The notes under the pieces: model-generated
Database searches by the model: none
The model's input: only the letters and a program-made list of their open reading frames with translations
What the model was told of the DNA's origin: nothing
Part shown: in pieces, positions 1-64,000 of the stretch
Layout of the letters: each line of letters opens with the position of its first letter
How positions within the stretch are numbered: the stretch's first letter is position 1
Position numbers and translations under genes: made by a program
Source of the DNA: Thiohalospira sp.
Lineage (GTDB): Bacteria > Bacteroidota > Bacteroidia > Bacteroidales > UBA12077
Length of the DNA stretch: 64,000 nt
Assembly: GCA_046538755.1 (NCBI GenBank)
Contig: JBKHIH010000007.1
Location: 16,760 to 80,759, forward strand
Direction of reading: 5' to 3'

Positions 1-143
1 CTTAAAAAATCTTTCATTACTTTAATTTATTTATTAGTTTGCTGTTGTTTGTTTTGATTTTTAAACAAAAAAAGTAAAAAGATGTTTTTTGGATTTGACG
101 AATGGGTTTTTTTATTTGATAAACGGATAATTTTTCTTCTTTT

Positions 144-1364
144 TTACCTTTTGGTATCTAATGCATCGCGAAGCCCGTTTCCAACCAAAGTAAATGAAAG
201 TACCAACAGCATGATTGCCAGTCCGGGAAGGATTGCCAGATAGGCTTTATCCATAATAATATAGCCATAATGTTCTTTAATCATGGTTCCCCATGATGGA
301 ACCGGCGGTTGTACACCAATACCCAGAAAGCTCAGGCCGGCTTCGAGAAGAATGGCGGTTGCAAAATTAGCAGCCGAAATAATAATAACCGGGCTAAAAA
401 CATTGGGAAGGATATGTTTAAATATAATTCTTATATGCCCAAAACCTAAAGCCCGGGCTGCTTCTACATATTCTTTTTCACGAATGCTTAATACCTGGCC
501 GCGAACCACACGGGCAACTTCTACCCACATAGTTAGCCCAACAGCAATAAATATTTGCCAAAATCCTTTTCCAATAACAAGTGTAATGGCAATAACCATA
601 AGCAGGGTTGGAATTGACCAGATAACATTAATTAGCCACATAATCACATCATCCACTTTTCCTTTAAAGTATCCGGCAATAGAGCCAAGGGTTAACCCGA
701 TTAATAATGAAATGAGAACTGAAATAAATCCTACAGAAATAGAAATACGAGCACCAATGAGCAGCCGGCTCAACAAATCGCGGCCAAAGCGGTCGGTGCC
801 CAACAAAAACCTTTTGGAAACGATATGATTTTGTTCAATTTTGGTTTTAAGCTCGTTGAATGATATCTCTTTTGTTTTTCCATCAATAGCTGTGAAAATA
901 AAACGATTGTCTTTTGTGATGATTTCTGTTCCGTAGGCTACAGGAAAAACAACATTTACAGGGTTTAGTTTTTGATAAATAGGTTCTTCACCTTCAATAT
1001 CATTATATGCTTCGATAATTAAATCATAATTTTCGAAATGATAAGAGTTTATGGGAATGTAAGAATATTTATTGTTTCTGCCCATTAACATGGTGTGAAG
1101 AAATCCTTTGTCATTTCCTAATTCATTTTTTTTGATTTTTATCATTTTGCAGCTAAAGCCTGGTTTTTTAGCAGCAATTTCCAATAGCTGGGTGTTGGCA
1201 AAGGGCGATTTGTCTGGTGTTATTGAATAACCCAATATTGTAATTATCACAATAAAAATAATAAAAAATAAACCTCCCAGGGAAAATTTGTTACGTTTAA
1301 ATTTTTGCCAGGCAAGATAATCTAATGAACCATCAACGTTAATCCTTCTCTTTTTAAAAAGCAT
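144..1364 (-). CDS. Peptide ABC transporter permease, OppC/DppC family, with a large extracytoplasmic insertion
   Basis: LLGTDRFGRDLLSRLLIGARISISVG and EAA loop EYVEAARALG; C-terminal GNGLRDALD; multiple TM segments. Confidence 0.9.
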   Translation of the reverse strand: MLFKKRRINVDGSLDYLAWQKFKRNKFSLGGLFFIIFIVIITILGYSITPDKSPFANTQLLEIAAKKPGFSCKMIKIKKNELGNDKGFLHTMLMGRNNKYSYIPINSYHFENYDLIIEAYNDIEGEEPIYQKLNPVNVVFPVAYGTEIITKDNRFIFTAIDGKTKEISFNELKTKIEQNHIVSKRFLLGTDRFGRDLLSRLLIGARISISVGFISVLISLLIGLTLGSIAGYFKGKVDDVIMWLINVIWSIPTLLMVIAITLVIGKGFWQIFIAVGLTMWVEVARVVRGQVLSIREKEYVEAARALGFGHIRIIFKHILPNVFSPVIIISAANFATAILLEAGLSFLGIGVQPPVPSWGTMIKEHYGYIIMDKAYLAILPGLAIMLLVLSFTLVGNGLRDALDTKR

Positions 1365-1382
1365 GAATCAAAAATATTGATT

Positions 1383-2501
1383 TTATCGTAATTTCCTTCC
1401 TTTCCATGAAAAATTTGCCATCCAGCCACAAAAAGTAGTTACCATAATATAAAAAGGGTAAATAAGTTGTAGTGGAAAAAATAGCCATAGCAGCTTTTGT
1501 TGGTTAAAAAATTTTGTTCCGGGAATAAGAATAAAGAGGTCTGCCAACGATTTAATAACAAAAAGCAATACAAAAATATACCATTCGTAAGGCCGGAAGA
1601 TTGTATTTATTAGCCAATATACAATCAACAAATTGCTTGCTGCAACCATAAGTGCTGTAATAATTATGTCGAAATCGCGATAAGCTTTGCTTTTGGAAGT
1701 CCACCGAATGCGTTGATTAAAGAAATCCGACAGGGTATGATTGGGTTTGGTGAAAACTATCGCTTCTTTTGATTTTATAAAATGGATGTTTTTGTTGTAA
1801 TTTTTTTTGGCTTGCAGCATAAGAAAAATATCATCACCTGAGGCATAATTTGAGTGTAATTCATTTTCGATAAACAGCGATTTTTCAAATAGCAGGTTTG
1901 CACCATTACACATAATTGGTTTATTAATTCCTGCCGCTCCTGCACCAGAAATAATAAGACTTGTAAATTCCAATGCCTGTAATCGGGCAAAAATATTGGT
2001 CGAGGGTTCGATAGCCACCGGGGCAATAATCATATTTGGTTTATGGATGCTGTAATATTCTGCCAGTGTCGACAGCCATTTTGTACCCATCCGGCAATCA
2101 GCATCGGTGGTTACTATAATTTTTGAAGAGCTGTGTTTTATACCGTAAGCCAGAGCAGCTTTTTTCCCTTTTTGCTTGTAAGGGTTTTGTATGATTTTTA
2201 TGTGATTGTTTTTCTCTGCATGCTTTTTTAAATTTTTGTAGGTATTATCTTCGGAATGGTCATCGACAAAAATGATTTCTGCATTTTTTTTTGGATAGTT
2301 TTGTTGCAAGAGTGGCTGAATCAAATTATCGATATTTTCTTCTTCGTTTCGGCAGGCAATTACAATACTTACCGATTCTCTCACAGCATAATTATTATGA
2401 TGTTTATAATACTTTAATTTAAACCATCCCAGCGCAAAAGAAATGATTGTAATTCCATATACAATTAGAATCAGAAATGATAGCGTGATAAAAAAATTCA
2501 T
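1383..2501 (-). CDS. Family 2 glycosyltransferase, membrane-anchored
   Basis: SIVIACRNEE, FVDDHS, TTDADC (DxD), GDD and QRIRW motifs; N- and C-terminal TM helices. ATG at 2501 preferred over TTG at 2522. Confidence 0.9.
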   Translation of the reverse strand: MNFFITLSFLILIVYGITIISFALGWFKLKYYKHHNNYAVRESVSIVIACRNEEENIDNLIQPLLQQNYPKKNAEIIFVDDHSEDNTYKNLKKHAEKNNHIKIIQNPYKQKGKKAALAYGIKHSSSKIIVTTDADCRMGTKWLSTLAEYYSIHKPNMIIAPVAIEPSTNIFARLQALEFTSLIISGAGAAGINKPIMCNGANLLFEKSLFIENELHSNYASGDDIFLMLQAKKNYNKNIHFIKSKEAIVFTKPNHTLSDFFNQRIRWTSKSKAYRDFDIIITALMVAASNLLIVYWLINTIFRPYEWYIFVLLFVIKSLADLFILIPGTKFFNQQKLLWLFFPLQLIYPFYIMVTTFCGWMANFSWKGRKLR

Positions 2502-2568
2502 TACAACCTGTTTTATTTTCAAAAGTAATAAATAAATTTTGGCTTTGGTTGCGAAATTACTTGATGGT

Positions 2569-2599
2569 TTTGTATTAAGCGATTGATTTTTTAACTTAG
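2569..2599 (+). promoter_or_regulatory. Putative Bacteroidota housekeeping promoter for the amr locus
   Basis: TTTG (2569-2572), 19-nt spacer, TAACTTAG (2592-2599; one mismatch to TAnnTTTG), shortly upstream of ATG 2616. Confidence 0.45.
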
Positions 2600-2615
2600 C
2601 TCAAAACTCATTTTT

Positions 2616-4163
2616 ATGATGCGGTTTAAATATTTTAAATGGTATTTAGTAGTTTTCTTTATAGTGCTTTTAACAACAGATTGTAATGCGCAAACTGTTA
2701 AAAGCGATAAAAATCAGCAGGAGTGTATCGACAGAGAGCCTGTAGTTGCAGGGTCTTTTTATCCGGATAACCCCGAATCGTTAAAAATGATGTTAGAATC
2801 ACTTTTCGCACGCAGCGAAACCGTTAAAACCTACAATGATGTTTTAGCCATTATTTCACCACATGCTGGTTATCCGTATTCGGGAAAAGTAGCTGCTTCG
2901 GCTTTTAACCAAATCGACACGGAAAAAAGCTATGAAAATATATTTATATTGGCCTCGAGCCACAGAGTAATATTTAACGGAGCCTCCATTTATAATGTTG
3001 GCGATTATATTACTCCGTTGGGAAAAGTAAAAGTAAACCGCAAACTGGCAAACGAGCTAATCGAACAACATAAAATTTTTGTTTATCATCCCGATGCCCA
3101 CAAAGCTGAACATAGCCTTGAAGTCCAATTGCCGTTTTTACAATATAAAATGACTAAGGATTTTAAAATTGTGCCGATTGTAACTGGTACGCAAAACATG
3201 AATGATTGTAAAAAAATTGCTGCTGCCTTAAAACCGTATTTTAATGAAAATAATTTATTTGTCATAAGTACCGATTTCTCACATTATCCGGCTTATAATG
3301 ATGCAATAAAAGTGGACAAAAAAACCGGAGATGCTATTTTGGCCAATTCGGTAAACAGAGTAATTGATGCAATCAGTGAAAATGAATCGGCACACATTGA
3401 AAACCTGGCTACAAGTATGTGCGGATGGCCTGCTGTGATTTCACTATTATATATTACGCAGGATATGCCAGATGTTAATATTATTCATGTCGATTATCAG
3501 AATTCTGGCGATGAAACCCGCGATAAAAGCCGCGTGGTTGGATATCATGCCATTGCATTTGAAAGAATAAAAACAAAAAATATGTCTGAAAATCATTTTA
3601 AACTTACCGATGAAGAAAAGCTTAAGCTATTGGAAATAGCCCGAATTACAATTAATGAATACCTGGAATCTGGAAAAATGCCGGATATAGATGCAGAAAA
3701 GATAACACCCGAAATGCGGGAGCACTGTGGAGCTTTTGTAACATTACATTTAGAAGGAGCATTGCGTGGTTGTATCGGAAGGTTTTCGGCCAACGAGCCT
3801 TTGTATGAAATTGTTCAGAAAATGGCTGTTGCTGCTGCCACTGAAGACCACAGGTTCTCTCCAGTACAGCCCGAAGAAATGAATAAAATTGACCTTGAAA
3901 TTTCCGTATTAACACCAATGAAGAAGATTAAATCGATTGATGAAATTGAAATGGGCAGGCATGGAATTTATATTAAAAAAGGATTCGCAACCGGAACATT
4001 TTTACCTCAGGTAGCCCAAGAAACCGGTTGGGCTAAAGAAGAGTTTTTAGGATACTGTTCAAGAAATAAAGCCGGATTGGGATGGGATGGATGGAAAGAT
4101 GCCGATATTTTTGTATACGAGGCGCTTGTTTTTGGTGAAAAAGAATTTAAAAAAGACAATTAA
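2616..4163 (+). CDS. amrB: AmmeMemoRadiSam protein B (Memo-like) fused to protein A (AMMECR1-like), with an N-terminal signal peptide
   Basis: Memo motifs REPVVAGSFYP, SPHAGY, EHSLEVQLPFLQ, STDFSHY, SMCG; AMMECR1 motifs GAFVTL, LRGCIG, LPQVA; hydrophobic N-terminus ending CNA|Q. Confidence 0.9.
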   Translation: MMRFKYFKWYLVVFFIVLLTTDCNAQTVKSDKNQQECIDREPVVAGSFYPDNPESLKMMLESLFARSETVKTYNDVLAIISPHAGYPYSGKVAASAFNQIDTEKSYENIFILASSHRVIFNGASIYNVGDYITPLGKVKVNRKLANELIEQHKIFVYHPDAHKAEHSLEVQLPFLQYKMTKDFKIVPIVTGTQNMNDCKKIAAALKPYFNENNLFVISTDFSHYPAYNDAIKVDKKTGDAILANSVNRVIDAISENESAHIENLATSMCGWPAVISLLYITQDMPDVNIIHVDYQNSGDETRDKSRVVGYHAIAFERIKTKNMSENHFKLTDEEKLKLLEIARITINEYLESGKMPDIDAEKITPEMREHCGAFVTLHLEGALRGCIGRFSANEPLYEIVQKMAVAAATEDHRFSPVQPEEMNKIDLEISVLTPMKKIKSIDEIEMGRHGIYIKKGFATGTFLPQVAQETGWAKEEFLGYCSRNKAGLGWDGWKDADIFVYEALVFGEKEFKKDN

Positions 4164-4498
4164 TGGAAACTTATGGATTTTTGCCTATTGCTGCAAGTGC
4201 ACTAATAATTTATTTAATAAGTTATTACTTAACACGTATTAACAATTATAAATTTACGACCCATCGGCGTATTTGGAACTTATTATTGCTTATATCATTC
4301 CTTGTTGCCGGCTTAATTGGAATGTTTATGGCGGTGGTTATTAGTTTTGAATTTAACATCAGTTATCCTTTTGAATTATTAAAAATACATGTTGGTTTTG
4401 GAATTGTTTGGTTTATCATTGCCACTTTTCATTTTTTTTGGCATCTTTCTTATTTTAGGAAATCGTTAAAAAAGTTATTTACAAAATCATCGAAATAG
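4163..4498 (+). CDS. Small 3-TM membrane protein, DUF4405-like (possible cytochrome b-type)
   Basis: 111 aa; three hydrophobic helices with His at HRRIWN, KIHVGFG and FHFFWH; start overlaps the upstream stop (TAATG). Confidence 0.6.
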   Translation: METYGFLPIAASALIIYLISYYLTRINNYKFTTHRRIWNLLLLISFLVAGLIGMFMAVVISFEFNISYPFELLKIHVGFGIVWFIIATFHFFWHLSYFRKSLKKLFTKSSK

Positions 4499-4505
4499 TA
4501 TTAAT

Positions 4506-6638
4506 ATGTTTAAAACTTTTTTAAAATATACAAAGACTGGCATTATACTGCTGGGATTTATTACCTTTATTACACAAATAATTTTATTGCGCGAGTTTCT
4601 TACTTTTTTTAATGGTAACGAACTGGTTATAGGAATTATTCTGGCAAACTGGATGCTGCTTACCGGATTTGGTGCTTACATTGGCAGGTTTTTTAAAACA
4701 CATCGAAACAGACAAACAATAATATTTTCCTTGCTTGCACTATTAATTTTTATCCCTGTTGTAACAGTGTTTTTGCTTCATTTTTTATGGAATGCAATTT
4801 ATCCCGGTGGTGTAATGGTGGGTATTACACAAGTGTTTTATTATTCTTTGTTTTTGTTGAGTCCCTTTTGTATTGTTGCAGGCATGCTCTTTACTTTAAT
4901 AGCAAAAGACGAATCATTTTTATCAGACAAGAACCGGGTAGATGCGGTTTATGCCTGGGAATCGGCCGGAAGTATGCTAGGCGGATTAATTTTAAATTTT
5001 GTGTTGGTATGGTATTTTAAAACATTCGAAAGTTTATATATTTTAATGTCCATAGGAGTTATCGTTACTTTATACTTAACCATCAGAACCAATCATATTT
5101 TTATCTCCGGTATCCTGGTTTTTGTTTTTCTGGCCTTTAATTTTTTATTTTTTCAAAATGATTTGGATAAATCAGTGCGTGAGCTTTCTTTTCATAATCA
5201 GGAAATCCAGTTTGTTAAAGATACTCCTTTTGGAGTGCTGGCCATTACAAAACAAGACGAACAAACCAATTATTACGAGAATAATGTATTGATGGCAACA
5301 TCTGGTGATGTAACGATAAAGGAAGAAGCCGCTCATTTTCCTATGGTTCAGTACGAAAACCCTGAAAATGTACTGGTGCTTTCAGGTATTATTACCGGAA
5401 TTCTTGATGAAGTTGTTAAATATCCTGTAAAAAGAATTGATTATGTGGATGTTAATCCATGGATTATAAAAATCGCTAAAGATTTTTTTAAAATCGACAG
5501 CATGCAAACGGTTCATATTATTAAAGATGACCCTTTAAGGTATCTAAAAAGTATAGATCGCAAGTATGATGTAATTATTATTAACCTCCCTAAACCTTCT
5601 ACTATTCAGTTTAACAGATATTATTCGCAGGAATTCTTTGCGCTGCTCAAAAATCATCTTACCCAAAATGCGGTGATATCATTTTCCATGCCTTCGAGTT
5701 CTAATTACCTTAACGAAGAAGCCCGTAATCTCCTGTCTATCCTAAATAAAACACTAAAAACAACTTTTAATCATGTGATGATTTTACCTGGAAATGAAGA
5801 TTACATCCTGGCATCCGATAAGGAATTAACATATCAAATAACTGAACAGATTGCAGCAAAAAATATTGCTACCGAATATGTTAACACCTTTTATTTTGAT
5901 GATGATTTGCTAAAAAGCCGCAGTAAGTTAATTATGGATCAATTAACAGATGATGTGCCGTTGAATAAAAGCTATAATCCAGTATGTTATCAAAGCCAGA
6001 TAAAATTGTGGCTAAGCCATTTTGATGTTAATTATTGGTTGCCGGCTTTGATTATCTTATTATTTTCAGGATTTTTCTTCTTTAAAGCAAATGCTATCAA
6101 TAAAGGAGTTTTTGCAGCCGGTTTTGCCGGTACAAGTATTGAGTTTGTACTTTTGCTTGTTTTTCAGGTTATTTACGGATATGTTTACGTTGTGGCCGGA
6201 ATGTTTATTATGGTTTTTATGGGCGGCTTAGCTTTGGGTGCCTATTATACCCCAAAAATTTTTAAAACCATCCATCGAGAATTATTCTCACGTATACTAA
6301 TGTTAATTGCTGCTTTTGCTTTTGTGTTGCCGGCAATTTTTATTTTACTTAAAAATATTCATTTACCTGCCCTTTTAATTTTTACTGCTTTTTTTCTTTT
6401 AGTTGCTTTTATTTCAATTTCAACGGGAGTTATATTTTCTATGGCAACGCGGTTAAGTCATAACGATCATGGGATTATTGCATCGAATGTTTACGGATTA
6501 GATTTATTGGGAGCTGCTGCCGGTGCACTGCTTTTTGCCATTTATTTGGTTCCCATTTTAGGATTTTTATGGTCGGTTGTAATTACCGGAATACTTAATT
6601 TGTTTGTTGCCGGTTGGGTTTGGGTTAAAAAATGGTGA
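4506..6638 (+). CDS. Polytopic membrane protein with a central spermidine synthase/SAM-dependent transferase-like domain
   Basis: TQIILLREFL..GNELVIG, YAWESAGSMLG, KYDVIIINLPKPST..NRYYSQEFF and YGLDLLGAAAG are typical of the fused membrane/SpeE-like family. Confidence 0.8.
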   Translation: MFKTFLKYTKTGIILLGFITFITQIILLREFLTFFNGNELVIGIILANWMLLTGFGAYIGRFFKTHRNRQTIIFSLLALLIFIPVVTVFLLHFLWNAIYPGGVMVGITQVFYYSLFLLSPFCIVAGMLFTLIAKDESFLSDKNRVDAVYAWESAGSMLGGLILNFVLVWYFKTFESLYILMSIGVIVTLYLTIRTNHIFISGILVFVFLAFNFLFFQNDLDKSVRELSFHNQEIQFVKDTPFGVLAITKQDEQTNYYENNVLMATSGDVTIKEEAAHFPMVQYENPENVLVLSGIITGILDEVVKYPVKRIDYVDVNPWIIKIAKDFFKIDSMQTVHIIKDDPLRYLKSIDRKYDVIIINLPKPSTIQFNRYYSQEFFALLKNHLTQNAVISFSMPSSSNYLNEEARNLLSILNKTLKTTFNHVMILPGNEDYILASDKELTYQITEQIAAKNIATEYVNTFYFDDDLLKSRSKLIMDQLTDDVPLNKSYNPVCYQSQIKLWLSHFDVNYWLPALIILLFSGFFFFKANAINKGVFAAGFAGTSIEFVLLLVFQVIYGYVYVVAGMFIMVFMGGLALGAYYTPKIFKTIHRELFSRILMLIAAFAFVLPAIFILLKNIHLPALLIFTAFFLLVAFISISTGVIFSMATRLSHNDHGIIASNVYGLDLLGAAAGALLFAIYLVPILGFLWSVVITGILNLFVAGWVWVKKW

Positions 6639-6704
6639 TTTAGATTTTTCGTTTCCATTTCGTAAATTGCGATTCATAATTTACGCAACGCAAAATACGG
6701 AATC

Positions 6705-7836
6705 ATGCAACAAAAAACCATCAAATCCATTTATTCTAACAGGATGCTATTCACCTGAGTATTTTTATGGCCGCAACGAAGAGTTTGCAAAATTATCAGA
6801 AGCGATTAAAAATGAGCGAAATGTTACTTTGTTTTCTTTGCGCAGGTTAGGAAAAACAGCATTAATACAGCACTTGTTTCATTTTTTAGAAAAAGATAAT
6901 CATTTTATTACTCTTTATGTAGATATTTTATCAACAGATTCGTTGCAAAACCTTACACAAAAAATTGCTACATCAGTAGTTCGAAAATTTGGGAGTATTG
7001 AAAAACGCGGATTAACCAAAAAAATACAAGATTTTATAAGGAATATTGGCGCCGGAATAGAGTTTGACCCTGTATCTGGTAACCCGTCAATAAAGTTTTC
7101 ATATGCCGATTATGATCAATCAAAATTGTCATTACAAACAATTTTAGATTTTTTGAGTAAACAAAAGCAAACAGTTGTTATAGCTCTTGATGAGTTTCAT
7201 CAAATAACCAGGTATCAGGAGGATAGCCCTGAAGCTTTTATCCGGTCTTTGGTGCAGGAATTTCCAGGTATCCGGTTTATTTTTAGTGGCAGTCACCGTA
7301 ATATTATGATTTCGCTTTTTACAGGGCCTGGGCAACCATTTTACAGAAGTACTCAGATTTTTGAATTGTTGAATATCCATCCTGATGAATACAGCCATTT
7401 TATAAAGTATCATTTAAAAAAAGATAACAAAATAATTGAACAGGAAGCCATTAATAGGATATTTGATTGGACAAACTTACAAACCTACTATGTTCAGTTG
7501 GTTTGTAACAGATTGTATAGTTCATATGAAAATATTTCTATGGAGTTAGTAAATGATACTTTTTTGAAAATTCTTGAAGAAGAGCAGACTGTTTTTTCAA
7601 ATTACAGAAATTTATTAACATTTGTTCAATGGCGTGTTCTGGTAGCTTTATCTAAAGATGCACCCGTAAGCGAACCTACAAGTGGATCATTTTTAAGGAA
7701 ACATAATATTTCATCAACAAGTACTATGAGCACAGCAATAAAGGCATTACAAGAAAAGGAATTGATTATAAAATTAAAGGGTCAGTATATTATTCATGAT
7801 ACATTGTTGATGCGATGGATTCAACAAAATTTTTAG
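6705..7836 (+). CDS. AAA+ ATPase (archaeal ATPase-like, probable C-terminal winged helix); natural ATG appears out of frame
   Basis: NPF..G...EYFYGRNEE, Walker A SLRRLGKT, Walker B IALDEFHQI, FIFSGS. ATG 6705 is separated from the coding frame by one extra base in the A6 tract at 6712-6717. Confidence 0.75.
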
Positions 7837-7853
7837 TATAGGATGACAAAATA

Positions 7854-7885
7854 ATTGTATTTCGCCAAATTCAATCTTAAATTTG
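7854..7885 (+). promoter_or_regulatory. Putative promoter for amrS
   Basis: Perfect TAnnTTTG (TAAATTTG, 7878-7885) with ATTG 20 nt upstream. Confidence 0.55.
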
Positions 7886-7931
7886 AAAAACAAATGAGTT
7901 TAATTTTCGTTTTTAATACAAAAAAGGAGTT

Positions 7932-9068
7932 ATGAGTAAGCACAGAATAAGTAAACGTGAATTCCTGAAATACGGATTTTTGGGCTCCTGTGCTTGTTTA
8001 ATGGGAGTTGGTAAGTTGCATGCTTTTAACAATATTTCATTATCGAATGATGGCCTTTGGAAATGGAGTAAATTATCGCGTTATTATATCGATACACCTC
8101 GCGGTGCTAAGTGTTTAATATGTCCTAATGAATGCACATTAAAAGAAGATGAGGTGGGTGATTGCCGTTCAAGAGTAAATTACGAAGGGAAAATTTATTC
8201 TATTGGTTACGGAAATCCTTGCTCATTGCATGTCGACCCTATAGAGAAAAAACCATTATATCATTTTTTACCCGAAAGCCGTTCGTTTTCATTGGCTGTT
8301 GCCGGCTGCAACCTCGCTTGTTTAAATTGCCAAAATTGGCAAATATCGCAGGTTAGCCCCAAAGATACCCGGAACTATGATTTAATGCCATCCGAAGTCT
8401 ATAAGCAGGCGAAACATTATAATTGCCAGTCTATTGCTTATACTTATTCTGAGCCCATTTCTTTTTACGAGTATTTTTACGACTCGGCAAAGATAGCCAA
8501 AGAACATGGCATAAAAAATGTAATGATTTCCGCCGGTTATATCAATGAAAAGCCATTGCGTGATGTGGCAAAATATGTAGATGCTGCCAATATCGACCTG
8601 AAAAGTTTTAGTGATGAAATTTATGCCCGGTTAAATGCAGGTTCTCTCGAACCGGTATTAAATACTTTAAAAATTTTAAAAGAAGAAGGTGTTTGGCTTG
8701 AAATTACCAATTTGGTTGTACCTGATTGGACAGATGATTTGGATATGATAAAAAAAATGTCGCAGTGGTTATATAAAAATGGATTTAAAGATACTCCCTT
8801 GCATTTTAGCCGATTTACGCCTATGCATAAGTTAACTCATGTGCCGGCAACACCTGTTAGTGTGCTAAATAAAGCACGTAAAATTGCAATGGATGCCGGG
8901 TTACTTTATGTTTATATTGGCAATGTACCCGGTACTGATGCACAAAATACTTACTGTCCGAATTGTAAGGAAATAGTTATTGAACGGAAAGGTTACCGGA
9001 TAACGCAAAATAACATGATTAATGGCAAATGTAAAAACTGTAATGTTTTAATTTCCGGCGTGTGGTAG
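7932..9068 (+). CDS. amrS: AmmeMemoRadiSam radical SAM enzyme with a Tat-like N-terminal leader
   Basis: CLICPNEC, VDPIEKKPLYHF, CxxxCxxC (CNLACLNCQNW), AYTYSEP, NIDLKSF, C-terminal CPNC and CKNC; leader SKREFLK. Confidence 0.92.
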   Translation: MSKHRISKREFLKYGFLGSCACLMGVGKLHAFNNISLSNDGLWKWSKLSRYYIDTPRGAKCLICPNECTLKEDEVGDCRSRVNYEGKIYSIGYGNPCSLHVDPIEKKPLYHFLPESRSFSLAVAGCNLACLNCQNWQISQVSPKDTRNYDLMPSEVYKQAKHYNCQSIAYTYSEPISFYEYFYDSAKIAKEHGIKNVMISAGYINEKPLRDVAKYVDAANIDLKSFSDEIYARLNAGSLEPVLNTLKILKEEGVWLEITNLVVPDWTDDLDMIKKMSQWLYKNGFKDTPLHFSRFTPMHKLTHVPATPVSVLNKARKIAMDAGLLYVYIGNVPGTDAQNTYCPNCKEIVIERKGYRITQNNMINGKCKNCNVLISGVW

Positions 9069-9129
9069 TTTAAAAAATCCTATTTTTATCAAAAAAATAT
9101 AATCGATTTACATGAATTTTTTTAAGATA

Positions 9130-9561
9130 TTAGGAATTGTTTTTGTTGCTTCGATTATTATTTTCTGATTGATTTTTTTGATGAAAAAATAATTTGGGAG
9201 CTATAACACCAGTTATAATACCTGCTGCATTGGCATAAAAATCATTAAGGTTGAAAGTTCGTCCGGGAATAAAACTTTGTGCAATTTCACTACCGGCGGC
9301 TAAAAATAATCCACCTATCAGAAAGATGTACAATAATCGCGGTTTTAGGTTAAAATATTTGTTGGCTTTCCATAGTAAGTAAAAAATAGCTAATGAAAAA
9401 TAAGCGATGAAGTGCAATAGATAATCAAGCCGGATAGATTTTTCGTTAAATTCTGTTTTCATTTCAGGGCCTCCGGGGAGGGTAGAAGCCAGAAGGATTA
9501 TAATAAGCCAAAACCAAAAAATAAAACCAAATAATTTTTTATTCCTAAATATAATATCCAT
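9130..9561 (-). CDS. VanZ-like family membrane protein
   Basis: DYLLHFIAYFSL and SEIAQSFIPGRTFNLNDFYANAAG motifs. Confidence 0.8.
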   Translation of the reverse strand: MDIIFRNKKLFGFIFWFWLIIILLASTLPGGPEMKTEFNEKSIRLDYLLHFIAYFSLAIFYLLWKANKYFNLKPRLLYIFLIGGLFLAAGSEIAQSFIPGRTFNLNDFYANAAGIITGVIAPKLFFHQKNQSENNNRSNKNNS

Positions 9562-9623
9562 AACATTTATATAATGAAGGCGAAAAATAGGAATAAAAAT
9601 GGAGTATCCAAAAAAATATTTTG

Positions 9624-11843
9624 CTACAACAATTTTCTTGATTTTAAACGTAAGCTGTTAAGCACAACAGAAACTGAGCTAAATGCCATAGCTCCACCAG
9701 CAATCATCGGGTTAAGCATAAACCCGTTTACAGGGTATAAAACACCTGCTGCAATTGGAATAGCAATAATGTTGTAAATAAAAGCCCAGAAAAGGTTTTC
9801 GCGAATGGTTTTCAATGTTGCTTTAGAAAGATTGATGGATGCAGCAATTTTTTCCAGGTCGCCTTTTACCAGGGTAATATCGGCACTTTCGATAGCAATG
9901 TCGGTTCCATGCCCCATGGCAATTCCCATGTCGGCTTGCGAAAGGGCAGGAGAGTCGTTTATTCCATCACCAACCATCGCAACTTTAAATCCTTTTTGTT
10001 GTAATTTTTTTACGTATTCTAGTTTGTCTTGGGGCAATACTTCTGCTTTAAATTTGTCGATACCGGTTTGCCGGGCAATTTCTTTTGCGGTGCTGTAATT
10101 ATCGCCAGTGAGCATGTGAATTTGCATTCCCGATTGATGTAACTTGTGAATTGCACGAATAGAATTTTCCTTTATTTTATCGGAAATTGTTATAAGTGCT
10201 ACCAACAATCTGTTTTTAGCTACAAAAACATGAGTCTGTGCTGTATTGCTGTATTGATTAAAATATTGATGCTCGCTTTCGATATCAATATTGTTTTTTT
10301 TCATTAGCTGGTAGTTGCCAATTAAGTAATCATTTTCGTTAAGGGTGGCAGAAACTCCCAACCCTGTTTGACTGTTGAATTTTACAACATTAAGGCTGCT
10401 GTTAGATAGGGGATTGAGATAATTGACAATGGAGTTGGCCAATGGATGCTCCGATTTTTTTTCAATGGCTAAAATATCTTCCAGAATCTGGTCGTGTTTT
10501 ACATCGCTTTTAAGCCATACAATCTCGTTAACTTCAGGTTCTCCTTTGGTTATTGTTCCTGTTTTATCGACCACAACAACATTAATGTTTTTTGCAAACT
10601 CAAGGGTTTGTGCATTTTTAATTAAAATACCATTTTCTGCACCTTTCCCAATACCAACCATTAAAGCCGTTGGAGTAGCCAGTCCAAGTGCGCACGGGCA
10701 GGCAATTATTAATACTGTAACCAGTGTAACAAATGCAAAAGTAGATTTTGGTTCAGGCCCAATAAAATACCAAATTAGGCTACTGGTTATTGCTATAAAA
10801 ATCACTACCGGAACAAAAATGGAGGCAATTTTATCGGCTGTTTTCTGAACAGGCGCTTTACTGCCCTGGGCATTTTTTACCATCTCAATGATTTGCGAAA
10901 GCATGGTGTCTTTACCCACTTTTTCTGCTTTCATAGTAAAACTGCCAGTTTTATTGATGGTAGCTCCAATAACCCTGCCCCCCTTAGTTTTTTCAACGGG
11001 TATAGATTCTCCGGTAATCATACTTTCATCAATTGTTGATTCGCCATCAGTTACCACCCCATCTACCGGTATTTTTTCGCCCGGGCGAATAATGAGGATA
11101 TCTCCCTTTTGAACCTCATCAATAGGAATCTCACTTTCTTTGTGGTTTCTTAAAACACGGGCCGTTTTTACTTTTAATCCCATTAATTTTTTAATGGAAT
11201 CAGAAGTCTTTGATTTGGCTTTTTCTTCAAAATAACGGCCCAATAAAATAAGGGAAATAATTACAGTAGCTGCTTCGAAATAAACATGTGGCTGTAAGCC
11301 TTTTGAAAGTAAATATTCAGGAAAAACAGTGTTAAATGTACTGAACAGAAAAGCGGCCCCGGTACCCAAAGCCACTAAAGTATCCATATTTGTGGATTTG
11401 TTTTTAGCCTGTTTCCATGCGATAATAAAAAATTCGCGGCCAAACCAACCAATTACAGGCAGGGTTAAAAGCATCATGACCCAGTTGGCATAAGGCATTT
11501 TGGGGAAAAACATAGCGATTACAAAAACCGGAATGGAAAATGCAATGGAGAAAAAAGCCCGTTGTTTTGCTTTTTTTAATTTTAATTTTTCTTTTGCTTC
11601 CAGGCCTGAAATATTATCCGAACTATTATCAATAATAAGCTTATAGCCAATTTCATTCACCGCTTTTACCATTTCAGAGGGTGATACGGTGCTTTCGTCA
11701 AATTCGACCAGTACACTTGCATTTGCATAATTAACATTGGCCTGTTTTATCCCTTGTAATGAAGAAAGCATACTCTCTACACTTTTTGCGCATGAAGCAC
11801 AACTCATCCCTTCAACCGGGTATGTTTCTTTTATGATACTCAT
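9624..11843 (-). CDS. copA: Cu(I)-translocating P1B-type ATPase
   Basis: [40 protein letters not shown], and YN and MAFSS transmembrane Cu+ ligands. Confidence 0.93.
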
Positions 11844-11853
11844 ATATTACTGT

Positions 11854-12075
11854 TTATATTTTTTTTGCAATATACCCTGCTTTATTAAAGGCTTCTTGAA
11901 CTTTAGCAACAATTTCCTTTTCGCTAAGTGTATTTGCTTCAACGGTTAAAATTTTATCATCGTGAGATAAATCTACATCCCACGAATTTATTTCATCTAT
12001 TTGATTTAAAAAAGGCCTTACTGAATTTTTGCAACCTTCACATTTTAAGTTGGTTTTAAACTTTAATGTATTCAT
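11854..12075 (-). CDS. Heavy-metal-associated domain chaperone (CopZ-like)
   Basis: 73 aa with TNLKCEGC (CxxC); immediately upstream of copA. Confidence 0.8.
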   Translation of the reverse strand: MNTLKFKTNLKCEGCKNSVRPFLNQIDEINSWDVDLSHDDKILTVEANTLSEKEIVAKVQEAFNKAGYIAKKI

Positions 12076-12082
12076 AATAATA

Positions 12083-12265
12083 TTATTTCTCGTTTTCTTG
12101 TTTATAAGCGTTATAAATTCCTTTTTCTTTCATTTTTTTATATTTCTCAGGGTCTGTTTCTACGCTGAAATCACTGTTTTTTTTTTGTTTGCGTTTAATA
12201 GCGTATATTACCATTATAATTACAGTTATTGCAACTGCAAAAAGTAAAAGCTTTAAGTAAAGCAT
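12083..12265 (-). CDS. Small single-TM hypothetical protein
   Basis: 60 aa; N-terminal hydrophobic helix followed by KRKQKK; tightly packed between DUF302 and the HMA chaperone on the same strand. Confidence 0.55.
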   Translation of the reverse strand: MLYLKLLLFAVAITVIIMVIYAIKRKQKKNSDFSVETDPEKYKKMKEKGIYNAYKQENEK

Positions 12266-12283
12266 AAAGATTGTTATTTTTAA

Positions 12284-12670
12284 TTAAAGTGATTGAATTA
12301 CATTTTCCAGCTTTGCTTTAATGTTTCCTGCAATTTCTTGTAGCTCATCATTTTCTATGGCCATCATTGATGCTAGAGGATTAATGGCAACAACTTCAAT
12401 TTTATTATTATCCATTTCCTGTACAACAACATTGCAGGGTAACATAGTACCTACATTTGGTTCAGCAAGCAAGGCTTTATGTGCATTTGGGGGATTACAG
12501 GCACCAAGTATTTTATATTTTCTAAAATCAACATCCAGCTTTTTTTTCAAAGTTTCGTTAACATCTATTTCTGATAATACTCCAAAACCTTCATCCTGTA
12601 ATGCATCTTTTACTTGTTTTACTGCTGAATTAAAATCTGTATTTAATGTTTTGTTGATATAATAAGACAT
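12284..12670 (-). CDS. DUF302 domain protein
   Basis: GFGVLSEID, YKILGACNP and LPCNVVV motifs; AGGAGG 4 nt upstream of the ATG. Confidence 0.88.
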   Translation of the reverse strand: MSYYINKTLNTDFNSAVKQVKDALQDEGFGVLSEIDVNETLKKKLDVDFRKYKILGACNPPNAHKALLAEPNVGTMLPCNVVVQEMDNNKIEVVAINPLASMMAIENDELQEIAGNIKAKLENVIQSL

Positions 12671-12690
12671 ATAACCTCCTTTAAATAAAT

Positions 12691-12768
12691 AAGCGGCTCC
12701 GGAGCGTTAAAGAAAATGATTATGAGAAAAATTACCTTGTTATTAACCCTGTACCCCGAAGCACGCTT
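12691..12768 (-). promoter_or_regulatory. GC-rich imperfect hairpin in the 5' leader of the DUF302-copZ-copA operon
   Basis: Minus-strand arms AAGCGTGCTTCGGGGT and CGCTCCGGAGCCGCTT pair over about 15 bp including G-U pairs; contains the perfect palindrome GCTCCGGAGC (12696-12705). Confidence 0.45.
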
Positions 12769-12841
12769 AAGCTTTTATATTTTCCAGTTTGTTGTTTTAT
12801 ACTTTAAACAGAAAAAGTAGTAAAATGTTTAAAAATTAACT

Positions 12842-13489
12842 TTATTTTTGACAAAAATTATCATCTCCGCAACAATTTAACTGCTTGCTGCTTGCTTTTT
12901 CAAAAGCTTCTCTGCCCTCCTTAAATGCAAACCAGGCTATAGCTAATGACCCTAAAATATCAATATATCCAATTCGGAAAATCATGTATAAACCACTTGA
13001 AACTAATAATACTACCGATAAATATAAACAAGATTTAGTACAATTAGCATCGGCAATTATGGCATCTGAGTTTAATTTTTTACCAATTTTTAGCTTAGCA
13101 CTCATTAAAAAAAACATAGTAAGTATTGATAGGCTTGCTATAATTAAACCAGGAAGGGTAGTTACAGGTTTATTGTTTTGAATAATATTTATAACTGATC
13201 CTGTAATAATTCCAGCCGTTAAAATAAAAAAACTAACACCGGTAATTCTTAATGCTGTTTTTTCAAATTTATCACGCTGTTGAACTTTTGAAAATCTCAT
13301 TCTTAAAACCATGTGAGCGATCCCAATTCCTGAAATTACTTCTACAAAACTATCTGACCCAAAACCTAAAAGTGATAAAGCGTCATCATCAATGCCGAAA
13401 TAAACCGATACAACCCCTTCCACTAAATTGTAAGCAATTGTAATAATGCTAAGAACCAGGGCTATTTTGAGTAACTTGCTTTCTTGCAT
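12842..13489 (-). CDS. Cation efflux (CDF-like) membrane transporter
   Basis: YNLVEGVVS, LLGFGSDSFVEVISG and DAIIADA..C motifs; six TM helices; Cys-rich tail CCGDDNFC. Confidence 0.75.
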   Translation of the reverse strand: MQESKLLKIALVLSIITIAYNLVEGVVSVYFGIDDDALSLLGFGSDSFVEVISGIGIAHMVLRMRFSKVQQRDKFEKTALRITGVSFFILTAGIITGSVINIIQNNKPVTTLPGLIIASLSILTMFFLMSAKLKIGKKLNSDAIIADANCTKSCLYLSVVLLVSSGLYMIFRIGYIDILGSLAIAWFAFKEGREAFEKASSKQLNCCGDDNFCQK

Positions 13490-13539
13490 AAAAAAAGAAA
13501 ATAAGATGTTAAATTCTTATTAGGGTGTAAATATATAAA

Positions 13540-14493
13540 TTATTTTTGATGTATCAATAAAAATGGAGCCCCTGCAATGGCCGGTATTGCCAGGTTAATA
13601 ATCCAAATAAATATTGTTGCCATTATGATTCCTGGGATATGGCTGGTAAACATCCCCATAAAAAAAATAGCCAGCGAACCTCTTACGCCTATTTCAGCTA
13701 AGGTAGTTGTCGGAATGGCAGTCATAAAAAAATATGTAAGCGTAATTGCTACAAAGCTTTCCAGAAACTGAATTTTAACATCAAAAATTAAAAGCAATAA
13801 ATAAAACTGTACAGTAAAAATAAAATAGCGTAAAAAGCTATAAAGCAATATGTTTAGTAATGTTTTATTGGATTGATGAGATAAGAAATTGATTTGTTCT
13901 GATTTTTTTTGCAAAAATGAAAATTTTAAAAGCAGTGGTTTAATTTTTTGTACATTAAAAAAAATCCATAATAAGATGAGTGCAAAAAATAAAATAAAAA
14001 GAGCTGAAAATTCATTAAAAAAAGAATTGATATGGATTTTATCAGGAAAACAAAGTAAAAAAAGGATAAAACCTATTAATCCCATAACAACAGTTACAGT
14101 TAGTTGGGCAAAGCTTCCGATACCTGCTGCCAGTACTCCGTAAGTTCTTTGTCCTTTTTTTAGAAAGTAAGCTCTTCCGGCTAATTCGCCAATTCTGTTT
14201 GGTGTAAAAATTCCAATGGTGATACTGGTAATAATTATTTGTAATGATTTTAAAAATCGAATGGATGCGATTTGTTTAATCAGCAATTTCCATTTTGCTG
14301 CTTCAATACTCCAGTTTAATATCATTCCAGCAAATGCTGTAATTATTAATGTTACATTAAACCGGGTAAATTTAAAATCGTGAAAAGTAAAATTTTTTAG
14401 TGCTTCGTAGTTTTTTAGCTTATAATAAATAAACCCGTATGACAGAACAATAATGATAAAACTAACAGCATATTTGAGAATTTTTTTAGGCAT
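13540..14493 (-). CDS. Lysylphosphatidylglycerol synthase TM (flippase-like) protein
   Basis: NWSIEAAKWK, FTPNRIGELAGR and EIGVRGS motifs; polytopic. Confidence 0.8.
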   Translation of the reverse strand: MPKKILKYAVSFIIIVLSYGFIYYKLKNYEALKNFTFHDFKFTRFNVTLIITAFAGMILNWSIEAAKWKLLIKQIASIRFLKSLQIIITSITIGIFTPNRIGELAGRAYFLKKGQRTYGVLAAGIGSFAQLTVTVVMGLIGFILFLLCFPDKIHINSFFNEFSALFILFFALILLWIFFNVQKIKPLLLKFSFLQKKSEQINFLSHQSNKTLLNILLYSFLRYFIFTVQFYLLLLIFDVKIQFLESFVAITLTYFFMTAIPTTTLAEIGVRGSLAIFFMGMFTSHIPGIIMATIFIWIINLAIPAIAGAPFLLIHQK

Positions 14494-14534
14494 TCACAAG
14501 AATAAAATTAAATTAAACATCTTACTTTCAATAA

Positions 14535-14542
14535 TATATTTG
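14535..14542 (+). promoter_or_regulatory. Putative -7 promoter box upstream of a candidate sRNA
   Basis: Perfect TATATTTG on the plus strand; no clear -33 box. Confidence 0.4.
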
Positions 14543-14552
14543 TGCAAAATCA

Positions 14553-14644
14553 GCATTTTTACTTCTAAAACCGTGGAACCCTCATGTTTTATTCATGCTC
14601 TTGTTGTGAATTCCTGTGGATGAGGGTTTCATTAAAAGTTTTGC
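14553..14644 (+). ncRNA. Candidate structured small RNA (long irregular hairpin)
   Basis: GGAACCCTCAT (14575-14585) pairs with ATGAGGGTTTC (14620-14630); inner ATTCA/TGAAT; lower ACTT-C-TAA/TTA-A-AAGT stem separated by an asymmetric bubble. Confidence 0.35.
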
Positions 14645-14705
14645 ATCTCAAACGTACATAATGTTTTTTATGAAAACAATACAAAGACTTCTTAAAAAAC
14701 ATTTT

Positions 14706-14744
14706 GGGATTTGCCTGCCGAAACAAAAGTGCAGGCAGGGTCCC
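14706..14744. repeat. GC-rich REP-like palindrome/hairpin
   Basis: GGGATTTGCCTGC-CGAAACAAAAGT-GCAGGCAGGGTCCC; arms pair with G-T wobbles. Only one copy seen in this window. Confidence 0.45.
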
Positions 14745-14922
14745 CTACTATGACTTATATTTTTATAATTTTAAAACAAAAATATATGTTTTATAGAAGA
14801 AATATACCAAGTTTTAGCCAATTCATTTCTATGCATTATTTTTAAATTTTCTTTGCATTGTGCATTTGATTTTGATGAAGGATTTTAGAACTTTACATCC
14901 TGACAACTTATAACATGATTAC

Positions 14923-15705
14923 ATGAGCTTTGTACGCCCGAAAAAACATCTTGGACAACATTTTTTAAAGGACAAAAATATTGCATCAAAAATTGTTAAA
15001 GCAATTGACCATTGCGAATCTGAAACCGTATTGGAAATAGGCCCTGGTACAGGAATTTTAACCAGCCAACTAATTAATAACCCTGATATTGACTTTTATG
15101 CCATTGAAGTTGATATTGAATCGTATGAGTTTTTAAAGTCAACCTTCCATTCAAAAGCTGATAGATTTATTTACAAAGATTTTTTAAAAATAAGACTGAA
15201 CGATCATTTTAAGCATCCGATAACTATCATAGGAAATTTTCCATACAATATTTCAAGCCAAATATTTTTTAGAGTGCTTGAGCATCGTAGTCTTGTGACA
15301 GATGTTGTGTGTATGATTCAAAAAGAAGTGGCAGACAGGATAAAATCTGATCATGGTAATAAAACTTATGGCATATTAAGTGTTTTGTTACAGGCTTTTT
15401 ACGATATTAACTATCTATTTACCGTTGGGCCAAAAGTGTTTGACCCTCCACCTAAGGTTAATTCGGCAGTAATCCATCTGAAAAGGAATAACAGGAAAAC
15501 TTTGAACTGTGACGAAAAATTGTTTTTTCGTATCGTAAAAACTGGGTTTAACCAACGAAGAAAAACATTACGTAATTCATTAAAAACTATTTTAGTAAAT
15601 TTACAGATTAACCATGAGATTTTGTCAAAACGCCCGGAGCAGTTAAAAGTTGATGACTTTATTTTGTTGACAAATCTTGTGGATGAAAAATTAAGACAGG
15701 GTTAA
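14923..15705 (+). CDS. rsmA: 16S rRNA (adenine1518/1519-N6)-dimethyltransferase
   Basis: KKHLGQHFL, LEIGPGTG, IGNFPYNISS, FNQRRKTLRNSL. Confidence 0.97.
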   Translation: MSFVRPKKHLGQHFLKDKNIASKIVKAIDHCESETVLEIGPGTGILTSQLINNPDIDFYAIEVDIESYEFLKSTFHSKADRFIYKDFLKIRLNDHFKHPITIIGNFPYNISSQIFFRVLEHRSLVTDVVCMIQKEVADRIKSDHGNKTYGILSVLLQAFYDINYLFTVGPKVFDPPPKVNSAVIHLKRNNRKTLNCDEKLFFRIVKTGFNQRRKTLRNSLKTILVNLQINHEILSKRPEQLKVDDFILLTNLVDEKLRQG

Positions 15706-15721
15706 AAATAAATAAAAGATT

Positions 15722-17077
15722 ATGCAATTTGAATTGACCAAAGAATTTATCGATGAACTGAAAGGTTTTATTGATAATGATCAGGAAACAGAAGCTTTTA
15801 AACTGATTAAAGACCTTCATCCGGCTGATATCGCTGAAATTTATGATGAGCTTGATATTGATGAAGCTCGTTTTTTGCATGTAATGCTCGATGGAGAAAA
15901 AGCAGCCGAAGTTTTGGTTGAGCTAGAAGAAGATGACCGTGAGCGGTTTTTAAAGGTATTACCCAGCCAGGCTATTGCAGAATTTATAGATAAATTAGAT
16001 TCCGACGACGCTGCCGATGTGATAGGCGAATTTTCTGAAGAAAAGCAGGAAGAAGTATTATCGTTTATTGATGACCTTGAACAAGCAGGCGATATTGTAG
16101 ACCTCCTGAATTACGACGAAGATTCTGCCGGTGGTTTAATGGCCAAAGAGTTAATTACGGTTAACGAAAACTGGAGTATAACCACTTGTCTAAAAGAAAT
16201 GCGCAAACAGGCCGAAAACGTTGATGAAGTATATTATGTTTATGTAGTAGACGACAATAATGTTTTAAAAGGAACTTTATCATTAAAGAAATTACTTTTA
16301 ACACCCACTTCAGCTAAAATTAAAAATATTATTAATGCAGATGTAATATCAGTAAAAGCCGATACTCCTTCCGAAGAGGTGGCACATATTATGGATAAAT
16401 ATGATTTAGTGGCTTTACCGGTTGTTGATACTTTAAACAGGCTTGTCGGTCGCATTACCATCGATGATGTAGTGGATGTAATTAGAGAAGAAGCCGAGCG
16501 AGACTATCAGTTAGTATCTGGTATTACACAAGATGTAGAATCATCTGATAGTGCATGGATATTAACTCGTGCACGAATACCGTGGCTGTTTATTGGTTTA
16601 TTTGGCGGTATATTAGCCGCTTTGGTAATGGGAAATTATGAAGTTGAATTGGGCTTATTCCCTCAAATGGCATTTTTTATTCCGTTAATTGCTGCGATGG
16701 GCGGTAATGTTGGTGTTCAGTCCTCATCTATTATTGTGCAAGCGTTGGCAAGTAACTCAATGGGATTTGAAAGCATTGGCCGTAAGTTGCTTAAAGAACT
16801 TGGTGTTGCAACTATGAATGGGATCATTCTTTCAACAGTTATTTTTGGTTATAATTTCTTTTTTAGTGATTCATTTGCTTTAACAATTACGGTTAGTATA
16901 GCTCTTTTTTCTGTTATTATCTTTGCTTCGATGTTTGGTACCTTTGTTCCTATGATTTTAGAAAAATTTGATATTGACCCGGCACTTGCAACCGGCCCAT
17001 TTATTACTACAGTTAATGATATTATGGGATTGTTTATTTACCTGATGATAGGGAAAGTATTTTTTTATTTCTTTTAA
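15722..17077 (+). CDS. mgtE: Magnesium transporter MgtE
   Basis: LHPADIAE, CBS pair (AGGLMAKE), MGGNVGVQSS, DPALATGPFITTVND. Confidence 0.95.
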   Translation: MQFELTKEFIDELKGFIDNDQETEAFKLIKDLHPADIAEIYDELDIDEARFLHVMLDGEKAAEVLVELEEDDRERFLKVLPSQAIAEFIDKLDSDDAADVIGEFSEEKQEEVLSFIDDLEQAGDIVDLLNYDEDSAGGLMAKELITVNENWSITTCLKEMRKQAENVDEVYYVYVVDDNNVLKGTLSLKKLLLTPTSAKIKNIINADVISVKADTPSEEVAHIMDKYDLVALPVVDTLNRLVGRITIDDVVDVIREEAERDYQLVSGITQDVESSDSAWILTRARIPWLFIGLFGGILAALVMGNYEVELGLFPQMAFFIPLIAAMGGNVGVQSSSIIVQALASNSMGFESIGRKLLKELGVATMNGIILSTVIFGYNFFFSDSFALTITVSIALFSVIIFASMFGTFVPMILEKFDIDPALATGPFITTVNDIMGLFIYLMIGKVFFYFF

Positions 17078-17649
17078 AATACTTTCCAGTAATAAAGAAG
17101 TAAAAACAGAATTGGAATCATTGTCCCTAAAATTGTGAGCCATGCCCCACGTCCTTTAATTCCATTTTTGCCTTTTAAAATAAAAAGTCCGGTAATGGCT
17201 AAAATAATTAAAGACGCTGCATAAATATCTGAAAAAATTGTCCACCATTTTTTGGGATTATAATGTAAGTAATTTACCTGATGAAAAACAGCACGGCGCT
17301 TGGATGTTTCAATTATTCCATTGCCTGTTTCTATGTTTAAATCTATACTGCCATCTTTGATAAATATTTTTATCTGGCCATCTGAAGGGGAATAATGGTT
17401 TTTATATTTCTCACCCGGCGCATATTCATTTAATAATTCAATTACATTATCTCTGTTTAATTGATTTTGATCTATGGGAGAATCCTCAACTTTTATTTCT
17501 TTTGTTTTGATTACATAATTTGGATTCCAGTCGTCGAGATGGTTTAATGCAATTCCAGACAAGCTATAAATAATAGTCATTGTAAAGAAAATATATCCTA
17601 AGTCGCGGTGTAAAGCCCTGTTTAGTTTTCTTAATTTCATGCCAATCAT
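17074..17649 (-). CDS. PepSY-associated TM helix domain protein
   Basis: RALHRDLGY...YSLSGIALNH and NYLHYNP..WWTIFSD motifs. Confidence 0.8.
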   Translation of the reverse strand: MIGMKLRKLNRALHRDLGYIFFTMTIIYSLSGIALNHLDDWNPNYVIKTKEIKVEDSPIDQNQLNRDNVIELLNEYAPGEKYKNHYSPSDGQIKIFIKDGSIDLNIETGNGIIETSKRRAVFHQVNYLHYNPKKWWTIFSDIYAASLIILAITGLFILKGKNGIKGRGAWLTILGTMIPILFLLLYYWKVF

Positions 17650-17659
17650 TATTTAAGAT

Positions 17660-17693
17660 AAAAAATGCCCGAAAATTTTTAAATCTTCGGACA
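17660..17693 (-). terminator. Intrinsic terminator between the lipoprotein gene and the PepSY-TM gene
   Basis: Minus-strand TGTCCGAA/TTCGGGCA 8-bp stem followed by T6. Confidence 0.55.
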
Positions 17694-17744
17694 AACTTAC
17701 TATATAATTTTTTTATTTTGAAATTTGTTAAACCTTACTAATCA

Positions 17745-18389
17745 TCATTCATTAGAATGTTCTTCATGATCTTGTTCATGATCGTGGTCGTGATCTTCTG
17801 TCTTAACTTCTGACTCTGCTTTTTCAGTTTCTTCATATTCTTTTACTTCTACTTCGCTTGCTTCAATCCAGTATTGGGCAACAAAACCTTCTTCTGATTC
17901 GGCAATGTCTGATTTCATTTTTTCAACCTGCTTTATTTTTGAGCTGTCAACTTCGGTTTCTTCTTCATCATGATCTCCACTGGAATGGTCATGAAATGCT
18001 TCGTTATCTACACCTTCGGTAATTTCTTTTTCAAGTTGGGTTATGTATTTATCATCAATAATTAATTTTTTTAAAACACCTTTGATGATAACTGTATTTC
18101 CTTCGAGTTCTTTTTCAAAAATTCCAATTTTTTCATTAGGAGTAATTCTTATTCCTTCGTCAGGATTTTCACCGATGATAAACATCCTTTTACCACCATG
18201 CGAACAAACATGATTAACCATGCCTTTAACAATAACCTCTTGATCCACATATTTTTGTATGTCGGCCATAATTTTATCTGCCGATATTACTTTGATATTT
18301 TTTTCTTCTTTTTCTTCTTTTTTTTCTTGTGTACTGCATGAGAAAAATAATGCAGCAACTACAAATAATCCCAGTATTTTTTTCATCAT
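17745..18389 (-). CDS. Hypothetical lipoprotein, OB-fold-like, with His/acid-rich segments
   Basis: Lipobox LFFSC; V.VKGMVNHVCSHGGKRMFI; tail EDHDHDHEQDHEEHSNE. Confidence 0.7.
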   Translation of the reverse strand: MMKKILGLFVVAALFFSCSTQEKKEEKEEKNIKVISADKIMADIQKYVDQEVIVKGMVNHVCSHGGKRMFIIGENPDEGIRITPNEKIGIFEKELEGNTVIIKGVLKKLIIDDKYITQLEKEITEGVDNEAFHDHSSGDHDEEETEVDSSKIKQVEKMKSDIAESEEGFVAQYWIEASEVEVKEYEETEKAESEVKTEDHDHDHEQDHEEHSNE

Positions 18390-18481
18390 AATTTAGGTTT
18401 TTATGTATTAGAAATTAAATTTTAATCTATAAATATAGTGAATTGTATTTATATTTCAGATAATCGCATCTTAAAATTATG

Positions 18482-19741
18482 TTAAAAAGTTGTATTGATA
18501 GCCTCTACAGGATTTAATTGAGCCGCTGACCTGGCAGGAGCAAATCCCGATACTATACCTATTACAATAGAAATTGTTAATCCCAGAAGAATATTCCCAA
18601 AAGTTAGCGTAATGGTAAGGTCGGTTTGTGTATTGGCAAATAAACTTCCTAAATAAATTAAAAAAAGCCCTATTATTCCGCCAACCATTGATAAAAGAAC
18701 AGATTCGAATAAAAATTGAAATAATATAAAAAATCGTTTTGCACCTAATGCTTTTTGTATCCCAATTAAGTTGGTTCTTTCTTTTACAGATACAAACATA
18801 ATATTTGCAATACCAAAGCCACCAACTAAAATTGAAAATCCTCCAATAAGCCATCCGGCAATATTAATTACACCAAAAATACTTTTTAGGGTACTATCTA
18901 ATATGCTTGATTGGTTAAGAGCAAAATTATCTTTCTCCTGAGGGTGTAAAGTACGTACAGATCGTAAAATGCTTCGTAATTCATCTTTAAATTCAGTAAT
19001 TGATATATCCTTTTTTGCTTTAACCATTATCATAGGATTGGCATTATCACTTTTAATATCAATTAAAGTTTTTGCAAAATTTACAGGTAAAATAATCATT
19101 TCGTCAAGGCTCCCTCCGGTATTGAGTATATCCTTCCCCTCTTTTTTAATTTTTCCAACAACAGTGATTTTTCTGCCTTGTATTTTAATCTCTTTTCCTA
19201 TTGGATTAATACTTTTAAATAGATCGCTGGCTATCTGGTCTCCAATTAAACAAATATTCTTCCCTACAGCCGATTCGAAGGGTGTGAAATAACGCCCGCT
19301 TTCTAATTCAAAAGCACGAATTTTTTCAAACTCATATGTGTTGGCCCAAATAATTACATCGCTGGCAGTAAGGTTTTTATATTTAACTTTTCGCATGGTA
19401 GAAACAGCAAAATTAATATATTGTGCTTTTTCTGATCGTTTTTTTATATGTTCGAATTCTTTTAACGAGGGTAGTGGACGGTTTAAATATTCCCACCATG
19501 CATATTCTTCTCCGGGCTCTGGAGCCCATGGCCATTTTTGAACATATACCACATCATCACCCAGTGACGATAAACTTGTTTGAATATTATTTTCTAATGA
19601 ATCAACAACAGTAAAAACTGAAATGATTGCAAAAATACCTATGGTAATCCCTAAAAGAGTTAGGAGTGTTCTTAACCGATTAACTTTTAGTGCATTAAAT
19701 GCAAACAGAAAACTCTCTTTAATGAGTAATAAATAAAGCAT
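18482..19741 (-). CDS. ABC transporter permease, FtsX/MacB family
   Basis: LRTLLTLLGITIGI, GGFGIANIMFVSVKERT.LIGIQKALGA, PARSAAQLNPVEAI. Confidence 0.9.
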   Translation of the reverse strand: MLYLLLIKESFLFAFNALKVNRLRTLLTLLGITIGIFAIISVFTVVDSLENNIQTSLSSLGDDVVYVQKWPWAPEPGEEYAWWEYLNRPLPSLKEFEHIKKRSEKAQYINFAVSTMRKVKYKNLTASDVIIWANTYEFEKIRAFELESGRYFTPFESAVGKNICLIGDQIASDLFKSINPIGKEIKIQGRKITVVGKIKKEGKDILNTGGSLDEMIILPVNFAKTLIDIKSDNANPMIMVKAKKDISITEFKDELRSILRSVRTLHPQEKDNFALNQSSILDSTLKSIFGVINIAGWLIGGFSILVGGFGIANIMFVSVKERTNLIGIQKALGAKRFFILFQFLFESVLLSMVGGIIGLFLIYLGSLFANTQTDLTITLTFGNILLGLTISIVIGIVSGFAPARSAAQLNPVEAINTTF

Positions 19742-19919
19742 TTGTTATATAATAAAACTGTTAAAAAAAGATTTAAATAAATATACGTTTCCAAATTTTT
19801 TTTTTACACGATTATTTATATTTTCGAACAATTAATCCGTTTATTCAATCGTGCAGAATATCGGCAAAGATTTACCAATTTTACATTTGTAAAGTTAAAG
19901 AATATCGAGAATTTTTAAC

Positions 19920-19927
19920 TATTTTTG
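19920..19927 (+). promoter_or_regulatory. Putative -7 promoter box for the purH-mre operon
   Basis: Perfect TATTTTTG 24 nt before the purH ATG. Confidence 0.5.
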
Positions 19928-19951
19928 TGAGAATTTAATAATAGTATGTAA

Positions 19952-21478
19952 ATGAATGAATTAAAGCGAATAAAATCGGCACTTATTTCTGTTTATGATA
20001 AAAGTAATTTAGAGCCAATTATTCAAAAGTTAAATGAATTAAACGTTACCATTTACTCTACAGGAGGAACCAAAGAGTTTATTGAAAAACAGGGAATACC
20101 GGTTATTTCTGTAGAAAGTTTAACAGAGTATCCATCAATCTTAGGCGGGCGTGTAAAAACTTTACATCCAAAAATATTTGGGGGAATTCTGGCACGCAGA
20201 GATCACTCAATCGACATAAAAGAATTGGAAAATTACTCAATACCAACAATTGATTTGGTAATTGTTGATTTATATCCTTTCGAACAAACTGTAGCTTCGA
20301 ATGCTAATGAGCAGGAAATTATAGAAAAAATAGATATTGGAGGAATTGCACTTATCCGTGCAACAGCTAAGAATTTTAAAGAAACACTAATTATCCCTTC
20401 TAAGGATCAATATCAGGATTTGCTAACATTATTGGAGGTTAATAAAGGTAAAACTTCCATCAACGAGAGGAAAGAATTTGCCTTAAGAGCTTTTAATGTA
20501 ACATCGCATTACGATACCGCTATCTTTAATTATTTTAATAAGGATTTTAACTTCCCTGCATTTAAACAAAGTATTAATTCGAATACTGAATTAAGATACG
20601 GAGAAAATCCTCATCAAAAAGGATTTTTCTTTGGAAACTTAGATGAAGTTTTCGATCAGTTACATGGGAAACAGATTTCGTATAATAACCTTTTAGATAT
20701 CGAAGCTGCTGTTCAGTTAATGAGCGAATTTGAAGAAACAACATTTGCTATACTAAAACATAATAATGCCTGCGGCATAGCTTCCAGAAATAACTTAACC
20801 GATGCCTGGAAAGATGCTTTGGCTGGTGACCCTGTATCGGCATTTGGTGGAATATTAATCACAAACAAAGAAGTTGATAAAATAACTGCCGAAGAAATCA
20901 ATAAATTATTTTTTGAAGTAATTATAGCGCCATCATATGATCATGAGGCCCTTGAAATATTAAAATCAAAGAAAAACCGTATTATTTTAATTCAAAAATC
21001 AAATGCTTTTCCAAATACACAGTTCCGCTCTATGCTAAACGGTGTACTGGTACAAGACAAAGATTTGAAAATAGAGTATAAGGATGATTTGAAAATCGTA
21101 ACTCAAAAATCACCTTCTGAGAATGAAATTGATGATTTACTTTTTGCTAATAAAATTGTAAAACACTCAAAATCAAACACGATTGTTTTGGCCAGGAATA
21201 AGCAACTTTGTGCAAGCGGAGTAGGTCAAACATCCAGGGTTGATGCTTTGAAGCAAGCCATTGAAAAAGCCCGTAGTTTTAAATTTGATTTACAAGGTGC
21301 GGTAATGGCATCAGACGCTTTTTTCCCGTTTGCTGATTCTGTTGAAATTGCCAGTAAAGCAGGAATTACCTCGGTAATACAACCTGGCGGTTCGGTTAGG
21401 GATCAGGAATCGGTTGATTTTTGTAATCAAAACAAAATGGCAATGGTTTTTACAGGTACACGACATTTTAAACATTAA
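19952..21478 (+). CDS. purH: Bifunctional AICAR transformylase/IMP cyclohydrolase
   Basis: ALISVYDK, GGRVKTLHP, IDIGG, LRYGENPHQ, ASDAFFPF, FTGTRHFKH. Confidence 0.97.
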   Translation: MNELKRIKSALISVYDKSNLEPIIQKLNELNVTIYSTGGTKEFIEKQGIPVISVESLTEYPSILGGRVKTLHPKIFGGILARRDHSIDIKELENYSIPTIDLVIVDLYPFEQTVASNANEQEIIEKIDIGGIALIRATAKNFKETLIIPSKDQYQDLLTLLEVNKGKTSINERKEFALRAFNVTSHYDTAIFNYFNKDFNFPAFKQSINSNTELRYGENPHQKGFFFGNLDEVFDQLHGKQISYNNLLDIEAAVQLMSEFEETTFAILKHNNACGIASRNNLTDAWKDALAGDPVSAFGGILITNKEVDKITAEEINKLFFEVIIAPSYDHEALEILKSKKNRIILIQKSNAFPNTQFRSMLNGVLVQDKDLKIEYKDDLKIVTQKSPSENEIDDLLFANKIVKHSKSNTIVLARNKQLCASGVGQTSRVDALKQAIEKARSFKFDLQGAVMASDAFFPFADSVEIASKAGITSVIQPGGSVRDQESVDFCNQNKMAMVFTGTRHFKH

Positions 21479-21515
21479 TATCAATTATTTATAAAATTTA
21501 AATAGATAACGCATA

Positions 21516-22538
21516 ATGGGATTGTTTTCATTTTTTACACAGGAATTAGCAATTGACTTAGGCACTGCTAATACCATTATCATTCATAACGATAAAATTG
21601 TAGTGGATGAACCATCAATAGTGGCTGTTGAGCAAAGTACCGGCAAACTTGTAGCAATAGGTAAAAAAGCTCGTCAGATGCATGGTAAAACACATATAAA
21701 TATCAGAACCATAAGGCCATTAAAAGACGGAGTAATAGCCGATTTTAACGCAGCAGAGCAGATGATTCGTGGTATGATTAAAATGATTAACCGAAAGCCA
21801 CAAATGTTTGCTCCTTCTTTACGAATGGTAGTTTGTATACCTTCTGGAAGTACAGAGGTTGAGATGCGTGCCGTTCGTGATTCTTCTGAACATGCTGGCG
21901 GAAGAGATGTGTTTATGATTTATGAACCTATGGCAGCAGCAATTGGGATGGGAATTGATGTAGAGGAACCTAAAGGTAGTATGGTTGTTGATATTGGAGG
22001 TGGTACAACCGAAGTGGCCGTTATTGCTTTGGGAGGTATTGTTTGTAATAAATCGATAAGAATTGCCGGCGATGCATTTACTGCCGATATACAAGCCTAT
22101 ATGCGGCATCAGCATAATATAAAAATTGGCGAACGTACTGCAGAAGAGGTTAAAATCAATGTAGGATCATGTTTGCCAGAGTTGGAAAATCCACCAGAAG
22201 ATTATATTGTTCGCGGCCCCAATTTAATGACAGCAATGCCTGTGGAGATACCTATTTCCTACCAGGAAATAGCTCATTGTTTAGATAAATCAATTTCGAA
22301 AGTTGAAACTGCAATCTTAAGTGTTTTAGAACAAACGCCACCAGAGCTTTATGCCGATATCGTTAACGACGGTATATATTTGGCCGGAGGCGGGGCATTA
22401 ATGCGGGGATTAGCCCAACGGCTAACTGATAAAATCGGTATCCCTTTTCATGTGGCAGAAGACCCCCTTCATGCTGTAGCAAGAGGTACAGGAATTGCAC
22501 TTAAAAATGTAGATAAATTCTCATTCCTGATGAGATAA
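21516..22538 (+). CDS. mreB: Rod shape-determining protein MreB
   Basis: AIDLGTANT, VDIGGGTTE, LAGGGAL. Confidence 0.97.
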   Translation: MGLFSFFTQELAIDLGTANTIIIHNDKIVVDEPSIVAVEQSTGKLVAIGKKARQMHGKTHINIRTIRPLKDGVIADFNAAEQMIRGMIKMINRKPQMFAPSLRMVVCIPSGSTEVEMRAVRDSSEHAGGRDVFMIYEPMAAAIGMGIDVEEPKGSMVVDIGGGTTEVAVIALGGIVCNKSIRIAGDAFTADIQAYMRHQHNIKIGERTAEEVKINVGSCLPELENPPEDYIVRGPNLMTAMPVEIPISYQEIAHCLDKSISKVETAILSVLEQTPPELYADIVNDGIYLAGGGALMRGLAQRLTDKIGIPFHVAEDPLHAVARGTGIALKNVDKFSFLMR

Positions 22539-22568
22539 TTATTTGAAATACGATAAGATGAAAAATCT

Positions 22569-23399
22569 ATGAAAAGCCTGTTAAATTTTTTATTAAGGAT
22601 TCATTTTTTGCTTTTATTCATTCTTATCGAGGTTTTTTCAATTTCTTTACTTGTTAACAATAATAATTTTCAGAGGGCACGGATGGTGAATTTTACCAGG
22701 CAATTATCAGGTAAATATCATCAAAAACTTGCTAATTTAAAGGAGTATTTCTCATTAAAAGAAGAAAATCAACAATTAATAGAAGAAAATAACCGTTTAT
22801 TAAATATTATTGAGTCTACCTATAAATCGGATGAAATATTTTTCCGTAATGTTAACGATACAGTTTATAATCAAAGGTATTTTTATACTCCGGCAAAAGT
22901 TGTAAATAATTCCATAAATAAAAAACATAATTATATTACTTTAGATAAGGGAGGGAAACAAGGTATAAAGCCTGAAATGGCTGTGGTTTCAGATGGAAGT
23001 ATTGTAGGGGTTGTAAAAGGCGTATCAAAAAATTTTGCCACAGTAATATCACTTTTAAACCTTGATTTTAAAATAAGTGCCAAAGTGAAAAAAAATGGTT
23101 ATTTTGGTTCGTTAATTTGGAATGGCAACAATTATAATACAGCTGTTTTAAATGAAATACCTTTGCATGCTGATATTCAACCAGGAGATACTATTATTAC
23201 CAGCGGATTTTCATCTATTTATCCCGAAGGAATTTTAATTGGCTATATTGAAGATTTTGAAGAAAAAAGTGGGAGTTTTTATACAATTTATGTTAAGCTT
23301 TCAACCGATTTTAAACGATTAAACAATGTTAATATTATAGGAAATCTTACACAAATAGAAAAATTAGAACTAGAACAAGAAGCCGAAAAAAATGATTAA
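22569..23399 (+). CDS. mreC: Rod shape-determining protein MreC
   Basis: N-terminal TM and coiled coil (LKEENQQL), TLDKGGKQGIKPEMAV, ITSGFSSIYPEG; operon position. Confidence 0.93.
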   Translation: MKSLLNFLLRIHFLLLFILIEVFSISLLVNNNNFQRARMVNFTRQLSGKYHQKLANLKEYFSLKEENQQLIEENNRLLNIIESTYKSDEIFFRNVNDTVYNQRYFYTPAKVVNNSINKKHNYITLDKGGKQGIKPEMAVVSDGSIVGVVKGVSKNFATVISLLNLDFKISAKVKKNGYFGSLIWNGNNYNTAVLNEIPLHADIQPGDTIITSGFSSIYPEGILIGYIEDFEEKSGSFYTIYVKLSTDFKRLNNVNIIGNLTQIEKLELEQEAEKND

Positions 23400-23910
23400 A
23401 ATCGTTCCGCGATATTTGTTTAATTTTATATTACTTGTTTTACTGCAGGTTTTTGTTTTGAATAACATTCAGTTTAGCGGGTATATCAACCCTTATATTT
23501 ATGTTGTATTTATACTCACCTTACCTTTTGAAACCCCAAAGTGGTTATTGCTTGTACTGGGTTTTTCAATGGGTATTACTATTGATTTATTTTCGAATAC
23601 TATTGGGATGCATAGTTCTGCTACTGTTTTTATGGCTTTCTTACGGCCTTTTGTTTTAAAAATAATATCACCACGCGATGGGTATGAATCAGAGACTTAT
23701 CCACAATTAAGATATTATGGAGGAAGCTGGTTTTTAAAATATTCTATTATTTTGGTTTTTGCCCATCATTTATTTTTATTCTATATCGAAGTTTTCAGGT
23801 TTTCTGATTTTTTTGCAACATTATTGAGAGTTATATTAAGTTCGTTTTTTTCGATATTATTAATTGTAATTGGACAGTATTTTTACAGAAAAGATACTAA
23901 ACGATTTTAA
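23392..23910 (+). CDS. mreD: Rod shape-determining protein MreD
   Basis: Hydrophobic 172 aa, GITIDLFSNTIGMHS; located between mreC and mrdA. Confidence 0.9.
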   Translation: MIKIVPRYLFNFILLVLLQVFVLNNIQFSGYINPYIYVVFILTLPFETPKWLLLVLGFSMGITIDLFSNTIGMHSSATVFMAFLRPFVLKIISPRDGYESETYPQLRYYGGSWFLKYSIILVFAHHLFLFYIEVFRFSDFFATLLRVILSSFFSILLIVIGQYFYRKDTKRF

Positions 23911-23921
23911 AATAAATATCT

Positions 23922-25760
23922 GTGGATTCATTTGCCGTCAGAAAATATATTATAAGCTTATTAATTGTTATTGTTGGATTAATATACGTTATTAGATTAT
24001 TTGTACTTCAGGTAGTTGATCCTACCTATAAATTATCAGCCAGTAACAATGTAATTCGATATGTAACACAATATCCTGCACGTGGATTAATATACGACCG
24101 TAATGGCAAGTTACTGGTGTATAACGAAGCGGCTTATGATTTAATGGTTAACCCTTTGCAGCTTAAGGCATTTGATACTACCGAATTCTGTCAAATTCTT
24201 GATGTAAATAAGGAATACGTGAGAGAATCAATAAATAAGGCAATTGAGTATTCGAGATATAAACCTTCTATTTTTTTAAAGCAGGTATCTTCAAAAACTT
24301 ATGCTCACTTACAAGAAAAACTTTACAAGTTTCCCGGATTTTTTGTTCAGGCACGTACATTACGAAGGTATAGTTCAGATATAGGTGCACATGTTTTGGG
24401 TTATGTAGGAGAAGTTAATGACCGGATTATTGAGCAGGATGTGTACTATAAATCAGGCGATTATATTGGTATTAGTGGAATAGAACAATCATACGAAAAA
24501 TATATTCGCGGGAAAAAAGGAGTTAATGTATTTTTAGTAGACGTACATAACCGCATTAAAGGCCCTTATGCCGAAGGGAAACTTGATAAAAAAGCAGAAG
24601 TAGGAGCCAATATAATTTCTACAATTGATGCAAACCTTCAGGCTTATGGAGAAAAGTTAATGACAAATAAAATTGGGAGTATTGTTGCTATTGAACCTTC
24701 CACTGGTGAAATTTTAGCTCTGGTTTCTTCACCTGCTTACGATCCAGATTTGCTTATTGGGCGTAAACGTACTTTAAATTATGTTAAACTAATGACAGAC
24801 ACTCTTAAACCATTATTTAACCGTGCATTAATGGCTCAATACCCTCCCGGTTCAACCTTTAAAGTTATAAATGCATTAATTGGATTACAAGAGAAAGTAC
24901 TCTTTCCATCAACAAAATATGATTGCCAGGGTGCTTATTATGCAAGAAATATAAGAATGGGATGTCATTTCCATAAATCACCAACAGATTTAGTTCAATC
25001 TATTCAGGTTTCTTGTAATACTTACTATTGTAATGTTTTCCGAAATATTTTAGATAATAAACGTTATGCATCTATCCATGAATCATTTGATAAATGGCAG
25101 GAATATATCATGTCTTTTGGATTTGGGCAAAAACTTAATACTGATTTTACCAATGAGTTAAAAGGGATAGTACCAACTAAAGATCTATATAATCTGATTT
25201 ATGGCGAAAAAGGATGGAGTTCTTTAACTGTTCTTTCATTGGCAATTGGACAGGGCGAGCTTGGTATTACACCGTTACAAATGGCCAATATGACTGCTAC
25301 ATTAGCAAATCGAGGGTATTATATTACACCGCATATTGTTAAAGAAATAGAAGGAGATTATACATTAGATTCACGGTTTAAAGAAAAACAATATACTCTT
25401 ATTGACTCCTCATACTTTGAAAAAGTAATTGATGGTATGGATTTGGCTGTAAATGGAGAGCCTGGAAGCGGTAGTACTGCCCGGAGTGCACATCTTGAAG
25501 ATATTGTTGTTTGTGGGAAAACAGGAACAGCTGAAAATCCTCATGGCGAAGACCATTCTATTTTTATAGCATTTGCACCTAAAGATGATCCCAAAATTGC
25601 TTTAGCAGTTTACATCGAAAATGGTGGATTTGGTGGTACATGGGCAGCACCAACAGCAAAACTGATGATCGAAAAATATTTAAACGATACTATTTCAGTA
25701 CCGTGGTGGGAACAGTATATTTTAAATACAAATCTTATGTTTAATGAGAAGAAGGATTAA
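23922..25760 (+). CDS. mrdA: Penicillin-binding protein 2
   Basis: PARGLIYDRNG, YPPGSTFK (SxxK), SCN (SxN), GKTGT. Confidence 0.95.
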   Translation: MDSFAVRKYIISLLIVIVGLIYVIRLFVLQVVDPTYKLSASNNVIRYVTQYPARGLIYDRNGKLLVYNEAAYDLMVNPLQLKAFDTTEFCQILDVNKEYVRESINKAIEYSRYKPSIFLKQVSSKTYAHLQEKLYKFPGFFVQARTLRRYSSDIGAHVLGYVGEVNDRIIEQDVYYKSGDYIGISGIEQSYEKYIRGKKGVNVFLVDVHNRIKGPYAEGKLDKKAEVGANIISTIDANLQAYGEKLMTNKIGSIVAIEPSTGEILALVSSPAYDPDLLIGRKRTLNYVKLMTDTLKPLFNRALMAQYPPGSTFKVINALIGLQEKVLFPSTKYDCQGAYYARNIRMGCHFHKSPTDLVQSIQVSCNTYYCNVFRNILDNKRYASIHESFDKWQEYIMSFGFGQKLNTDFTNELKGIVPTKDLYNLIYGEKGWSSLTVLSLAIGQGELGITPLQMANMTATLANRGYYITPHIVKEIEGDYTLDSRFKEKQYTLIDSSYFEKVIDGMDLAVNGEPGSGSTARSAHLEDIVVCGKTGTAENPHGEDHSIFIAFAPKDDPKIALAVYIENGGFGGTWAAPTAKLMIEKYLNDTISVPWWEQYILNTNLMFNEKKD

Positions 25761-27168
25761 CATATGGGCCAATGTAGATTGGTTATTGGTTGCTCTTTAT
25801 TTACTCCTGGTTTTTATGGGCTGGGTAAATATTTATGCAGCTGTTTATAACGAAGAACATCAAAGTATTATTGATTTTTCAATGCGTTATGGCAAACAAC
25901 TTATATGGATTTCTGCAGCTATAGTAATTGCTTTTCTTGTTTTTATTGTTGATATTAATTTTTACTCTTATTTTGCCTATGCCATTTATGGAATCATGAT
26001 TTTTTTATTGATTTTGGTGTTATTTTTTGGAGTTGAAGTAAATGCTGCTAAATCATGGTTTCAATTTGGGAATATTAGAATACAACCAACGGAGTTTGCT
26101 AAAATCGCTACAGCACTTGCTATAGCAAGGTACTTGAGCTCTTTCAATGTGCAAATAAATACCTTTAAATCATACTGGAGACTGGCTGCCATAATTTTAG
26201 TTCCGGCCATTTTAACGTTTATTCAAAATGATACAGGATCAGCTTTAGTATATTTTGTTTTTATATTGGTTTTATTTCGCGAGGGATTATCATTAGAGAT
26301 TCTTTTGCTCGGTGTTTTTATGATTATTTTATTTGTATTAGCGATGGTACTTGAAAAACTTACCATCATAATACTTTCTATAGGAGTTATTTTTATTGTA
26401 TTTGCTTTTATAAATCGAAAAATTAAAAATTTCGGGATTGCATTATTGATATTAATTTTTTCATCATTAATAATTTTTGGTTTAAATTATTTTTTAGATT
26501 TAGGGCTTACTAATTTTTATATTATTCTTACTGCATTAGGAGCCTCTTCCCTGGTATATATTGTTTTAGCGGTTAGATATAAATTCAGGAATGTTTTCAT
26601 TTTATTGATATTCCTTTTTGGCTCAATTATTTTTACCTTTTCGATTGATTATGTATTTAATAATTTTCTTGAACCACACCAACAAAAAAGGATTAACGTT
26701 GTTTTAGGCCTAGAATCTGACCCATATGGAGTTGAGTATAATGTAAATCAATCAAAAATTGCAATTGGTTCAGGCGGACTTTCAGGAAAAGGATTTTTAC
26801 GTGGAACCCAAACGAAATATGATTTTGTACCAGAGCAAAGTACCGATTTTATTTTTTGTACTATTGGTGAAGAGTGGGGGTTTATAGGAACTTTCACCAT
26901 TGTTACTTTATTTATAATATTTTTATTAAGATTAGTTTATATTGCCGAAAGGCAAAGGTCTGCATTTAGTCGTATTTATGGATATGGGGTAATTTCAGTA
27001 TTGTTTTTTCATGTAGCAATAAATATTGGCATGACAATAGGGTTGGTGCCTGTAATTGGTATTCCATTGCCCTTTTTTAGTTATGGAGGTTCTTCTCTGT
27101 GGGCATTTACAATTTTGCTTTTTATATTCTTGCGCTTAGATGCCAGTCGGTTGGAAATGTTAAGATAA
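25744..27168 (+). CDS. rodA: Rod shape-determining protein RodA (SEDS family)
   Basis: IQPTEFAK, QSKIAIGSGG, PEQSTDFIF, GIPLPFFSYGGSS. Confidence 0.95.
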   Translation: MRRRINIWANVDWLLVALYLLLVFMGWVNIYAAVYNEEHQSIIDFSMRYGKQLIWISAAIVIAFLVFIVDINFYSYFAYAIYGIMIFLLILVLFFGVEVNAAKSWFQFGNIRIQPTEFAKIATALAIARYLSSFNVQINTFKSYWRLAAIILVPAILTFIQNDTGSALVYFVFILVLFREGLSLEILLLGVFMIILFVLAMVLEKLTIIILSIGVIFIVFAFINRKIKNFGIALLILIFSSLIIFGLNYFLDLGLTNFYIILTALGASSLVYIVLAVRYKFRNVFILLIFLFGSIIFTFSIDYVFNNFLEPHQQKRINVVLGLESDPYGVEYNVNQSKIAIGSGGLSGKGFLRGTQTKYDFVPEQSTDFIFCTIGEEWGFIGTFTIVTLFIIFLLRLVYIAERQRSAFSRIYGYGVISVLFFHVAINIGMTIGLVPVIGIPLPFFSYGGSSLWAFTILLFIFLRLDASRLEMLR

Positions 27169-27173
27169 AAAAA

Positions 27174-27194
27174 CGGGGCATAAGAAAAGCCCCG
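27174..27194. terminator. Probable bidirectional terminator between convergent rodA and the kamA-like gene
   Basis: CGGGGC/GCCCCG stem flanked by A- and T-rich tracts. Confidence 0.6.
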
Positions 27195-27203
27195 CTTGTT
27201 TAA

Positions 27204-29381
27204 TTAATCCTGAAGTTCAAGATTTGTGAATTCTTCTGTAGTTTTAAAATTGTAATCAGGGTAAATATAAATGGGCATTCTTTTTTCTGTTTCACCGATT
27301 GAATAACCCCAAAGATTTTTATACTCATTAATATCTTCGCCCATATCTTCGATCTGTTTTAGGTATTCTCCAATAGGTTTTGATTCTACAATAACAACTT
27401 TACCCATTTGGTCTATAATTGGGCTATGCCTTCTGTTGGCATCATGATCAAATTCTAGAATTCTTCTTCCTTGCCTGGTTATGCCTATTGTTCTGTAAGT
27501 AAGACTCTTGCCAACACCAGGTAAGTTAAGCACATTTCTGTCGGTAGCAAGAAATGGTATATTTGCTTTTTCCCGCAAATCATTAATATTTTCAATCATT
27601 TTTTCTGCATTCTCGGGAAATGTATGAACCAGTTCATTGAATTCTTTTGGTATAACTCCTAATCGTTTTTCTTCTAATTGTTCCTGAACCGCTCTTGCAT
27701 TTGTAGCAAAGTTGTGATAATTCTCCATATAACCTTTTACCGAAAAAGTGTAATAAGTTAAAACTCCAGCATCGTTAAGTATTTTTCTTAACTTGGCTGT
27801 ATGCCCTCTTCTTGAGGCGGCTGTTGTAAATACCATCTGGTTTGTAATTGTCCATCCGGCAGAGATGATCTTTTTTAACCCTTTTACAGTATCCGGAGTT
27901 ACTTCCATAGCCGACTCAAAATGGGTTTGAATTACAAATTGTTTAATGCCAATTTTTGATGCTTTTTGTTTAAAATCGGCAAGTATCTCAGCTAGCTCAT
28001 CAGTAATTCTTTGTGGAAGGTAAACCGGTAGTCTCGTGCCCAGCCTTACACGTAACATTTCGGCATGTTTTTCACCTTCTTTTAAATATTTATTATTTTT
28101 CTTCTTATTCAGGGCCATTTCGTATACTGCATCCAAAATTCTCTTCAGAGATTTATCAGAGCTCATTAATGCATCACCACCTGTAATCAGGATATCGCGT
28201 AATTGAGTATCTTCTTCAAAATATTTTAAAAGGCGTACAAGTTTTTTGGGCCAGGTTTCTGTGGGCTTTAATTTATCCAAATCAAAATTTAAATTCCCTC
28301 TTTGAAAATCGTACATTCGTTGACATGATACGCAAAGCCCTCCACAAGCACGTCCCATCGAATCGGGAATTAAAATTGCTACTTCGGGGTAACGCCGGTG
28401 AATATTATGGTCCGACGGTAGTAACCAACCTGCGGCATTGGGTTTTCCCGGCTCAACAATATCTTCTTTTTCCCATGCAACAATATGTCCAAATTCATCA
28501 ATAAGCTCCTGGCTGTAAATAATATAATCTCTAATGGCTAAATCTGCATTGGTTCGGTCTTTGGTATCAAGTAAAGACAGGTAGTAAGGATTAACAAAAA
28601 ATGGGATTCCTGCTTCTTTGGCAGCATGCAGAGTTTGCATAGTTTCAGGGTCGAGTGAATAGTCAAGCATTTTATTTAATAAATCAGGCTTACGAACAGC
28701 AAATTTTAAATGGAAAAGTTTTGACTCCCACCATTCATTCATTTTTTCCATTTTTTGTTCATGGCTCATGCCCGGATCAAAAGAAAAGCTGGTGGATTTA
28801 ACTTCTCCCGACTCGATCATTTCCAGAATGACTCTTAAAATACGCTCTTTATTTTCTTTTCTTGCCTCTATTATTTTAGGGTCAAGCCCGGAGGGATGTC
28901 TATTCATCCACTCTTGCACTTTGCTTTCATCAGGCTTGTTTAGTTTGTTTTTACCGGTAAACTGCCTGAATAATTCGAGCATATCAAGAAAAAATAAATA
29001 TTTACCTCCGCCGGTTCCATGATTGGCAGCTAACCATAAAATTCTAAAAGGATTACTGATATCTTGTTTGCCTCTTAAATTCAGGTCTTCGTATTTAAGG
29101 TTTGCATATTTTATATAATCCAAAATTCTTATGGCAGCAAAGTCTTTCCATTTTAATTTTTCGAAAGGTTTACGGCCTTTTAACTCTTCTTTATAATATT
29201 TATAAGCAGTGGTATTTTGTTTTAACTCTTCTTCTGCCCATATTTTTAATTCATTGATTGCTTCATCTTCGGACATTGAGAGAATTGTTTTTAATTTAGG
29301 GGTTTCCTGGAAAAGAATATTTAATATTTTTTGAGCCTTAGGACTGATCTTTACTTTTTCTTCTTTAATTCTATCCACCAT
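27204..29381 (-). CDS. KamA (lysine 2,3-aminomutase)-family radical SAM protein, long form
   Basis: HRRYPEVA, CGGLCVSCQR (CxxxCxxC), DILITGGDALM, RLGTRLPV, LPGVGK (candidate PLP lysine); GAGGAG 5 nt upstream of the ATG. Confidence 0.85.
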   Translation of the reverse strand: MVDRIKEEKVKISPKAQKILNILFQETPKLKTILSMSEDEAINELKIWAEEELKQNTTAYKYYKEELKGRKPFEKLKWKDFAAIRILDYIKYANLKYEDLNLRGKQDISNPFRILWLAANHGTGGGKYLFFLDMLELFRQFTGKNKLNKPDESKVQEWMNRHPSGLDPKIIEARKENKERILRVILEMIESGEVKSTSFSFDPGMSHEQKMEKMNEWWESKLFHLKFAVRKPDLLNKMLDYSLDPETMQTLHAAKEAGIPFFVNPYYLSLLDTKDRTNADLAIRDYIIYSQELIDEFGHIVAWEKEDIVEPGKPNAAGWLLPSDHNIHRRYPEVAILIPDSMGRACGGLCVSCQRMYDFQRGNLNFDLDKLKPTETWPKKLVRLLKYFEEDTQLRDILITGGDALMSSDKSLKRILDAVYEMALNKKKNNKYLKEGEKHAEMLRVRLGTRLPVYLPQRITDELAEILADFKQKASKIGIKQFVIQTHFESAMEVTPDTVKGLKKIISAGWTITNQMVFTTAASRRGHTAKLRKILNDAGVLTYYTFSVKGYMENYHNFATNARAVQEQLEEKRLGVIPKEFNELVHTFPENAEKMIENINDLREKANIPFLATDRNVLNLPGVGKSLTYRTIGITRQGRRILEFDHDANRRHSPIIDQMGKVVIVESKPIGEYLKQIEDMGEDINEYKNLWGYSIGETEKRMPIYIYPDYNFKTTEEFTNLELQD

Positions 29382-29411
29382 AACTTCTCCTCTTTTTTGT
29401 TAACATTCATT

Positions 29412-29530
29412 ACTGCACTATTAATAATTGGCCATACTTATCTTTTAAAAAAAAGATTACTCACACCTAAAATTAGTGTTATATTGAGTAAGTCCCTAAA
29501 ATATAAGGGGATTGGCCAGAGTGTGGCAGT
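29412..29530 (-). promoter_or_regulatory. Candidate multi-stem cis-regulatory RNA in the kamA-like leader
   Basis: Nested helices ACTGC/GCAGT and TGGCCA/TGGCCA enclose the hairpins ATCTTTT/AAAAGAT, TTACTCA/TGAGTAA and TCCC/GGGA (plus-strand text). Confidence 0.4.
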
Positions 29531-29568
29531 TTCAGAAATTACAAATTAATAAAATTATTTGTAAAAAT

Positions 29569-29576
29569 CAAAATTA
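29569..29576 (-). promoter_or_regulatory. Putative -7 promoter box for the kamA-like gene
   Basis: Minus-strand TAATTTTG (perfect TAnnTTTG) with ATTG 20 nt upstream. Confidence 0.45.
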
Positions 29577-29595
29577 AATATTTGTTAAGTAACTA

Positions 29596-30192
29596 TCAAT
29601 GGCTTGTCAGGTCGATGTTGTGGGCTGTTTCAATATAGTATATAATCTCTTTAAAAAAGCTAAAAAAATTATTTTTTAAAAAACTGTAATTTTCATTAAG
29701 TATTTTTATAGCATATTCAGAATGATCTGGTAAGGAAGTATATTTTGCCATTGTACTTAATACATTTTGAATACCTTCAATTTTACGGTACGAATATAAT
29801 CTGTTATTGTGTATTAACCGTGGTACCATATTTTGCACCTCTGAAGGTAACATTTCCTGATATTTATATAATAAGTTATGAAAGTCATCAATAAATTGAA
29901 GTAAACTTATAGATGAAAATTGTTCCCAATTACTTGCTAAAAAATGATCGTAGATAATGTCTATAATAATACCTGAATATTTGCGATATTTTGGTGCAAA
30001 AAATGTTTTAGCCTCACTTGTGTGCTTATTCTTATCAGTAAAGGTATCGATATAGCGGTGTAATAATACTCCTTCTTTAATTTTATCTGGATAAATATGA
30101 AATGCTTTGCCTTTGATGTAATCACCCATGAAATTTCCAATCTTAATTTCTTCGTCATTGCCCGATAAGTATATATGTGCTAAAAAGTTCAT
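29596..30192 (-). CDS. acpH: Acyl carrier protein phosphodiesterase (AcpH/DUF479)
   Basis: MNFLAHIYLSG, GNFMGDYIKG, LHRYIDTFTD, DIIYDHFLA. Confidence 0.88.
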   Translation of the reverse strand: MNFLAHIYLSGNDEEIKIGNFMGDYIKGKAFHIYPDKIKEGVLLHRYIDTFTDKNKHTSEAKTFFAPKYRKYSGIIIDIIYDHFLASNWEQFSSISLLQFIDDFHNLLYKYQEMLPSEVQNMVPRLIHNNRLYSYRKIEGIQNVLSTMAKYTSLPDHSEYAIKILNENYSFLKNNFFSFFKEIIYYIETAHNIDLTSH

Positions 30193-30424
30193 TGGGTAAT
30201 TAATTAATTTAAATCCAAATATCTACTAAATTAAAGTTTGTTTTGGGCAAATTGTTCAAACCCTTAATCTTTTTGTTTGTTTTTGCATATGTTTCTTAAC
30301 ATGTTTTTCTCTTTTTTAATTGTATCTGTAAAAAGTCATAGGGTTTAACTATTATCAGATATTAACAATAGTGTAAGAAAAAAAATTATTTCTTATTTAA
30401 ATTATGATTTTTGCGTTTAAGATT

Positions 30425-30432
30425 TAACTTTG
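30425..30432 (+). promoter_or_regulatory. Putative -7 promoter box
   Basis: Perfect TAACTTTG about 50 nt upstream of ATG 30483; AGGAGG at 30473-30478. Confidence 0.5.
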
Positions 30433-30482
30433 TTAGGCATTTTTTAAAAAATTAATAACTAAAAACATAAAAAGGAGGAATT

Positions 30483-31823
30483 ATGGCAAAGAAAAATGTT
30501 CTCATAATTGGAGCCGCTGGAAGAGATTTCCACAACTTTAATACCTATTACAGAGATAACGACGATTATAATGTAGTTGCTTTTACAGCAGCTCAAATTC
30601 CAGATATCGATGGTAGAAAATATCCTGCCCAGTTAGCTGGAAGTTTATATCCTGAGGGAATTCCAATTTATGCACAAGATGATTTGGGAAAACTTATTAA
30701 AGAGTTAAAAGTTGAAGATTGTGTATTTTCATATAGCGATGTGCCTTATCAATATGTAATGAATTTAAGTGCATTAGTAAATGCTGCTGGCGCTAACTTT
30801 GTTCTTTTAGGCCCTGAAAAAACAATGATAGAAAGCACTAAGCCTGTTATTGCTGTTGGTGCTGTTCGTACAGGATGTGGAAAATCACAAACTTCTCGAA
30901 GAATTATTGAATTATTAATGGAGCAAGGCCTTAAAGTTGTTGCTGTTCGACACCCAATGCCATACGGTGACTTAGTTGCTCAAAAAGTACAGCGTTTTGC
31001 TACTATCGAAGATTTGGCAAAACATAATTGTACTATCGAAGAAATGGAAGAATACGAACCTCATGTTGCTCGTGGAAACGTAATTTATGCAGGGGTTGAT
31101 TACGAAGCCATTTTAAGAGAAGCAGAAAAAGATCCTGATGGATGTGATGTTATTCTTTGGGATGGTGGTAATAATGATTTCCCATTTTATAAACCTGATT
31201 TAATGGTTACCGTGGTTGATCCACACAGGCCTGGCCATGAATTATCTTACTACCCGGGTGAAGCAACTTTACGCTTGGCTGATTATGTAGTAATTAATAA
31301 AATGGATTCTGCAAATGCTGAGGCTATTCAAATTGTTAGAGATAACATTGCCAAAGTTAATCCTAAGGCTGTAGTTGTTGATGGTGCTTCACCTCTTACA
31401 ATTGATAAGCCAGAATTGGTACGTGGTAAAAAAGTATTGGTGGTTGAAGACGGCCCAACATTAACTCATGGTGAAATGAAAATAGGTGCCGGTACAGTTG
31501 CTGCTAATAAATATGGCGCTACAGAACTGGTTGACCCAAGGGAATTTGCTGTTGGTAAATTAGCAGAAACATTTAAAATCTATCCAAATATTGGTACTTT
31601 GTTACCAGCAATGGGATATGGAGAACAACAAATTAAAGACCTGGAAGCAACAATTGACAAAACGCCTTGCGATGTTGTTGTTATAGCAACTCCAATTGAT
31701 TTAACCCGAATTGTTAAAATTAATAAACCTACGGTTAAAATTGGTTACGACTTGCAAGAAATAGGACAACCCGATTTAGCTCAGGCTGTTAATGATTTTA
31801 TCGTGAAAAAAAATCTTAAATAG
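30483..31823 (+). CDS. CpgS/ArcE-family P-loop ligase (arginine synthetase ArcE-like rather than true cyclic 2,3-diphosphoglycerate synthetase)
   Basis: GAAGRDFHNFN N-terminus, P-loop AVRTGCGKSQT, RHPMPYG, WDGGNND, VEDGPTLTHG. Confidence 0.75.
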   Translation: MAKKNVLIIGAAGRDFHNFNTYYRDNDDYNVVAFTAAQIPDIDGRKYPAQLAGSLYPEGIPIYAQDDLGKLIKELKVEDCVFSYSDVPYQYVMNLSALVNAAGANFVLLGPEKTMIESTKPVIAVGAVRTGCGKSQTSRRIIELLMEQGLKVVAVRHPMPYGDLVAQKVQRFATIEDLAKHNCTIEEMEEYEPHVARGNVIYAGVDYEAILREAEKDPDGCDVILWDGGNNDFPFYKPDLMVTVVDPHRPGHELSYYPGEATLRLADYVVINKMDSANAEAIQIVRDNIAKVNPKAVVVDGASPLTIDKPELVRGKKVLVVEDGPTLTHGEMKIGAGTVAANKYGATELVDPREFAVGKLAETFKIYPNIGTLLPAMGYGEQQIKDLEATIDKTPCDVVVIATPIDLTRIVKINKPTVKIGYDLQEIGQPDLAQAVNDFIVKKNLK

Positions 31824-31843
31824 GTTTTTTCTTTTAAATATTG

Positions 31844-31884
31844 AAAACTGCCTTTCCCTCTAATATTTGGGTTGGGCAGTTTTT
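31844..31884 (+). terminator. Intrinsic terminator after the ArcE-like gene
   Basis: AAAACTGCC/GGCAGTTTT inverted repeat with inner CCC/GGG, ending in a T-tract. Confidence 0.65.
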
Positions 31885-31977
31885 ATATTTTGGAATGATT
31901 TTCGCTTACCTTTAAGTTGAATTTATTAATAAATCGAGTATTTTTGTATTTAGTTATTATTCAATAAATAATTTGAT

Positions 31978-32592
31978 ATGAGAATTTTTGTTTTAATGTT
32001 GGTGTTTCTGATTTTTGGGACATATATTCATGCCCAGGTAATTTTACCCGATGAACCTGATACAACTAAAGTAAGCCAGGAAAATGATGAGAAATTATCT
32101 GAAAAAGCTGACAAAATTAACGAATTACAATCTGATATTGTTTATTTGCACGATGGCACTGTAATGAATATAGATGTTAAGAAAATATATCAGAATGATC
32201 TTTATTACTCTGTACCCGGCGAGACAAAAGTAAATCAAATGGACCAACGGCTGGTTCATAAAATTGAATATAAATCAGGGAAAATCGAAGTTTTAAACGA
32301 AAAACCTCAAACCGTTAGAAATATAAATGATTATAGAAAAGTAAAAGTAACTTATGATCCGGACGATGTTGACGGTATGGTTGAGGTGGCTAAGCTGGAA
32401 GCTAAAGCCGAAGGAAGTGATCGTGGCTATTCTACTACAAAAACCCTTGAACGTACAGCAACAATTATTTTAAGAAGAAAAGCTGCATTGGTTAATGCAG
32501 AAATGGTTTTAATTACTGATAAAAAAGTACATATTGCTTTTGGCGAAATTCCTTTTACCATTTTGTACGGAACAGCCTACTCTTATCGATAG
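31978..32592 (+). CDS. Exported hypothetical protein (paralog of 53819-54382)
   Basis: Signal peptide ending IHA|Q; TATTTTTG box at 31939-31946; visible similarity to the 53819 ORF. Confidence 0.75.
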   Translation: MRIFVLMLVFLIFGTYIHAQVILPDEPDTTKVSQENDEKLSEKADKINELQSDIVYLHDGTVMNIDVKKIYQNDLYYSVPGETKVNQMDQRLVHKIEYKSGKIEVLNEKPQTVRNINDYRKVKVTYDPDDVDGMVEVAKLEAKAEGSDRGYSTTKTLERTATIILRRKAALVNAEMVLITDKKVHIAFGEIPFTILYGTAYSYR

Positions 32593-32597
32593 TTTTT

Positions 32598-33956
32598 TTA
32601 AATCTTGTTAGTTATCTTGTCCATCTCCTCAATGATTTGAGCATATAATTCTTTTATTTTCTTTAAATTTTTGTTTTTTAACCATTGCAAAATGTTATAC
32701 TTAAAACGTGCAAAAAGCTTCTTTACTTCAATATAATAATGAAAAGAAAACAGCCCTGTAAATGGCCATGAAATAAGGCCTGCTAAACCAATCCATCCCG
32801 AATTAAAGATGTTTGTTGCCAAAATGGTTATTATTATATAATATACAGGAAAAACAATTAAGGATATCACATTTCTAAACGAACTGATAAACTGTGGGTC
32901 TTTTACTTTTTTTGTAGCCCAAACCGGTATTTGATATGGTAAAAAATTAAGAATTGCTCCATAAAGAAATATCGGGAGCAGGAGAATTGCTAAAAGCGAT
33001 TGGGCTATTAATCCAAATACCTTGAACTCGCCTTTTTGCATTACCCAATGCCCGAAGTTTAATCTTTTTAATAAATCGGCATATTTTAATGTTTTATCAT
33101 TAAGAGATTTTGCTTCTTCAGGATTTGTTTCAACAAAATGGTTTAATTTATCAATAATTTTTTTCTGTGCATAAAAATTGTTGGGTTGTTTTCTGTTTTT
33201 CAATCCCAATTTTTTAATCATTTGCGGAAGGTAAAGATATCTGATAATATCAAACATTTCATAATACTCATCACTTTCAATATGAATCATGTATTTTTTT
33301 AACTCTTGTGCAATTCTTTCCCGTAAAAGGTTCATTCCTCTGGGAGGATTGTTTTTATACTCGTCATAATAATCTGAAACATGAATTGGCTTGCCAAAGT
33401 TTACAAATAAACGGCTTCGGAAATTTGCATAATTTGTCCAGTCTAATCCAACCGGAACAATTTTGATATTTAAATTAAAATTATTGGCTTCTTCGGCTTC
33501 GAAAGCAATTCTTGAAATTCCCTTTTTTACGTTACGTAATTTTCTTAATCCGGCATGGCTTCCTTCGGGAAGAATAACCAGCCCGTTTTTATTTTTTAGG
33601 ACATCAATTGTTTTTTGGAAAATTTCTTCATTATTTTTAAGACTCTCTTTACCATCTCTAATTCGATATATAGGAAGTATTTTAAGAAATGTAAGAATAT
33701 TGGCAATGGTTTTCTTTTTAAAAATATCAGCCCTGGCTAAAAAAACAGGGTCTGTTTTTACTGTTGCCAAAATAGCTAACGCATCCATTAATGCGTTTTG
33801 ATGATTGGGGGCATAAATTATAACATCATCGGTTGGGATATGATCTAAATTATGAACCGTTGTCCTGAAATAAGTTTTTGTAACAGTGTCAACGTAAGGC
33901 CTTAAAACACTGTACCAAAAGTTTTTTTTCTCAATAGTATCTCTGCTTATTGCCAT
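32598..33956 (-). CDS. PlsC-family acyltransferase with a C-terminal membrane domain
   Basis: PNHQNALMD (HxxxxD), FLARADIF, LPEGSH. True start is likely ATG 33956; the track's longer start overlaps the upstream gene. Confidence 0.85.
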   Translation of the reverse strand: MAISRDTIEKKNFWYSVLRPYVDTVTKTYFRTTVHNLDHIPTDDVIIYAPNHQNALMDALAILATVKTDPVFLARADIFKKKTIANILTFLKILPIYRIRDGKESLKNNEEIFQKTIDVLKNKNGLVILPEGSHAGLRKLRNVKKGISRIAFEAEEANNFNLNIKIVPVGLDWTNYANFRSRLFVNFGKPIHVSDYYDEYKNNPPRGMNLLRERIAQELKKYMIHIESDEYYEMFDIIRYLYLPQMIKKLGLKNRKQPNNFYAQKKIIDKLNHFVETNPEEAKSLNDKTLKYADLLKRLNFGHWVMQKGEFKVFGLIAQSLLAILLLPIFLYGAILNFLPYQIPVWATKKVKDPQFISSFRNVISLIVFPVYYIIITILATNIFNSGWIGLAGLISWPFTGLFSFHYYIEVKKLFARFKYNILQWLKNKNLKKIKELYAQIIEEMDKITNKI

Positions 33957-33970
33957 AGAACAAAATAATT

Positions 33971-34906
33971 TTACGAATCGGTTAATTTTTTTCTTGACCA
34001 AAGGGAAGCTATTCCCATTCCTGCAATAATGTGCCAAATACCCCACCATGCTGCAATAAAAGCCATCCCGCCTAATTCTAGCTCTGGAGGAAAAAGCTTT
34101 GGATTAAATATTAAAACTAACCCTAAACCTGAATTTTGGATCCCTGTTTCAATGGAAATGGAACGCCTGTCTCGCCGCGAAATTTTTAATATCGTGCTAA
34201 AAGTAAATCCGGTAAGTAATGCCAGAGCATTATGGATAAATACAATTAAAGCAATTAAATGTATATATTTAATAAAATAATTAAAGTTATTCGATAATGC
34301 TGCAACAACATAACCAGCAAAAATTAAGATAGATAATATTTTTATAGGTTTTTTGATTTTACTGGTTAGTTCAGGAAATTTTTTGGCAAATAACATCCCA
34401 ATAATCAAAGGTATTCCTAATATAATAAAAACGGTTTGGAACATTTGAATGGGATCAATTTCTATAGGCCTTAATAAAGGATGCGATTTAGCATATAAAC
34501 CTCCCCAAAAAGCAAAATTTAGTGGAGTCATAAAAATTGCTCCTAATGTAGTAAATGCTGTCAGGCTAACCGATAAAGCAATATTTGCTTTTGCCATTGA
34601 CGATATGAAATTGGAGATATTGCCACCCGGGCATGATGCTACTAATATCATCCCCAAGGCTACTGCGGGTGTTGGTTCTAATATTAATACCAGAATAAAA
34701 GTTAATAGTGGCAGTAAAAAAAATTGCGAAATAATCCCTGTTATTAGAGATTTTGGTTTAGATATTATTTTTCTAAAACTTTCCAGATCAATTTCAAGCG
34801 CTACTCCAAACATAATAAATGCCAGAGTAATATTCATGAACAATAATCCACCCTGACTGAAATTGAGATGTATCTTATCTAAAACTTCCAGAGAATTTGT
34901 GGCCAT
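33971..34906 (-). CDS. Bile acid:sodium symporter (BASS) family transporter
   Basis: MFGVALE, SCPGGNISN, SIETGIQNSGLG. Confidence 0.9.
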   Translation of the reverse strand: MATNSLEVLDKIHLNFSQGGLLFMNITLAFIMFGVALEIDLESFRKIISKPKSLITGIISQFFLLPLLTFILVLILEPTPAVALGMILVASCPGGNISNFISSMAKANIALSVSLTAFTTLGAIFMTPLNFAFWGGLYAKSHPLLRPIEIDPIQMFQTVFIILGIPLIIGMLFAKKFPELTSKIKKPIKILSILIFAGYVVAALSNNFNYFIKYIHLIALIVFIHNALALLTGFTFSTILKISRRDRRSISIETGIQNSGLGLVLIFNPKLFPPELELGGMAFIAAWWGIWHIIAGMGIASLWSRKKLTDS

Positions 34907-35131
34907 GGTTTGTTTTTTTGTTGCGGATAAAAATAAGCAATTTGAATTGAATAATTATAATGCTGGTTAAAATGTATTAAACACAGTTTATGTAACGAAA
35001 TAAAAATTTTATCAAAAAAAAAACAATTAAATTCGATTTTAAAGCATAAGATTTATAAATTTACTTTTCCAACAAGAGCCTAATATATTCCAGTTTTAAA
35101 TAAAGGTATATAACATAAACTCTAATAGCTT

Positions 35132-35560
35132 GTGGAGAATAACGATGTTTTAAAGATAATAGATGAGGTTTCGGAAGTACTTTCTTTGTTGCTTGAGTTA
35201 AAGAAAAAAGGAAGATTTCGCGAAGCGTTGGAAAAAATAGACAAAACTCTTTTGGAATATTTCCACCTGGATTCTGATTTTGTATACTCTGTTTCCGAAG
35301 ATTTTTTTATTGATGCATTGAAACAGGAAAAAAAATTAACCTCTGAGCAGTTATCGACATTAGCCGAATTGTTAAGCGAACATGGTGATATTCTATTAGA
35401 ACAAAATAATTTAAAGCAAAGCCAAAAAGTATTAAAAAATACCCTTAAAATATATTACTTTCTTAATGATGACCAGGATTTTTTCTCTTTTAAAAATATG
35501 AATAAGATGGTACTTATCAACGAAAAATTGTCTAAAATTAATGTTGAAATAAAAAGTTAG
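35132..35560 (+). CDS. Hypothetical helical (TPR-like, DUF6483-like) protein
   Basis: 142-aa acidic all-alpha pattern ending YYFLNDDQDFFSF; GTG start. Family assignment tentative. Confidence 0.55.
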   Translation: MENNDVLKIIDEVSEVLSLLLELKKKGRFREALEKIDKTLLEYFHLDSDFVYSVSEDFFIDALKQEKKLTSEQLSTLAELLSEHGDILLEQNNLKQSQKVLKNTLKIYYFLNDDQDFFSFKNMNKMVLINEKLSKINVEIKS

Positions 35561-35611
35561 CCAGCAGGATAACTGTAGGTTGGATATGAAATTAATAAAA
35601 ACAAAAAAATA

Positions 35612-35642
35612 TTTGATTTTTAAAACAAAATGTTTATAATTG
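35612..35642 (+). promoter_or_regulatory. Putative promoter driving the hairpin RNA and NYN gene
   Basis: TTTG (35612-35615), 19-nt spacer, TATAATTG (35635-35642; one mismatch to TAnnTTTG). Confidence 0.5.
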
Positions 35643-35660
35643 CGTTTAAATACATATAAT

Positions 35661-35724
35661 GCTCTTGGCAACGTATTCTCAATTCTTTATAAAATAGCGA
35701 GAATGCCGAACCTAGGGCTTTTTT
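35661..35724 (+). ncRNA. Candidate antitoxin/cis-regulatory RNA: two-stem hairpin with a U-tract upstream of the NYN nuclease
   Basis: Outer stem GCTCTTGG/CCTAGGGC, 4x4 internal loop CAAC/CGAA, inner stem GTATTCTC/GAGAATGC, then T6 ending 12 nt before the ATG. Confidence 0.55.
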
Positions 35725-35736
35725 ATTTTAATAAAC

Positions 35737-36411
35737 ATGAAAAAGAAAACAGCAATTCTAGTAGACGGTGGTTTTTTCCTGAAAAGATATCGTTCAATAC
35801 ATAAGATTAAAAAACTTGATCCAGTTCGAACCGCATCCGATTTGTGGGAAATGTGTTTAAAGCATTTGGCACAAGCAAAAGGCGAATCATTTGATTTATA
35901 CAGAATTTTCTATTATGATTGCTTGCCGTATGAAAAAAAACAGCATAATCCAATAACGGGTAAAGCTATTGATTTTTCTAAAACAGAACAAAATAAATTT
36001 CAGTCTGAGTTTTTTAGTGAACTTAAGAAAAAAAGAAAAGTAGCTCTAAGATTAGGAATTCTAGAAGACAGAAATCGATGGATTATTAAACCATCAAAAA
36101 CTAAAGACTTACTTGCAAAGAAAATTCAAATTGATGATTTGACAGATGAAGATGTTTTTTTCGACTTTAGTCAAAAAATGGTTGATATAAAGATAGGATT
36201 AGATATTGCTTCAATCACATTAAAAAGGCAAGTTGAACAGATAATTTTAATTTCAGGAGATAGTGATTTTGTCCCAGCAGCTAAATTAGCAAGAAGAGAA
36301 GGAATAGATTTTTTACTTGATCCTATGTGGAATCCAATAAAACCTCACTTATTTGAACACATTGATGGGTTAGTTTCAAAAATCAAGAAACCCCTTAACC
36401 ACGCTGGTTAA
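35737..36411 (+). CDS. NYN domain (LabA/DUF88, PIN-like) ribonuclease
   Basis: AILVDGGF, RIFYYDC, QKMVDIKIGLD and ISGDSDFVPA; the acidic catalytic residues appear intact. Confidence 0.9.
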   Translation: MKKKTAILVDGGFFLKRYRSIHKIKKLDPVRTASDLWEMCLKHLAQAKGESFDLYRIFYYDCLPYEKKQHNPITGKAIDFSKTEQNKFQSEFFSELKKKRKVALRLGILEDRNRWIIKPSKTKDLLAKKIQIDDLTDEDVFFDFSQKMVDIKIGLDIASITLKRQVEQIILISGDSDFVPAAKLARREGIDFLLDPMWNPIKPHLFEHIDGLVSKIKKPLNHAG

Positions 36412-36495
36412 CTTTCGTATATTACAAAATATTTTTCAAATAACTACCAACTATTTTTCAGTACATTACCTTATTGAAATTCTTGAAAATAGGGT

Positions 36496-37833
36496 CTATT
36501 TTTTTGTTATTCGTTGTCTTAATTTTTCTGTTTCCTTTTCAAATCCGGGTTTCCCAAGTAACGCAAACATATTTTTCTTATAAGCCTCTACGCCGGGCTG
36601 GTCGAAAGGATTAATATCCAGTAAGTAACCACTAATAGCACACGATTTTTCAAAAAAATAGAGTAGTTGTCCAATAAACTGCTCGTTAAGTTTAGGAATC
36701 GTTATTCTGATATTGGGAACTCCTCCATCAACATGAGCTAATGTAGTTCCTTTTTCGGCCATTTTATTAATAAAATCCAGAGGTTTCTTTGCAAGGTAAT
36801 TGAGTTTATCAAAATTTTCTTTATCAGTTGGAATTTCCAATTGATAATTTGTTTCATCAATTGATATTACCGTTTCAAAAATATTTCTAAGCCCTTCCTG
36901 GATATATTGTCCCAATGAATGCAGGTCTGTTGTAAAACTTACGCTAGCTGGAAAAATGCCTTTATGCTCTTTCCCTTCGCTTTCGCCAAATAATTGTTTC
37001 CACCATTCTGCTAAAAAGTTAAGGCGTAAATCGTAATTGGCAAGAATCTCAATGTATTTTTCTTTTTTGTATAGTAAATGGCGAATAGCAGCGTATTGGT
37101 AAACCGGATTCTTTTCAAAAGTTTCTAAACTTATTTCAAGCATTCTTTTAGCTCCCGAAATAAGCTCTTCAATATTAAAACCAGCACAAGCAATGGGCAA
37201 AAGGCCTACGGGAGTTAAAACAGAATACCGTCCACCAACATCATCGGCAATGGTAAACGTTTTGTAACCCTCTTGATTTGCCAGGGTTCTTAAAGCTCCT
37301 TTTTCAGCATCGGTGATGGCTACAATTCTTTTTTGGGTTTCTTCCTTACCTGCTTTTTCTTCCAGTTCTTTTCTTAAAAGTCTAAAGGAAATGGCCGGTT
37401 CGGTTGTTGTTCCCGACTTGGAAATGACAATCACTGAAAAAGTTTTTTCTTTTAGATATTTTATCAACTCATAATGATAATCTTCCGATAAATTATGTCC
37501 GGCAAAAATAATTTCAGGTGTATTGGTATTTTTGTTAAAGTGCCCTGAAAGCGCTTTTATAACAGCTTTTGCTCCAAGGTAAGAACCTCCGATACCTATT
37601 ACTACAATTACATCCGATATTTTTTTTAAATCTGCTGCGGTATTTTTTATATCATCAATTTCTGTTTGAGAAATAATTTTTGGTAGGTCTAACCAGCCCA
37701 GGAAATCCCTTCCTTTGCCGGTTTTATTATTTAACATTTGCACTTTTTCTTCGATAAGTGCTTTATAAGCATTAAATTCTTTCTGTTGAATAAATGGCAA
37801 ACAATTACTTAGGTCTAATTGAATATTTTTCAT
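36496..37833 (-). CDS. pgi: Glucose-6-phosphate isomerase
   Basis: IGIGGSYLG, SKSGTTTE, VGGRYSVLT, QLFGESEGK, FDQPGVEAYK. Confidence 0.96.
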   Translation of the reverse strand: MKNIQLDLSNCLPFIQQKEFNAYKALIEEKVQMLNNKTGKGRDFLGWLDLPKIISQTEIDDIKNTAADLKKISDVIVVIGIGGSYLGAKAVIKALSGHFNKNTNTPEIIFAGHNLSEDYHYELIKYLKEKTFSVIVISKSGTTTEPAISFRLLRKELEEKAGKEETQKRIVAITDAEKGALRTLANQEGYKTFTIADDVGGRYSVLTPVGLLPIACAGFNIEELISGAKRMLEISLETFEKNPVYQYAAIRHLLYKKEKYIEILANYDLRLNFLAEWWKQLFGESEGKEHKGIFPASVSFTTDLHSLGQYIQEGLRNIFETVISIDETNYQLEIPTDKENFDKLNYLAKKPLDFINKMAEKGTTLAHVDGGVPNIRITIPKLNEQFIGQLLYFFEKSCAISGYLLDINPFDQPGVEAYKKNMFALLGKPGFEKETEKLRQRITKK

Positions 37834-37845
37834 AATAAAAATGTT

Positions 37846-38841
37846 TTACCGTAAATTTTCAGTAAGTAATTTTATTTCTATTGCAGGCGAAATTTTTTCG
37901 TACAGAATGTTGTATACAGCTTCGGTAATAGGCATGTTTACCATATATTTTTTATTGATTTCAATAATTGATTTAACAGCATAATAACCTTCGGCAATCA
38001 TATTCATTTCCAGTTGTGCAGATTTTACCGAATAGCCTTTCCCGATCATATTTCCAAAAGTTCTGTTCCGGCTAAATTGAGAGTATGCCGTAACCATTAA
38101 ATCACCTAAATAAGCAGAGCCTTTAATATCTCTTTTAATTGGATGAACAGCATCTACAAATCGTTTTATTTCCTGTATGGCATTCGCAATAAGCACTGCA
38201 TTAAAATTGTCTCCATAACCCAACCCGTGGCAAATCCCCGCTGCAATTGCAAAAACATTCTTTAAAACAGCCGAATACTCAGTTCCATAAATATCGTCCG
38301 AAATGCTGGTTTTAATATAATGTGTTGTTAATAAATCGGCAACCTGACGGGCAATTTTTAAGTTTTGAGAAGCTATGGTGAGGTAAGATAGCCGTTCGAA
38401 AGCAACTTCTTCGGCATGGCATGGCCCGGAAATAACAGCAAAATTTTTGAAAGGAACTTTATAATGTTGATTAAAAAATTCGCCAATAATTAAATTTTCG
38501 TCTGGTACAATTCCTTTAATGGCCGAAACAATTGTTTTCCCGCTTATATCAATATTTAAATTTTCTAATGCCGACTTAAGAAAAGCCGATGGAATGGCAA
38601 AAATAAGAATGTCTGCATTTTTAACAGCTTTGCTTAAAACACTAAAAAGTTCAATTTTACTGGTGTCGAGGCTAACTGAGCTTAAATAAAAATTGTTATG
38701 TTTATGTTGTTTTATAAAATCAATTTTTTCTTTGCTTCTCATGTACCAATTAATATCACCGGTATTTTCGAGCAGCATTTTTATAATTGCTGTAGCCCAG
38801 CTACCTCCACCCAATACTGCTATTTTAGGGTTTTGATTCAT
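37846..38841 (-). CDS. gpsA: NAD(P)H-dependent glycerol-3-phosphate dehydrogenase
   Basis: [39 protein letters not shown]. Confidence 0.94.
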
Positions 38842-40577
38842 GCAGTGGTTTTTATTTTTTCAATCCAGCTTTTTACATCTTCCAAACCTGGGTTTTGTAA
38901 TCCCAATTTATGTTTTTTATTGGTTCCGCATAGTTTTTGGTGCAAAGCACCCGGATTTACATCTGCCATACTTTCAATGGTTAAATAACCTGATTTTTGA
39001 ACAACAGGGACCCACTCTTCCGGAATTCCAATTTCCATGTATTTTGCAGGCTCATCTTTTTGTGCTTTTTTCTCGGGCCGCATTTGAGGGAAAAATAGCA
39101 CATCCTGAATCGATGGCGAATTGGTCATTATCATTGTTAACCGGTCGATACCAATACCCAGCCCGGCTGTAGGCGGCATGCCATATTCAATGGCTTTCAA
39201 AAAATCTTCGTCTAATACCATTGCCTCTTCATCGCCTCGTTTACCTAAAATTAACTGCTGCTCGAAACGCTCGCGTTGGTCAATCGGGTCGTTCAACTCC
39301 GAATAGGCATTACAAATTTCTTTGCCGTTGCAAATGGCTTCGAAACGTTCAACAAGGCCATCCTTATTTCTGTGTTTTTTAGCCAATGGTGACATTTCTA
39401 TTGGATAATCGGTAATAAATGTTGGCTGGATGAGTTTCGACTCACATTTTTCACCGAAAATTTCATCAATAAGTTTTCCCTTACCCATGGTTTCATCAAT
39501 TTCCACGTCAAGTTTTTTGGCTGTTTCGGCTAGTTCTTTTTCATTCATCTCCGAAATATCTATTCCTGTAAATTCCTGAATAGCTTCAAACATAGTATAT
39601 CTTTTCCAAGGGCGTTTGAAATCAATCTCGTTTTGGCCTACTTTTACTTTGGTTGATCCATGTATATCGATGGCAATTTTTTCAACCATCTCTTCCACCA
39701 GATCCATCATCCAATTGTAGTCTTTATAGGCTACGTAAAGTTCCATTTGTGTAAATTCAGGATTGTGGAAACGGCTCATCCCTTCGTTGCGAAAATCTTT
39801 GGCAAATTCGTAAACACCATCAAAACCACCAACAATTAACCGTTTTAAGTACAATTCGTTTGCAATACGTAAGTATAATGTTTGGTCTAGCGTATTGTGA
39901 AAAGTTTTAAATGGACGTGCTGCTGCACCTCCATAAAGTGGTTGTAAAATAGGCGTTTCAACTTCAAGATAACCTTTGCTGTTTAAAAACTCACGCATTG
40001 AATTGGTAAGTTTTGTCCTTTTTACAAAAGCTTCTTTGGTAGAAGGATTAACAATTAAATCTAAATGACGTTGGCGGTAACGTTGCTCGGCATCGGAAAA
40101 TGCGTCATAAACCTTTCCGTCTTTTTCTTTTACAACAGGTAAAGGTTTTATTGATTTGCTTAAAAGTTTTAATTCTGTGGCATTTACAGAAGTTTCTCCA
40201 ACTTTAGTTACAAAAACATTTCCTTTAATACCAACAATATCACCAATATCTAAAAGCTTTTTAAATACAGTATTATAAAGTGTTTTATCTTCGTTAGGGC
40301 ATAAATTGTCTCGTTTAATATAAACCTGAATTTTTCCTTTATCGTCTTGTAATTCTATAAAAGAGGCATTGCCCATTATTCTGCGACTCATTATTCTGCC
40401 GGCAATACTTACTTCTAGAAAGTTATTCTTATCAGGACTATATTCTGATAAAATTTCTTGTGAATCAGTATTTGTTTCAAATTCTTCTGCAGGATAAGGA
40501 TTAATCCCTAACTTTCTCAACTCTTCTAACGACTGTCTGCGAATAACCTCTTGTTCGCTCAACTCTAAGTTCATCAT
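38838..40577 (-). CDS. lysS: Lysyl-tRNA synthetase class II with a Bacteroidota C-terminal extension
   Basis: [40 protein letters not shown]. Start at ATG 40577 or 40574. Confidence 0.96.
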
Positions 40578-40839
40578 ATAATAATTTAATATTAATTGTA
40601 TTTGTAAAAAACGGTACAAAGATATAATTAAATCATTAATTAATGGATGTATAGATAAATCAATATGTTATTTTAAAACAAGTTGTTGTTGTAAAGGTTT
40701 TGGTATTGATGTAAAAGGCTGGTTTTTAGTGTTTTGGGATGTGTGATTTTGATTAAATCATAAATCATACCTGTTTTTATTTAGAATAATTTAATTTTGT
40801 ATTATCATTTAATTTTTGATAGATAAATATTCTGTAATT

Positions 40840-41715
40840 ATGGATTTAGTGAGGAAAAATAAGCGTAGATTGCCACAGTGGATGAAAATGCAGATGCCAA
40901 AGGGAGAGTCTTATTCTAAAGTAAAAAATATAGTTGAAAAATATCATTTACATACCATTTGCACCAGCGGCAATTGTCCGAATATAGGTGAGTGCTGGAA
41001 CAAAGGCACTGCAACTTTTATGATTTTAGGCGATATATGTACACGCTCGTGCAAGTTTTGTGGAGTACAAACAGGAAAACCTTTATCGCCTGATTGGGAT
41101 GAGCCTTACAGAATTGCTGAATCGGTTCGTTTAATGAATGTAAAACATTGCGTGATTACTTCTGTTGATCGTGATGATTTGGACGATGGAGGAGCTGCAT
41201 TTTGGGCAGAAACGATTAGAAAAATAAAAGAGGTTAATCCTGAAACAACTATAGAAGCACTTATTCCGGATTTTGACGGAGTAGAAGAATATATCCAAAA
41301 AGTAATTGATGCCAGGCCTGAAGTTATTTCACATAATCTGGAAACTACTGAAAGATTAACACCGCAAATTAGAACAAAAGCCCAATACAGAAGAAGCCTG
41401 GGTGTATTAAAATATATTGCACAGAAAGGTATTACGGCAAAATCTGGTATTATGCTCGGGCTTGGAGAAACCGAAGAAGAGATATTACAAACAATGGATG
41501 ATTTAATTGGTGTGAGATGTGATGTGATGACCATCGGACAATATTTAGCTCCATCGGTAAATCATATCCCAGTAAAGGAGTATATCTCTCCCGAAAAATT
41601 TGATGAATACCGTGAAATCGGATTAAAAAAAGGATTTCGTTTTGTTGAAAGCAGCCCTTTGGTAAGATCATCATACCAGGCAGAAAAACATGTAAAAAGC
41701 AAAGTAATTGAATAA
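40840..41715 (+). CDS. lipA: Lipoyl synthase
   Basis: CTSGNCPNIGEC (CX4CX5C), CTRSCKFC, RSSY. ATG 40840 preferred; TAATTTTG box at 40792-40799. Confidence 0.96.
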   Translation: MDLVRKNKRRLPQWMKMQMPKGESYSKVKNIVEKYHLHTICTSGNCPNIGECWNKGTATFMILGDICTRSCKFCGVQTGKPLSPDWDEPYRIAESVRLMNVKHCVITSVDRDDLDDGGAAFWAETIRKIKEVNPETTIEALIPDFDGVEEYIQKVIDARPEVISHNLETTERLTPQIRTKAQYRRSLGVLKYIAQKGITAKSGIMLGLGETEEEILQTMDDLIGVRCDVMTIGQYLAPSVNHIPVKEYISPEKFDEYREIGLKKGFRFVESSPLVRSSYQAEKHVKSKVIE

Positions 41716-41716
41716 G

Positions 41717-42433
41717 ATGGGAAAAATTGATGTTCAATATATAGATTTAGGTTTGATTGATTATAAAAAAGCCTGGGATTACCAGGAAGAGGTTTTTGCT
41801 AATTTTTTGCAAATCAAATCAAAAAACAGAGATTTACCAGAAAACGAACAAATTGCTATTGAAAATAAGTTGATATTTTGTGAGCATCCTCACGTTTATA
41901 CGCTTGGAAAAAGCGGACAGCAAAACAATTTGTTAATTAGTGATGAGCTTTTAAAAAAAATAGAGGCTACTTATTATAAAATTAACAGAGGTGGAGATAT
42001 TACATATCATGGCCCTGGACAGATTGTAGGATATCCGATTATCGACCTGGAGAGATTTAATTTGCAGGTGAAACAATATATTGCTAACTTGGAGCAATCA
42101 ATTATATTAACCCTGGATGAGTTTGGGATAAAAGCAGGAAGGTTAGAAGGAGCAACGGGTGTATGGTTGGATGGCGACAATTCCAGAGCCCGCAAAATTT
42201 GTGCTATAGGTGTTAAAGCAAGCCGGTTTATTACCATGCATGGTTTTGCATTTAATATTAACACTAATCTCGAATACTTTAATTACATTAATCCTTGTGG
42301 GTTTGTTGACAAAGGAGTAACATCAATGGAAAAGGAGTTGGGCAAAAAGATTGATTATGAAATAGTAAAAGATGTTTTAAAATCAAAAATTGCGAAAGTA
42401 TTCGGGATGAACCTTAAAAAGAAAAAAATATGA
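41717..42433 (+). CDS. lipB: Octanoyltransferase LipB
   Basis: CEHPHVYTLG, RGGDITYHGPGQ, KICAIG, HGFAFN, PCG. Confidence 0.95.
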   Translation: MGKIDVQYIDLGLIDYKKAWDYQEEVFANFLQIKSKNRDLPENEQIAIENKLIFCEHPHVYTLGKSGQQNNLLISDELLKKIEATYYKINRGGDITYHGPGQIVGYPIIDLERFNLQVKQYIANLEQSIILTLDEFGIKAGRLEGATGVWLDGDNSRARKICAIGVKASRFITMHGFAFNINTNLEYFNYINPCGFVDKGVTSMEKELGKKIDYEIVKDVLKSKIAKVFGMNLKKKKI

Positions 42434-42442
42434 AAACTATAT

Positions 42443-44173
42443 ATGGAAAAAAGATGGGTATTAAAACCGCAAGGCAATGAAAAAGATGTACAAAAATTAG
42501 CTAAAGAATTAAATATTGAGCCTGTTCTGGCAAACCTCTTGGTTCAAAGAGGGGTTAAAACATTTGAGCAGTCGAAAGCATTTTTTCGTCCTAGCCTTGA
42601 TAATCTGTACGATCCTTTTTTAATGAAGGATATGAACCTGGCCATTGAACGAATTGAAAAGGCCATACACAACAATGAAAACATTCTGATTTATGGAGAC
42701 TATGATGTTGATGGCACAACTTCTGTAGCCCTTGTATATACTTTTTTAAAAAGCATTTACCCTAATGTTGGATATTACGTCCCTGACAGGTATAGCGAAG
42801 GTTATGGGATTTCTTTACAAGGCATACAGCATGCCCAGGAAAATAATTATTCGTTAATTATTGCCCTGGATTGTGGAATTAAGGCAAACGAGAAGATTAA
42901 ATATGCCAAAAAGCAAGGCATAGATTTTATTATTTGTGACCATCATTATCCTGGGAGTGAATTACCTGTTGCAGCAGCTGTTCTTGATCCTAAACGTAGC
43001 GATTGTAATTACCCCTTTAAAGAACTATCCGGATGTGGAGTAGGTTTTAAGCTTATTCAGGCTTTTGCCCGGACAAATAATATACCGTTTGAAAAATTAA
43101 TTACTTATCTTGATCTTGTTGTAGTGAGCATTGCATCGGATATTGTTCCAATAGTTGATGAAAACCGAATTTTAGCTCACTTTGGATTAATACAGCTAAA
43201 CGAAAAACCCAGGCAGGGATTAAAATCAATAATTAAACTTTCAGGTTTATCCGGAAAGACGATCAATATTGATGATATTGTTTTTAAAATCGGGCCACGG
43301 ATTAATGCAGCCGGTAGAATGGAGTCTGCTGATAAAGCGGTTGAATTATTATTATCAAATAATTCGGCAAAAGCGAAAACAGCTGCCAACAGTGTAAATT
43401 TTTTTAATGATGCCAGGAAAAATATTGATCGGCACATTACCCAGGAAGCCTTAAGAATGTTAGCCAGGGAGCAGGAAATGGGCGAAAGGAAAACAACCGT
43501 ATTATATAATTCCGAATGGCATAAAGGAGTTGTGGGTATTGTAGCTTCGCGATTAATTGAAACTTATTACAGGCCAACAGTTATTTTAACATCATCAAAT
43601 GGATTGGCTACCGGCTCAGCCAGGTCTGTCGCAGGGTTTGATATTTACCAGGCAATTGAAGCTTGTAGCGATTTGTTAGATAATTTTGGCGGGCATATGT
43701 ATGCAGCCGGTTTAACAATGCAAATAGATAAAATCGATGAGTTTCGCAATCGCTTTGAAAAAGTAGTAAGCGAAAAAATCATGGAAGAACAGCTTATTCC
43801 TCAGGTAGAAATAGATGCTGAACTAAAGCTTAGTGATATTACTCCCAGGTTTTATCGCATTTTAAAACAGTTTCAACCATTTGGCCCTGAAAATATGGCG
43901 CCGGTTTTTGTAACCCGCGATGTAGCCGATAATGGTGAAGGTAGGATTGTTGGCGTAAGTAAAGAACACCTTAAACTATCGATTATTCAGGAGAATGATC
44001 CTTTTAAGAATTATGCTGCCATCGCTTTTCAACAGGCTAATCTTTATGAATATATACATTCGGGAGATTTTTTCGATATTTGTTACTCAGTGGATGAAAA
44101 TTGCTTTAGGGGTATTACTACTTTACAACTAAATATTAAGGATATGAAAGTAAGAAAAAAACAGGATATTTAG
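42443..44173 (+). CDS. recJ: Single-stranded-DNA-specific exonuclease RecJ
   Basis: YGDYDVDG, DCG, DHH, GPRINAAGR, GSARS, GGHMYAAG, PFGPEN. Confidence 0.96.
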   Translation: MEKRWVLKPQGNEKDVQKLAKELNIEPVLANLLVQRGVKTFEQSKAFFRPSLDNLYDPFLMKDMNLAIERIEKAIHNNENILIYGDYDVDGTTSVALVYTFLKSIYPNVGYYVPDRYSEGYGISLQGIQHAQENNYSLIIALDCGIKANEKIKYAKKQGIDFIICDHHYPGSELPVAAAVLDPKRSDCNYPFKELSGCGVGFKLIQAFARTNNIPFEKLITYLDLVVVSIASDIVPIVDENRILAHFGLIQLNEKPRQGLKSIIKLSGLSGKTINIDDIVFKIGPRINAAGRMESADKAVELLLSNNSAKAKTAANSVNFFNDARKNIDRHITQEALRMLAREQEMGERKTTVLYNSEWHKGVVGIVASRLIETYYRPTVILTSSNGLATGSARSVAGFDIYQAIEACSDLLDNFGGHMYAAGLTMQIDKIDEFRNRFEKVVSEKIMEEQLIPQVEIDAELKLSDITPRFYRILKQFQPFGPENMAPVFVTRDVADNGEGRIVGVSKEHLKLSIIQENDPFKNYAAIAFQQANLYEYIHSGDFFDICYSVDENCFRGITTLQLNIKDMKVRKKQDI

Positions 44174-46263
44174 AATTTTATCCGTAACTGGGCTTTTATT
44201 TCCGATTTAGTATTTCCATTAATTTGATTTAAACCAGACGAGATTATATCTTTATCTGCATAGTATGTTTGCGAATACTTTATCCATAAGTCAACAAATC
44301 CGGAGATGGTATATTTCAGGTTAAAATAAAAACGGGTACCTTTGGAATAATATGCTGGTATTGAAAAAGCATACAATATATCACTTTCGTAAGCATAAAT
44401 CCTTGTGTTATACGATTCGGTATCAAAAACTGCAAAACGTGTATTTAGTGATAAAGGAATTTTTTTCAAATCATAAAAAATATCCTGGTAAACCATATAC
44501 CCCTATTCTGCACGATTACTGCCTTCTTGATATTTTGTAGATTCAATTCTGTTTTTAATAGTGAGCTGTTTGTTTATTTGATATATTAGGTGGAGCCGGG
44601 TTTTTAAGAGTTTTTCTTCAATCAACTGGTCGATTCCTGTTTCTGCATTTTCATTCTTTTGTTTAACTTCATTTTTAACTCTTAAGTAAATGCTAAAATC
44701 CCGGCTTGGATTATAATCAGTTTGTAAAAACCACTCATTGCCATTCGATGGAGCATCTACCCCGGTTTTTAACCACAAAAACCGATAGGTGTCGAAATAA
44801 GATATTATTGTCCAGTGTTTTATCGGATGAACTTCAAGCCCGAAATATAACCCTGATTCGTTATTTACATTGCTGGTTTCGCCAAATGCATTGCTATAGT
44901 TTGCCTGGTAATTTATGTCATAATGCCTGTGTAAAACCGACATTGAAATTTGTGGAGCCAAATTGACAAGCATGCTGTTTAAAAATGCTTTCCCTCCATT
45001 TTGGCTTATTGCTTCTTCGCCAAAAAAATACAAATCCCTGATACTGAACTGGTAATCAAGGCTGATGTTGGCATTCTCAGTTCCACGAAAAGTAAATTGA
45101 TTTTCGGGTGTTATATCTTTTATTAAAGTAGTTCCATATTTATAGTATACTCCAGTAACTCCTAATTTAAAATTTTTATGATTATAAGAAATATTCCCTC
45201 CTGCGATATTCTCTGAAATTGCGTTTTTATCTTCCAGTTGAGACGGAGTTGCATGAATTCCTGAGTTTTGAAATGATGTTACGGTAGCGATCTCATTATC
45301 AACACTGTCCTGAATGTTGGCATCTATATTTTTATAGGAGAAAAAGGCTGAGATATCAAAGTTTTTTATAGCAACTGTTGTTCCTGCACCACGCATAAAT
45401 ACATTTTCGTTTGTAGATGAGTATTTTCTCAAACCTTGTGCTCTTTTTCTAATGTTTAATACATAAGGTGATTTTCCCATGCCAAAATCCGACCAAAGGA
45501 TCAATCCTTGTCCAAATTTAGCTTCAAAATCTCCCAGCGTTATAGTTTTAAAAACTCCAATATTGTTTAGCTGTAAGTGAACAGAATAGTAATCAAAACC
45601 ATTTTTATTGCTTCCTTTAAAAAATTCTTCGCCAGGATCTTTTTCTGCTGTAAATCCAAAATATATTTTGTCTCTGTATTGAAATTTATAGCGAGTATAA
45701 ATCCTGTATGAACTTCCCAAATATCTTGAGTTAGGACTGGCTGCAAGGGCTGAATCGGAAATGGAACTATAACCAATCTGTTCTTCTAAAACATCCTGCC
45801 CCCGAATAAAAATCTGGTTATTCCCGTATTTTAGCACGTTTTTGAGCGATGTTTTACGTTCGGAAATTTCTTCAGAAACTGTTATAAAAGGTAAAATCAT
45901 ATCAATATCATCAAAAGAAAACCCGTGCACAAGCTGTAATTCATAGATGGAAACCATTTTACCGTTTCTGGCAATATAGTCTTGAAGGCTTTTTATTTGA
46001 AAGTCATTTAGGATTTGAAGTTTTTCGAGGTCTTCCTGTGTTGCAGTATTTAAATTTAAAGGATTGTAAAGGTAGTAGTTTAAATCATCGTAAAGTGTTG
46101 TATAATCAAGTTCTTCATCGGTTGATTCGGCTATTTCTTCAATCAGGTCTTCCAGAGTTTGTTTAGTATAAGGTTCGGTTTGAGCAATCGCTGAATTGCT
46201 GGTAATTGCCAGAAGAGTTAAAAATAAAATAATATTTAAATAGTTTTTTGACTTAAAAACCAT
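44170..46263 (-). pseudogene. ComEA-like helix-hairpin-helix outer-membrane protein interrupted by one in-frame TAG (44503-44505)
   Basis: Signal peptide, PLNLNTATQEDLEKLQIL and ELQLVHGF HhH motifs, beta-strand-rich body. The 586-aa and 108-aa ORFs share one frame (..GAA TAG GGG TAT ATG..), ending in barrel-type QLRIKF. Confidence 0.7.
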
Positions 46264-47071
46264 AACTTAGTGTAAATGAGGGTGTAAATCCAAGTGTTTG
46301 ATGTTTAAAAAAACCTACATGAGCATTAATGTTTATATAATGGAAACCTATTCCAAACGAATACCTGGCAGGATTAGTAGAAATACCTGCCTGTAGCGAC
46401 ACATAATCTATTAGTTGATAGTTTAACCCAGCTTTGAAAATAGCATCGTGTTTAAGGTCTTTTTCGGTTTCAATGCCAAAAAAAACTTTATCTGAAAATA
46501 AATATCCAGCGCCTAGTTTAAAAATTGTAGGGATGTTTTCGTCACCAATTTTACTTCTTGAGGGATTATATACATGTGCACCGATAAATAGATTTTCTAT
46601 GGGTTGTGAAAGGATACCCACTTCGAAATTTACAGTATTTGTGGAACCATAATTATCGGCAATTTTTGTACTTAAATAATTAATTTGCAAGCCAGCGGCA
46701 AAATACTGCGTAAATGAACGGCCAAATGCAAGTCCTGCCTGCATTTCGTTATATTGCGAAAAACCAAAATAAGAGTAAGATGCAGCTAAGGTTCCGGTTT
46801 TTGTTGGAAATGCAAAACCAACTCCTTGTGTGTTTTGTTGTTTTATAAATCCCGATTGATGAAAAATACCAACAGATATATCATTTAAATATCCCAGTCC
46901 TGCCTGGTTATGGTAAACAGACCAAATATCCGATATAACAACTGATGTATTGCTCATTGCTGCCGATTTTCCTGCTTCAATTTTTAGATTTTGGGCATAA
47001 GATTTATTTAGCCAACAGAATAAGCCTATTATAATTAAGAATTTAATCTTTATGGAGTGTTTTGTTGTCAT
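46253..47071 (-). CDS. Outer-membrane beta-barrel protein, PorV/FadL-like
   Basis: Signal peptide ending SYA|Q, AAMSNT..WSVYHNQAGL, alternating beta-strand pattern, C-terminal SYGF. Confidence 0.7.
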   Translation of the reverse strand: MTTKHSIKIKFLIIIGLFCWLNKSYAQNLKIEAGKSAAMSNTSVVISDIWSVYHNQAGLGYLNDISVGIFHQSGFIKQQNTQGVGFAFPTKTGTLAASYSYFGFSQYNEMQAGLAFGRSFTQYFAAGLQINYLSTKIADNYGSTNTVNFEVGILSQPIENLFIGAHVYNPSRSKIGDENIPTIFKLGAGYLFSDKVFFGIETEKDLKHDAIFKAGLNYQLIDYVSLQAGISTNPARYSFGIGFHYININAHVGFFKHQTLGFTPSFTLSYGF

Positions 47072-47246
47072 TGGGTTGATATTTCATTCTAAAACAGGGT
47101 ATGAAGATACAATTATAATTTTTTTTTTTTGAAATTGTTCATTTTATTGTTGATATCTTTTTGCTTACTAATGCTAAACTTAACAGAAATTAAACAATTA
47201 CTTAAGATTTATTCTTCAATTTAGCTCTATATAAAAACAATAAAGT

Positions 47247-47423
47247 ATGGAAAATTTAGATTTATTAGAAGTAAGCCCGAGTCAAGCTTTTGACAGAATT
47301 CAAAGTTTGCGCGAAAAGGTTCATCTTGATTTTGCCTCTCATCAGGAAATTGAAGAATTAAATGAGCTGGAAAATATTTTCCAGGAAAATATAGATGAAT
47401 TTCAGAGTGAGTTTTGGGAATAG
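47247..47423 (+). CDS. Small acidic hypothetical protein (58 aa; below the ORF-track cutoff)
   Basis: ATG 47247 to TAG 47423: MENLDLLEVSPSQAFDRIQSLREKVHLDFASHQEIEELNELENIFQENIDEFQSEFWE; A-rich initiation region; fills an otherwise empty gap. Confidence 0.55.
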   Translation: MENLDLLEVSPSQAFDRIQSLREKVHLDFASHQEIEELNELENIFQENIDEFQSEFWE

Positions 47424-47515
47424 TAAAAGATGATCTTAGCGAATACTTAATTGGTTATTAAAAATAATAGCTCTAAAAATATTTTGTGTTTAATGTGCCG
47501 TTGATAAAAAAGTAA

Positions 47516-47545
47516 AAAATCCGAAGGTTTAACCTTTCGGATTTT
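47516..47545. terminator. Probable bidirectional terminator downstream of purE and the small ORF
   Basis: AAAATCCGAAGG/CCTTTCGGATTTT inverted repeat with one bulge. Confidence 0.7.
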
Positions 47546-47584
47546 AAATTTTAATGTCTATCAATCCTATAAAAAAGATTGATT

Positions 47585-48091
47585 TTAGTTGGTTTTATAT
47601 TCGAATTTAACTTTCGACAGCTCCTCGTTGGCCTTCACAATTTTCGTTTTCAGGTTGTTTTTGTAATCCACCAAAACATCTTTAAGTTTTTTGTCGCCGG
47701 CAGCAAGTATTTGAGCAGCTAAAATGCCTGCGTTTTGTGCTCCGTTAATTCCTACGGTAGCAACGGGTATTCCGGGAGGCATTTGAACTATGGCTAATAA
47801 AGAATCCATGCCATCTAACGAAGCATTTATAGGTACACCAATTACCGGAAGGGTTGTCATTGCTGCAATAACACCTGGTAAATGTGCCGCCATACCTGCA
47901 CCTGCAATAATTACTTCTATTCCACGGCCTTTTGCTCCTTTAGCAAATTTTTCCACTTCTTCGGGTGTTCGATGTGCCGATAAAGCATTTATTTCGAAAG
48001 GAATTTTAAAATCATTCAAAACTTTTGCTGCTTTTTCCATAACTGGCAGGTCTGATGTGCTGCCCATAATAATACTTACTTTTGCTTTCAT
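47585..48091 (-). CDS. purE: N5-CAIR mutase
   Basis: IIMGSTSD, SAHRTP, AGAGMAAHLPG, PVIGVP, QMPPGIPVATV. Confidence 0.97.
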   Translation of the reverse strand: MKAKVSIIMGSTSDLPVMEKAAKVLNDFKIPFEINALSAHRTPEEVEKFAKGAKGRGIEVIIAGAGMAAHLPGVIAAMTTLPVIGVPINASLDGMDSLLAIVQMPPGIPVATVGINGAQNAGILAAQILAAGDKKLKDVLVDYKNNLKTKIVKANEELSKVKFEYKTN

Positions 48092-48251
48092 ACCAATATT
48101 AAATTTTTAAAATGTATTAAAATTATATTTATCACTTTAATTTGTATTTTTGCAGAATATTTTAGCGATTACAAAGGTAAGAAATAAACGTAAATTATAA
48201 GAAAAATGTTCATGTAGCTAAGCATGTCCCGAAAAAAGAATAAGGTTAAAA

Positions 48252-48791
48252 ATGAAGCAGGTTCAATTAAAAGACAAAGTTTTTGAAGTTTCTATTTCAT
48301 CAGAAAAAGTTCAAGAAATAGTTACTAAAATTGCTAATAAATTAAATCAGGATTATAAAGATAAACAGATTCCGCTTTTTATAAGTGTACTAAATGGATC
48401 TTTTATGTTTACTGCCGATTTATTAAAACAAATTAATTTCGATTGTGAAATATCTTTTTTAAAGCTATCTTCTTACCAGGGAACCTCAACAACAGGAAGT
48501 GTCAAGCAGTTAATTGGAATCAACGAAAAAATAGCCGGGCGAGATGTGATTGTTCTTGAAGATATTGTTGATACTGGCATTACCTTAGAACAAATTGTAA
48601 AAGAACTAAATAAATTCGGAGCTTCTAGCGTTAAAATCACCACCCTTCTTTTAAAACCCGAAGCTTATAATAAAGATATTGCCATTGATTATGTAGGGAT
48701 GGAAATTCCTAATGATTTTATTATAGGATATGGCCTGGATTACGATGGCCTGGGAAGAAACCTGCCAGATATATATACCCTAAAAAGCTAA
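48252..48791 (+). CDS. hpt: Hypoxanthine phosphoribosyltransferase
   Basis: VLNGSFMF, VLEDIVDTGIT, FIIGYGLDY..GRNL; TATTTTTG box at 48145-48152. Confidence 0.95.
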   Translation: MKQVQLKDKVFEVSISSEKVQEIVTKIANKLNQDYKDKQIPLFISVLNGSFMFTADLLKQINFDCEISFLKLSSYQGTSTTGSVKQLIGINEKIAGRDVIVLEDIVDTGITLEQIVKELNKFGASSVKITTLLLKPEAYNKDIAIDYVGMEIPNDFIIGYGLDYDGLGRNLPDIYTLKS

Positions 48792-48798
48792 TTTCCTT

Positions 48799-49374
48799 AT
48801 GCTAAATATTGTTTTATTTGGCCCGCCAGGGGCAGGGAAAGGTACGCAATCAAAAAAAATTATTTCAAAATACGGATTAAAGCATATTTCTACCGGAGAG
48901 ATACTGCGCAAAGCAATTGCAGAAAAAACTCCGTTAGGTATTGAAGCAAAGAAACATATTGATAAAGGATATTATGTTCCGGATGAAATGGCTATTGATA
49001 TTATTAAATTAGAATTAGATAAATATCCGTATGCCAGAGGTTTTATTTTTGATGGTTTCCCACGTACTATAAATCAGGCAAATCAGCTTGAAAAAATTTT
49101 ATCAGTAATTAATGCAAAAATAAATGTAATGATTTCTCTCGAAACCGACGAGAAAGTAATTATCAGGCGTTTAACCCATAGGTATAATAATTCAGGAAGG
49201 CCTGATGATCAAAGCTTAGATATTATAAAAAAAAGGATAACTATTTATCATGCCAATACTAGCATTTTGAAAGATTATTACAAATCAAAGGGAAAATGCG
49301 AATTGGTTTGTGGAATTGGAGAAATTGATGTTATCTTTGATAAAATTTGTTCAATCATTGAAAGGTATAAATAA
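48799..49374 (+). CDS. adk: Adenylate kinase (short, LID-less type)
   Basis: FGPPGAGKGTQ, HISTGEILR, FDGFPRT, GRPDD. Confidence 0.93.
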   Translation: MLNIVLFGPPGAGKGTQSKKIISKYGLKHISTGEILRKAIAEKTPLGIEAKKHIDKGYYVPDEMAIDIIKLELDKYPYARGFIFDGFPRTINQANQLEKILSVINAKINVMISLETDEKVIIRRLTHRYNNSGRPDDQSLDIIKKRITIYHANTSILKDYYKSKGKCELVCGIGEIDVIFDKICSIIERYK

Positions 49375-50370
49375 ATGGCAGGCTCTAATTTTGTTGATTA
49401 TGTAAAAATATTTTTTCGCTCTGGTAAAGGAGGGGCAGGGTCTACACACTTACATCGCGAAAAGTTTGTGCCTAAAGGAGGCCCTGACGGTGGAGATGGT
49501 GGCCGTGGCGGACATATTATCCTTAAAGGGAATGATCAATTATGGACTCTGTTACATTTAAAATATCAAAAACATATTTTTGCAACAAGCGGACAAGCTG
49601 GAGGAAGTGCTCAGCGGACAGGGGCAGACGGGAAAGATGTTATTGTAGAAGTTCCTTTAGGAACCATTGCTAAAGATGCAGAAACGGATGAAGAGATCGC
49701 TGAAATTACTGAAGATAAGCAAGTTCAAGTATTGCTCGAAGGAGGACGGGGAGGCTTGGGAAATACCCATTTTAAATCATCAACTAACCAAACGCCAAGA
49801 TATGCACAGCCGGGCGAGGATGGGAAAGAAGGGTGGTTTATTCTGGAATTAAAAATATTGGCCGATGTAGGGTTGGTTGGATTTCCTAATGCAGGAAAAT
49901 CCACATTGCTTTCTGTTGTGTCGGCAGCAAAACCCAAAATTGCCGATTATCCGTTTACAACACTTGTGCCAAACCTGGGAATAGTACAATACCGCGACAT
50001 GCAATCGTTTGTTATGGCCGATATCCCGGGAATAATCGAAGGTGCTCATGAAGGAAAAGGCCTCGGGCATCGATTCCTGAGGCATATTGAGCGAAATGCA
50101 ATGCTCCTTTTTATGGTGCCTTGCGACAGTGATGATATTCATGCCGAATATAAAACCCTTATTTCTGAAATTGAAAAATATAATCCTGAATTATTGGATA
50201 AAAAAAGATTATTGGCAATTACAAAATCTGATATGCTCGACGATGAGCTGATGCAGGAAATGAAAAAGGATTTACCGCAAATTCCTTTTATCTTTATTTC
50301 GTCGGTGGCACAAAAAGGAATTCAGGAATTAAAAGATATGATTTGGAAACAACTTCATTCAAATGAGTAG
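49375..50370 (+). CDS. obgE: GTPase ObgE
   Basis: [37 protein letters not shown]. Confidence 0.97.
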
Positions 50371-50941
50371 TATGTTAGAAATTTTAACAACCTGGGATAC
50401 AAAACTTTTTATTTTTCTTAATGGATTAAATTCTCCATTTTGGGACCAGGTAATGTGGTGGTTTTCAGGGAAATTTTTCTGGCTACCCTTATATTTAATT
50501 ATTGTTGGATATATCATTTATAAACAAAAATGGAAGGCAATTATTACTTTGCTGTTTATTGCTTTGATTGTAACCCTGGCCGATCAAATCTCTGTTCATG
50601 CTTTTAAAGAGGTTTTTCAAAGGCTGCGTCCCTGCCATAATCCAGAAATTCAGGATATTGTTCATTTGGTGAATAATAAATGCGGAGGCAGATATGGTTT
50701 TGTATCTTCGCACGCTGCCAATACATTTGCTGTAGCTTTTTTTCTAAAAATGCTCTTTCAACAAAAATATTTTTCAATAGGTATAATTTTTTGGGCTGCA
50801 ATTGTTTCCTATAGCCGTATATATTTAGGAGTTCATTATCCGTTAGATATTATCGGTGGTGCTACTTTAGGCGCTATAATTGGTGTTTTGGTTTTTAATC
50901 TTTATCGATACTCTTCTAATAAAATAGTCAAACAAATTTAA
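50363..50941 (+). CDS. PAP2 family phosphatase
   Basis: [28 protein letters not shown]. Confidence 0.9.
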
Positions 50942-50989
50942 TTCCGGATTGTTAACTATTTTAATTATTATCATTAAATCATAATAATC

Positions 50990-51973
50990 ATGCTTTGTAT
51001 AAAAAATCCGGAGACCAACCCTTATTTTAACCTTGCAGCCGAAGAATATGTGCTAAAGAGTTTCAAAGAAAACTGTTTTATGTTGTGGCGTAACAGGCCA
51101 TCTATAATTGTAGGTAAACATCAAAATACATTGGCCGAAATAAATATCGATTATGTAAAAAAAAATAATATTGATGTTGTAAGAAGGCTTTCCGGTGGTG
51201 GAGCTGTATTTCATGATTTGGGAAACCTTAATTTTACCTTTATAAAAAATGCAAGTCTCGAAGGTAATTTGGTTGATTTTAAGAAATATACACAGCCGGT
51301 TATTGATGTTCTGCAACAATTAGGTGTAGATGCTAAATTTGAAGGGCGTAATGATATAATGATAAACGGCCGCAAAATTTCAGGTAATGCTGAACATATT
51401 TTTAAGCGAAGAGTGTTGCATCACGGAACATTATTGTTTTCGTCAGTAATGGCCGATTTGTCTAAAGCGCTGAAAGTTAATCCGCTTAAATACCAGGATA
51501 AAGGAGTTAAATCGGTGCGAAGCCGTGTAACAAATATTAGCGAACATTTACCCCAAAAAATGTCTGTTATGGAGTTTCATGATAAAATTTTTGATTTTAT
51601 GGTAAAATCTGAAAAAGATGCTGTTTTATATGAATACTCTGAAGAAGATATTAAACAAATAAACCAGTTAGCCGAAGAAAAATATCAAACGTGGGATTGG
51701 AATTTTGGTTACTCTCCAAAATATAATTTTGAGAAACTCATCAGAACCAATGGAGGTAATTTAGAAATTCATATGAATGTAGAAAAAGGAATAATTATTG
51801 ATTTAAAAGTTTATGGAGATTTTTTTGGCGAGAAAGATATTGTAGATATAGAAAATTTACTTCAGAATAAGCGACATCAGGAATTAGAAATTCGAAACTT
51901 ATTAAAAAATACAGATTTTAATAAATATTTTCATTCCATTTCGATTGATGAATTTATTTTAGCGATGTTTTAA
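50990..51973 (+). CDS. lplA: Lipoate-protein ligase A
   Basis: RRLSGGGAVFHD, RNDI, KISGNA, HHGTLLF, WNFGYSP. Confidence 0.93.
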   Translation: MLCIKNPETNPYFNLAAEEYVLKSFKENCFMLWRNRPSIIVGKHQNTLAEINIDYVKKNNIDVVRRLSGGGAVFHDLGNLNFTFIKNASLEGNLVDFKKYTQPVIDVLQQLGVDAKFEGRNDIMINGRKISGNAEHIFKRRVLHHGTLLFSSVMADLSKALKVNPLKYQDKGVKSVRSRVTNISEHLPQKMSVMEFHDKIFDFMVKSEKDAVLYEYSEEDIKQINQLAEEKYQTWDWNFGYSPKYNFEKLIRTNGGNLEIHMNVEKGIIIDLKVYGDFFGEKDIVDIENLLQNKRHQELEIRNLLKNTDFNKYFHSISIDEFILAMF

Positions 51974-52137
51974 CGTTGCAGTTTGCTGATAGGTAGTTTT
52001 TTATGAGCCGTGGGTGCTGTTTTTGTTTAAATCGGTTTGACTTAAGTTAATATTATTTGTAATTTTAATTGATGTTTTATCACTATCGCCTGAGACTATA
52101 AAAAGTCAACATATTTTTAACCTAAAAACCCACGATT

Positions 52138-53787
52138 ATGTATAAAAAAATTGTTATTTTATGCTTGTTATCTTTACCTTTATTTTTTACTGCATGTAAG
52201 GATAAAACAGAAAAACAACAAACCCAAAAGCAGACAAAAATTGACAAGTTATTGGCTAATTATGCCGATGTAGAATTGAAAACTGATTTGACAATTTTAA
52301 ACGAAAGTCAGAAATCAATGCTTCCGTTGCTCTTTGAAGCTGCCCAAATTATTGATGAACTATACTGGATGCAAACCTGTGGCGATAAGGAAAAGTTTTT
52401 AAATTTAATATCCAACGATAAAGTAAAGAAGTATTTCTATATCAATTATGGCCCTTGGGACAGGCTTAATGGAATGAAACCTTTTATTGATGAAGTAGGC
52501 TCTAAACCGGATGGTGCAAATTTTTATCCAGATGATATGACATATCAAGAATTTGACGCTTTTGATGATCTTGAAAAGTTCGACTCATACACGCTTTTAC
52601 GCAGAAATGAAATTGGAGGCCTTCAGACAGTGCCATATCATAAAGCTTACAAAAGCAAATTAGAAAATATAGCCAAATTAATGCGAGAGGCTGCTTCATT
52701 AGCTAATTCCAAAGGTTTTAAAAACTATCTTAACAAACGAGCCGATGCACTCCTTACCGACGAATATTACGAAAGCGACCTGGCATGGATGAAAATGAAA
52801 AATAACATTGTTGACTTTATAGTCGGGCCAATTGAAGATACCGACGACAGGCTTTATTATTCCAAGGCTTCTTATCAGTCGATGGTATTGATTAGGGATG
52901 TTAAATCCAGTGAAGAACTAAAGAAGTATTCATTATTAGTTCCGTATCTGCAAAGAAACCTGCCTGTTGATGATAAATATAAAACCGAAATGCCAGGTGC
53001 CCTTTCTGATATTATGGTATATGATGTTATTTATAGCTCAGGCAACTGGAATGCCGGAAGTAAAAAAATTGCAATTACATTGCCTCGTGATGGAAAAGTT
53101 CAATTAGAAGTAGGAAGCCGTAAGTTGCAGTTTAAAAATGTAATGAAAGCAAAATTTGATAAAATTTTGAAGCCCATATCCGAAATACTTATTGATAAAG
53201 ATCAGCAAAAGCATATTAAATTCGAGGCTTTTTTCCAAAATACCATGTTTTATGAAGTTGGTAGTGCACTGGGCTTAAAAAATATGGTAACCCAAAAAGG
53301 AACTGTACGCGATGGCTTAAAAGATCAATACAATGTAATAGAAGAGTGTAAAAATGATATTTTAAGTTTGTTTTTTCTTACTAAATTGCATGAAATGGGA
53401 GAACTGCCCGAATCCGACCTCATGGATAATTATGTAACCTACATGGCCGATGTTTTTCGATCGGTTCGTTTTGGGATTTCTAATGATCAGGGTGTTGCTA
53501 ACATGATCAGGTTTTATTATTTCGAAGAAAATGGCGCTTTTACAAGAAATAATAAAACCGGAACTTACAAAATTGATTTCGAAAAAATGAAACTAGCAAT
53601 GATTCAACTGGCCAAAGAAATCTTATTAATTCAAGGAGATGGTGATTATGAAGCTGCAAAAAAACTTGTTGATCAAAAAGGATATATCAGGGATGAACTT
53701 TTAAATGATTTGTATAGAATACAGAAAGAACGAATTCCAAAAGACATTGTATTTGAGCAAGGTATAGATGTGCTTGGTTTAGAGTAA
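52138..53787 (+). CDS. Peptidase M49 (dipeptidyl-peptidase III-like) lipoprotein with a degenerate zinc-binding motif
   Basis: Lipobox FTAC; INYGPWDRL, GANFYPDD and GPIE family motifs; FYEVGSALG where HExxH is expected; EECKND. Confidence 0.8.
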   Translation: MYKKIVILCLLSLPLFFTACKDKTEKQQTQKQTKIDKLLANYADVELKTDLTILNESQKSMLPLLFEAAQIIDELYWMQTCGDKEKFLNLISNDKVKKYFYINYGPWDRLNGMKPFIDEVGSKPDGANFYPDDMTYQEFDAFDDLEKFDSYTLLRRNEIGGLQTVPYHKAYKSKLENIAKLMREAASLANSKGFKNYLNKRADALLTDEYYESDLAWMKMKNNIVDFIVGPIEDTDDRLYYSKASYQSMVLIRDVKSSEELKKYSLLVPYLQRNLPVDDKYKTEMPGALSDIMVYDVIYSSGNWNAGSKKIAITLPRDGKVQLEVGSRKLQFKNVMKAKFDKILKPISEILIDKDQQKHIKFEAFFQNTMFYEVGSALGLKNMVTQKGTVRDGLKDQYNVIEECKNDILSLFFLTKLHEMGELPESDLMDNYVTYMADVFRSVRFGISNDQGVANMIRFYYFEENGAFTRNNKTGTYKIDFEKMKLAMIQLAKEILLIQGDGDYEAAKKLVDQKGYIRDELLNDLYRIQKERIPKDIVFEQGIDVLGLE

Positions 53788-53793
53788 AATAGT

Positions 53794-53820
53794 AAAAGGG
53801 AGTTTATAGCTCCCTTTTTT
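53794..53820. terminator. Bidirectional terminator
   Basis: AAAAGGGAG/CTCCCTTTT stem between convergent genes. Confidence 0.75.
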
Positions 53821-54382
53821 ATTCTTCTTTTTTTTCTTCTGGAAGAGGTTCATAGCCATATACAATCCCTTCAACATAATAAGTTGGAGGCTCTCCAAAG
53901 CCACCAATCGATTCTTCTTTAGTTACCAACACAATTAGCCCATCTAAATTGGCAGCTTTTTTCTGAATACGTATGGTTGCACTTCGCTTTGCCGATTTAG
54001 CGCTCCGGCTACCAGCCGATGATCTGGCATCAACTTTGCCTCGTTCATACAATCCGGCAACATCATCTTTATTATCGGTAATAATTACAGTTTTCCAGTC
54101 GCCTTCGTCAACCATCATAAATACGGGTTTATTAAATACTTCAACTCGTCCGTTGCTAAAAATTATCTTTTGTATTTGTTTTCTTTCCAGAGTAATGGTT
54201 TCGTCAGCGCCAGGCTCATTATAACGGACTGTTGCAGATGAAATATTTTTTATCTCAACTAACTTCTTTCTTCCTCCCAAAAGATAAATAGTATCTAATT
54301 TGGTGGCAGTATTATCCTGAGAAAGTGAAGGTAAACTAATGAATACTAATAAAAATAGTGTAAGAATGATTTTTATTTTCAT
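53819..54382 (-). CDS. Exported hypothetical protein (paralog of 31978-32592)
   Basis: Signal peptide ending SLS|Q; motifs shared with the 31978 ORF. Confidence 0.75.
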   Translation of the reverse strand: MKIKIILTLFLLVFISLPSLSQDNTATKLDTIYLLGGRKKLVEIKNISSATVRYNEPGADETITLERKQIQKIIFSNGRVEVFNKPVFMMVDEGDWKTVIITDNKDDVAGLYERGKVDARSSAGSRSAKSAKRSATIRIQKKAANLDGLIVLVTKEESIGGFGEPPTYYVEGIVYGYEPLPEEKKEE

Positions 54383-54568
54383 AATTTTTGCTTTTTTATG
54401 CTTAAAAGAGCATGTGAAATTAATAAGTTATCATTAAATAATCAAAAAATATACCATTTTACATTGTAATTTATTGTTAAAATAAATAAACAGTTCTGGT
54501 GCTTTGGTTTTATATATAACAAATTTAAAATGTATTTTTGAAGAACTATTTAACAAACTTCTTTTTTC

Positions 54569-55315
54569 ATGATTGGCAGAATATTTATTTCGGTTTATAT
54601 TTGGATATTAATATTGTTAACTATAATAATATTTTCTCCCATATTTCTAATTATTTGGGTTTTTACTTTTTGGTTTGATAAAAAACTTTATTACCTAAAT
54701 TGGTTTTCAATCTTATGGGGTAGTGCTTATACAAAATTTGTTCCATGGTGGAGGATACGTGTTGACGGAAAAGAAAAAGTTAGAAAAGATAGCACCTATA
54801 TTATAATTGCTAACCATCAATCAATGGAAGATATATTGGTAATGTACCGTTTGGGTGTGTCTTTTCGGTGGGTTTCTAAAGCCGAAGTTTTTAAAATTCC
54901 GGTATATGGTTGGTTTATGCACTTAAAAGGTGATATAAAATTGCTTCGGACAAGTAAAGCCAGTATAAAGAAAATGATTATTGACGGTGAAAAAGTTTTA
55001 CGGTTAGGTTGTAATATGGTTATTTTCCCCGAAGGAACACGTTCAAAAACCGGACAGTTAGGGAATTTTAAAGAGGGTGCTTTCAGGTTGGCAAAAACAA
55101 CCCAGAAACCTCTGTTGCCCGTTATTATTTCTGGAACAGTTCCGGATATTATTAACCGCTTTGGTTTGTTTTATGGGAAACACACTGTTACATTAAAAGT
55201 ACTGGATGAAATTCCGTTCGAGCAATTTTCTGATATGGAAATTAAAGATCTTGCAAAAAAAACACGCGAGCTTTTTGTAAAAGAAAAATTAAATGAATCA
55301 TTTAATATTGTATGA
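54569..55315 (+). CDS. plsC: 1-acyl-sn-glycerol-3-phosphate acyltransferase
   Basis: ANHQSMED, KAEVF, IFPEGTRS, FKEGAF; TATTTTTG box at 54533-54540. Confidence 0.88.
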   Translation: MIGRIFISVYIWILILLTIIIFSPIFLIIWVFTFWFDKKLYYLNWFSILWGSAYTKFVPWWRIRVDGKEKVRKDSTYIIIANHQSMEDILVMYRLGVSFRWVSKAEVFKIPVYGWFMHLKGDIKLLRTSKASIKKMIIDGEKVLRLGCNMVIFPEGTRSKTGQLGNFKEGAFRLAKTTQKPLLPVIISGTVPDIINRFGLFYGKHTVTLKVLDEIPFEQFSDMEIKDLAKKTRELFVKEKLNESFNIV

Positions 55316-57120
55316 TAAATAATAATAAAAAGAATTTTTATAAAGATAAAATTGATACTTTAAAGAAAAGAGAATCAAAAATAAAGCAAAATATTTTATG
55401 GCTTGGCATTTTAAGGTTTATCTCTTTTATTCTTTTTATTGTATGGATTGTTTTTTCTGTTAACAATCTTACATGGGTTAATATTTTTTTTTCGGCTTTT
55501 TGGCTATTTTGTTTTATCTCTTTAGTAATATTTCATATTTCTCAAAACCGCGAAATTCTTATGGTTCGCAATCTGATTAAAATAAACCATGAGGAGTTAA
55601 ATGCTTTAGATTATAATTTTTCTGCCTTTAATAGTGGTAAACAATATATTGAACGTAATCATGCTTATGCCTTCGATTTAGATTTATTTGGTGAAGGGTC
55701 ATTATTTCAGTTATTAAACAGAACTTTTACACAAGCTGGTGAACAGTTGTTAGCGCATAAATGGATGAATCCAATAATGGATAAGCAAAAAATAGAGAAA
55801 ATACAAAAAGCCATTCAGGAATTATCAGATAAGATAGATTGGCGGCAACATTTACAGGCTACAGGGAAATTGGTAAAACTATCAGAAAATGATAATCAAA
55901 AAATAAAATTGTGGGTAAATGAACCAGTTTATTTTATTAATCGATGGATTTTTAGATTCTTAGTATTTGTTCTGCCATTTTTTACACTTTCTTTTCTCGT
56001 GTTGTTTATTTTTGGGTTATTGCATTATTCAGTTTTTGTTTTTTTTTCATTGTTACAACTCTTTTTCGCAAGCACTATTATGCGTAAAACCAATAAAGAA
56101 CAGCGAGTTGTTACAGAAGAGATTGAAATTCTTAAAAATTATCATCAAATTATCAGTATTATTGAAAACACATCATTTGCATGTACTGAACTTTCGGACA
56201 TAAAAAAAGGATTATTTATTAATGAAAATTATAGCGCCAGTAATGTTTTAAAGAAATTAATTCGCATTATTGATGCTTTTGATACGCGATTAAATTTAAT
56301 TGTGGGTTTGTTTTTGAATGCCACATTAATGTGGGATTTATTGTCGTTAATGCGCCTGGAGAGATGGAAAAAGAATTATGGTAATCATATTATGTATTGG
56401 ATTAAGATTATTGCACAATTCGACACTTATTGTAGTTTGGCTAATTTCAGATTTAATTATCCGGAATTTATATTTCCGCAAATAATTGATCATAAGGTTT
56501 TAGAGGCTAAAGCTATCGGGCATCCATTAATACATTCTGAAAAAAGAGTAAATAATGATTTTATTATTGAAAAGCCAGGCCAAATAAATATAATAACCGG
56601 AGCAAATATGGCAGGAAAAAGCACTTTCCTTCGTACAATAGGCATTAATTTAATATTGGGATTGAACGGAATGCCGGTTTGTGCCAATGAGTTTAAATTT
56701 AAGTTAATGCATTTATTCTCTGGTATGAGGACATCTGATTCGCTTAAAGAAAATGAATCATATTTTTATGCTGAGTTAAAAAGGTTAAAACAAATTATCG
56801 AAGAAATAAAATCGGGAAAAGAATTGTTTATACTTCTTGATGAAATTTTAAAAGGTACTAACTCAATTGATAAAGCAAAAGGATCGAAAAAGTTTGTAGA
56901 ACATCTAATCGAATTAAAGGCTACAGGTATAATAGCTACACACGATTTAACGCTTTGTGAACTGGAAGATAAATATCCGAATATTATTAATAATCAGTGT
57001 TTTGAAATTGAAATAAGTGGACAACAGATATTTTTTGATTATAAGTTGCGCCACGGAGTAACAAAAAATATGAATGCTTCGGTATTAATGAAACAAATGG
57101 GAATTTTTCCTTGTGGATAA
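55312..57120 (+). CDS. Membrane-anchored MutS-family (domain V) ATPase
   Basis: N-terminal TM helices, DLDLFGEGSLFQ, TGANMAGKSTFLR, SYFYAEL, LDEILKGTNS, ATHD. Confidence 0.88.
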   Translation: MINNNKKNFYKDKIDTLKKRESKIKQNILWLGILRFISFILFIVWIVFSVNNLTWVNIFFSAFWLFCFISLVIFHISQNREILMVRNLIKINHEELNALDYNFSAFNSGKQYIERNHAYAFDLDLFGEGSLFQLLNRTFTQAGEQLLAHKWMNPIMDKQKIEKIQKAIQELSDKIDWRQHLQATGKLVKLSENDNQKIKLWVNEPVYFINRWIFRFLVFVLPFFTLSFLVLFIFGLLHYSVFVFFSLLQLFFASTIMRKTNKEQRVVTEEIEILKNYHQIISIIENTSFACTELSDIKKGLFINENYSASNVLKKLIRIIDAFDTRLNLIVGLFLNATLMWDLLSLMRLERWKKNYGNHIMYWIKIIAQFDTYCSLANFRFNYPEFIFPQIIDHKVLEAKAIGHPLIHSEKRVNNDFIIEKPGQINIITGANMAGKSTFLRTIGINLILGLNGMPVCANEFKFKLMHLFSGMRTSDSLKENESYFYAELKRLKQIIEEIKSGKELFILLDEILKGTNSIDKAKGSKKFVEHLIELKATGIIATHDLTLCELEDKYPNIINNQCFEIEISGQQIFFDYKLRHGVTKNMNASVLMKQMGIFPCG

Positions 57121-57271
57121 CTTTTCAACACCCTTGTACTTTATATTATAGTTGGTTTTTATTTATTTTGCATCGTTTAAAAATTTATTAACAGCTTTTT
57201 GGTTGTGCTTGTTAATAAACAATTTTAACAGTGAGTTTTCTTTTGGTTATATTTACGAAAATTTAGTAGAA

Positions 57272-59107
57272 ATGACGGCTAATTATACAGAAGACAGTAT
57301 TCGTACCCTTGAGTGGAAAGAGCATATTAGAAAACGCCCCGGTATGTATATTGGGAAGTTGGGCGACGGCTCATCTCCAGATGATGGAATTTATGTGTTG
57401 CTGAAAGAAGTAATGGATAACTCTATCGATGAGTTTATGATGGGATTCGGTAAAATGATTGATATTGAGGTAACCGACAGTAGCGTTAAAATTAGAGATT
57501 ATGGGCGTGGGATACCATTAGGTAAACTTTTGGATGTTGCTTCGAAAATGAATACGGGCGCTAAATACGATTCAAAAGTCTTTAAAAAGTCTGTGGGTTT
57601 AAATGGTGTTGGGATTAAAGCTGTAAATGCACTTTCTACAACTTTTTGCATAGAAGCCTATCGCGAAGGTGAAAAAAAACAAATTGAATTTGAGAGAGGC
57701 AATGTTACTCTCGACGAAATGGTGCAGCCAACCAAAGAAAAAAACGGTACAATGGTTTCTTTTGAACCGGACAAAGACCTTTTTGGAAACTATCACTACA
57801 TTAAAGAATATGTGGAGTCGATGGTAAGAAATTATGTTTACCTGAACTCAGGATTGGTTATTAGACTGAATGGTAAAAAATATTTTTCCGAAAACGGATT
57901 GCGTGATTTGTTGGAAGAAAATATGAGCTCCGATGGTATTTATCCCATTATTCATCTTAAAGGCAATGATATTGAAATTGCTATTACCCATGGCAACCAA
58001 TACGGAGAAGAGTATTACAGTTTTGTAAACGGACAACATACTACTCAGGGAGGAACCCATCTTACAGCTTTTCGTGAAGCGTATGTAAAAACCATTCGCG
58101 ATTATTACCGTAAAGATTTTGATCCTTCGGATATTCGTACTTCAATTGTTGCTGCCATTAGTATTAAGGTTGAAGAACCTGTGTTCGAATCACAGACTAA
58201 AACAAAACTGGGTTCTAAAAATATTGCTCCTAACGGCGTTTCTATTCGAAATTTTATCGGCGATTTTCTAAAAAACGAATTGGATAATTATTTGCACAGA
58301 AACCAGGAAACAGCCGATATCCTGTTAAAGAAAATTTTAGAATCTGAGAAAGAAAGAAAAGCCATATCAGGAATAAAAAAGCTTGCCAAACAGAGAGCTA
58401 AAAAAGCCAGTTTGCATAACCGAAAACTTCGCGATTGCAGAGTCCATTATAACTCAAACGATGAGCGAAAAAACGAAACAATGATTTTTATTACCGAGGG
58501 CGATTCGGCCAGCGGCTCAATTACCAAATCGCGGGATGTAAATACCCAGGCTGTATTTAGCTTAAAGGGAAAACCTTTAAATTCGTATGGGCTAACAAAA
58601 AAGGTAGTTTACGAGAATGAAGAATTTAACCTTTTACAAGCTGCTTTGGATATTGAAGAAGGTATAGAAAATTTAAGGTATAAAAGTGTTGTTATTGCTA
58701 CCGATGCCGATGTTGACGGAATGCATATCAGGTTATTGTTATTAACTTTTTTCTTACAATTTTTTCCTGATTTGGTTAAAAACGGGCATCTATTTATTTT
58801 ACAAACACCCCTTTTTAGAGTAAGGAACAAAAAAGAAACCATTTATTGTTATAGTGATCAAGAAAAAGGCCAGGCCATAATAAAACTTAAAAATAATCCG
58901 GAAATTACCCGATTTAAAGGATTAGGTGAAATATCACCTGATGAGTTTAAACATTTTATTGGGAAAGATATCCGGTTAGACCCTGTTAGGCTTAGACGAG
59001 AAGATGCCATTAATGATTTGCTTGAATTTTATATGGGTAAAAATACACCCGAACGGCAGGATTTTATTGTTGAAAACCTTAACATTGACGTGATTGAAGA
59101 GAGATAG
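57272..59107 (+). CDS. parE: DNA topoisomerase IV subunit B
   Basis: [49 protein letters not shown] 57272 is in frame with the track ORF. Confidence 0.93.
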
Positions 59108-59158
59108 TTTTTCATTAAAAAAAAATTGTTACAATTATTTTAAATACAGGGAAGCGGA

Positions 59159-61792
59159 ATGAGTACTGAGAGAAAAGATAATTTTGAGCAATCGGAAAAT
59201 AAAGAATTGGATAAAGAAACCAATACTGAAGGGAAAGGGAAATTAGGAGAAGAGCTGCATAAAATTATGCATTTGTCGGGAATGTATAAAGATTGGTTTC
59301 TGGATTACGCATCGTATGTAATATTAGAGCGTGCTGTGCCACATCTGAATGATGGATTAAAACCTGTTCAGCGCCGGATACTTCATGCTATGAAAAAGCT
59401 CGATGACGGGCGGTATAATAAAGTGGCCAATATTATTGGATATACCATGCAATACCATCCACATGGCGATGCTTCTATTGGCGATGCTTTGGTACAATTA
59501 GGACAAAAAGATTTATTAATTGACACCCAGGGAAACTGGGGAAATACATTTACCGGAGATAGTTCAGCTGCTCCCAGATATATCGAAGCGCGGCTTTCTA
59601 AATTTGCTGTTGATGTTGTTTTTAATCCCAAAACAACAGAATGGAAAAAATCTTATGACGGAAGAAATGAAGAGCCAGTTACATTACCTATTAAATTTCC
59701 TTTATTGTTAGCTCAAGGTGTAGAGGGTATTGCTGTTGGATTGGCCTCGAAAATTTTACCTCACAACTTTAATGAGCTTATTGATGCTTCTATAGCTTAT
59801 CTTAAAGGAAAAGATTTTGAATTATTTCCCGATTTTCCAACCGGAGGAATTGCTGATTTTAGTAAATATAATGATGGAATTAGAGGAGGGGCTGTTAAAA
59901 TAAGGGCTAAAATTGAGAAAGTAGACAAAAAAACGTTGAAAATTACCGAGCTGCCTTTTGGAAAAACAACGCAAAGCCTTATCGATTCTATTCTTAAAGC
60001 CATTGATAAAGGGAAAATAAAAATTCGTAAAATTGATGATAATACAGCCGAACATGTAGAAATTTTAATTCACCTACCGGGAGGTACCTCGCCCGATCAA
60101 ACCATTGATGCGCTGTATGCTTTTTCCGATTGTGAAGTCTCTATTTCGCCAAATGCATGTGTAATTAACGAAGCTAAGCCACTGTTTATCGGAGTAACCG
60201 AAATGCTTAAAATATCTACCGATAGTACAGTTAATTTGCTAAAGCGAGAACTTGAGATAAAAAAAGACGAACTTCAGGAAGCATGGCACATGTCTTCGCT
60301 CGAAAAGATATTTATTGAAAATAGAATTTATCGCGATATCGAAGAGTGCGAAACCTGGGAGAGTGTTATCGAAGCCATTGATAAAGGGCTGGAGCCTTTT
60401 AAAAAGATGTTGATCAGAGATGTTACCCGCGATGATATTATAAAACTTACCGAAATAAAAATTAAACGGATTTCTAAGTTTGATTCTAAAAAGTCGGATG
60501 AAATCATTAAAGGGCTGGAAGATGAAATTGAGGAGGTTCAAAATCACTTAGATAATATTATTGATTTTGCTATTAATTATTTTAAGCAAATACGAAAAAA
60601 ACACGGTGACGGGCGAGACCGGAAAACAGAAATTCGGAATTTAGAATCTATCGAAGCTACTCAGGTTGTTGTTGCTAACGAAAAACTTTATGTCGACAGG
60701 CAGGAAGGATTTGTAGGCACATCATTGCGTAAAGATGAATATGTGTGCGATTGCTCTGATATAGATGAAATCATCGTTTTCCTTCGCGACGGTAGATATA
60801 TCATAACCAAAGTATCGGAAAAAACTTTTGTAGGAAAAGATATTATCCATGTTGCAGTGTTTAAAAGAAACGACAGCCGTACTATTTACAATATTATTTA
60901 CAGAGATGGTTTAAATGGCAATATCATGATAAAACGTTGTGCGATAAAAGGCATTACGCGGGATAAAGAATATGATATTACTAAAGGAACCAAAGGCTCG
61001 AAAATATTATATATGACAGCCAATCCGAACGGAGAGGCAGAAATTGTTAAAGTTTATTTGCGTCCAAGGCCAAGGCTTAAAAAACCAGTATTTGAATTTG
61101 ATTTTAGCGAACTAGCCATTAAAGGCCGTCAATCAATGGGTAATATCCTTTCCAAATATGCGGTGCATAAAATTGTACTTAAAGATGAAGGAGCATCAAC
61201 GCTTGGTGGAAGAAAAATTTGGTTCGAGGAAGAGGTTTTACGCCTTAACGATGATGGGCGTGGGAAATACCTCGGAGAATTCCATGGTGATGAAAAATTA
61301 CTTATTGTTACAAAATCAGGGAAATATCGTTTAAGCTCTTATGATTTGATGAACCATTTCGAAGATGATGTGTTGATTGTTGAAAAGTTCAGAGCGGAAA
61401 AAATTTTCTCGGCTGTTTATTACGATGCTGATCTCGAATATTATTATATCAAGCGTTTTACTTTTGATCCTACCGATAAACTTACCAGCTTTATTGGCGA
61501 CAATAAACAATCCCGTTTGATAAAAATTACTGAAGTAGAGTATCCCAGGTTAGAAGTTTCATTTGGCGGGCGGCATAAAAACCGCGAAGATGAAATTATT
61601 GAAGTGGCTGATTTTATTGGTGTTAAAAGTTATAAAGCCCGTGGTAAACGGTTGTCAACTTATGAAGTAAAAGTGATAAAAGAACTGGAACCATTAATAA
61701 AAGAAGTAGAGGAAGTAGTTGAAGAAGAAAATGATAACAAAAAAACGGATGATACATCTCAAATGAGCCTGTTTCAAAATGGCAAAGATTAA
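59159..61792 (+). CDS. parC: DNA topoisomerase IV subunit A
   Basis: DYASYVILERA, DGLKPVQRR, HPHGD, AAPRYIEA (catalytic Tyr), DFPTGG. Confidence 0.93.
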   Translation: MSTERKDNFEQSENKELDKETNTEGKGKLGEELHKIMHLSGMYKDWFLDYASYVILERAVPHLNDGLKPVQRRILHAMKKLDDGRYNKVANIIGYTMQYHPHGDASIGDALVQLGQKDLLIDTQGNWGNTFTGDSSAAPRYIEARLSKFAVDVVFNPKTTEWKKSYDGRNEEPVTLPIKFPLLLAQGVEGIAVGLASKILPHNFNELIDASIAYLKGKDFELFPDFPTGGIADFSKYNDGIRGGAVKIRAKIEKVDKKTLKITELPFGKTTQSLIDSILKAIDKGKIKIRKIDDNTAEHVEILIHLPGGTSPDQTIDALYAFSDCEVSISPNACVINEAKPLFIGVTEMLKISTDSTVNLLKRELEIKKDELQEAWHMSSLEKIFIENRIYRDIEECETWESVIEAIDKGLEPFKKMLIRDVTRDDIIKLTEIKIKRISKFDSKKSDEIIKGLEDEIEEVQNHLDNIIDFAINYFKQIRKKHGDGRDRKTEIRNLESIEATQVVVANEKLYVDRQEGFVGTSLRKDEYVCDCSDIDEIIVFLRDGRYIITKVSEKTFVGKDIIHVAVFKRNDSRTIYNIIYRDGLNGNIMIKRCAIKGITRDKEYDITKGTKGSKILYMTANPNGEAEIVKVYLRPRPRLKKPVFEFDFSELAIKGRQSMGNILSKYAVHKIVLKDEGASTLGGRKIWFEEEVLRLNDDGRGKYLGEFHGDEKLLIVTKSGKYRLSSYDLMNHFEDDVLIVEKFRAEKIFSAVYYDADLEYYYIKRFTFDPTDKLTSFIGDNKQSRLIKITEVEYPRLEVSFGGRHKNREDEIIEVADFIGVKSYKARGKRLSTYEVKVIKELEPLIKEVEEVVEEENDNKKTDDTSQMSLFQNGKD

Positions 61793-61834
61793 ATAGTTTT
61801 TGTAATTTTATGATGTAACACAAAAAAACCGATT

Positions 61835-62353
61835 ATGAGAATATTCTTAATTGGATTTATGGCTAGCGGGAAATCAACTTTTGGAAAAAAGTTAGCCACA
61901 AAATTAGACAAACCTTTTATTGATTTGGATAATTTTATTGAAGAGAAATTTAATACTACCATCCGTATTTTGATGTATGAAAAGGGAGAAGATGAATTTA
62001 GGATAATTGAAAAGGAGGCATTGCTTGAAGTAATTGACAAACACAAAGATGCCGTGATTTCTACCGGAGGTGGCACTCCCTGTTTTTACGATAATTTGGG
62101 AGTCATGAACCGAAATGGAAAAACAATTTATATTGAGGTGGATGTTCCTACACTGGTTAATCGTTTGATAAATGCTAAAAAAGACAGGCCATTAATTTGG
62201 GGCAAGTCAAAAGAGGATTTAACTGTTTATGCTATTGAGCTTATGAACAGAAGAAAGGCAAATTATGAACAAGCTAATTATAAAGTTAATGGGAAAAATC
62301 TTAATATAAATAAACTGGTTGAATTAGTAAAAGAAGCAATTGAACAGCCTTAA
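61835..62353 (+). CDS. aroK: Shikimate kinase
   Basis: LIGFMASGKST, DLD, STGGG, RPL. Confidence 0.92.
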   Translation: MRIFLIGFMASGKSTFGKKLATKLDKPFIDLDNFIEEKFNTTIRILMYEKGEDEFRIIEKEALLEVIDKHKDAVISTGGGTPCFYDNLGVMNRNGKTIYIEVDVPTLVNRLINAKKDRPLIWGKSKEDLTVYAIELMNRRKANYEQANYKVNGKNLNINKLVELVKEAIEQP

Positions 62354-64000
62354 ATTTTAAATCCTAATACCAATACATCATCCACCTGCGGTTGATCTCC
62401 TTTCCAGTTGATAAAACTTTCGAATAATATTTGTTTTTGTTCCTGAATGCTTTTGTCGTGGATTTCAAGCAGCAGTTCTCGGAGGTTTCCTATGCGAAAT
62501 TTTTTACGCATCGGGCCACCAAACTGGTCAGCGTAACCATCAGTAAACATATAAAATAAATCGCCAGGCTGAATATTTATTTCATGGTTTGTAAAAGGTT
62601 GCATCGCTTTTGCAGAAATACCAACCGGCATACGGTCTGCTTTAATAACTTCTAACATATGGCCACGGATAAAATAAAGATGATTGTAAGCACCAGCAAA
62701 TTGTAATTTCATATTATCGTGGTCAATTACCACCAGCGAGATATCCATGCCATCTTTAGCCTCTTCAAGCCGGTTCGAATGAACAAGGGTTTTAACCACT
62801 TTTTTACGTAAACGGTTTAAAATTTCTGCTGGAGTAAGTTCATGTTCATCAAAAACAATTTCATTTAAAAAATTAATGCCAATAATACTCATAAACGCAC
62901 CAGGAACACCATGGCCTGTACAATCAGCTGCTACTATTACTGATTTTCCATTAATTTCTGCTACCCAGTAAAAATCACCACTTACAATATCTTTGGGCTT
63001 AAAAAGGCAGAAACCATCACGTAAAATTTTTTGCAAGCTAAGCTTGTCAGGGAAAAGAGCAACCTGTATATGTTTTGCATACTCAATACTATCCGTAATA
63101 TCCTTATTTTGTCTTAAAATGTATTCGGTTTGTTTATCGGCAAATTCTTTCTGCCTTTGTATTTCGTCTCTTTGGGCTTCAATTTCGTCACGTTGCGTTT
63201 CAATCTCTTCTTTCTGCTGTTGCATTTCAGCATTTTTTAAACGTAATATTTTATTGTTAAATTTTCTTTTTGCATTAATCTTAAGAAGGATAAAGGCTTG
63301 TAGAATAACAACTCCTACTGCAATTAATAGTATAATATTAATGTCTGTTTTTTGTTTTTTTTGTTTGTTAAGCAGATCAATTTCTTGTTGTTTTTTATCC
63401 GATTCGTACTTAATTTCTAATTCTGCAATTTTTGCATTGGTTTGTTGGTTGATCCTTTTGTTTTTTAATTCATAAAATTTTTCAAAAAAGGAAAGAGCTT
63501 TGGATGGATTCCCGCTTTCTTTATAAATTTTATATAATTGTTCATATACCATCTCCAGCGTTATAGTATAACCTAAAGAATCGCAAATTGGTATTGCCAT
63601 TTTGCTGTAATTAATAGCTTCGTTATACTTTTTCAGTTTAAAATAAATCCCTCCAAGGTTTAAATATGATGTTGAGATTCCATCAGGGTCATTTATTTTT
63701 TTTTCTATTTCAAGCGATCTTTGATAATAATCATGAGCTTCGGAAAATAAATTTAAATATTCGTGCATAACACCTAAGTTGTTATAAACACTGCTTAATC
63801 CATTGGTATCATTAGACTCTTTGTAAATATCCTTTGCTTTTTGATAATAATCAATCGCTTTTGAGTAATCATCCATGGCTCGTGCAACAATTCCTAGATT
63901 ATTATAGGCCTTGCCAATTTTTTGTTTGTTTTTTTGATTTTTTTGATTTTCAAGATATTTTTCGAAGTATTGTAATGATTTTTCTAGGTTATCCTGAAAA
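62350..64000 (-). CDS. TPR-repeat membrane sensor with a coiled coil and SpoIIE/PP2C phosphatase domain (5' end outside the window)
   Basis: Frame stays open to the window edge; TPRs (AYNNLG, VYNNLG, SYLNLG), one TM helix, SIEYAKHIQ, VSGDFYW, ADCTGHGVPGA, TDGYADQFGG, DDV. Confidence 0.9.
   Translation of the reverse strand, partial: FQDNLEKSLQYFEKYLENQKNQKNKQKIGKAYNNLGIVARAMDDYSKAIDYYQKAKDIYKESNDTNGLSSVYNNLGVMHEYLNLFSEAHDYYQRSLEIEKKINDPDGISTSYLNLGGIYFKLKKYNEAINYSKMAIPICDSLGYTITLEMVYEQLYKIYKESGNPSKALSFFEKFYELKNKRINQQTNAKIAELEIKYESDKKQQEIDLLNKQKKQKTDINIILLIAVGVVILQAFILLKINAKRKFNNKILRLKNAEMQQQKEEIETQRDEIEAQRDEIQRQKEFADKQTEYILRQNKDITDSIEYAKHIQVALFPDKLSLQKILRDGFCLFKPKDIVSGDFYWVAEINGKSVIVAADCTGHGVPGAFMSIIGINFLNEIVFDEHELTPAEILNRLRKKVVKTLVHSNRLEEAKDGMDISLVVIDHDNMKLQFAGAYNHLYFIRGHMLEVIKADRMPVGISAKAMQPFTNHEINIQPGDLFYMFTDGYADQFGGPMRKKFRIGNLRELLLEIHDKSIQEQKQILFESFINWKGDQPQVDDVLVLGFKI

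Follow-up and report, generated by a model that had tools for sequence, protein, structure and literature searches.

The locus described here appears to encode a paralogous AmmeMemoRadiSam system that works outside the cytoplasm, with steps for SAM delivery and haem relay, a reading to which we assign a probability of roughly 0.6. Throughout, the window denotes the whole stretch of 64,000 nucleotides that was analysed. Given the conserved export signals and a constant 14-helix partner with an outward-facing domain of SAM-binding type, the Amr chemistry that normally runs in the cytoplasm probably takes place in the cell envelope here, judging from the encoded proteins. A leaderless canonical Amr trio with 27-39% identity to the window proteins is encoded on another contig (C55) of the same genome, indicating that the window locus is a second, paralogous system. 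Our literature search found no paper describing an exported Memo/AMMECR1/radical-SAM system.

The genes, all co-oriented on the plus strand, were confirmed at the positions given in the preliminary description of this DNA (Table 1). The ATG of the 3-TM gene overlaps the amrBA stop codon (TAATG), and the two genes are predicted to be translationally coupled. Across 90 loci, AmrBA, the SpeE-like membrane protein and AmrS were the sole gene families kept. The ATPase_2/AAA gene, absent from the preliminary description, was shared with the closest relative (L047) alone in the comparison of related loci and is unrelated to the system.

Table 1. Features of the exported Amr locus, in window coordinates.
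Feature	Position	Strand	Basis or remark
amrBA, Memo/AmrB (residues 40-315) and AMMECR1/AmrA (residues 338-506) fusion, 515 aa	2616..4163	+	Pfam and NCBIfam matches
AmrBA signal peptide, Sec/SPI-type, 25 aa, MMRFKYFKWYLVVFFIVLLTTDCNA, predicted cleavage before Gln26	2616..2690	+	motif, hydropathy, conservation
3-TM four-His membrane protein (cytochrome b/DUF4405-like mini-module), 111 aa	4163..4498	+	predicted N-out/C-in
14-TM SpeE-like membrane protein, 710 aa	4506..6638	+	PF01564 match, AF2 model
ATPase_2/AAA gene, 410 aa	6604-7836		between SpeE-like gene and amrS
amrS, AmmeMemoRadiSam radical SAM enzyme, 378 aa	7932..9068	+	TIGR04337
AmrS Tat-type (KR) leader, 31 aa, MSKHRISKREFLKYGFLGSCACLMGVGKLHA, predicted cleavage before Phe32	7932..8024	+	motif, hydropathy, conservation

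AmrBA matched Memo (PF01875, 218 bits, residues 41-312) and AMMECR1 (PF01871, 178.8 bits, residues 339-505) and scored above the cut-offs of both TIGR04336 (253.9 bits) and TIGR04335 (175.6 bits); its translation shows SPHAG, EHSLE, DFSHY and MCGW of Memo as well as LRGCIG of AMMECR1. Its closest solved structures were MEMO1 and the archaeal AMMECR1 proteins MM0484 and PH0010. A later start would not do away with the leader (MMRFKYFKWYLVVFFIVLLTTDCNA|Q), because Memo begins at residue 40 and itself contains the next Met. Signals of both AmrBA and AmrS were assigned from motif, hydropathy and conservation, and the Sec-type leader previously proposed for AmrB-AmrA withstood comparison with related loci: the hydrophobic core was strong in 78 of 78 scorable leaders (median 12-residue Kyte-Doolittle maximum, 2.62), and nearly all leaders read end in x-[SAG]|Q. 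Gln at +1 conforms to the Bacteroidetes Q-rule for SPI substrates (PMC5837995, PMC10653852). Since the Cys at -3 is common but not universal, and the window leader carries Asp at lipobox position -1, we set aside cleavage as a lipoprotein (SPII) and read the leader as SPI. These features strongly indicate that the fusion protein would enter the periplasm with Gln as its first residue.

AmrS exceeded the TIGR04337 cut-off (354.9 versus 220 bits, residues 59-378) with its CX3CX2C motif intact (CNLACLNC), and its nearest solved relative was the PFL-activating enzyme (PDB 3c8f; aligned residues 123-280, E 1.8e-9). In front of the domain stands MSKHRISKREFLKYGFLGSCACLMGVGKLHA|F, comprising an n-region S-K-R-E-F-L-K, a G/S/C-rich h-region and a c-region K-L-H-A. 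The preliminary description had called this leader Tat-like; its Tat type and its conservation held, but its twin is KR rather than RR. An N-terminal extension was present in all 120 of the best AmrS clusters, and KR within [STN]-K-R-x-F-[LI]-[KR] in 49 of 51 leaders from related loci. Median h-region hydropathy was 1.76, compared with 2.62 for the AmrBA Sec leaders, and many AmrS leaders of the Bacteroidota clade have a small-x-small c-region. Classical RR leaders occurred in 27 of the 150 best 50%-identity AmrS cluster representatives, the more distant ones. TatC is encoded 5.8 kb upstream of the window, and the genome's other candidate Tat substrates carry RR motifs. In E. coli Tat signals, lysine in place of arginine is poorly tolerated (PMC7317946).

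Conservation in homologues, proposed beforehand as a check on the leaders, was found in some 50 related Bacteroidota loci for AmrS and in 78 for AmrBA. Moreover, leader-bearing AmrS proteins formed one clade apart from the canonical copies, also when the leader was removed from the alignment. Leader-bearing AmrBA was paired with leaderless AmrS in a sister clade (L110, L112, L122, L124) and in L088; as L088 falls within the leader clade, its leaderless state is attributable to secondary loss. Among close AmrS relatives (49-52% identity), P0141, P0148, P0124 and P0125 have a single anchor at the N-terminus, FMN_bind, CBM_11 or a beta-propeller in the middle and AmrS last, without a second TM helix, and others are fused to DsbD_2 or NapH-like Fer4_5 modules. 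In L117 and P0123, AmrB-AmrA-AmrS triple fusions stand behind a Sec-type leader, which would require the Fe-S domain to cross the membrane unfolded. For the window enzyme, the Tat-type signal strongly indicates that AmrS would fold and load its Fe-S cofactor in the cytoplasm before export in the folded state.

The third constant component is the SpeE-like membrane protein, which matched Spermine_synth (PF01564, 80.9 bits, residues 272-418) and, as its best NCBIfam family, PRK03612 'polyamine aminopropyltransferase'; NF037959 'fused MFS/spermidine synthase' was about 1 bit short of its cut-off (38.9 versus 40), and the NCBIfam SpeE equivalogs scored far below theirs (133 versus 472 and 73.8 versus 249). 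Its order is six TM helices, TM7, a SpeE-fold domain (approximately residues 220-505), TM8 and six further TM helices. The AF2 model (pLDDT 87.4, pTM 0.86) contained seven helices before the domain and seven after it, and that of a 3-TM-fused homologue (pLDDT 89.2) contained 3+7 before and seven after. The best Foldseek matches of the domain were the SpeE structures 1uir, 3anx and 1inl (TM-score ~0.7 on the target). By hhalign, the TM block at the N-terminus is homologous to the one at the C-terminus (probability 98%, E 7e-14), and the two form parallel 6-TM repeats. Furthermore, short loops on the predicted cytoplasmic side of 62 homologues held 16.4 K+R, versus 2.0 on the other side. On the basis of this charge bias, the two models and the internal repeat, the SpeE-like domain is predicted to face the periplasm; the features strongly indicate an MFS-like duplicated 6-TM core, to which TM7 and TM8 are added as two extra helices that would push the whole domain to that face.

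The preliminary description had cast this protein as a SAM/dcSAM-type transferase, an assignment that we abandon. The aminopropyltransferase motif D-S-T-D-P reads N-L-P-K-P in the window protein (N-L-P-x-P in general), and GGGDGG is replaced by SGG(I)SG; with the catalytic aspartates and the dcSAM-specific Asp lost, the domain is not a credible aminopropyltransferase. Nucleotide-pocket features are kept, namely the Gly-rich loop, the acidic residue ending beta2 and the Asp of 'DAR', and E273, H277, K305, Y306, D342, D355 and N370 are invariant polar residues. The anticipated co-occurrence with leader-bearing amrS was exact: among 401 sampled genomes, full-length orthologues were present in precisely the 12 with leader-bearing AmrS, and none was found in four genomes with only leaderless AmrS of this lineage. 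The two genes are adjacent in ~50 loci across several families. The distribution of the membrane protein matches that of the leader on AmrS, and not that of the leader on AmrBA, which points to service for exported AmrS, and a role as its dedicated partner is strongly indicated.

The 3-TM module is accessory. It occurred in ~40% of loci, was missing from ~60%, including the 88%-identical relative L047, and was fused to the N-terminus of the SpeE-like membrane protein in 22 related loci. A DUF4405 partner had been proposed; the likeness stands below threshold, but the partner is not constant. The protein had no above-threshold Pfam match, and its 17 homologues yielded sub-threshold matches to DUF4405 (9/17, best E 0.003), Ferric_reduct (4/17) and cytochrome b561 (4/17). 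Across these homologues W38, N39, H76, H90 and H94 are invariant and H34 nearly so, with H76-x13-H90 on one helix. DUF4405 proteins bind haem b, as does FezC of the ferrosome, which is reported to be homologous to DUF4405 in sequence and whose haem sites were modelled as formed by a homodimer (PMC10979944). The FMN_bind, NapH-like and DsbD_2 electron-transfer modules fused to AmrS domains elsewhere are non-homologous to the 3-TM module.

Together, the conserved leaders, the co-occurrence of the SpeE-like protein and its periplasm-facing domain make a membrane or periplasmic pathway, as originally envisaged, the best reading, without the transferase identity then given to that protein. The literature search found no radical SAM enzyme, SAM pool or low-potential donor outside the cytoplasm, and we know of none. 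An exported radical SAM enzyme lacking a known outside source of SAM, beside a domain that has kept pocket features and lost both the aspartates for aminopropyl transfer and the Asp that keeps out the SAM carboxylate, led us to propose SAM delivery. The transporter-like core may move SAM or a related adenosyl compound (the by-products 5'-deoxyadenosine or methionine) across the membrane, and the outward SpeE-like domain may hold the adenosyl compound for AmrS. The 3-TM four-His module could assist the reduction of AmrS as a small, optional relay of electrons through haem b, working either as a dimer or while docked to the membrane protein. AmrS, Memo and AMMECR1 would then act jointly on an envelope-located substrate, for which a lipid, glycan, polyamine or cofactor had been suggested in the preliminary description. 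Points against the exported-system reading are the lack of known precedents for a radical SAM enzyme, SAM pool or low-potential donor outside the cytoplasm, the KR motif, the leaderless-AmrS sister clade with L088, the L117/P0123 triple fusions, the gaps in 3-TM distribution and the sub-threshold NF037959 score.

Export of AmrS need not entail turnover outside the cell. The enzyme could be loaded with SAM and reduced in the cytoplasm, exported folded through Tat, and serve as a one-time activase of AmrBA or another periplasmic protein, with the membrane protein transporting or modifying the true small-molecule or lipid substrate rather than supplying SAM. Such a scheme would require no periplasmic SAM pool, the nearest characterised AmrS relatives are protein-targeting activases of glycyl-radical enzymes, and the invariant polar residues listed above would fit a catalytic or substrate site of the SpeE-like domain's own. 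We nevertheless consider it unlikely: the membrane protein follows the leader on AmrS rather than that on AmrBA, the electron-transfer fusions of AmrS relatives suggest repeated reduction and hence turnover, and a single-use enzyme is costly. It is very improbable, for its part, that the two membrane proteins are chance neighbours with no link to the system, one an ordinary membrane-bound polyamine aminopropyltransferase (the SpeE-like protein) and the other an unrelated small protein (the 3-TM one). The PF01564 and PRK03612 matches and the many loci lacking the 3-TM gene agree with that idea, but the equivalog shortfall, the lost aspartates, the 12/12 co-occurrence and the adjacency contradict it for the SpeE-like protein, and the 22 fusions tie the 3-TM protein to it.

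A further alternative, less probable still than the one-time activase, is that AmrS acts before or without export, its KR leader being a poor Tat signal or a mere tether, such that the AmrBA precursor or a later-exported substrate undergoes the radical step at the cytoplasmic face and AmrBA alone works in the periplasm. Anaerobic sulfatase-maturing enzymes (anSME) act in this manner on Sec-exported sulfatases. Similarly, in the HXS anti-phage system (PMC13128918) the effector HxsA, which is periplasmic, is matured by the radical SAM enzymes HxsB and HxsC, whose own location was not determined. The disfavoured KR and the five loci that pair leader-bearing AmrBA with genuinely leaderless AmrS point the same way. 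However, members of the Bacteroidota clade retain the whole Tat-like architecture, with classical RR in the 27 more distant representatives; with its positive n-region the leader is predicted to lie N-in/C-out, fusions to an anchor and extracytoplasmic domains place the AmrS domain outside, and the nested L088 reflects secondary loss.

The exported paralogue that we favour shares features with several known systems. E. coli MsrPQ (YedYZ) consists of a redox enzyme that Tat exports to the periplasm and a haem-b membrane protein of the ferric-reductase/DUF4405-like group that feeds it, and the window locus likewise combines a Tat-exported, cofactor-loaded enzyme with a small His-rich membrane protein as candidate electron carrier; here, however, the exported enzyme is a radical SAM protein that requires both a much lower potential and SAM, and the membrane module has three helices with sub-threshold matches to DUF4405, Ferric_reduct and cytochrome b561 and can be missing, as it is from many loci. 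A parallel is offered by flavinylated electron-transfer modules of the extracytosolic type (PMC10979944), which comprise FMN_bind with NapH/NosR-like Fer4_5 membrane domains and the DUF4405 and FezC cytochromes, in that FMN_bind, Fer4_5 and DsbD_2 are fused to close AmrS relatives and the 3-TM module is comparably placed here; no FMN_bind, ApbE or NapH-like gene was found in the window operon. With SpeE, PRK03612 and NF037959, the membrane protein shares the full SpeE fold, including the N-terminal beta domain, and its N-terminal TM block resembles the latter two, whereas it has a second 6-TM repeat after the domain, a predicted periplasmic placing of that domain and an occurrence only with exported AmrS. 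The maturases anSME and HxsB/HxsC similarly tie a radical SAM enzyme to a periplasm-bound protein and could fit the leaderless-AmrS sister clade; to our knowledge they carry no export signal, whereas AmrS itself has a conserved Tat-type one. The PFL-activating enzyme (3c8f) shares the radical SAM core and CX3CX2C with AmrS, which differs in its additional N- and C-terminal Cys-rich regions, its export signal and the lack of a known glycyl-radical partner. For the canonical AmmeMemoRadiSam system (TIGR04335 AmrA, TIGR04336 AmrB, TIGR04337 AmrS) we know of no established function; it was reportedly linked by Burroughs and colleagues in 2019 to nucleotide-base or isoprenoid modification. The window locus resembles it in having the same three families, clustered and above curated cut-offs, with CX3CX2C, the Memo His/Asp/Cys residues and LRGCIG intact, and differs in that AmrB and AmrA are fused, both this fusion and AmrS bear export signals, the 14-TM partner is obligatory and the 3-TM protein is optional.

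By the curated cut-offs, the proteins encoded in the window are members of the AmmeMemoRadiSam families. The radical SAM protein AmrS scored 354.9 bits against TIGR04337 (cut-off 220) over residues 59-378 and carries the CX3CX2C motif, and the AmrB and AmrA domains of the fusion protein AmrBA scored 253.9 bits against TIGR04336 (cut-off 26) and 175.6 bits against TIGR04335 (cut-off 99), respectively. Five open reading frames (ORFs) occupy positions 2616-9068 of the plus strand, all in the same direction, with three genes separating amrBA from amrS on this strand; in approximately 50 related loci, the two amr genes are adjacent or nearly so. The stop codon of amrBA overlaps the start of the gene for a small four-His protein with three transmembrane (TM) helices (TAATG), and 7 nt separate the end of this 3-TM gene from the start of the gene for a 14-TM protein with a SpeE-like domain, referred to here as the SpeE-membrane protein. 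All of the genes named in the preliminary description were present as described, but the ATPase gene preceding amrS had gone unmentioned. We rejected this gene as a member of the system: among related loci it was seen only in the nearest relative, L047, and because it is common only to the window and this relative, it looks inserted into the operon. The TTG annotated as its start codon falls within the upstream gene and was probably chosen too early. Genes on the opposite strand, encoding a GT2 glycosyltransferase and VanZ, bound the unit.

Coordinates of the genes discussed, in the window and elsewhere
Feature	Position	Strand	Length (aa)	Match or remark
GT2 glycosyltransferase	window 1383-2522	-		divergent, upstream of amrBA
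amrBA, Memo-AMMECR1 fusion	window 2616-4163	+	515	PF01875 218 bits; PF01871 178.8 bits
3-TM protein	window 4163-4498	+	111	
SpeE-membrane protein, polytopic, central Spermine_synth	window 4506-6638	+	710	PF01564 80.9 bits (cut-off 22.9)
ATPase_2/AAA gene	window 6604-7836	+		DUF234-like, STAND-like, winged-helix-like C-terminal region
amrS, radical SAM enzyme	window 7932-9068	+	378	TIGR04337 from residue 59
VanZ	window 9130-9561	-		
CopA-type P1B ATPase and CopZ-like HMA protein	window 9624-12075	-	739 and 73	downstream of the unit
Canonical leaderless trio	C55:2000-4660			own genome, outside the window
AmrA of the trio	C55:2000-2533		177	31% identity to window protein
AmrS of the trio	C55:2812-3825		337	39% identity to window protein
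AmrB of the trio	C55:3830-4660		276	27% identity to window protein
TatC	C82:10284-10985			PF00902 229 bits; own genome, 5.8 kb upstream of the window
Divergent AmrS of L015	G113:C16, about 57073-58035		414	sampled genome
Out-of-frame AmrS leader of L121	about 12050-12250			
AmrB-AmrA-AmrS fusion of L117	6837-9341			

The surroundings of the unit vary between lineages. The GT2 glycosyltransferase, which has a polytopic C-terminus and is PgaC/HpnI-like by weak matches, keeps its position upstream of amrBA only in the nearest relatives (L046-L051), and synteny of the downstream copA gene with the exported system is limited to close relatives (L047, L051, L052). In five loci of genus g99 (L036, L038, L040-L042), a secreted protein of approximately 380 aa (…QTHPNFEFSLG[IV]DYSAAEQ…) flanks the SpeE-membrane gene, and in L041 and L042 amrS and the SpeE-membrane gene are separated by a gene resembling those of branched-chain aminotransferases; both are lineage-specific neighbours. 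A promoter and terminator scan of the region returned counts equal to those of shuffled sequence, using a consensus that does not suit Bacteroidota.

Judged by sequence relationships, the window set is a second, paralogous AmmeMemoRadiSam system in its genome, alongside the canonical leaderless trio on contig C55. AmrS was present in 103 of the 401 sampled genomes of the phylum and a leader-bearing copy in 12; wherever a second copy was visible in these leader-bearing genomes, it was leaderless. A tree built with the leader removed placed the leader-bearing AmrS proteins in one clade apart from the canonical copies, and a search for leaders in the long open frames of 20 AmrS copies with lower scores found none. 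For wider comparison, we assembled 90 loci, comprising 10 regions cut from the sampled genomes and 80 recovered with AmrBA, the latter all from uncultured Bacteroidota, including MAGs labelled Ignavibacteria and Chlorobi.

Export signals were called from the leader motif, hydropathy and conservation across homologues, and are thus predicted signals. The AmrBA leader of the window reads MMRFKYFK, WYLVVFFIVLLTT, D-C-N-A↓Q, in which a positively charged n-region precedes a hydrophobic h-region, the -3 and -1 positions hold small residues and Gln follows at +1. A hydrophobic core was found in all 78 scorable AmrBA leaders (median 12-residue peak hydropathy 2.62), and x-[SAG]↓Q closes almost every related leader that was read. 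This +1 Gln follows the Q-rule of Bacteroidetes signal peptidase I substrates (PMC5837995, PMC10653852). The Sec-type leader ending in CNA↓Q, as originally proposed, is borne out by these features and by their conservation in related loci. We considered and rejected a lipoprotein signal: the Cys at -3 is common without being universal, and Asp occupies the -1 position of the lipobox in the window protein, so that, together with the shared x-[SAG]↓Q ending, cleavage is read as that of signal peptidase I. Neither the AmrBA nor the AmrS leader can be removed by assuming a later start, because the next Met falls within the catalytic domain in both proteins.

An N-terminal extension of AmrS was present in all 120 of the best clusters (62-91% identity). 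Its motif is [STN]-K-R-[EDQ]-F-[LI]-[KR], with KR in 49 of 51 related Bacteroidota loci and a median 12-residue peak hydropathy of 1.76, and many of these leaders continue with a basic residue and a small-x-small site. The window version, S-K-R-E-F-L-K, lacks the twin arginine of the Tat consensus S/T-R-R-x-F-L-K and matches the rest of it; its c-region (G-K-L-H-A↓F), its Fe-S passenger and the other features are those of a Tat signal. A weak h-region on the Fe-S enzyme AmrS, as against a strong one on the cofactor-less AmrBA, is the pattern expected for Tat versus Sec use, and TatC is encoded in the same genome, where other candidate Tat substrates carry RR. Tat signals of E. coli tolerate lysine substitution poorly (PMC7317946). 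Classical RR leaders were found in 27 of the 150 best AmrS representatives from an HMMER scan of 1.84 billion cluster representatives, as well as in L015, from the sampled phylum, and in L116. Given the RR leaders in L015 and in more distant representatives, KR seems to be a lineage-specific form of an older Tat-type signal. The Tat-like leader first claimed for AmrS accordingly keeps its conserved extension, weak h-region, c-region and accompanying TatC, but has KR instead of RR.

Two individual loci deserve description. The divergent AmrS of L015 (leader LSRREFVSK) contains an inserted Cys-rich segment with a haem-c-type CxxCH motif (VDCSTCHAS), and its gene adjoins that of a full-length SpeE-membrane orthologue. 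L121 was rejected as an exception with leaderless AmrS, as its leader (MKTINKREFIKRS...) lies upstream in another frame; this Tat-type leader (MKTINKREFIKRSALCMGG...), out of frame with the catalytic domain, probably reflects a frameshift in a long-read MAG and not a real loss.

All-against-all ORF clustering over the 90 loci recovered only AmrBA, AmrS and the SpeE-membrane protein as conserved families; the next two clusters consisted of antisense ORFs inside these three genes and were rejected as further conserved neighbours. Of these loci, 63 encode the SpeE-membrane protein, and many of the remainder are short or end at a contig edge. Full-length orthologues (E ≤ 1e-61, covering approximately residues 10-690) were present in 12 of the 401 genomes, exactly those with leader-bearing AmrS, a 12-of-12 co-occurrence that constitutes a pattern and not a statistical test, because related genomes are not independent. 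No orthologue was found in four genomes, of unestablished completeness, that have only the leaderless AmrS of this lineage. AmrBA retains its signal peptide in the same four genomes, so the partner tracks the export signal of AmrS and not that of AmrBA. The suggested co-occurrence of membrane genes with leader-bearing amrS thus holds for the SpeE-like gene in the 401-genome sample, and its phyletic distribution indicates that the SpeE-membrane protein is an obligatory partner of exported AmrS.

An AlphaFold2 model of this partner from a 50-sequence alignment (pLDDT 87.4, pTM 0.86) began with seven helices (residues 2-217), followed by a domain of mixed alpha/beta structure (220-504) and a helical block at the C-terminus, and that of the fused homologue from L092 (836 aa, pLDDT 89.2) comprised three plus seven helices, the domain and seven helices. 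Residues 5-195 and 527-709 are homologous (hhalign probability 98.1%, E 6.7e-14), in agreement with the modelled helix counts, so the core consists of two 6-TM repeats in parallel orientation, the arrangement of MFS transporters. An insertion of TM7, the SpeE-like domain and TM8 occupies the site of the MFS cytoplasmic linker. The model NF037959, 'fused MFS/spermidine synthase', scored 38.9 bits, just under its cut-off of 40. The Foldseek list obtained with the full model was filled by SpeE structures only, with no separate match to the TM core read from it, and a sequence profile searched against the PDB matched no membrane protein. Lys and Arg in short loops averaged 16.4 on the side of the N-terminus and 2.0 on the opposite side over 62 homologues; by the positive-inside rule, the termini would be cytoplasmic and the SpeE-like domain is predicted to face the periplasm.

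The SpeE-like domain has the SpeE/PABS fold by its Pfam score and by Foldseek matches to the SpeE structures 1uir, 3anx and 1inl (E 1e-12 to 1e-10), as well as 2o06, with a TM-score of approximately 0.7 on the target. It fell below the NCBIfam equivalog cut-offs for SpeE (PRK03612, 133 versus 472; TIGR00417, 73.8 versus 249.55; PRK00811, 71.9 versus 260). The catalytic, diamine-binding motif D-S-[ST]-D-P is replaced by N-L-P-K-P in the window and N-L-P-x-P in the family consensus. The Gly-rich loop is kept (S-G-I-I-T-G in the window, S-G-G-I-S-G in the consensus) and the Asp of GGGDGG is gone; in SpeE structures, this Asp pairs with the amine of decarboxylated SAM (dcSAM) and disfavours the carboxylate of SAM. 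The acidic residue ending beta2 and the Asp of 'DAR' are retained. Several other polar positions (E273, H277, K305, Y306, D342, D355 and N370) are invariant, which indicates a pocket under selection. We do not regard the domain as a spermidine synthase, although it plausibly retains the capacity to bind an adenosyl ligand. The SAM/dcSAM-type transferase of the preliminary description therefore survives in its fold and Pfam match, but not in its catalytic and dcSAM-specific aspartates.

The 3-TM protein is a real but optional component. Only the window, L046 and L051 have it as a stand-alone gene. In 22 loci it makes up the N-terminal part of a fusion with the membrane protein, and the other loci lack it, among them L047, where the membrane protein shares 88% identity with that of the window. 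Its charge distribution predicts an N-out/C-in orientation, consistent with the fusion junction. The window protein has no family match at E ≤ 0.01, and the kinship to DUF4405 (PF14358) that had been claimed for it is not seen in its own score (10 bits against a gathering score of 26.7, E 1.3), but sub-threshold matches occur in 9 of 17 homologues (best E 0.003). Ferric_reduct and cytochrome b561 each match 4 of the 17. Across these homologues, W38, N39, H76, H90 and H94 are invariant and H34 nearly so, with H76-x13-H90 on TM3. Haem b is bound by a DUF4405 protein and by the ferrosome protein FezC, which has reported sequence homology to DUF4405 proteins and whose haem sites were modelled via a homodimer (PMC10979944). 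As the module has only three helices, it would have to dimerise or pair with another protein to form haem sites. We give roughly even odds to the module relaying electrons through haem b.

Close relatives, at 49-52% identity to the AmrS core of the window, include fused forms. These comprise a single N-terminal anchor, FMN_bind and AmrS without a later TM helix (P0141, P0148); an anchor with CBM_11 (P0124) or with FMN_bind and a NapH-like Fer4_5 domain (P0126, P0131) ahead of AmrS; a signal followed by a beta-propeller and AmrS (P0125); and DsbD_2 joined to AmrS directly (P0129, P0142) or through FMN_bind and Fer4_5 (P0144). FMN_bind and carbohydrate-binding modules are extracytoplasmic domains, and the fusions without a TM helix between such a module and AmrS thus place AmrS outside. 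The fused relatives make up a family of radical SAM proteins that are anchored or wired to the membrane, and their recurring redox modules suggest that electron supply is a conserved need of this AmrS lineage. Flavinylation of FMN_bind is discussed in PMC10979944.

A leader-bearing AmrS is not the only arrangement in these lineages. In the sister clade of leader-bearing AmrS (L110, L112, L122 and L124, labelled Tannerellaceae, Parabacteroides, Bacteroidaceae and Lachnospiraceae), a leaderless AmrS directly follows a leader-bearing AmrBA and there is no membrane partner. L088 has secondarily lost its AmrS leader, and L117 and P0123 encode AmrB-AmrA-AmrS as single polypeptides of 834-835 aa with a Sec-type signal peptide. 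We know of no route by which a protein exported through Sec could afterwards be loaded with Fe-S clusters. Because of these cases, two alternatives retain some probability, namely that the radical SAM step may precede export in some lineages and that AmrS may act on the AmrBA polypeptide. On the other side stand the conserved AmrS leader, the partner that tracks it and the anchored fusions, which point to AmrBA, AmrS and the SpeE-like domain acting at the periplasmic face, with the membrane protein serving exported AmrS; we assign this reading a probability of about 0.6.

Under the periplasmic reading, the MFS-like core would move SAM, or would remove 5'-deoxyadenosine and methionine, and the outward SpeE-like domain would present SAM to AmrS, an assignment that we put forward tentatively and at well below even odds. 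Electrons would be drawn from membrane redox modules, the 3-TM putative haem-b mini-cytochrome here and FMN_bind, NapH-like or DsbD-like modules elsewhere, and the Memo-AMMECR1 fusion would complete the modification of an envelope molecule. At similarly low odds we place the whole scheme, periplasmic radical SAM catalysis in anaerobic Bacteroidota and in related forms elsewhere that combines a SAM exporter, Tat-exported AmrS, redox modules and Memo-AMMECR1. If the set works in the envelope, nucleic acids, which have been proposed as targets of the cytoplasmic system, become less likely as substrates of this paralogue, though of this paralogue only.

Radical SAM enzymes, which require SAM, a low-potential reductant and protection of the Fe-S cluster, are assumed to work in the cytoplasm. 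This cytoplasm-only view would fall if a conserved family is adapted to export and has a membrane partner of its own, and SAM and electrons would then have to be delivered across the membrane. If correct, the scheme would mean that a SAM pool and a radical SAM pathway exist outside the cytoplasm, each the first of its kind. It would also set Memo (human MEMO1) and AMMECR1, two families conserved from archaea to humans that, to our knowledge, lack a known reaction, in a biochemical context for the first time. An envelope location would narrow the candidate substrates for their chemistry. The partner offers a handle that can be assayed for ligand binding and transport, with the cytoplasmic trio in the same genome and the leaderless sister lineages without partner as natural comparisons. 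Sequence searches of the PDB returned no solved AmrS, and their AMMECR1 and Memo matches were uncharacterised proteins. The literature searched, which did not cover Burroughs et al. 2019, contained no account of an AmmeMemoRadiSam system that is exported or of a radical SAM enzyme in the periplasm.

Compared with the canonical AmmeMemoRadiSam system, that of the window is distinguished by its AmrB-AmrA fusion, predicted export signals and apparently obligatory membrane partner; a cytochrome-like module, which is optional, and the presence of a canonical trio in the same genome are further differences. Compared with SpeE, the partner is a derivative that lacks the SpeE catalytic residues. The logic of the window system resembles that of MsrPQ and of flavinylated extracytosolic electron-transfer systems.

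Follow-up and report, generated by a model that had tools for sequence, protein, structure and literature searches.

Type III toxin–antitoxin systems, as Fineran in 2009 and Blower in 2012 are said to have described them, comprise a promoter, a structured non-coding RNA, an intrinsic terminator and an endoribonuclease gene, with no protein antitoxin. These systems (ToxIN, CptIN, TenpIN) sit on plasmids and phages, and since the terminator lies before the toxin gene, the RNA is made in excess over the toxin mRNA. A second arrangement is found in a C. difficile prophage, where the non-coding RNA RCd22 is associated with AbiF (Abi_2) and where action in cis and in trans has been shown experimentally (PMC12373285). 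Teg147 of S. aureus (sRNA85 / srn_0960) is an expressed sRNA of ~60 nt (PMC5826253) that the literature merely catalogues, with no function and no link to an NYN gene (PMC5826253, PMC3053349). On the protein side, 2QIP (VPA0982), HEC-09 and a B. fragilis NYN share the NYN/LabA-like fold and acidic active site with the protein reported here, and none of them has been described with an upstream RNA partner. The B. fragilis CRISPR-associated enzyme is a robust, non-specific, Mn-dependent ssRNase (PMC11346440), which makes it plausible that uncontrolled expression of an NYN protein would be toxic, whereas HEC-09, a different NYN candidate, failed to protect against the phages it was tried on (bioRxiv 10.1101/2024.01.29.577857).

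The window analysed here is a stretch of 64,000 nucleotides of a Bacteroidota contig, in which an NYN gene preceded by a structured RNA lies between two core genes. The features of the locus, in window coordinates, are as follows.

35132-35560, + strand: ORF142, the core gene 5′ of the insert
35561-36495, no strand assigned: 934-bp insert, the module with short flanks, between the stop codons of the convergent core genes ORF142 and pgi
35612-35615, + strand: TTTG, the -33 element, read directly
35635-35642, + strand: TATAATTG, the -7 box, with one mismatch to the Bacteroidota TAnnTTTG
35651-35726, + strand: structured RNA motif, a full match to covariance model R1 (90.4 bits, E 3.5e-20)
35661-35668, + strand: 5′ strand of P1, GCTCTTGG, pairing with CCTAGGGC in the fold
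35669-35672, + strand: 5′ side of the internal loop, CAAC (consensus C-N-A-M in alignments A1 and A3)
35673-35680, + strand: 5′ strand of P2, GTATTCTC, pairing with GAGAATGC
35681-35698, + strand: apical loop, 18 nt here and varying among homologues in both length and sequence, with a near-invariant AUAG at its 3′ end
35699-35706, + strand: 3′ strand of P2, GAGAATGC, from fold and covariation
35707-35710, + strand: 3′ side of the internal loop, CGAA (consensus C-N-A-M in the alignments)
35711-35718, + strand: 3′ strand of P1, CCTAGGGC, from fold and covariation
35719-35724, + strand: U-tract T6, read directly, forming with P1 an intrinsic-terminator-like element
35737-36411, + strand: intact NYN/LabA-like nuclease gene of 224 aa, from Pfam, AlphaFold2 and Foldseek
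36496-37833, - strand: pgi, the core gene at the other side, convergent to ORF142

An earlier note on this DNA, made from the letters, had placed a promoter, a hairpin, a T6 tract and an NYN reading frame within 35612-36411, and all of these coordinates hold. The 19-nt spacer between the TTTG element and the -7 box gives TTTG-N19-TATAATTG, confirming the Bacteroidota-type promoter that it had proposed, and the box is conserved across Bacteroidota loci. Among 57 such related loci, 46 have an exact TAnnTTTG whose end lies 9-20 nt before P1, and 50 have a box with at most one mismatch, although the upstream flanks are unrelated; TTTG is found 17-22 nt 5′ of the box in 31. A -7 box this close to P1 leaves no room for an antiterminator or a separate NYN promoter. 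The predicted transcript runs from about 35648-35652 to the U-tract (~72-76 nt), and in 63 homologues the T-run is conserved to at least 90%. Direct reading likewise bore out the start of the NYN gene 12 nt after T6, with its ATG at 35737.

The layout that the earlier note had likened to type III systems and AbiF was found, but membership in a known type III family was not, given the different fold and the lack of tandem repeats. Like ToxIN, CptIN and TenpIN, the module has, on sequence evidence, one promoter, a structured RNA, a terminator and an RNase gene, and no protein antitoxin. The type III toxin is ToxN/AbiQ, CptN or TenpN, whereas the putative toxin here is NYN/PIN-like; the type III antitoxin consists of tandem 34-36-nt repeats cut by the toxin, whereas the RNA in the window is one hairpin set by its start and its terminator, and TRF and a repeat finder detected no repeats at 35600-35736. 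Of the systems studied by experiment, AbiF/RCd22 comes nearest to the mechanism proposed below, a structured RNA there also preceding a prophage-borne, toxic protein, but Abi_2 is HEPN-like, RCd22 has two abiF motifs and the RNAs are unrelated. No Abi_2 match was obtained for the window protein in Pfam or PADLOC, and no Rfam match in the leader. The comparison with defence systems that had been suggested went against the idea of a catalogued system: no defence-system protein model of PADLOC-DB v2 matched significantly over its full length, the weak partial matches being PDLC01154 (NYN; E 9e-5, 41 residues) and HEC-09 (E 2e-4, 46 residues).

Folding of the isolated hairpin gives -16.9 kcal/mol with z = -2.06, and among 200 shuffles 9 are as stable, a modest advantage over chance; the case that it is real is a comparative one. 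MFE and centroid predictions agree on this one hairpin. In 66 of 70 related loci, from at least five phyla, NYN is immediately preceded by the same hairpin in the same orientation, the other four being cut by contig ends or carrying divergent variants. This is the opposite of the absence from homologous NYN genes that would have spoken against the earlier note. Both a conserved internal loop and covarying stems, which that note had proposed to look for, are present: double (compensatory) changes occur in 12 of the 16 base pairs (6 of 8 in P1, 6 of 8 in P2), and 92.7% of cells are paired overall, 96.8% in P2. None of 500 shuffles reached the observed pairing and covariation values, and slid controls were 32-58% paired. 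Model R1 scored only 21 bits on the - strand of the window against its score on the + strand. The hairpin is 86% identical across Bacteroidota compared to ~75% for the reading frame, where dS is saturated, indicating selection on the RNA sequence and not merely on a generic terminator shape. Hairpin lengths differ by non-multiples of three, indicating that the region is non-coding. These comparisons indicate that the hairpin is a real structured RNA. One covariance-model match was found per locus, and no second copy was found in the genome by BLAST or covariance model, nor elsewhere in 459 kb; a dispersed repeat or MITE was rejected on this single-copy status.

The two stems and the 4x4 CAAC/CGAA internal loop are as first described, to which must be added a feature that had gone unmentioned: P1 holds, besides one G-U pair, a U.U mismatch that is a conserved feature in its own right, with 45 of 63 homologues unpaired at this position. 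Alignment A1 shows no variation at A44 and T45 of the apical loop. Firmicutes-type RNAs have an apical loop of just 5-7 nt, and elsewhere the loop is AU-rich and of low complexity. When possible base pairs between the apical loop and either the 5′ flank or the start of NYN were sought by eye, only trivial AU-rich matches turned up, and these are absent in the short-loop Firmicutes RNAs. A conserved AUG in P2 (GAGAAUGCC) was considered as an alternative start and rejected, as it is out of frame here and GUG or GAG elsewhere.

No Rfam family matches the RNA at the gathering threshold or even at E<10, as the earlier note had wished to see checked, and RF03535 (TEG147), with its gathering threshold of 56.1 bits, gave no match in the window or the whole genome. 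The RNA nevertheless shares the structure plan and genomic partner of that family. In both, a lower helix of 8-9 bp leads through an internal loop rich in purines to an upper helix and an apical loop with AUA, and a U-tract follows; TEG147 too lies directly upstream of NYN genes, whose products are 47-48% identical to the window protein. The TEG147 model matched Clostridia members of the NYN-family RNA over their full length at 29-34 bits, and model R1 matched S. aureus TEG147 at full length and in the same register (~21 bits, E about 0.01). Staphylococcal-type contigs score 84-89 bits with the TEG147 model. The two differ in that the apical loop is longer in the window RNA and its internal loop is 4x4, C-N-A-M / C-N-A-M, without the AGUA/GAA bulged-G (sarcin-ricin-like) module that JAR3D predicts for TEG147 (PMC13085918). 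The window RNA is a distant relative of TEG147 that falls below the Rfam threshold. The NYN gene is decayed in 20 of 25 TEG147 contigs, and a decayed remnant is present in S. aureus-type contigs, showing by sequence comparison that Teg147 of S. aureus is the orphan RNA of a decayed NYN gene.

The protein matches Pfam NYN PF01936 (E 5.6e-8, 33.8 bits vs a cut-off of 24.2) and PHROG 5783 (E 2.7e-86), with no match in NCBIfam and no detectable sequence match among PDB chains. All conserved acidic residues are present (D10, D61, D150, D156, D175, D177, D191 and D195), and D10, D61, D150, D156 and D177 are invariant in the 33 sequences of alignment A4, so that the solo NYN nuclease with intact acidic residues stands as it had been read. 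The AlphaFold2 model (pLDDT 87.6) had 2QIP, a LabA-like NYN, as its top Foldseek match (probability 1.0). Domain match and predicted structure place the protein among the PIN-like Rossmannoid NYN/LabA-like nucleases. A dN/dS of about 0.03, with dS saturated, indicates strong purifying selection. Residues 194-212, the most conserved stretch of the protein, come out as disordered in the predicted monomer, which would suit a partner-binding tail.

Stops, frameshifts or deletions break NYN in 13 of 70 copies, and the RNA is kept at 57-88 bits in all 12 of the broken loci having upstream sequence. One further RNA, separate from these 13, is an orphan without any NYN. Among culturable organisms, candidate carriers of an unbroken module are Algoriphagus ornithinivorans DSM 15282, Belliella marina CGMCC 1.15180 and Shivajiella indica KCTC 19812. 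Orphan RNAs keep their promoter and terminator after NYN loss; the genus of G061 has two genomes only, which sets the scope for genus-level conservation of the orphan RNA. The frequent knock-outs with the RNA retained, together with the prophage immunity and cargo slots described below, lend indirect support to the view that NYN may be costly or toxic.

The ORF142 and pgi stop codons are ~4-17 bp apart in 10 same-genus genomes without NYN (blastn alignments), and direct reading of L078 gave 5 nt between them. The window carries a clean insert at this point, which confirms the self-contained unit between unrelated genes that had been claimed. ORF142 was rejected as part of the module, as it is a core gene found in 36 of 37 genomes of the genus, while NYN is found in two. 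No conserved protein partner or small antitoxin ORF lies next to NYN in 69 loci, which agrees with the earlier observation that a protein antitoxin gene is lacking. The DNA common to unrelated genomes is exactly 35654-36392, that is, RNA plus reading frame, and homology between genomes does not extend beyond the RNA's 5′ end on one side or the stop codon of NYN on the other. These boundaries point to a small, horizontally mobile, two-part module in which RNA and NYN gene travel together. A candidate pair of terminal inverted repeats (I8, 35553-35565 with 36403-36415) was discarded as a probable coincidence, since it has not been kept in the sister genome L006.

Distant NYN homologues, 40-54% identical, are present in phages and on conjugative plasmids. 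These include one between cI and N, the immunity slot, of a lambdoid phage, one in the integrase/TA cargo slot of a P2-like phage, and others on conjugative Campylobacter plasmids, all of them classic defence or cargo positions. Clustered at 50% identity, the NYN family as a whole is large, with 208 clusters at E<1e-30 and 1043 at E<1e-10. A protein scan of viral contigs gave one distant viral locus. In the same kind of contigs, a 14-mer scan for the Bacteroidota-type RNA gave 120 stretches, with no covariance-model match among the 80 listed, and a strict 24-base pattern of this RNA had no match. The Firmicutes-type RNA had no BLAST match in phage records, and no ncRNA is annotated at the site in E. 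coli strains carrying the phage version, among which, as far as they were listed, there is no well-studied laboratory strain.

Given this arrangement, we tentatively favor a reading by analogy with type III systems, which we put slightly short of an even chance, in which the RNA restrains NYN by built-in termination and direct binding. One promoter would drive the ~72-nt RNA, with P1 and the U-run serving as an intrinsic terminator, so that most transcripts would end as free small RNA and NYN mRNA would arise by read-through only. The internal loop and upper stem would be the site of mutual recognition between RNA and NYN, keeping the nuclease scarce and/or inactive, and as a type III-like antitoxin the RNA may act in cis, by stronger termination, and in trans, by sequestering the protein. 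A drop in RNA supply, for example by phage transcription shut-off or loss of the element, would then free NYN to degrade cellular RNA and growth would stop. Termination in vivo, RNA-protein binding, NYN toxicity and the trigger are the steps that we infer. Several observations count against the RNA as antitoxin: it is a single hairpin with no processed repeat array, the Bacteroidota clade was not found in the viral contigs scanned, so low a dN/dS, with dS saturated, would sooner be expected of a housekeeping gene than of one in an arms race, NYN genes are broken more often than the RNAs but by no more than a target of ~10-fold different size predicts, and the PADLOC matches are weak and HEC-09 was without defence. 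If the RNA does restrain NYN, this would be a type III-like RNA-antitoxin system on a new toxin fold (NYN/PIN-like), with a new antitoxin design, a single hairpin doubling as its own terminator. It would also explain an orphan S. aureus sRNA catalogued since 2010 without function, and a widespread structured RNA, so far uncatalogued, would join the known families.

RNA and NYN are always in cis and co-oriented, the RNA usually lying 4-25 nt from the start codon, and a purely cis-acting leader or attenuator would explain this equally well. Here the 5′ UTR terminator would hold NYN low, either constitutively or with a strength tuned by NYN binding its own nascent leader, and the short RNA would be a by-product without function in trans. 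Autogenous termination control of this kind is known, for example that of ribosomal protein L4 on the S10 leader. The single RNA copy per locus, with no tandem arrays in the clade, and the typing of the distant relative TEG147 as 'Cis-reg' by Rfam are also consistent with such a leader. However, a plain terminator needs no conserved 4x4 loop, near-invariant P2, AUAG or U.U mismatch across phyla, and in L027 and L039 as much as 80-150 nt separate RNA and NYN. Moreover, orphan RNAs outlive NYN with promoter and terminator in place, and the S. aureus orphan is expressed (PMC5826253). We regard this explanation as rather unlikely, though it is a serious one.

Considerably less probable is that the RNA is required within an NYN ribonucleoprotein, be it as cofactor, scaffold or substrate mimic, conferring specificity or activity with no inhibition. 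The strict pairing of the two, the apparent co-evolution of RNA and protein across clades, the variable apical loop in Bacteroidota and the conserved yet predicted-disordered C-terminal tail of NYN would all suit such a role. A loop that is so short in the Firmicutes type and of low complexity elsewhere is, however, unlikely to be a guide, it would be strange for an obligate cofactor to end in a terminator that cuts off transcription of its own enzyme, and the orphan RNAs survive without the enzyme.

The RNA could instead be a decoy mimicking the cellular target of NYN, which would then be a ribosome-inactivating nuclease checked by an rRNA-mimic antitoxin, a suggestion that we rate as a long shot. 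An ancestral-type internal loop, GG-C-AGUA-N-G / GCC-GA(A/C)-CC, is found in Firmicutes, staphylococci, a Burkholderia phage and Campylobacter plasmids. By its sequence this loop is a predicted bulged-G (sarcin-ricin) module, its AGUA/GAC letters being those of the 23S rRNA sarcin-ricin loop. The PIN-domain toxins VapC20 and VapC26 cut the 23S rRNA at that loop. The Bacteroidota loop, as in the window, has lost the motif's G-U, which makes the decoy idea weaker for this clade. If true, it would define a new and very widespread class of RNA antitoxin on phages, plasmids and chromosomes.

The conserved internal loop embedded in a terminator stem might also be an aptamer that senses a small molecule or other cellular factor and switches NYN. 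Terminator-embedded aptamers do exist, as in the HMP-PP/thiS riboswitch. We consider this very unlikely here: the transcript starts only ~4-14 nt before P1, so that no alternative antiterminator pairing is possible, and with few nucleotides 5′ of the hairpin and a single fold, no mutually exclusive terminator and antiterminator of the riboswitch or classical attenuator kind were found. In addition, the RNA is tied to a single gene family on phages and plasmids across phyla and not to a metabolic regulon, and it matches no riboswitch or other family in Rfam.

That the hairpin arose by chance, terminates the gene before it or belongs to a dispersed repeat, for which the folding z-score and the position ~100 nt downstream of ORF142 might speak, is refuted by the comparative conservation, strong covariation and insert boundaries, since congeners without NYN run from the ORF142 stop to the pgi stop with no such hairpin and since the RNA, single-copy in the genome, travels with NYN into unrelated contexts. 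The module itself is self-contained and about 800 bp in size.

The module was present in the window as the earlier note had described it, with promoter, hairpin with CAAC/CGAA loop, T6, 12-nt spacer and NYN ORF all recovered by direct reading and Pfam. One U.U mismatch in the lower stem, P1, was absent from that description.

Features of the module in the window
35612-35615, + strand: -33 element TTTG, by direct reading, 19 nt from the -7 box
35635-35642, + strand: -7 box TATAATTG, one mismatch relative to the Bacteroidota TAnnTTTG
35661-35718, + strand: hairpin, with lower stem P1 GCTCTTGG/CCTAGGGC and upper stem P2 GTATTCTC/GAGAATGC
Within 35661-35718, + strand: internal loop CAAC/CGAA between P1 and P2; apical loop of 18 nt
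35719-35724, + strand: T6, followed by a 12-nt spacer to the NYN ORF
35737-36411, + strand: NYN ORF, 224 aa, Pfam NYN at 33.8 bits (threshold 24.2)

The window hairpin folds at -16.9 kcal/mol (z -2.06), a modest gain over shuffles, so the case for it rests on the comparison of related loci. A scan taking one genome per species gave 70 loci with NYN relatives 46-98% identical, from many Bacteroidota orders as well as Bacillota, Gammaproteobacteria, Planctomycetota and Acidobacteriota, and by eye the same hairpin and T-run lay 4-25 nt 5′ of the start codon in nearly all of them. A covariance model built from these RNAs (R1; 76 positions, 16 pairs) recovered the motif from 66 of the 70, each time on the coding strand and directly upstream of NYN; it was missing only at contig ends (L041, L048, L051) or replaced by a divergent variant (L056, L072). 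The window scored 90 bits in the sense orientation vs 21 bits antisense, and the motif is single-copy in its genome. Across the 459 kb of locus sequence scanned with R1, no second copy turned up. Across 63 sequences, 92.7% of cells were paired and 12 of the 16 pairs changed on both sides, while none of 500 shuffles reached any of these measures and slid controls fell to 32-58% paired. The internal loop (5′ side GG-C-N-A-M-G, 3′ side UGCC-N-A-M-CC), the AUAG at the 3′ end of the apical loop and the U.U mismatch of P1 are conserved among homologues. The conserved loop and covarying stems that the earlier note proposed to look for upstream of homologous NYN genes are present. Hairpin lengths vary by non-multiples of three, indicating that the region is non-coding, and among Bacteroidota the RNA is better conserved than the gene (86% identity vs ~75% for ORF nucleotides). 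No Rfam 15 family matched the window motif.

The internal loop exists in two versions. That of Firmicutes, staphylococcal, Burkholderia-phage and Campylobacter-plasmid loci, GG-C-AGUA-N-G / GCC-GA(A/C)-CC, reads as a bulged-G (sarcin-ricin-type) module, which has been independently predicted for the Rfam family TEG147 by JAR3D (PMC13085918). In the Bacteroidota version, including the window, the G-U is lost and the loop is a pseudo-symmetric 4x4, C-N-A-M / C-N-A-M. Internal loops of this kind are typical platforms for protein recognition, a putative role here.

In 46 of 57 Bacteroidota loci the distance from the end of an exact TAnnTTTG to P1 is 9-20 nt (mode 11); allowing one mismatch raises the count to 50 of 57. 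Sigma-70-type boxes occupy the equivalent position in Firmicutes, Burkholderia-phage, E. coli-phage and Salinisphaera relatives. Because these boxes sit just before P1 despite unrelated DNA farther upstream of the conserved -7 box among the Bacteroidota loci, the RNA is predicted to be a primary transcript starting a few nt before P1. Such a start would leave no room for an antiterminator or for a separate NYN promoter, and NYN mRNA would arise only by read-through of P1 and the U-tract. In Firmicutes loci the hairpin does not include the Shine-Dalgarno sequence, which argues that control of NYN acts at termination rather than at ribosome access. In one locus (L027:2851-2994), ~140 nt bounded by an 11-bp direct duplication (ATATGAAACGA) separate the RNA terminator from the NYN start, which looks like a small mobile insertion uncoupling the gene from its RNA; in another, L039, the spacer at this position is 80 nt long and unrelated.

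DNA common to unrelated genomes covers only 35654-36392, that is, the RNA and the ORF, and the closest relatives share the promoter as well. The upstream neighbour, ORF142, is a core gene found in 36 of 37 genomes of the genus, compared with two for NYN. In 10 congeners ~4-17 bp lie between the stop codons of ORF142 and the convergent pgi (blastn; 5 nt in L078 by direct reading), while in the window they are separated by 934 bp (35561-36495), and the module reads as a self-contained mobile insert. It is rare: an even sample of 150 Bacteroidia genomes contained one occurrence of the motif and one distant NYN homologue. An all-against-all comparison of flanking ORFs from 69 loci found no conserved neighbour gene, hence neither a protein antitoxin, in agreement with the earlier note, nor an operon partner.

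The AlphaFold2 model of NYN is confident (pLDDT 87.6) and NYN/LabA-like. No PDB sequence matched the protein; at the structural level 2QIP, LabA-like and of unknown function, was the sole significant PDB neighbour. Invariant acidic residues in the alignment are D10, D61, D150, D156 and D177. The most conserved stretch, residues 194-212 (LDPMWNPIKPxLxEHIDGL; LDPMWNPIKPHLFEHIDGL in the window), is near-identical across phyla, with E207, H208 and D210 invariant, and the prediction of disorder is confined to it (pLDDT below 50 at residues 200-210); judging from the model, it probably orders upon a partner. Among Bacteroidota, dN/dS is ~0.03-0.04 with dS saturated, indicating that the similarity reflects long-term purifying selection and not recent transfer. 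At 50% identity the family (PHROG 5783, function unknown) falls into 208 clusters for E<1e-30, or 1043 for E<1e-10. Homologues with 40-54% identity were present in 65 phage records and 166 plasmid records. E. coli phage ev099 carries the gene between a cI-like repressor and N, the position held by rexAB in lambda; in Burkholderia phage phiE202 it adjoins an integrase and a toxin-antitoxin pair, and in Campylobacter it is carried by conjugative pTet plasmids. A variant hairpin precedes the gene in all three, and both phage loci also have a U-run. For one Bacteroides NYN protein, non-specific, Mn-dependent ssRNase activity is known (PMC11346440), so by analogy an unrestrained copy would plausibly be harmful.

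NYN is disrupted in 13 of the 70 loci, the remainder of each sequence still being highly conserved.

Disrupted NYN genes
L006 (sister genome), 1147-1818: TAG at codon 60
L014 (Lunatimonas lonarensis isolate), 3001-3672: stop at codon 59
L046, L048, L058: stops in NYN
L059, L060, L064, L071: frameshifts, L071 also without ATG
L069, L070, L073, L074: truncations or deletions

The first two are independent nonsense mutations at adjacent Tyr codons just before the invariant D61; in both loci the RNA and the remaining gene sequence are intact. The RNA was retained at 57-88 bits in every disrupted locus with upstream sequence. One genome (G061) carries an orphan Bacteroidota-type RNA without NYN (L092:1500-1583, minus strand; 54 bits), with an aspartate kinase gene on one side and a HigB/HigA-like toxin-antitoxin pair on the other.

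Orphans also occur in TEG147 (RF03535), the family of the S. aureus sRNA Teg147. Its model matches Clostridia members of the NYN-linked RNA over their full length (29-34 bits), and R1 in turn matches S. aureus-type TEG147 in register over its whole length; the window RNA is a distant relative, but no member, of RF03535. A metagenome scan with the TEG147 core gave 25 contigs, six of which were checked and scored 84-89 bits, above the gathering threshold (56.1). In five of the 25 a NYN ORF 47-48% identical to that of the window follows ~25 nt after the U-tract (one frameshifted, one cut by the contig end). The other 20 retain only a decayed 5′ NYN remnant; they are of the S. aureus type and, like strain NCTC 8325, have sau-63 2.1 kb upstream. 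Teg147 is listed as an expressed, genomic-island-encoded, bona fide sRNA of 56-60 nt in HG003 (PMC5826253, PMC3053349). Teg147 is therefore an orphan of this module whose NYN gene has been lost, and its expression as a short sRNA offers indirect experimental evidence that RNAs of this class accumulate as short, terminated transcripts. A staphylococcal-type contig (L219:5540-5700, minus strand) has a NYN intermediate between intact and decayed, with Shine-Dalgarno and ATGGAAAAAGTAGCC start intact, the catalytic VDGG changed to IYGE, and the gene truncated.

Our leading reading, tentative and at somewhat less than even confidence, is that the RNA restrains NYN by built-in termination together with direct binding. 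[quoted passage not shown] This is suggested by conserved parts that exceed what a terminator needs, by RNA and enzyme travelling together, and by a layout that forces RNA excess. The main rival, possible if rather unlikely, is a purely cis-acting attenuator with an inert short product; it is consistent with the surplus of broken NYN genes over broken RNAs, which is no larger than their tenfold size difference predicts, and with purifying selection on NYN that is strong, unlike that of typical arms-race genes. That the RNA serves as a cofactor or part of a NYN ribonucleoprotein is improbable, that it is a ligand-sensing leader more so, and a chance hairpin can practically be dismissed. Full-text literature searches found no published link between NYN genes and an upstream RNA. 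The module resembles type III toxin-antitoxin systems in layout, but differs from them in two defining features: the toxin family (NYN by Pfam, with 2QIP as structural neighbour) and the lack of a repeat-array antitoxin.

Some minor features were observed around the gene. ORF142 (window 35132-35560), 142 aa and always convergent with pgi, had no match in Pfam or NCBIfam and none convincing in PADLOC. Directly after the NYN stop, a degenerate 22-nt tandem repeat (36413-36470; 2.7 copies, 71% matches) lies within the 934-bp insert and outside the DNA common to other genomes. In an Oscillospiraceae MAG, NYN is followed, ~130 nt past its stop codon, by a skipping-rope RNA (L065:3884-3964; RF02924, 68 bits, E 2.5e-14).
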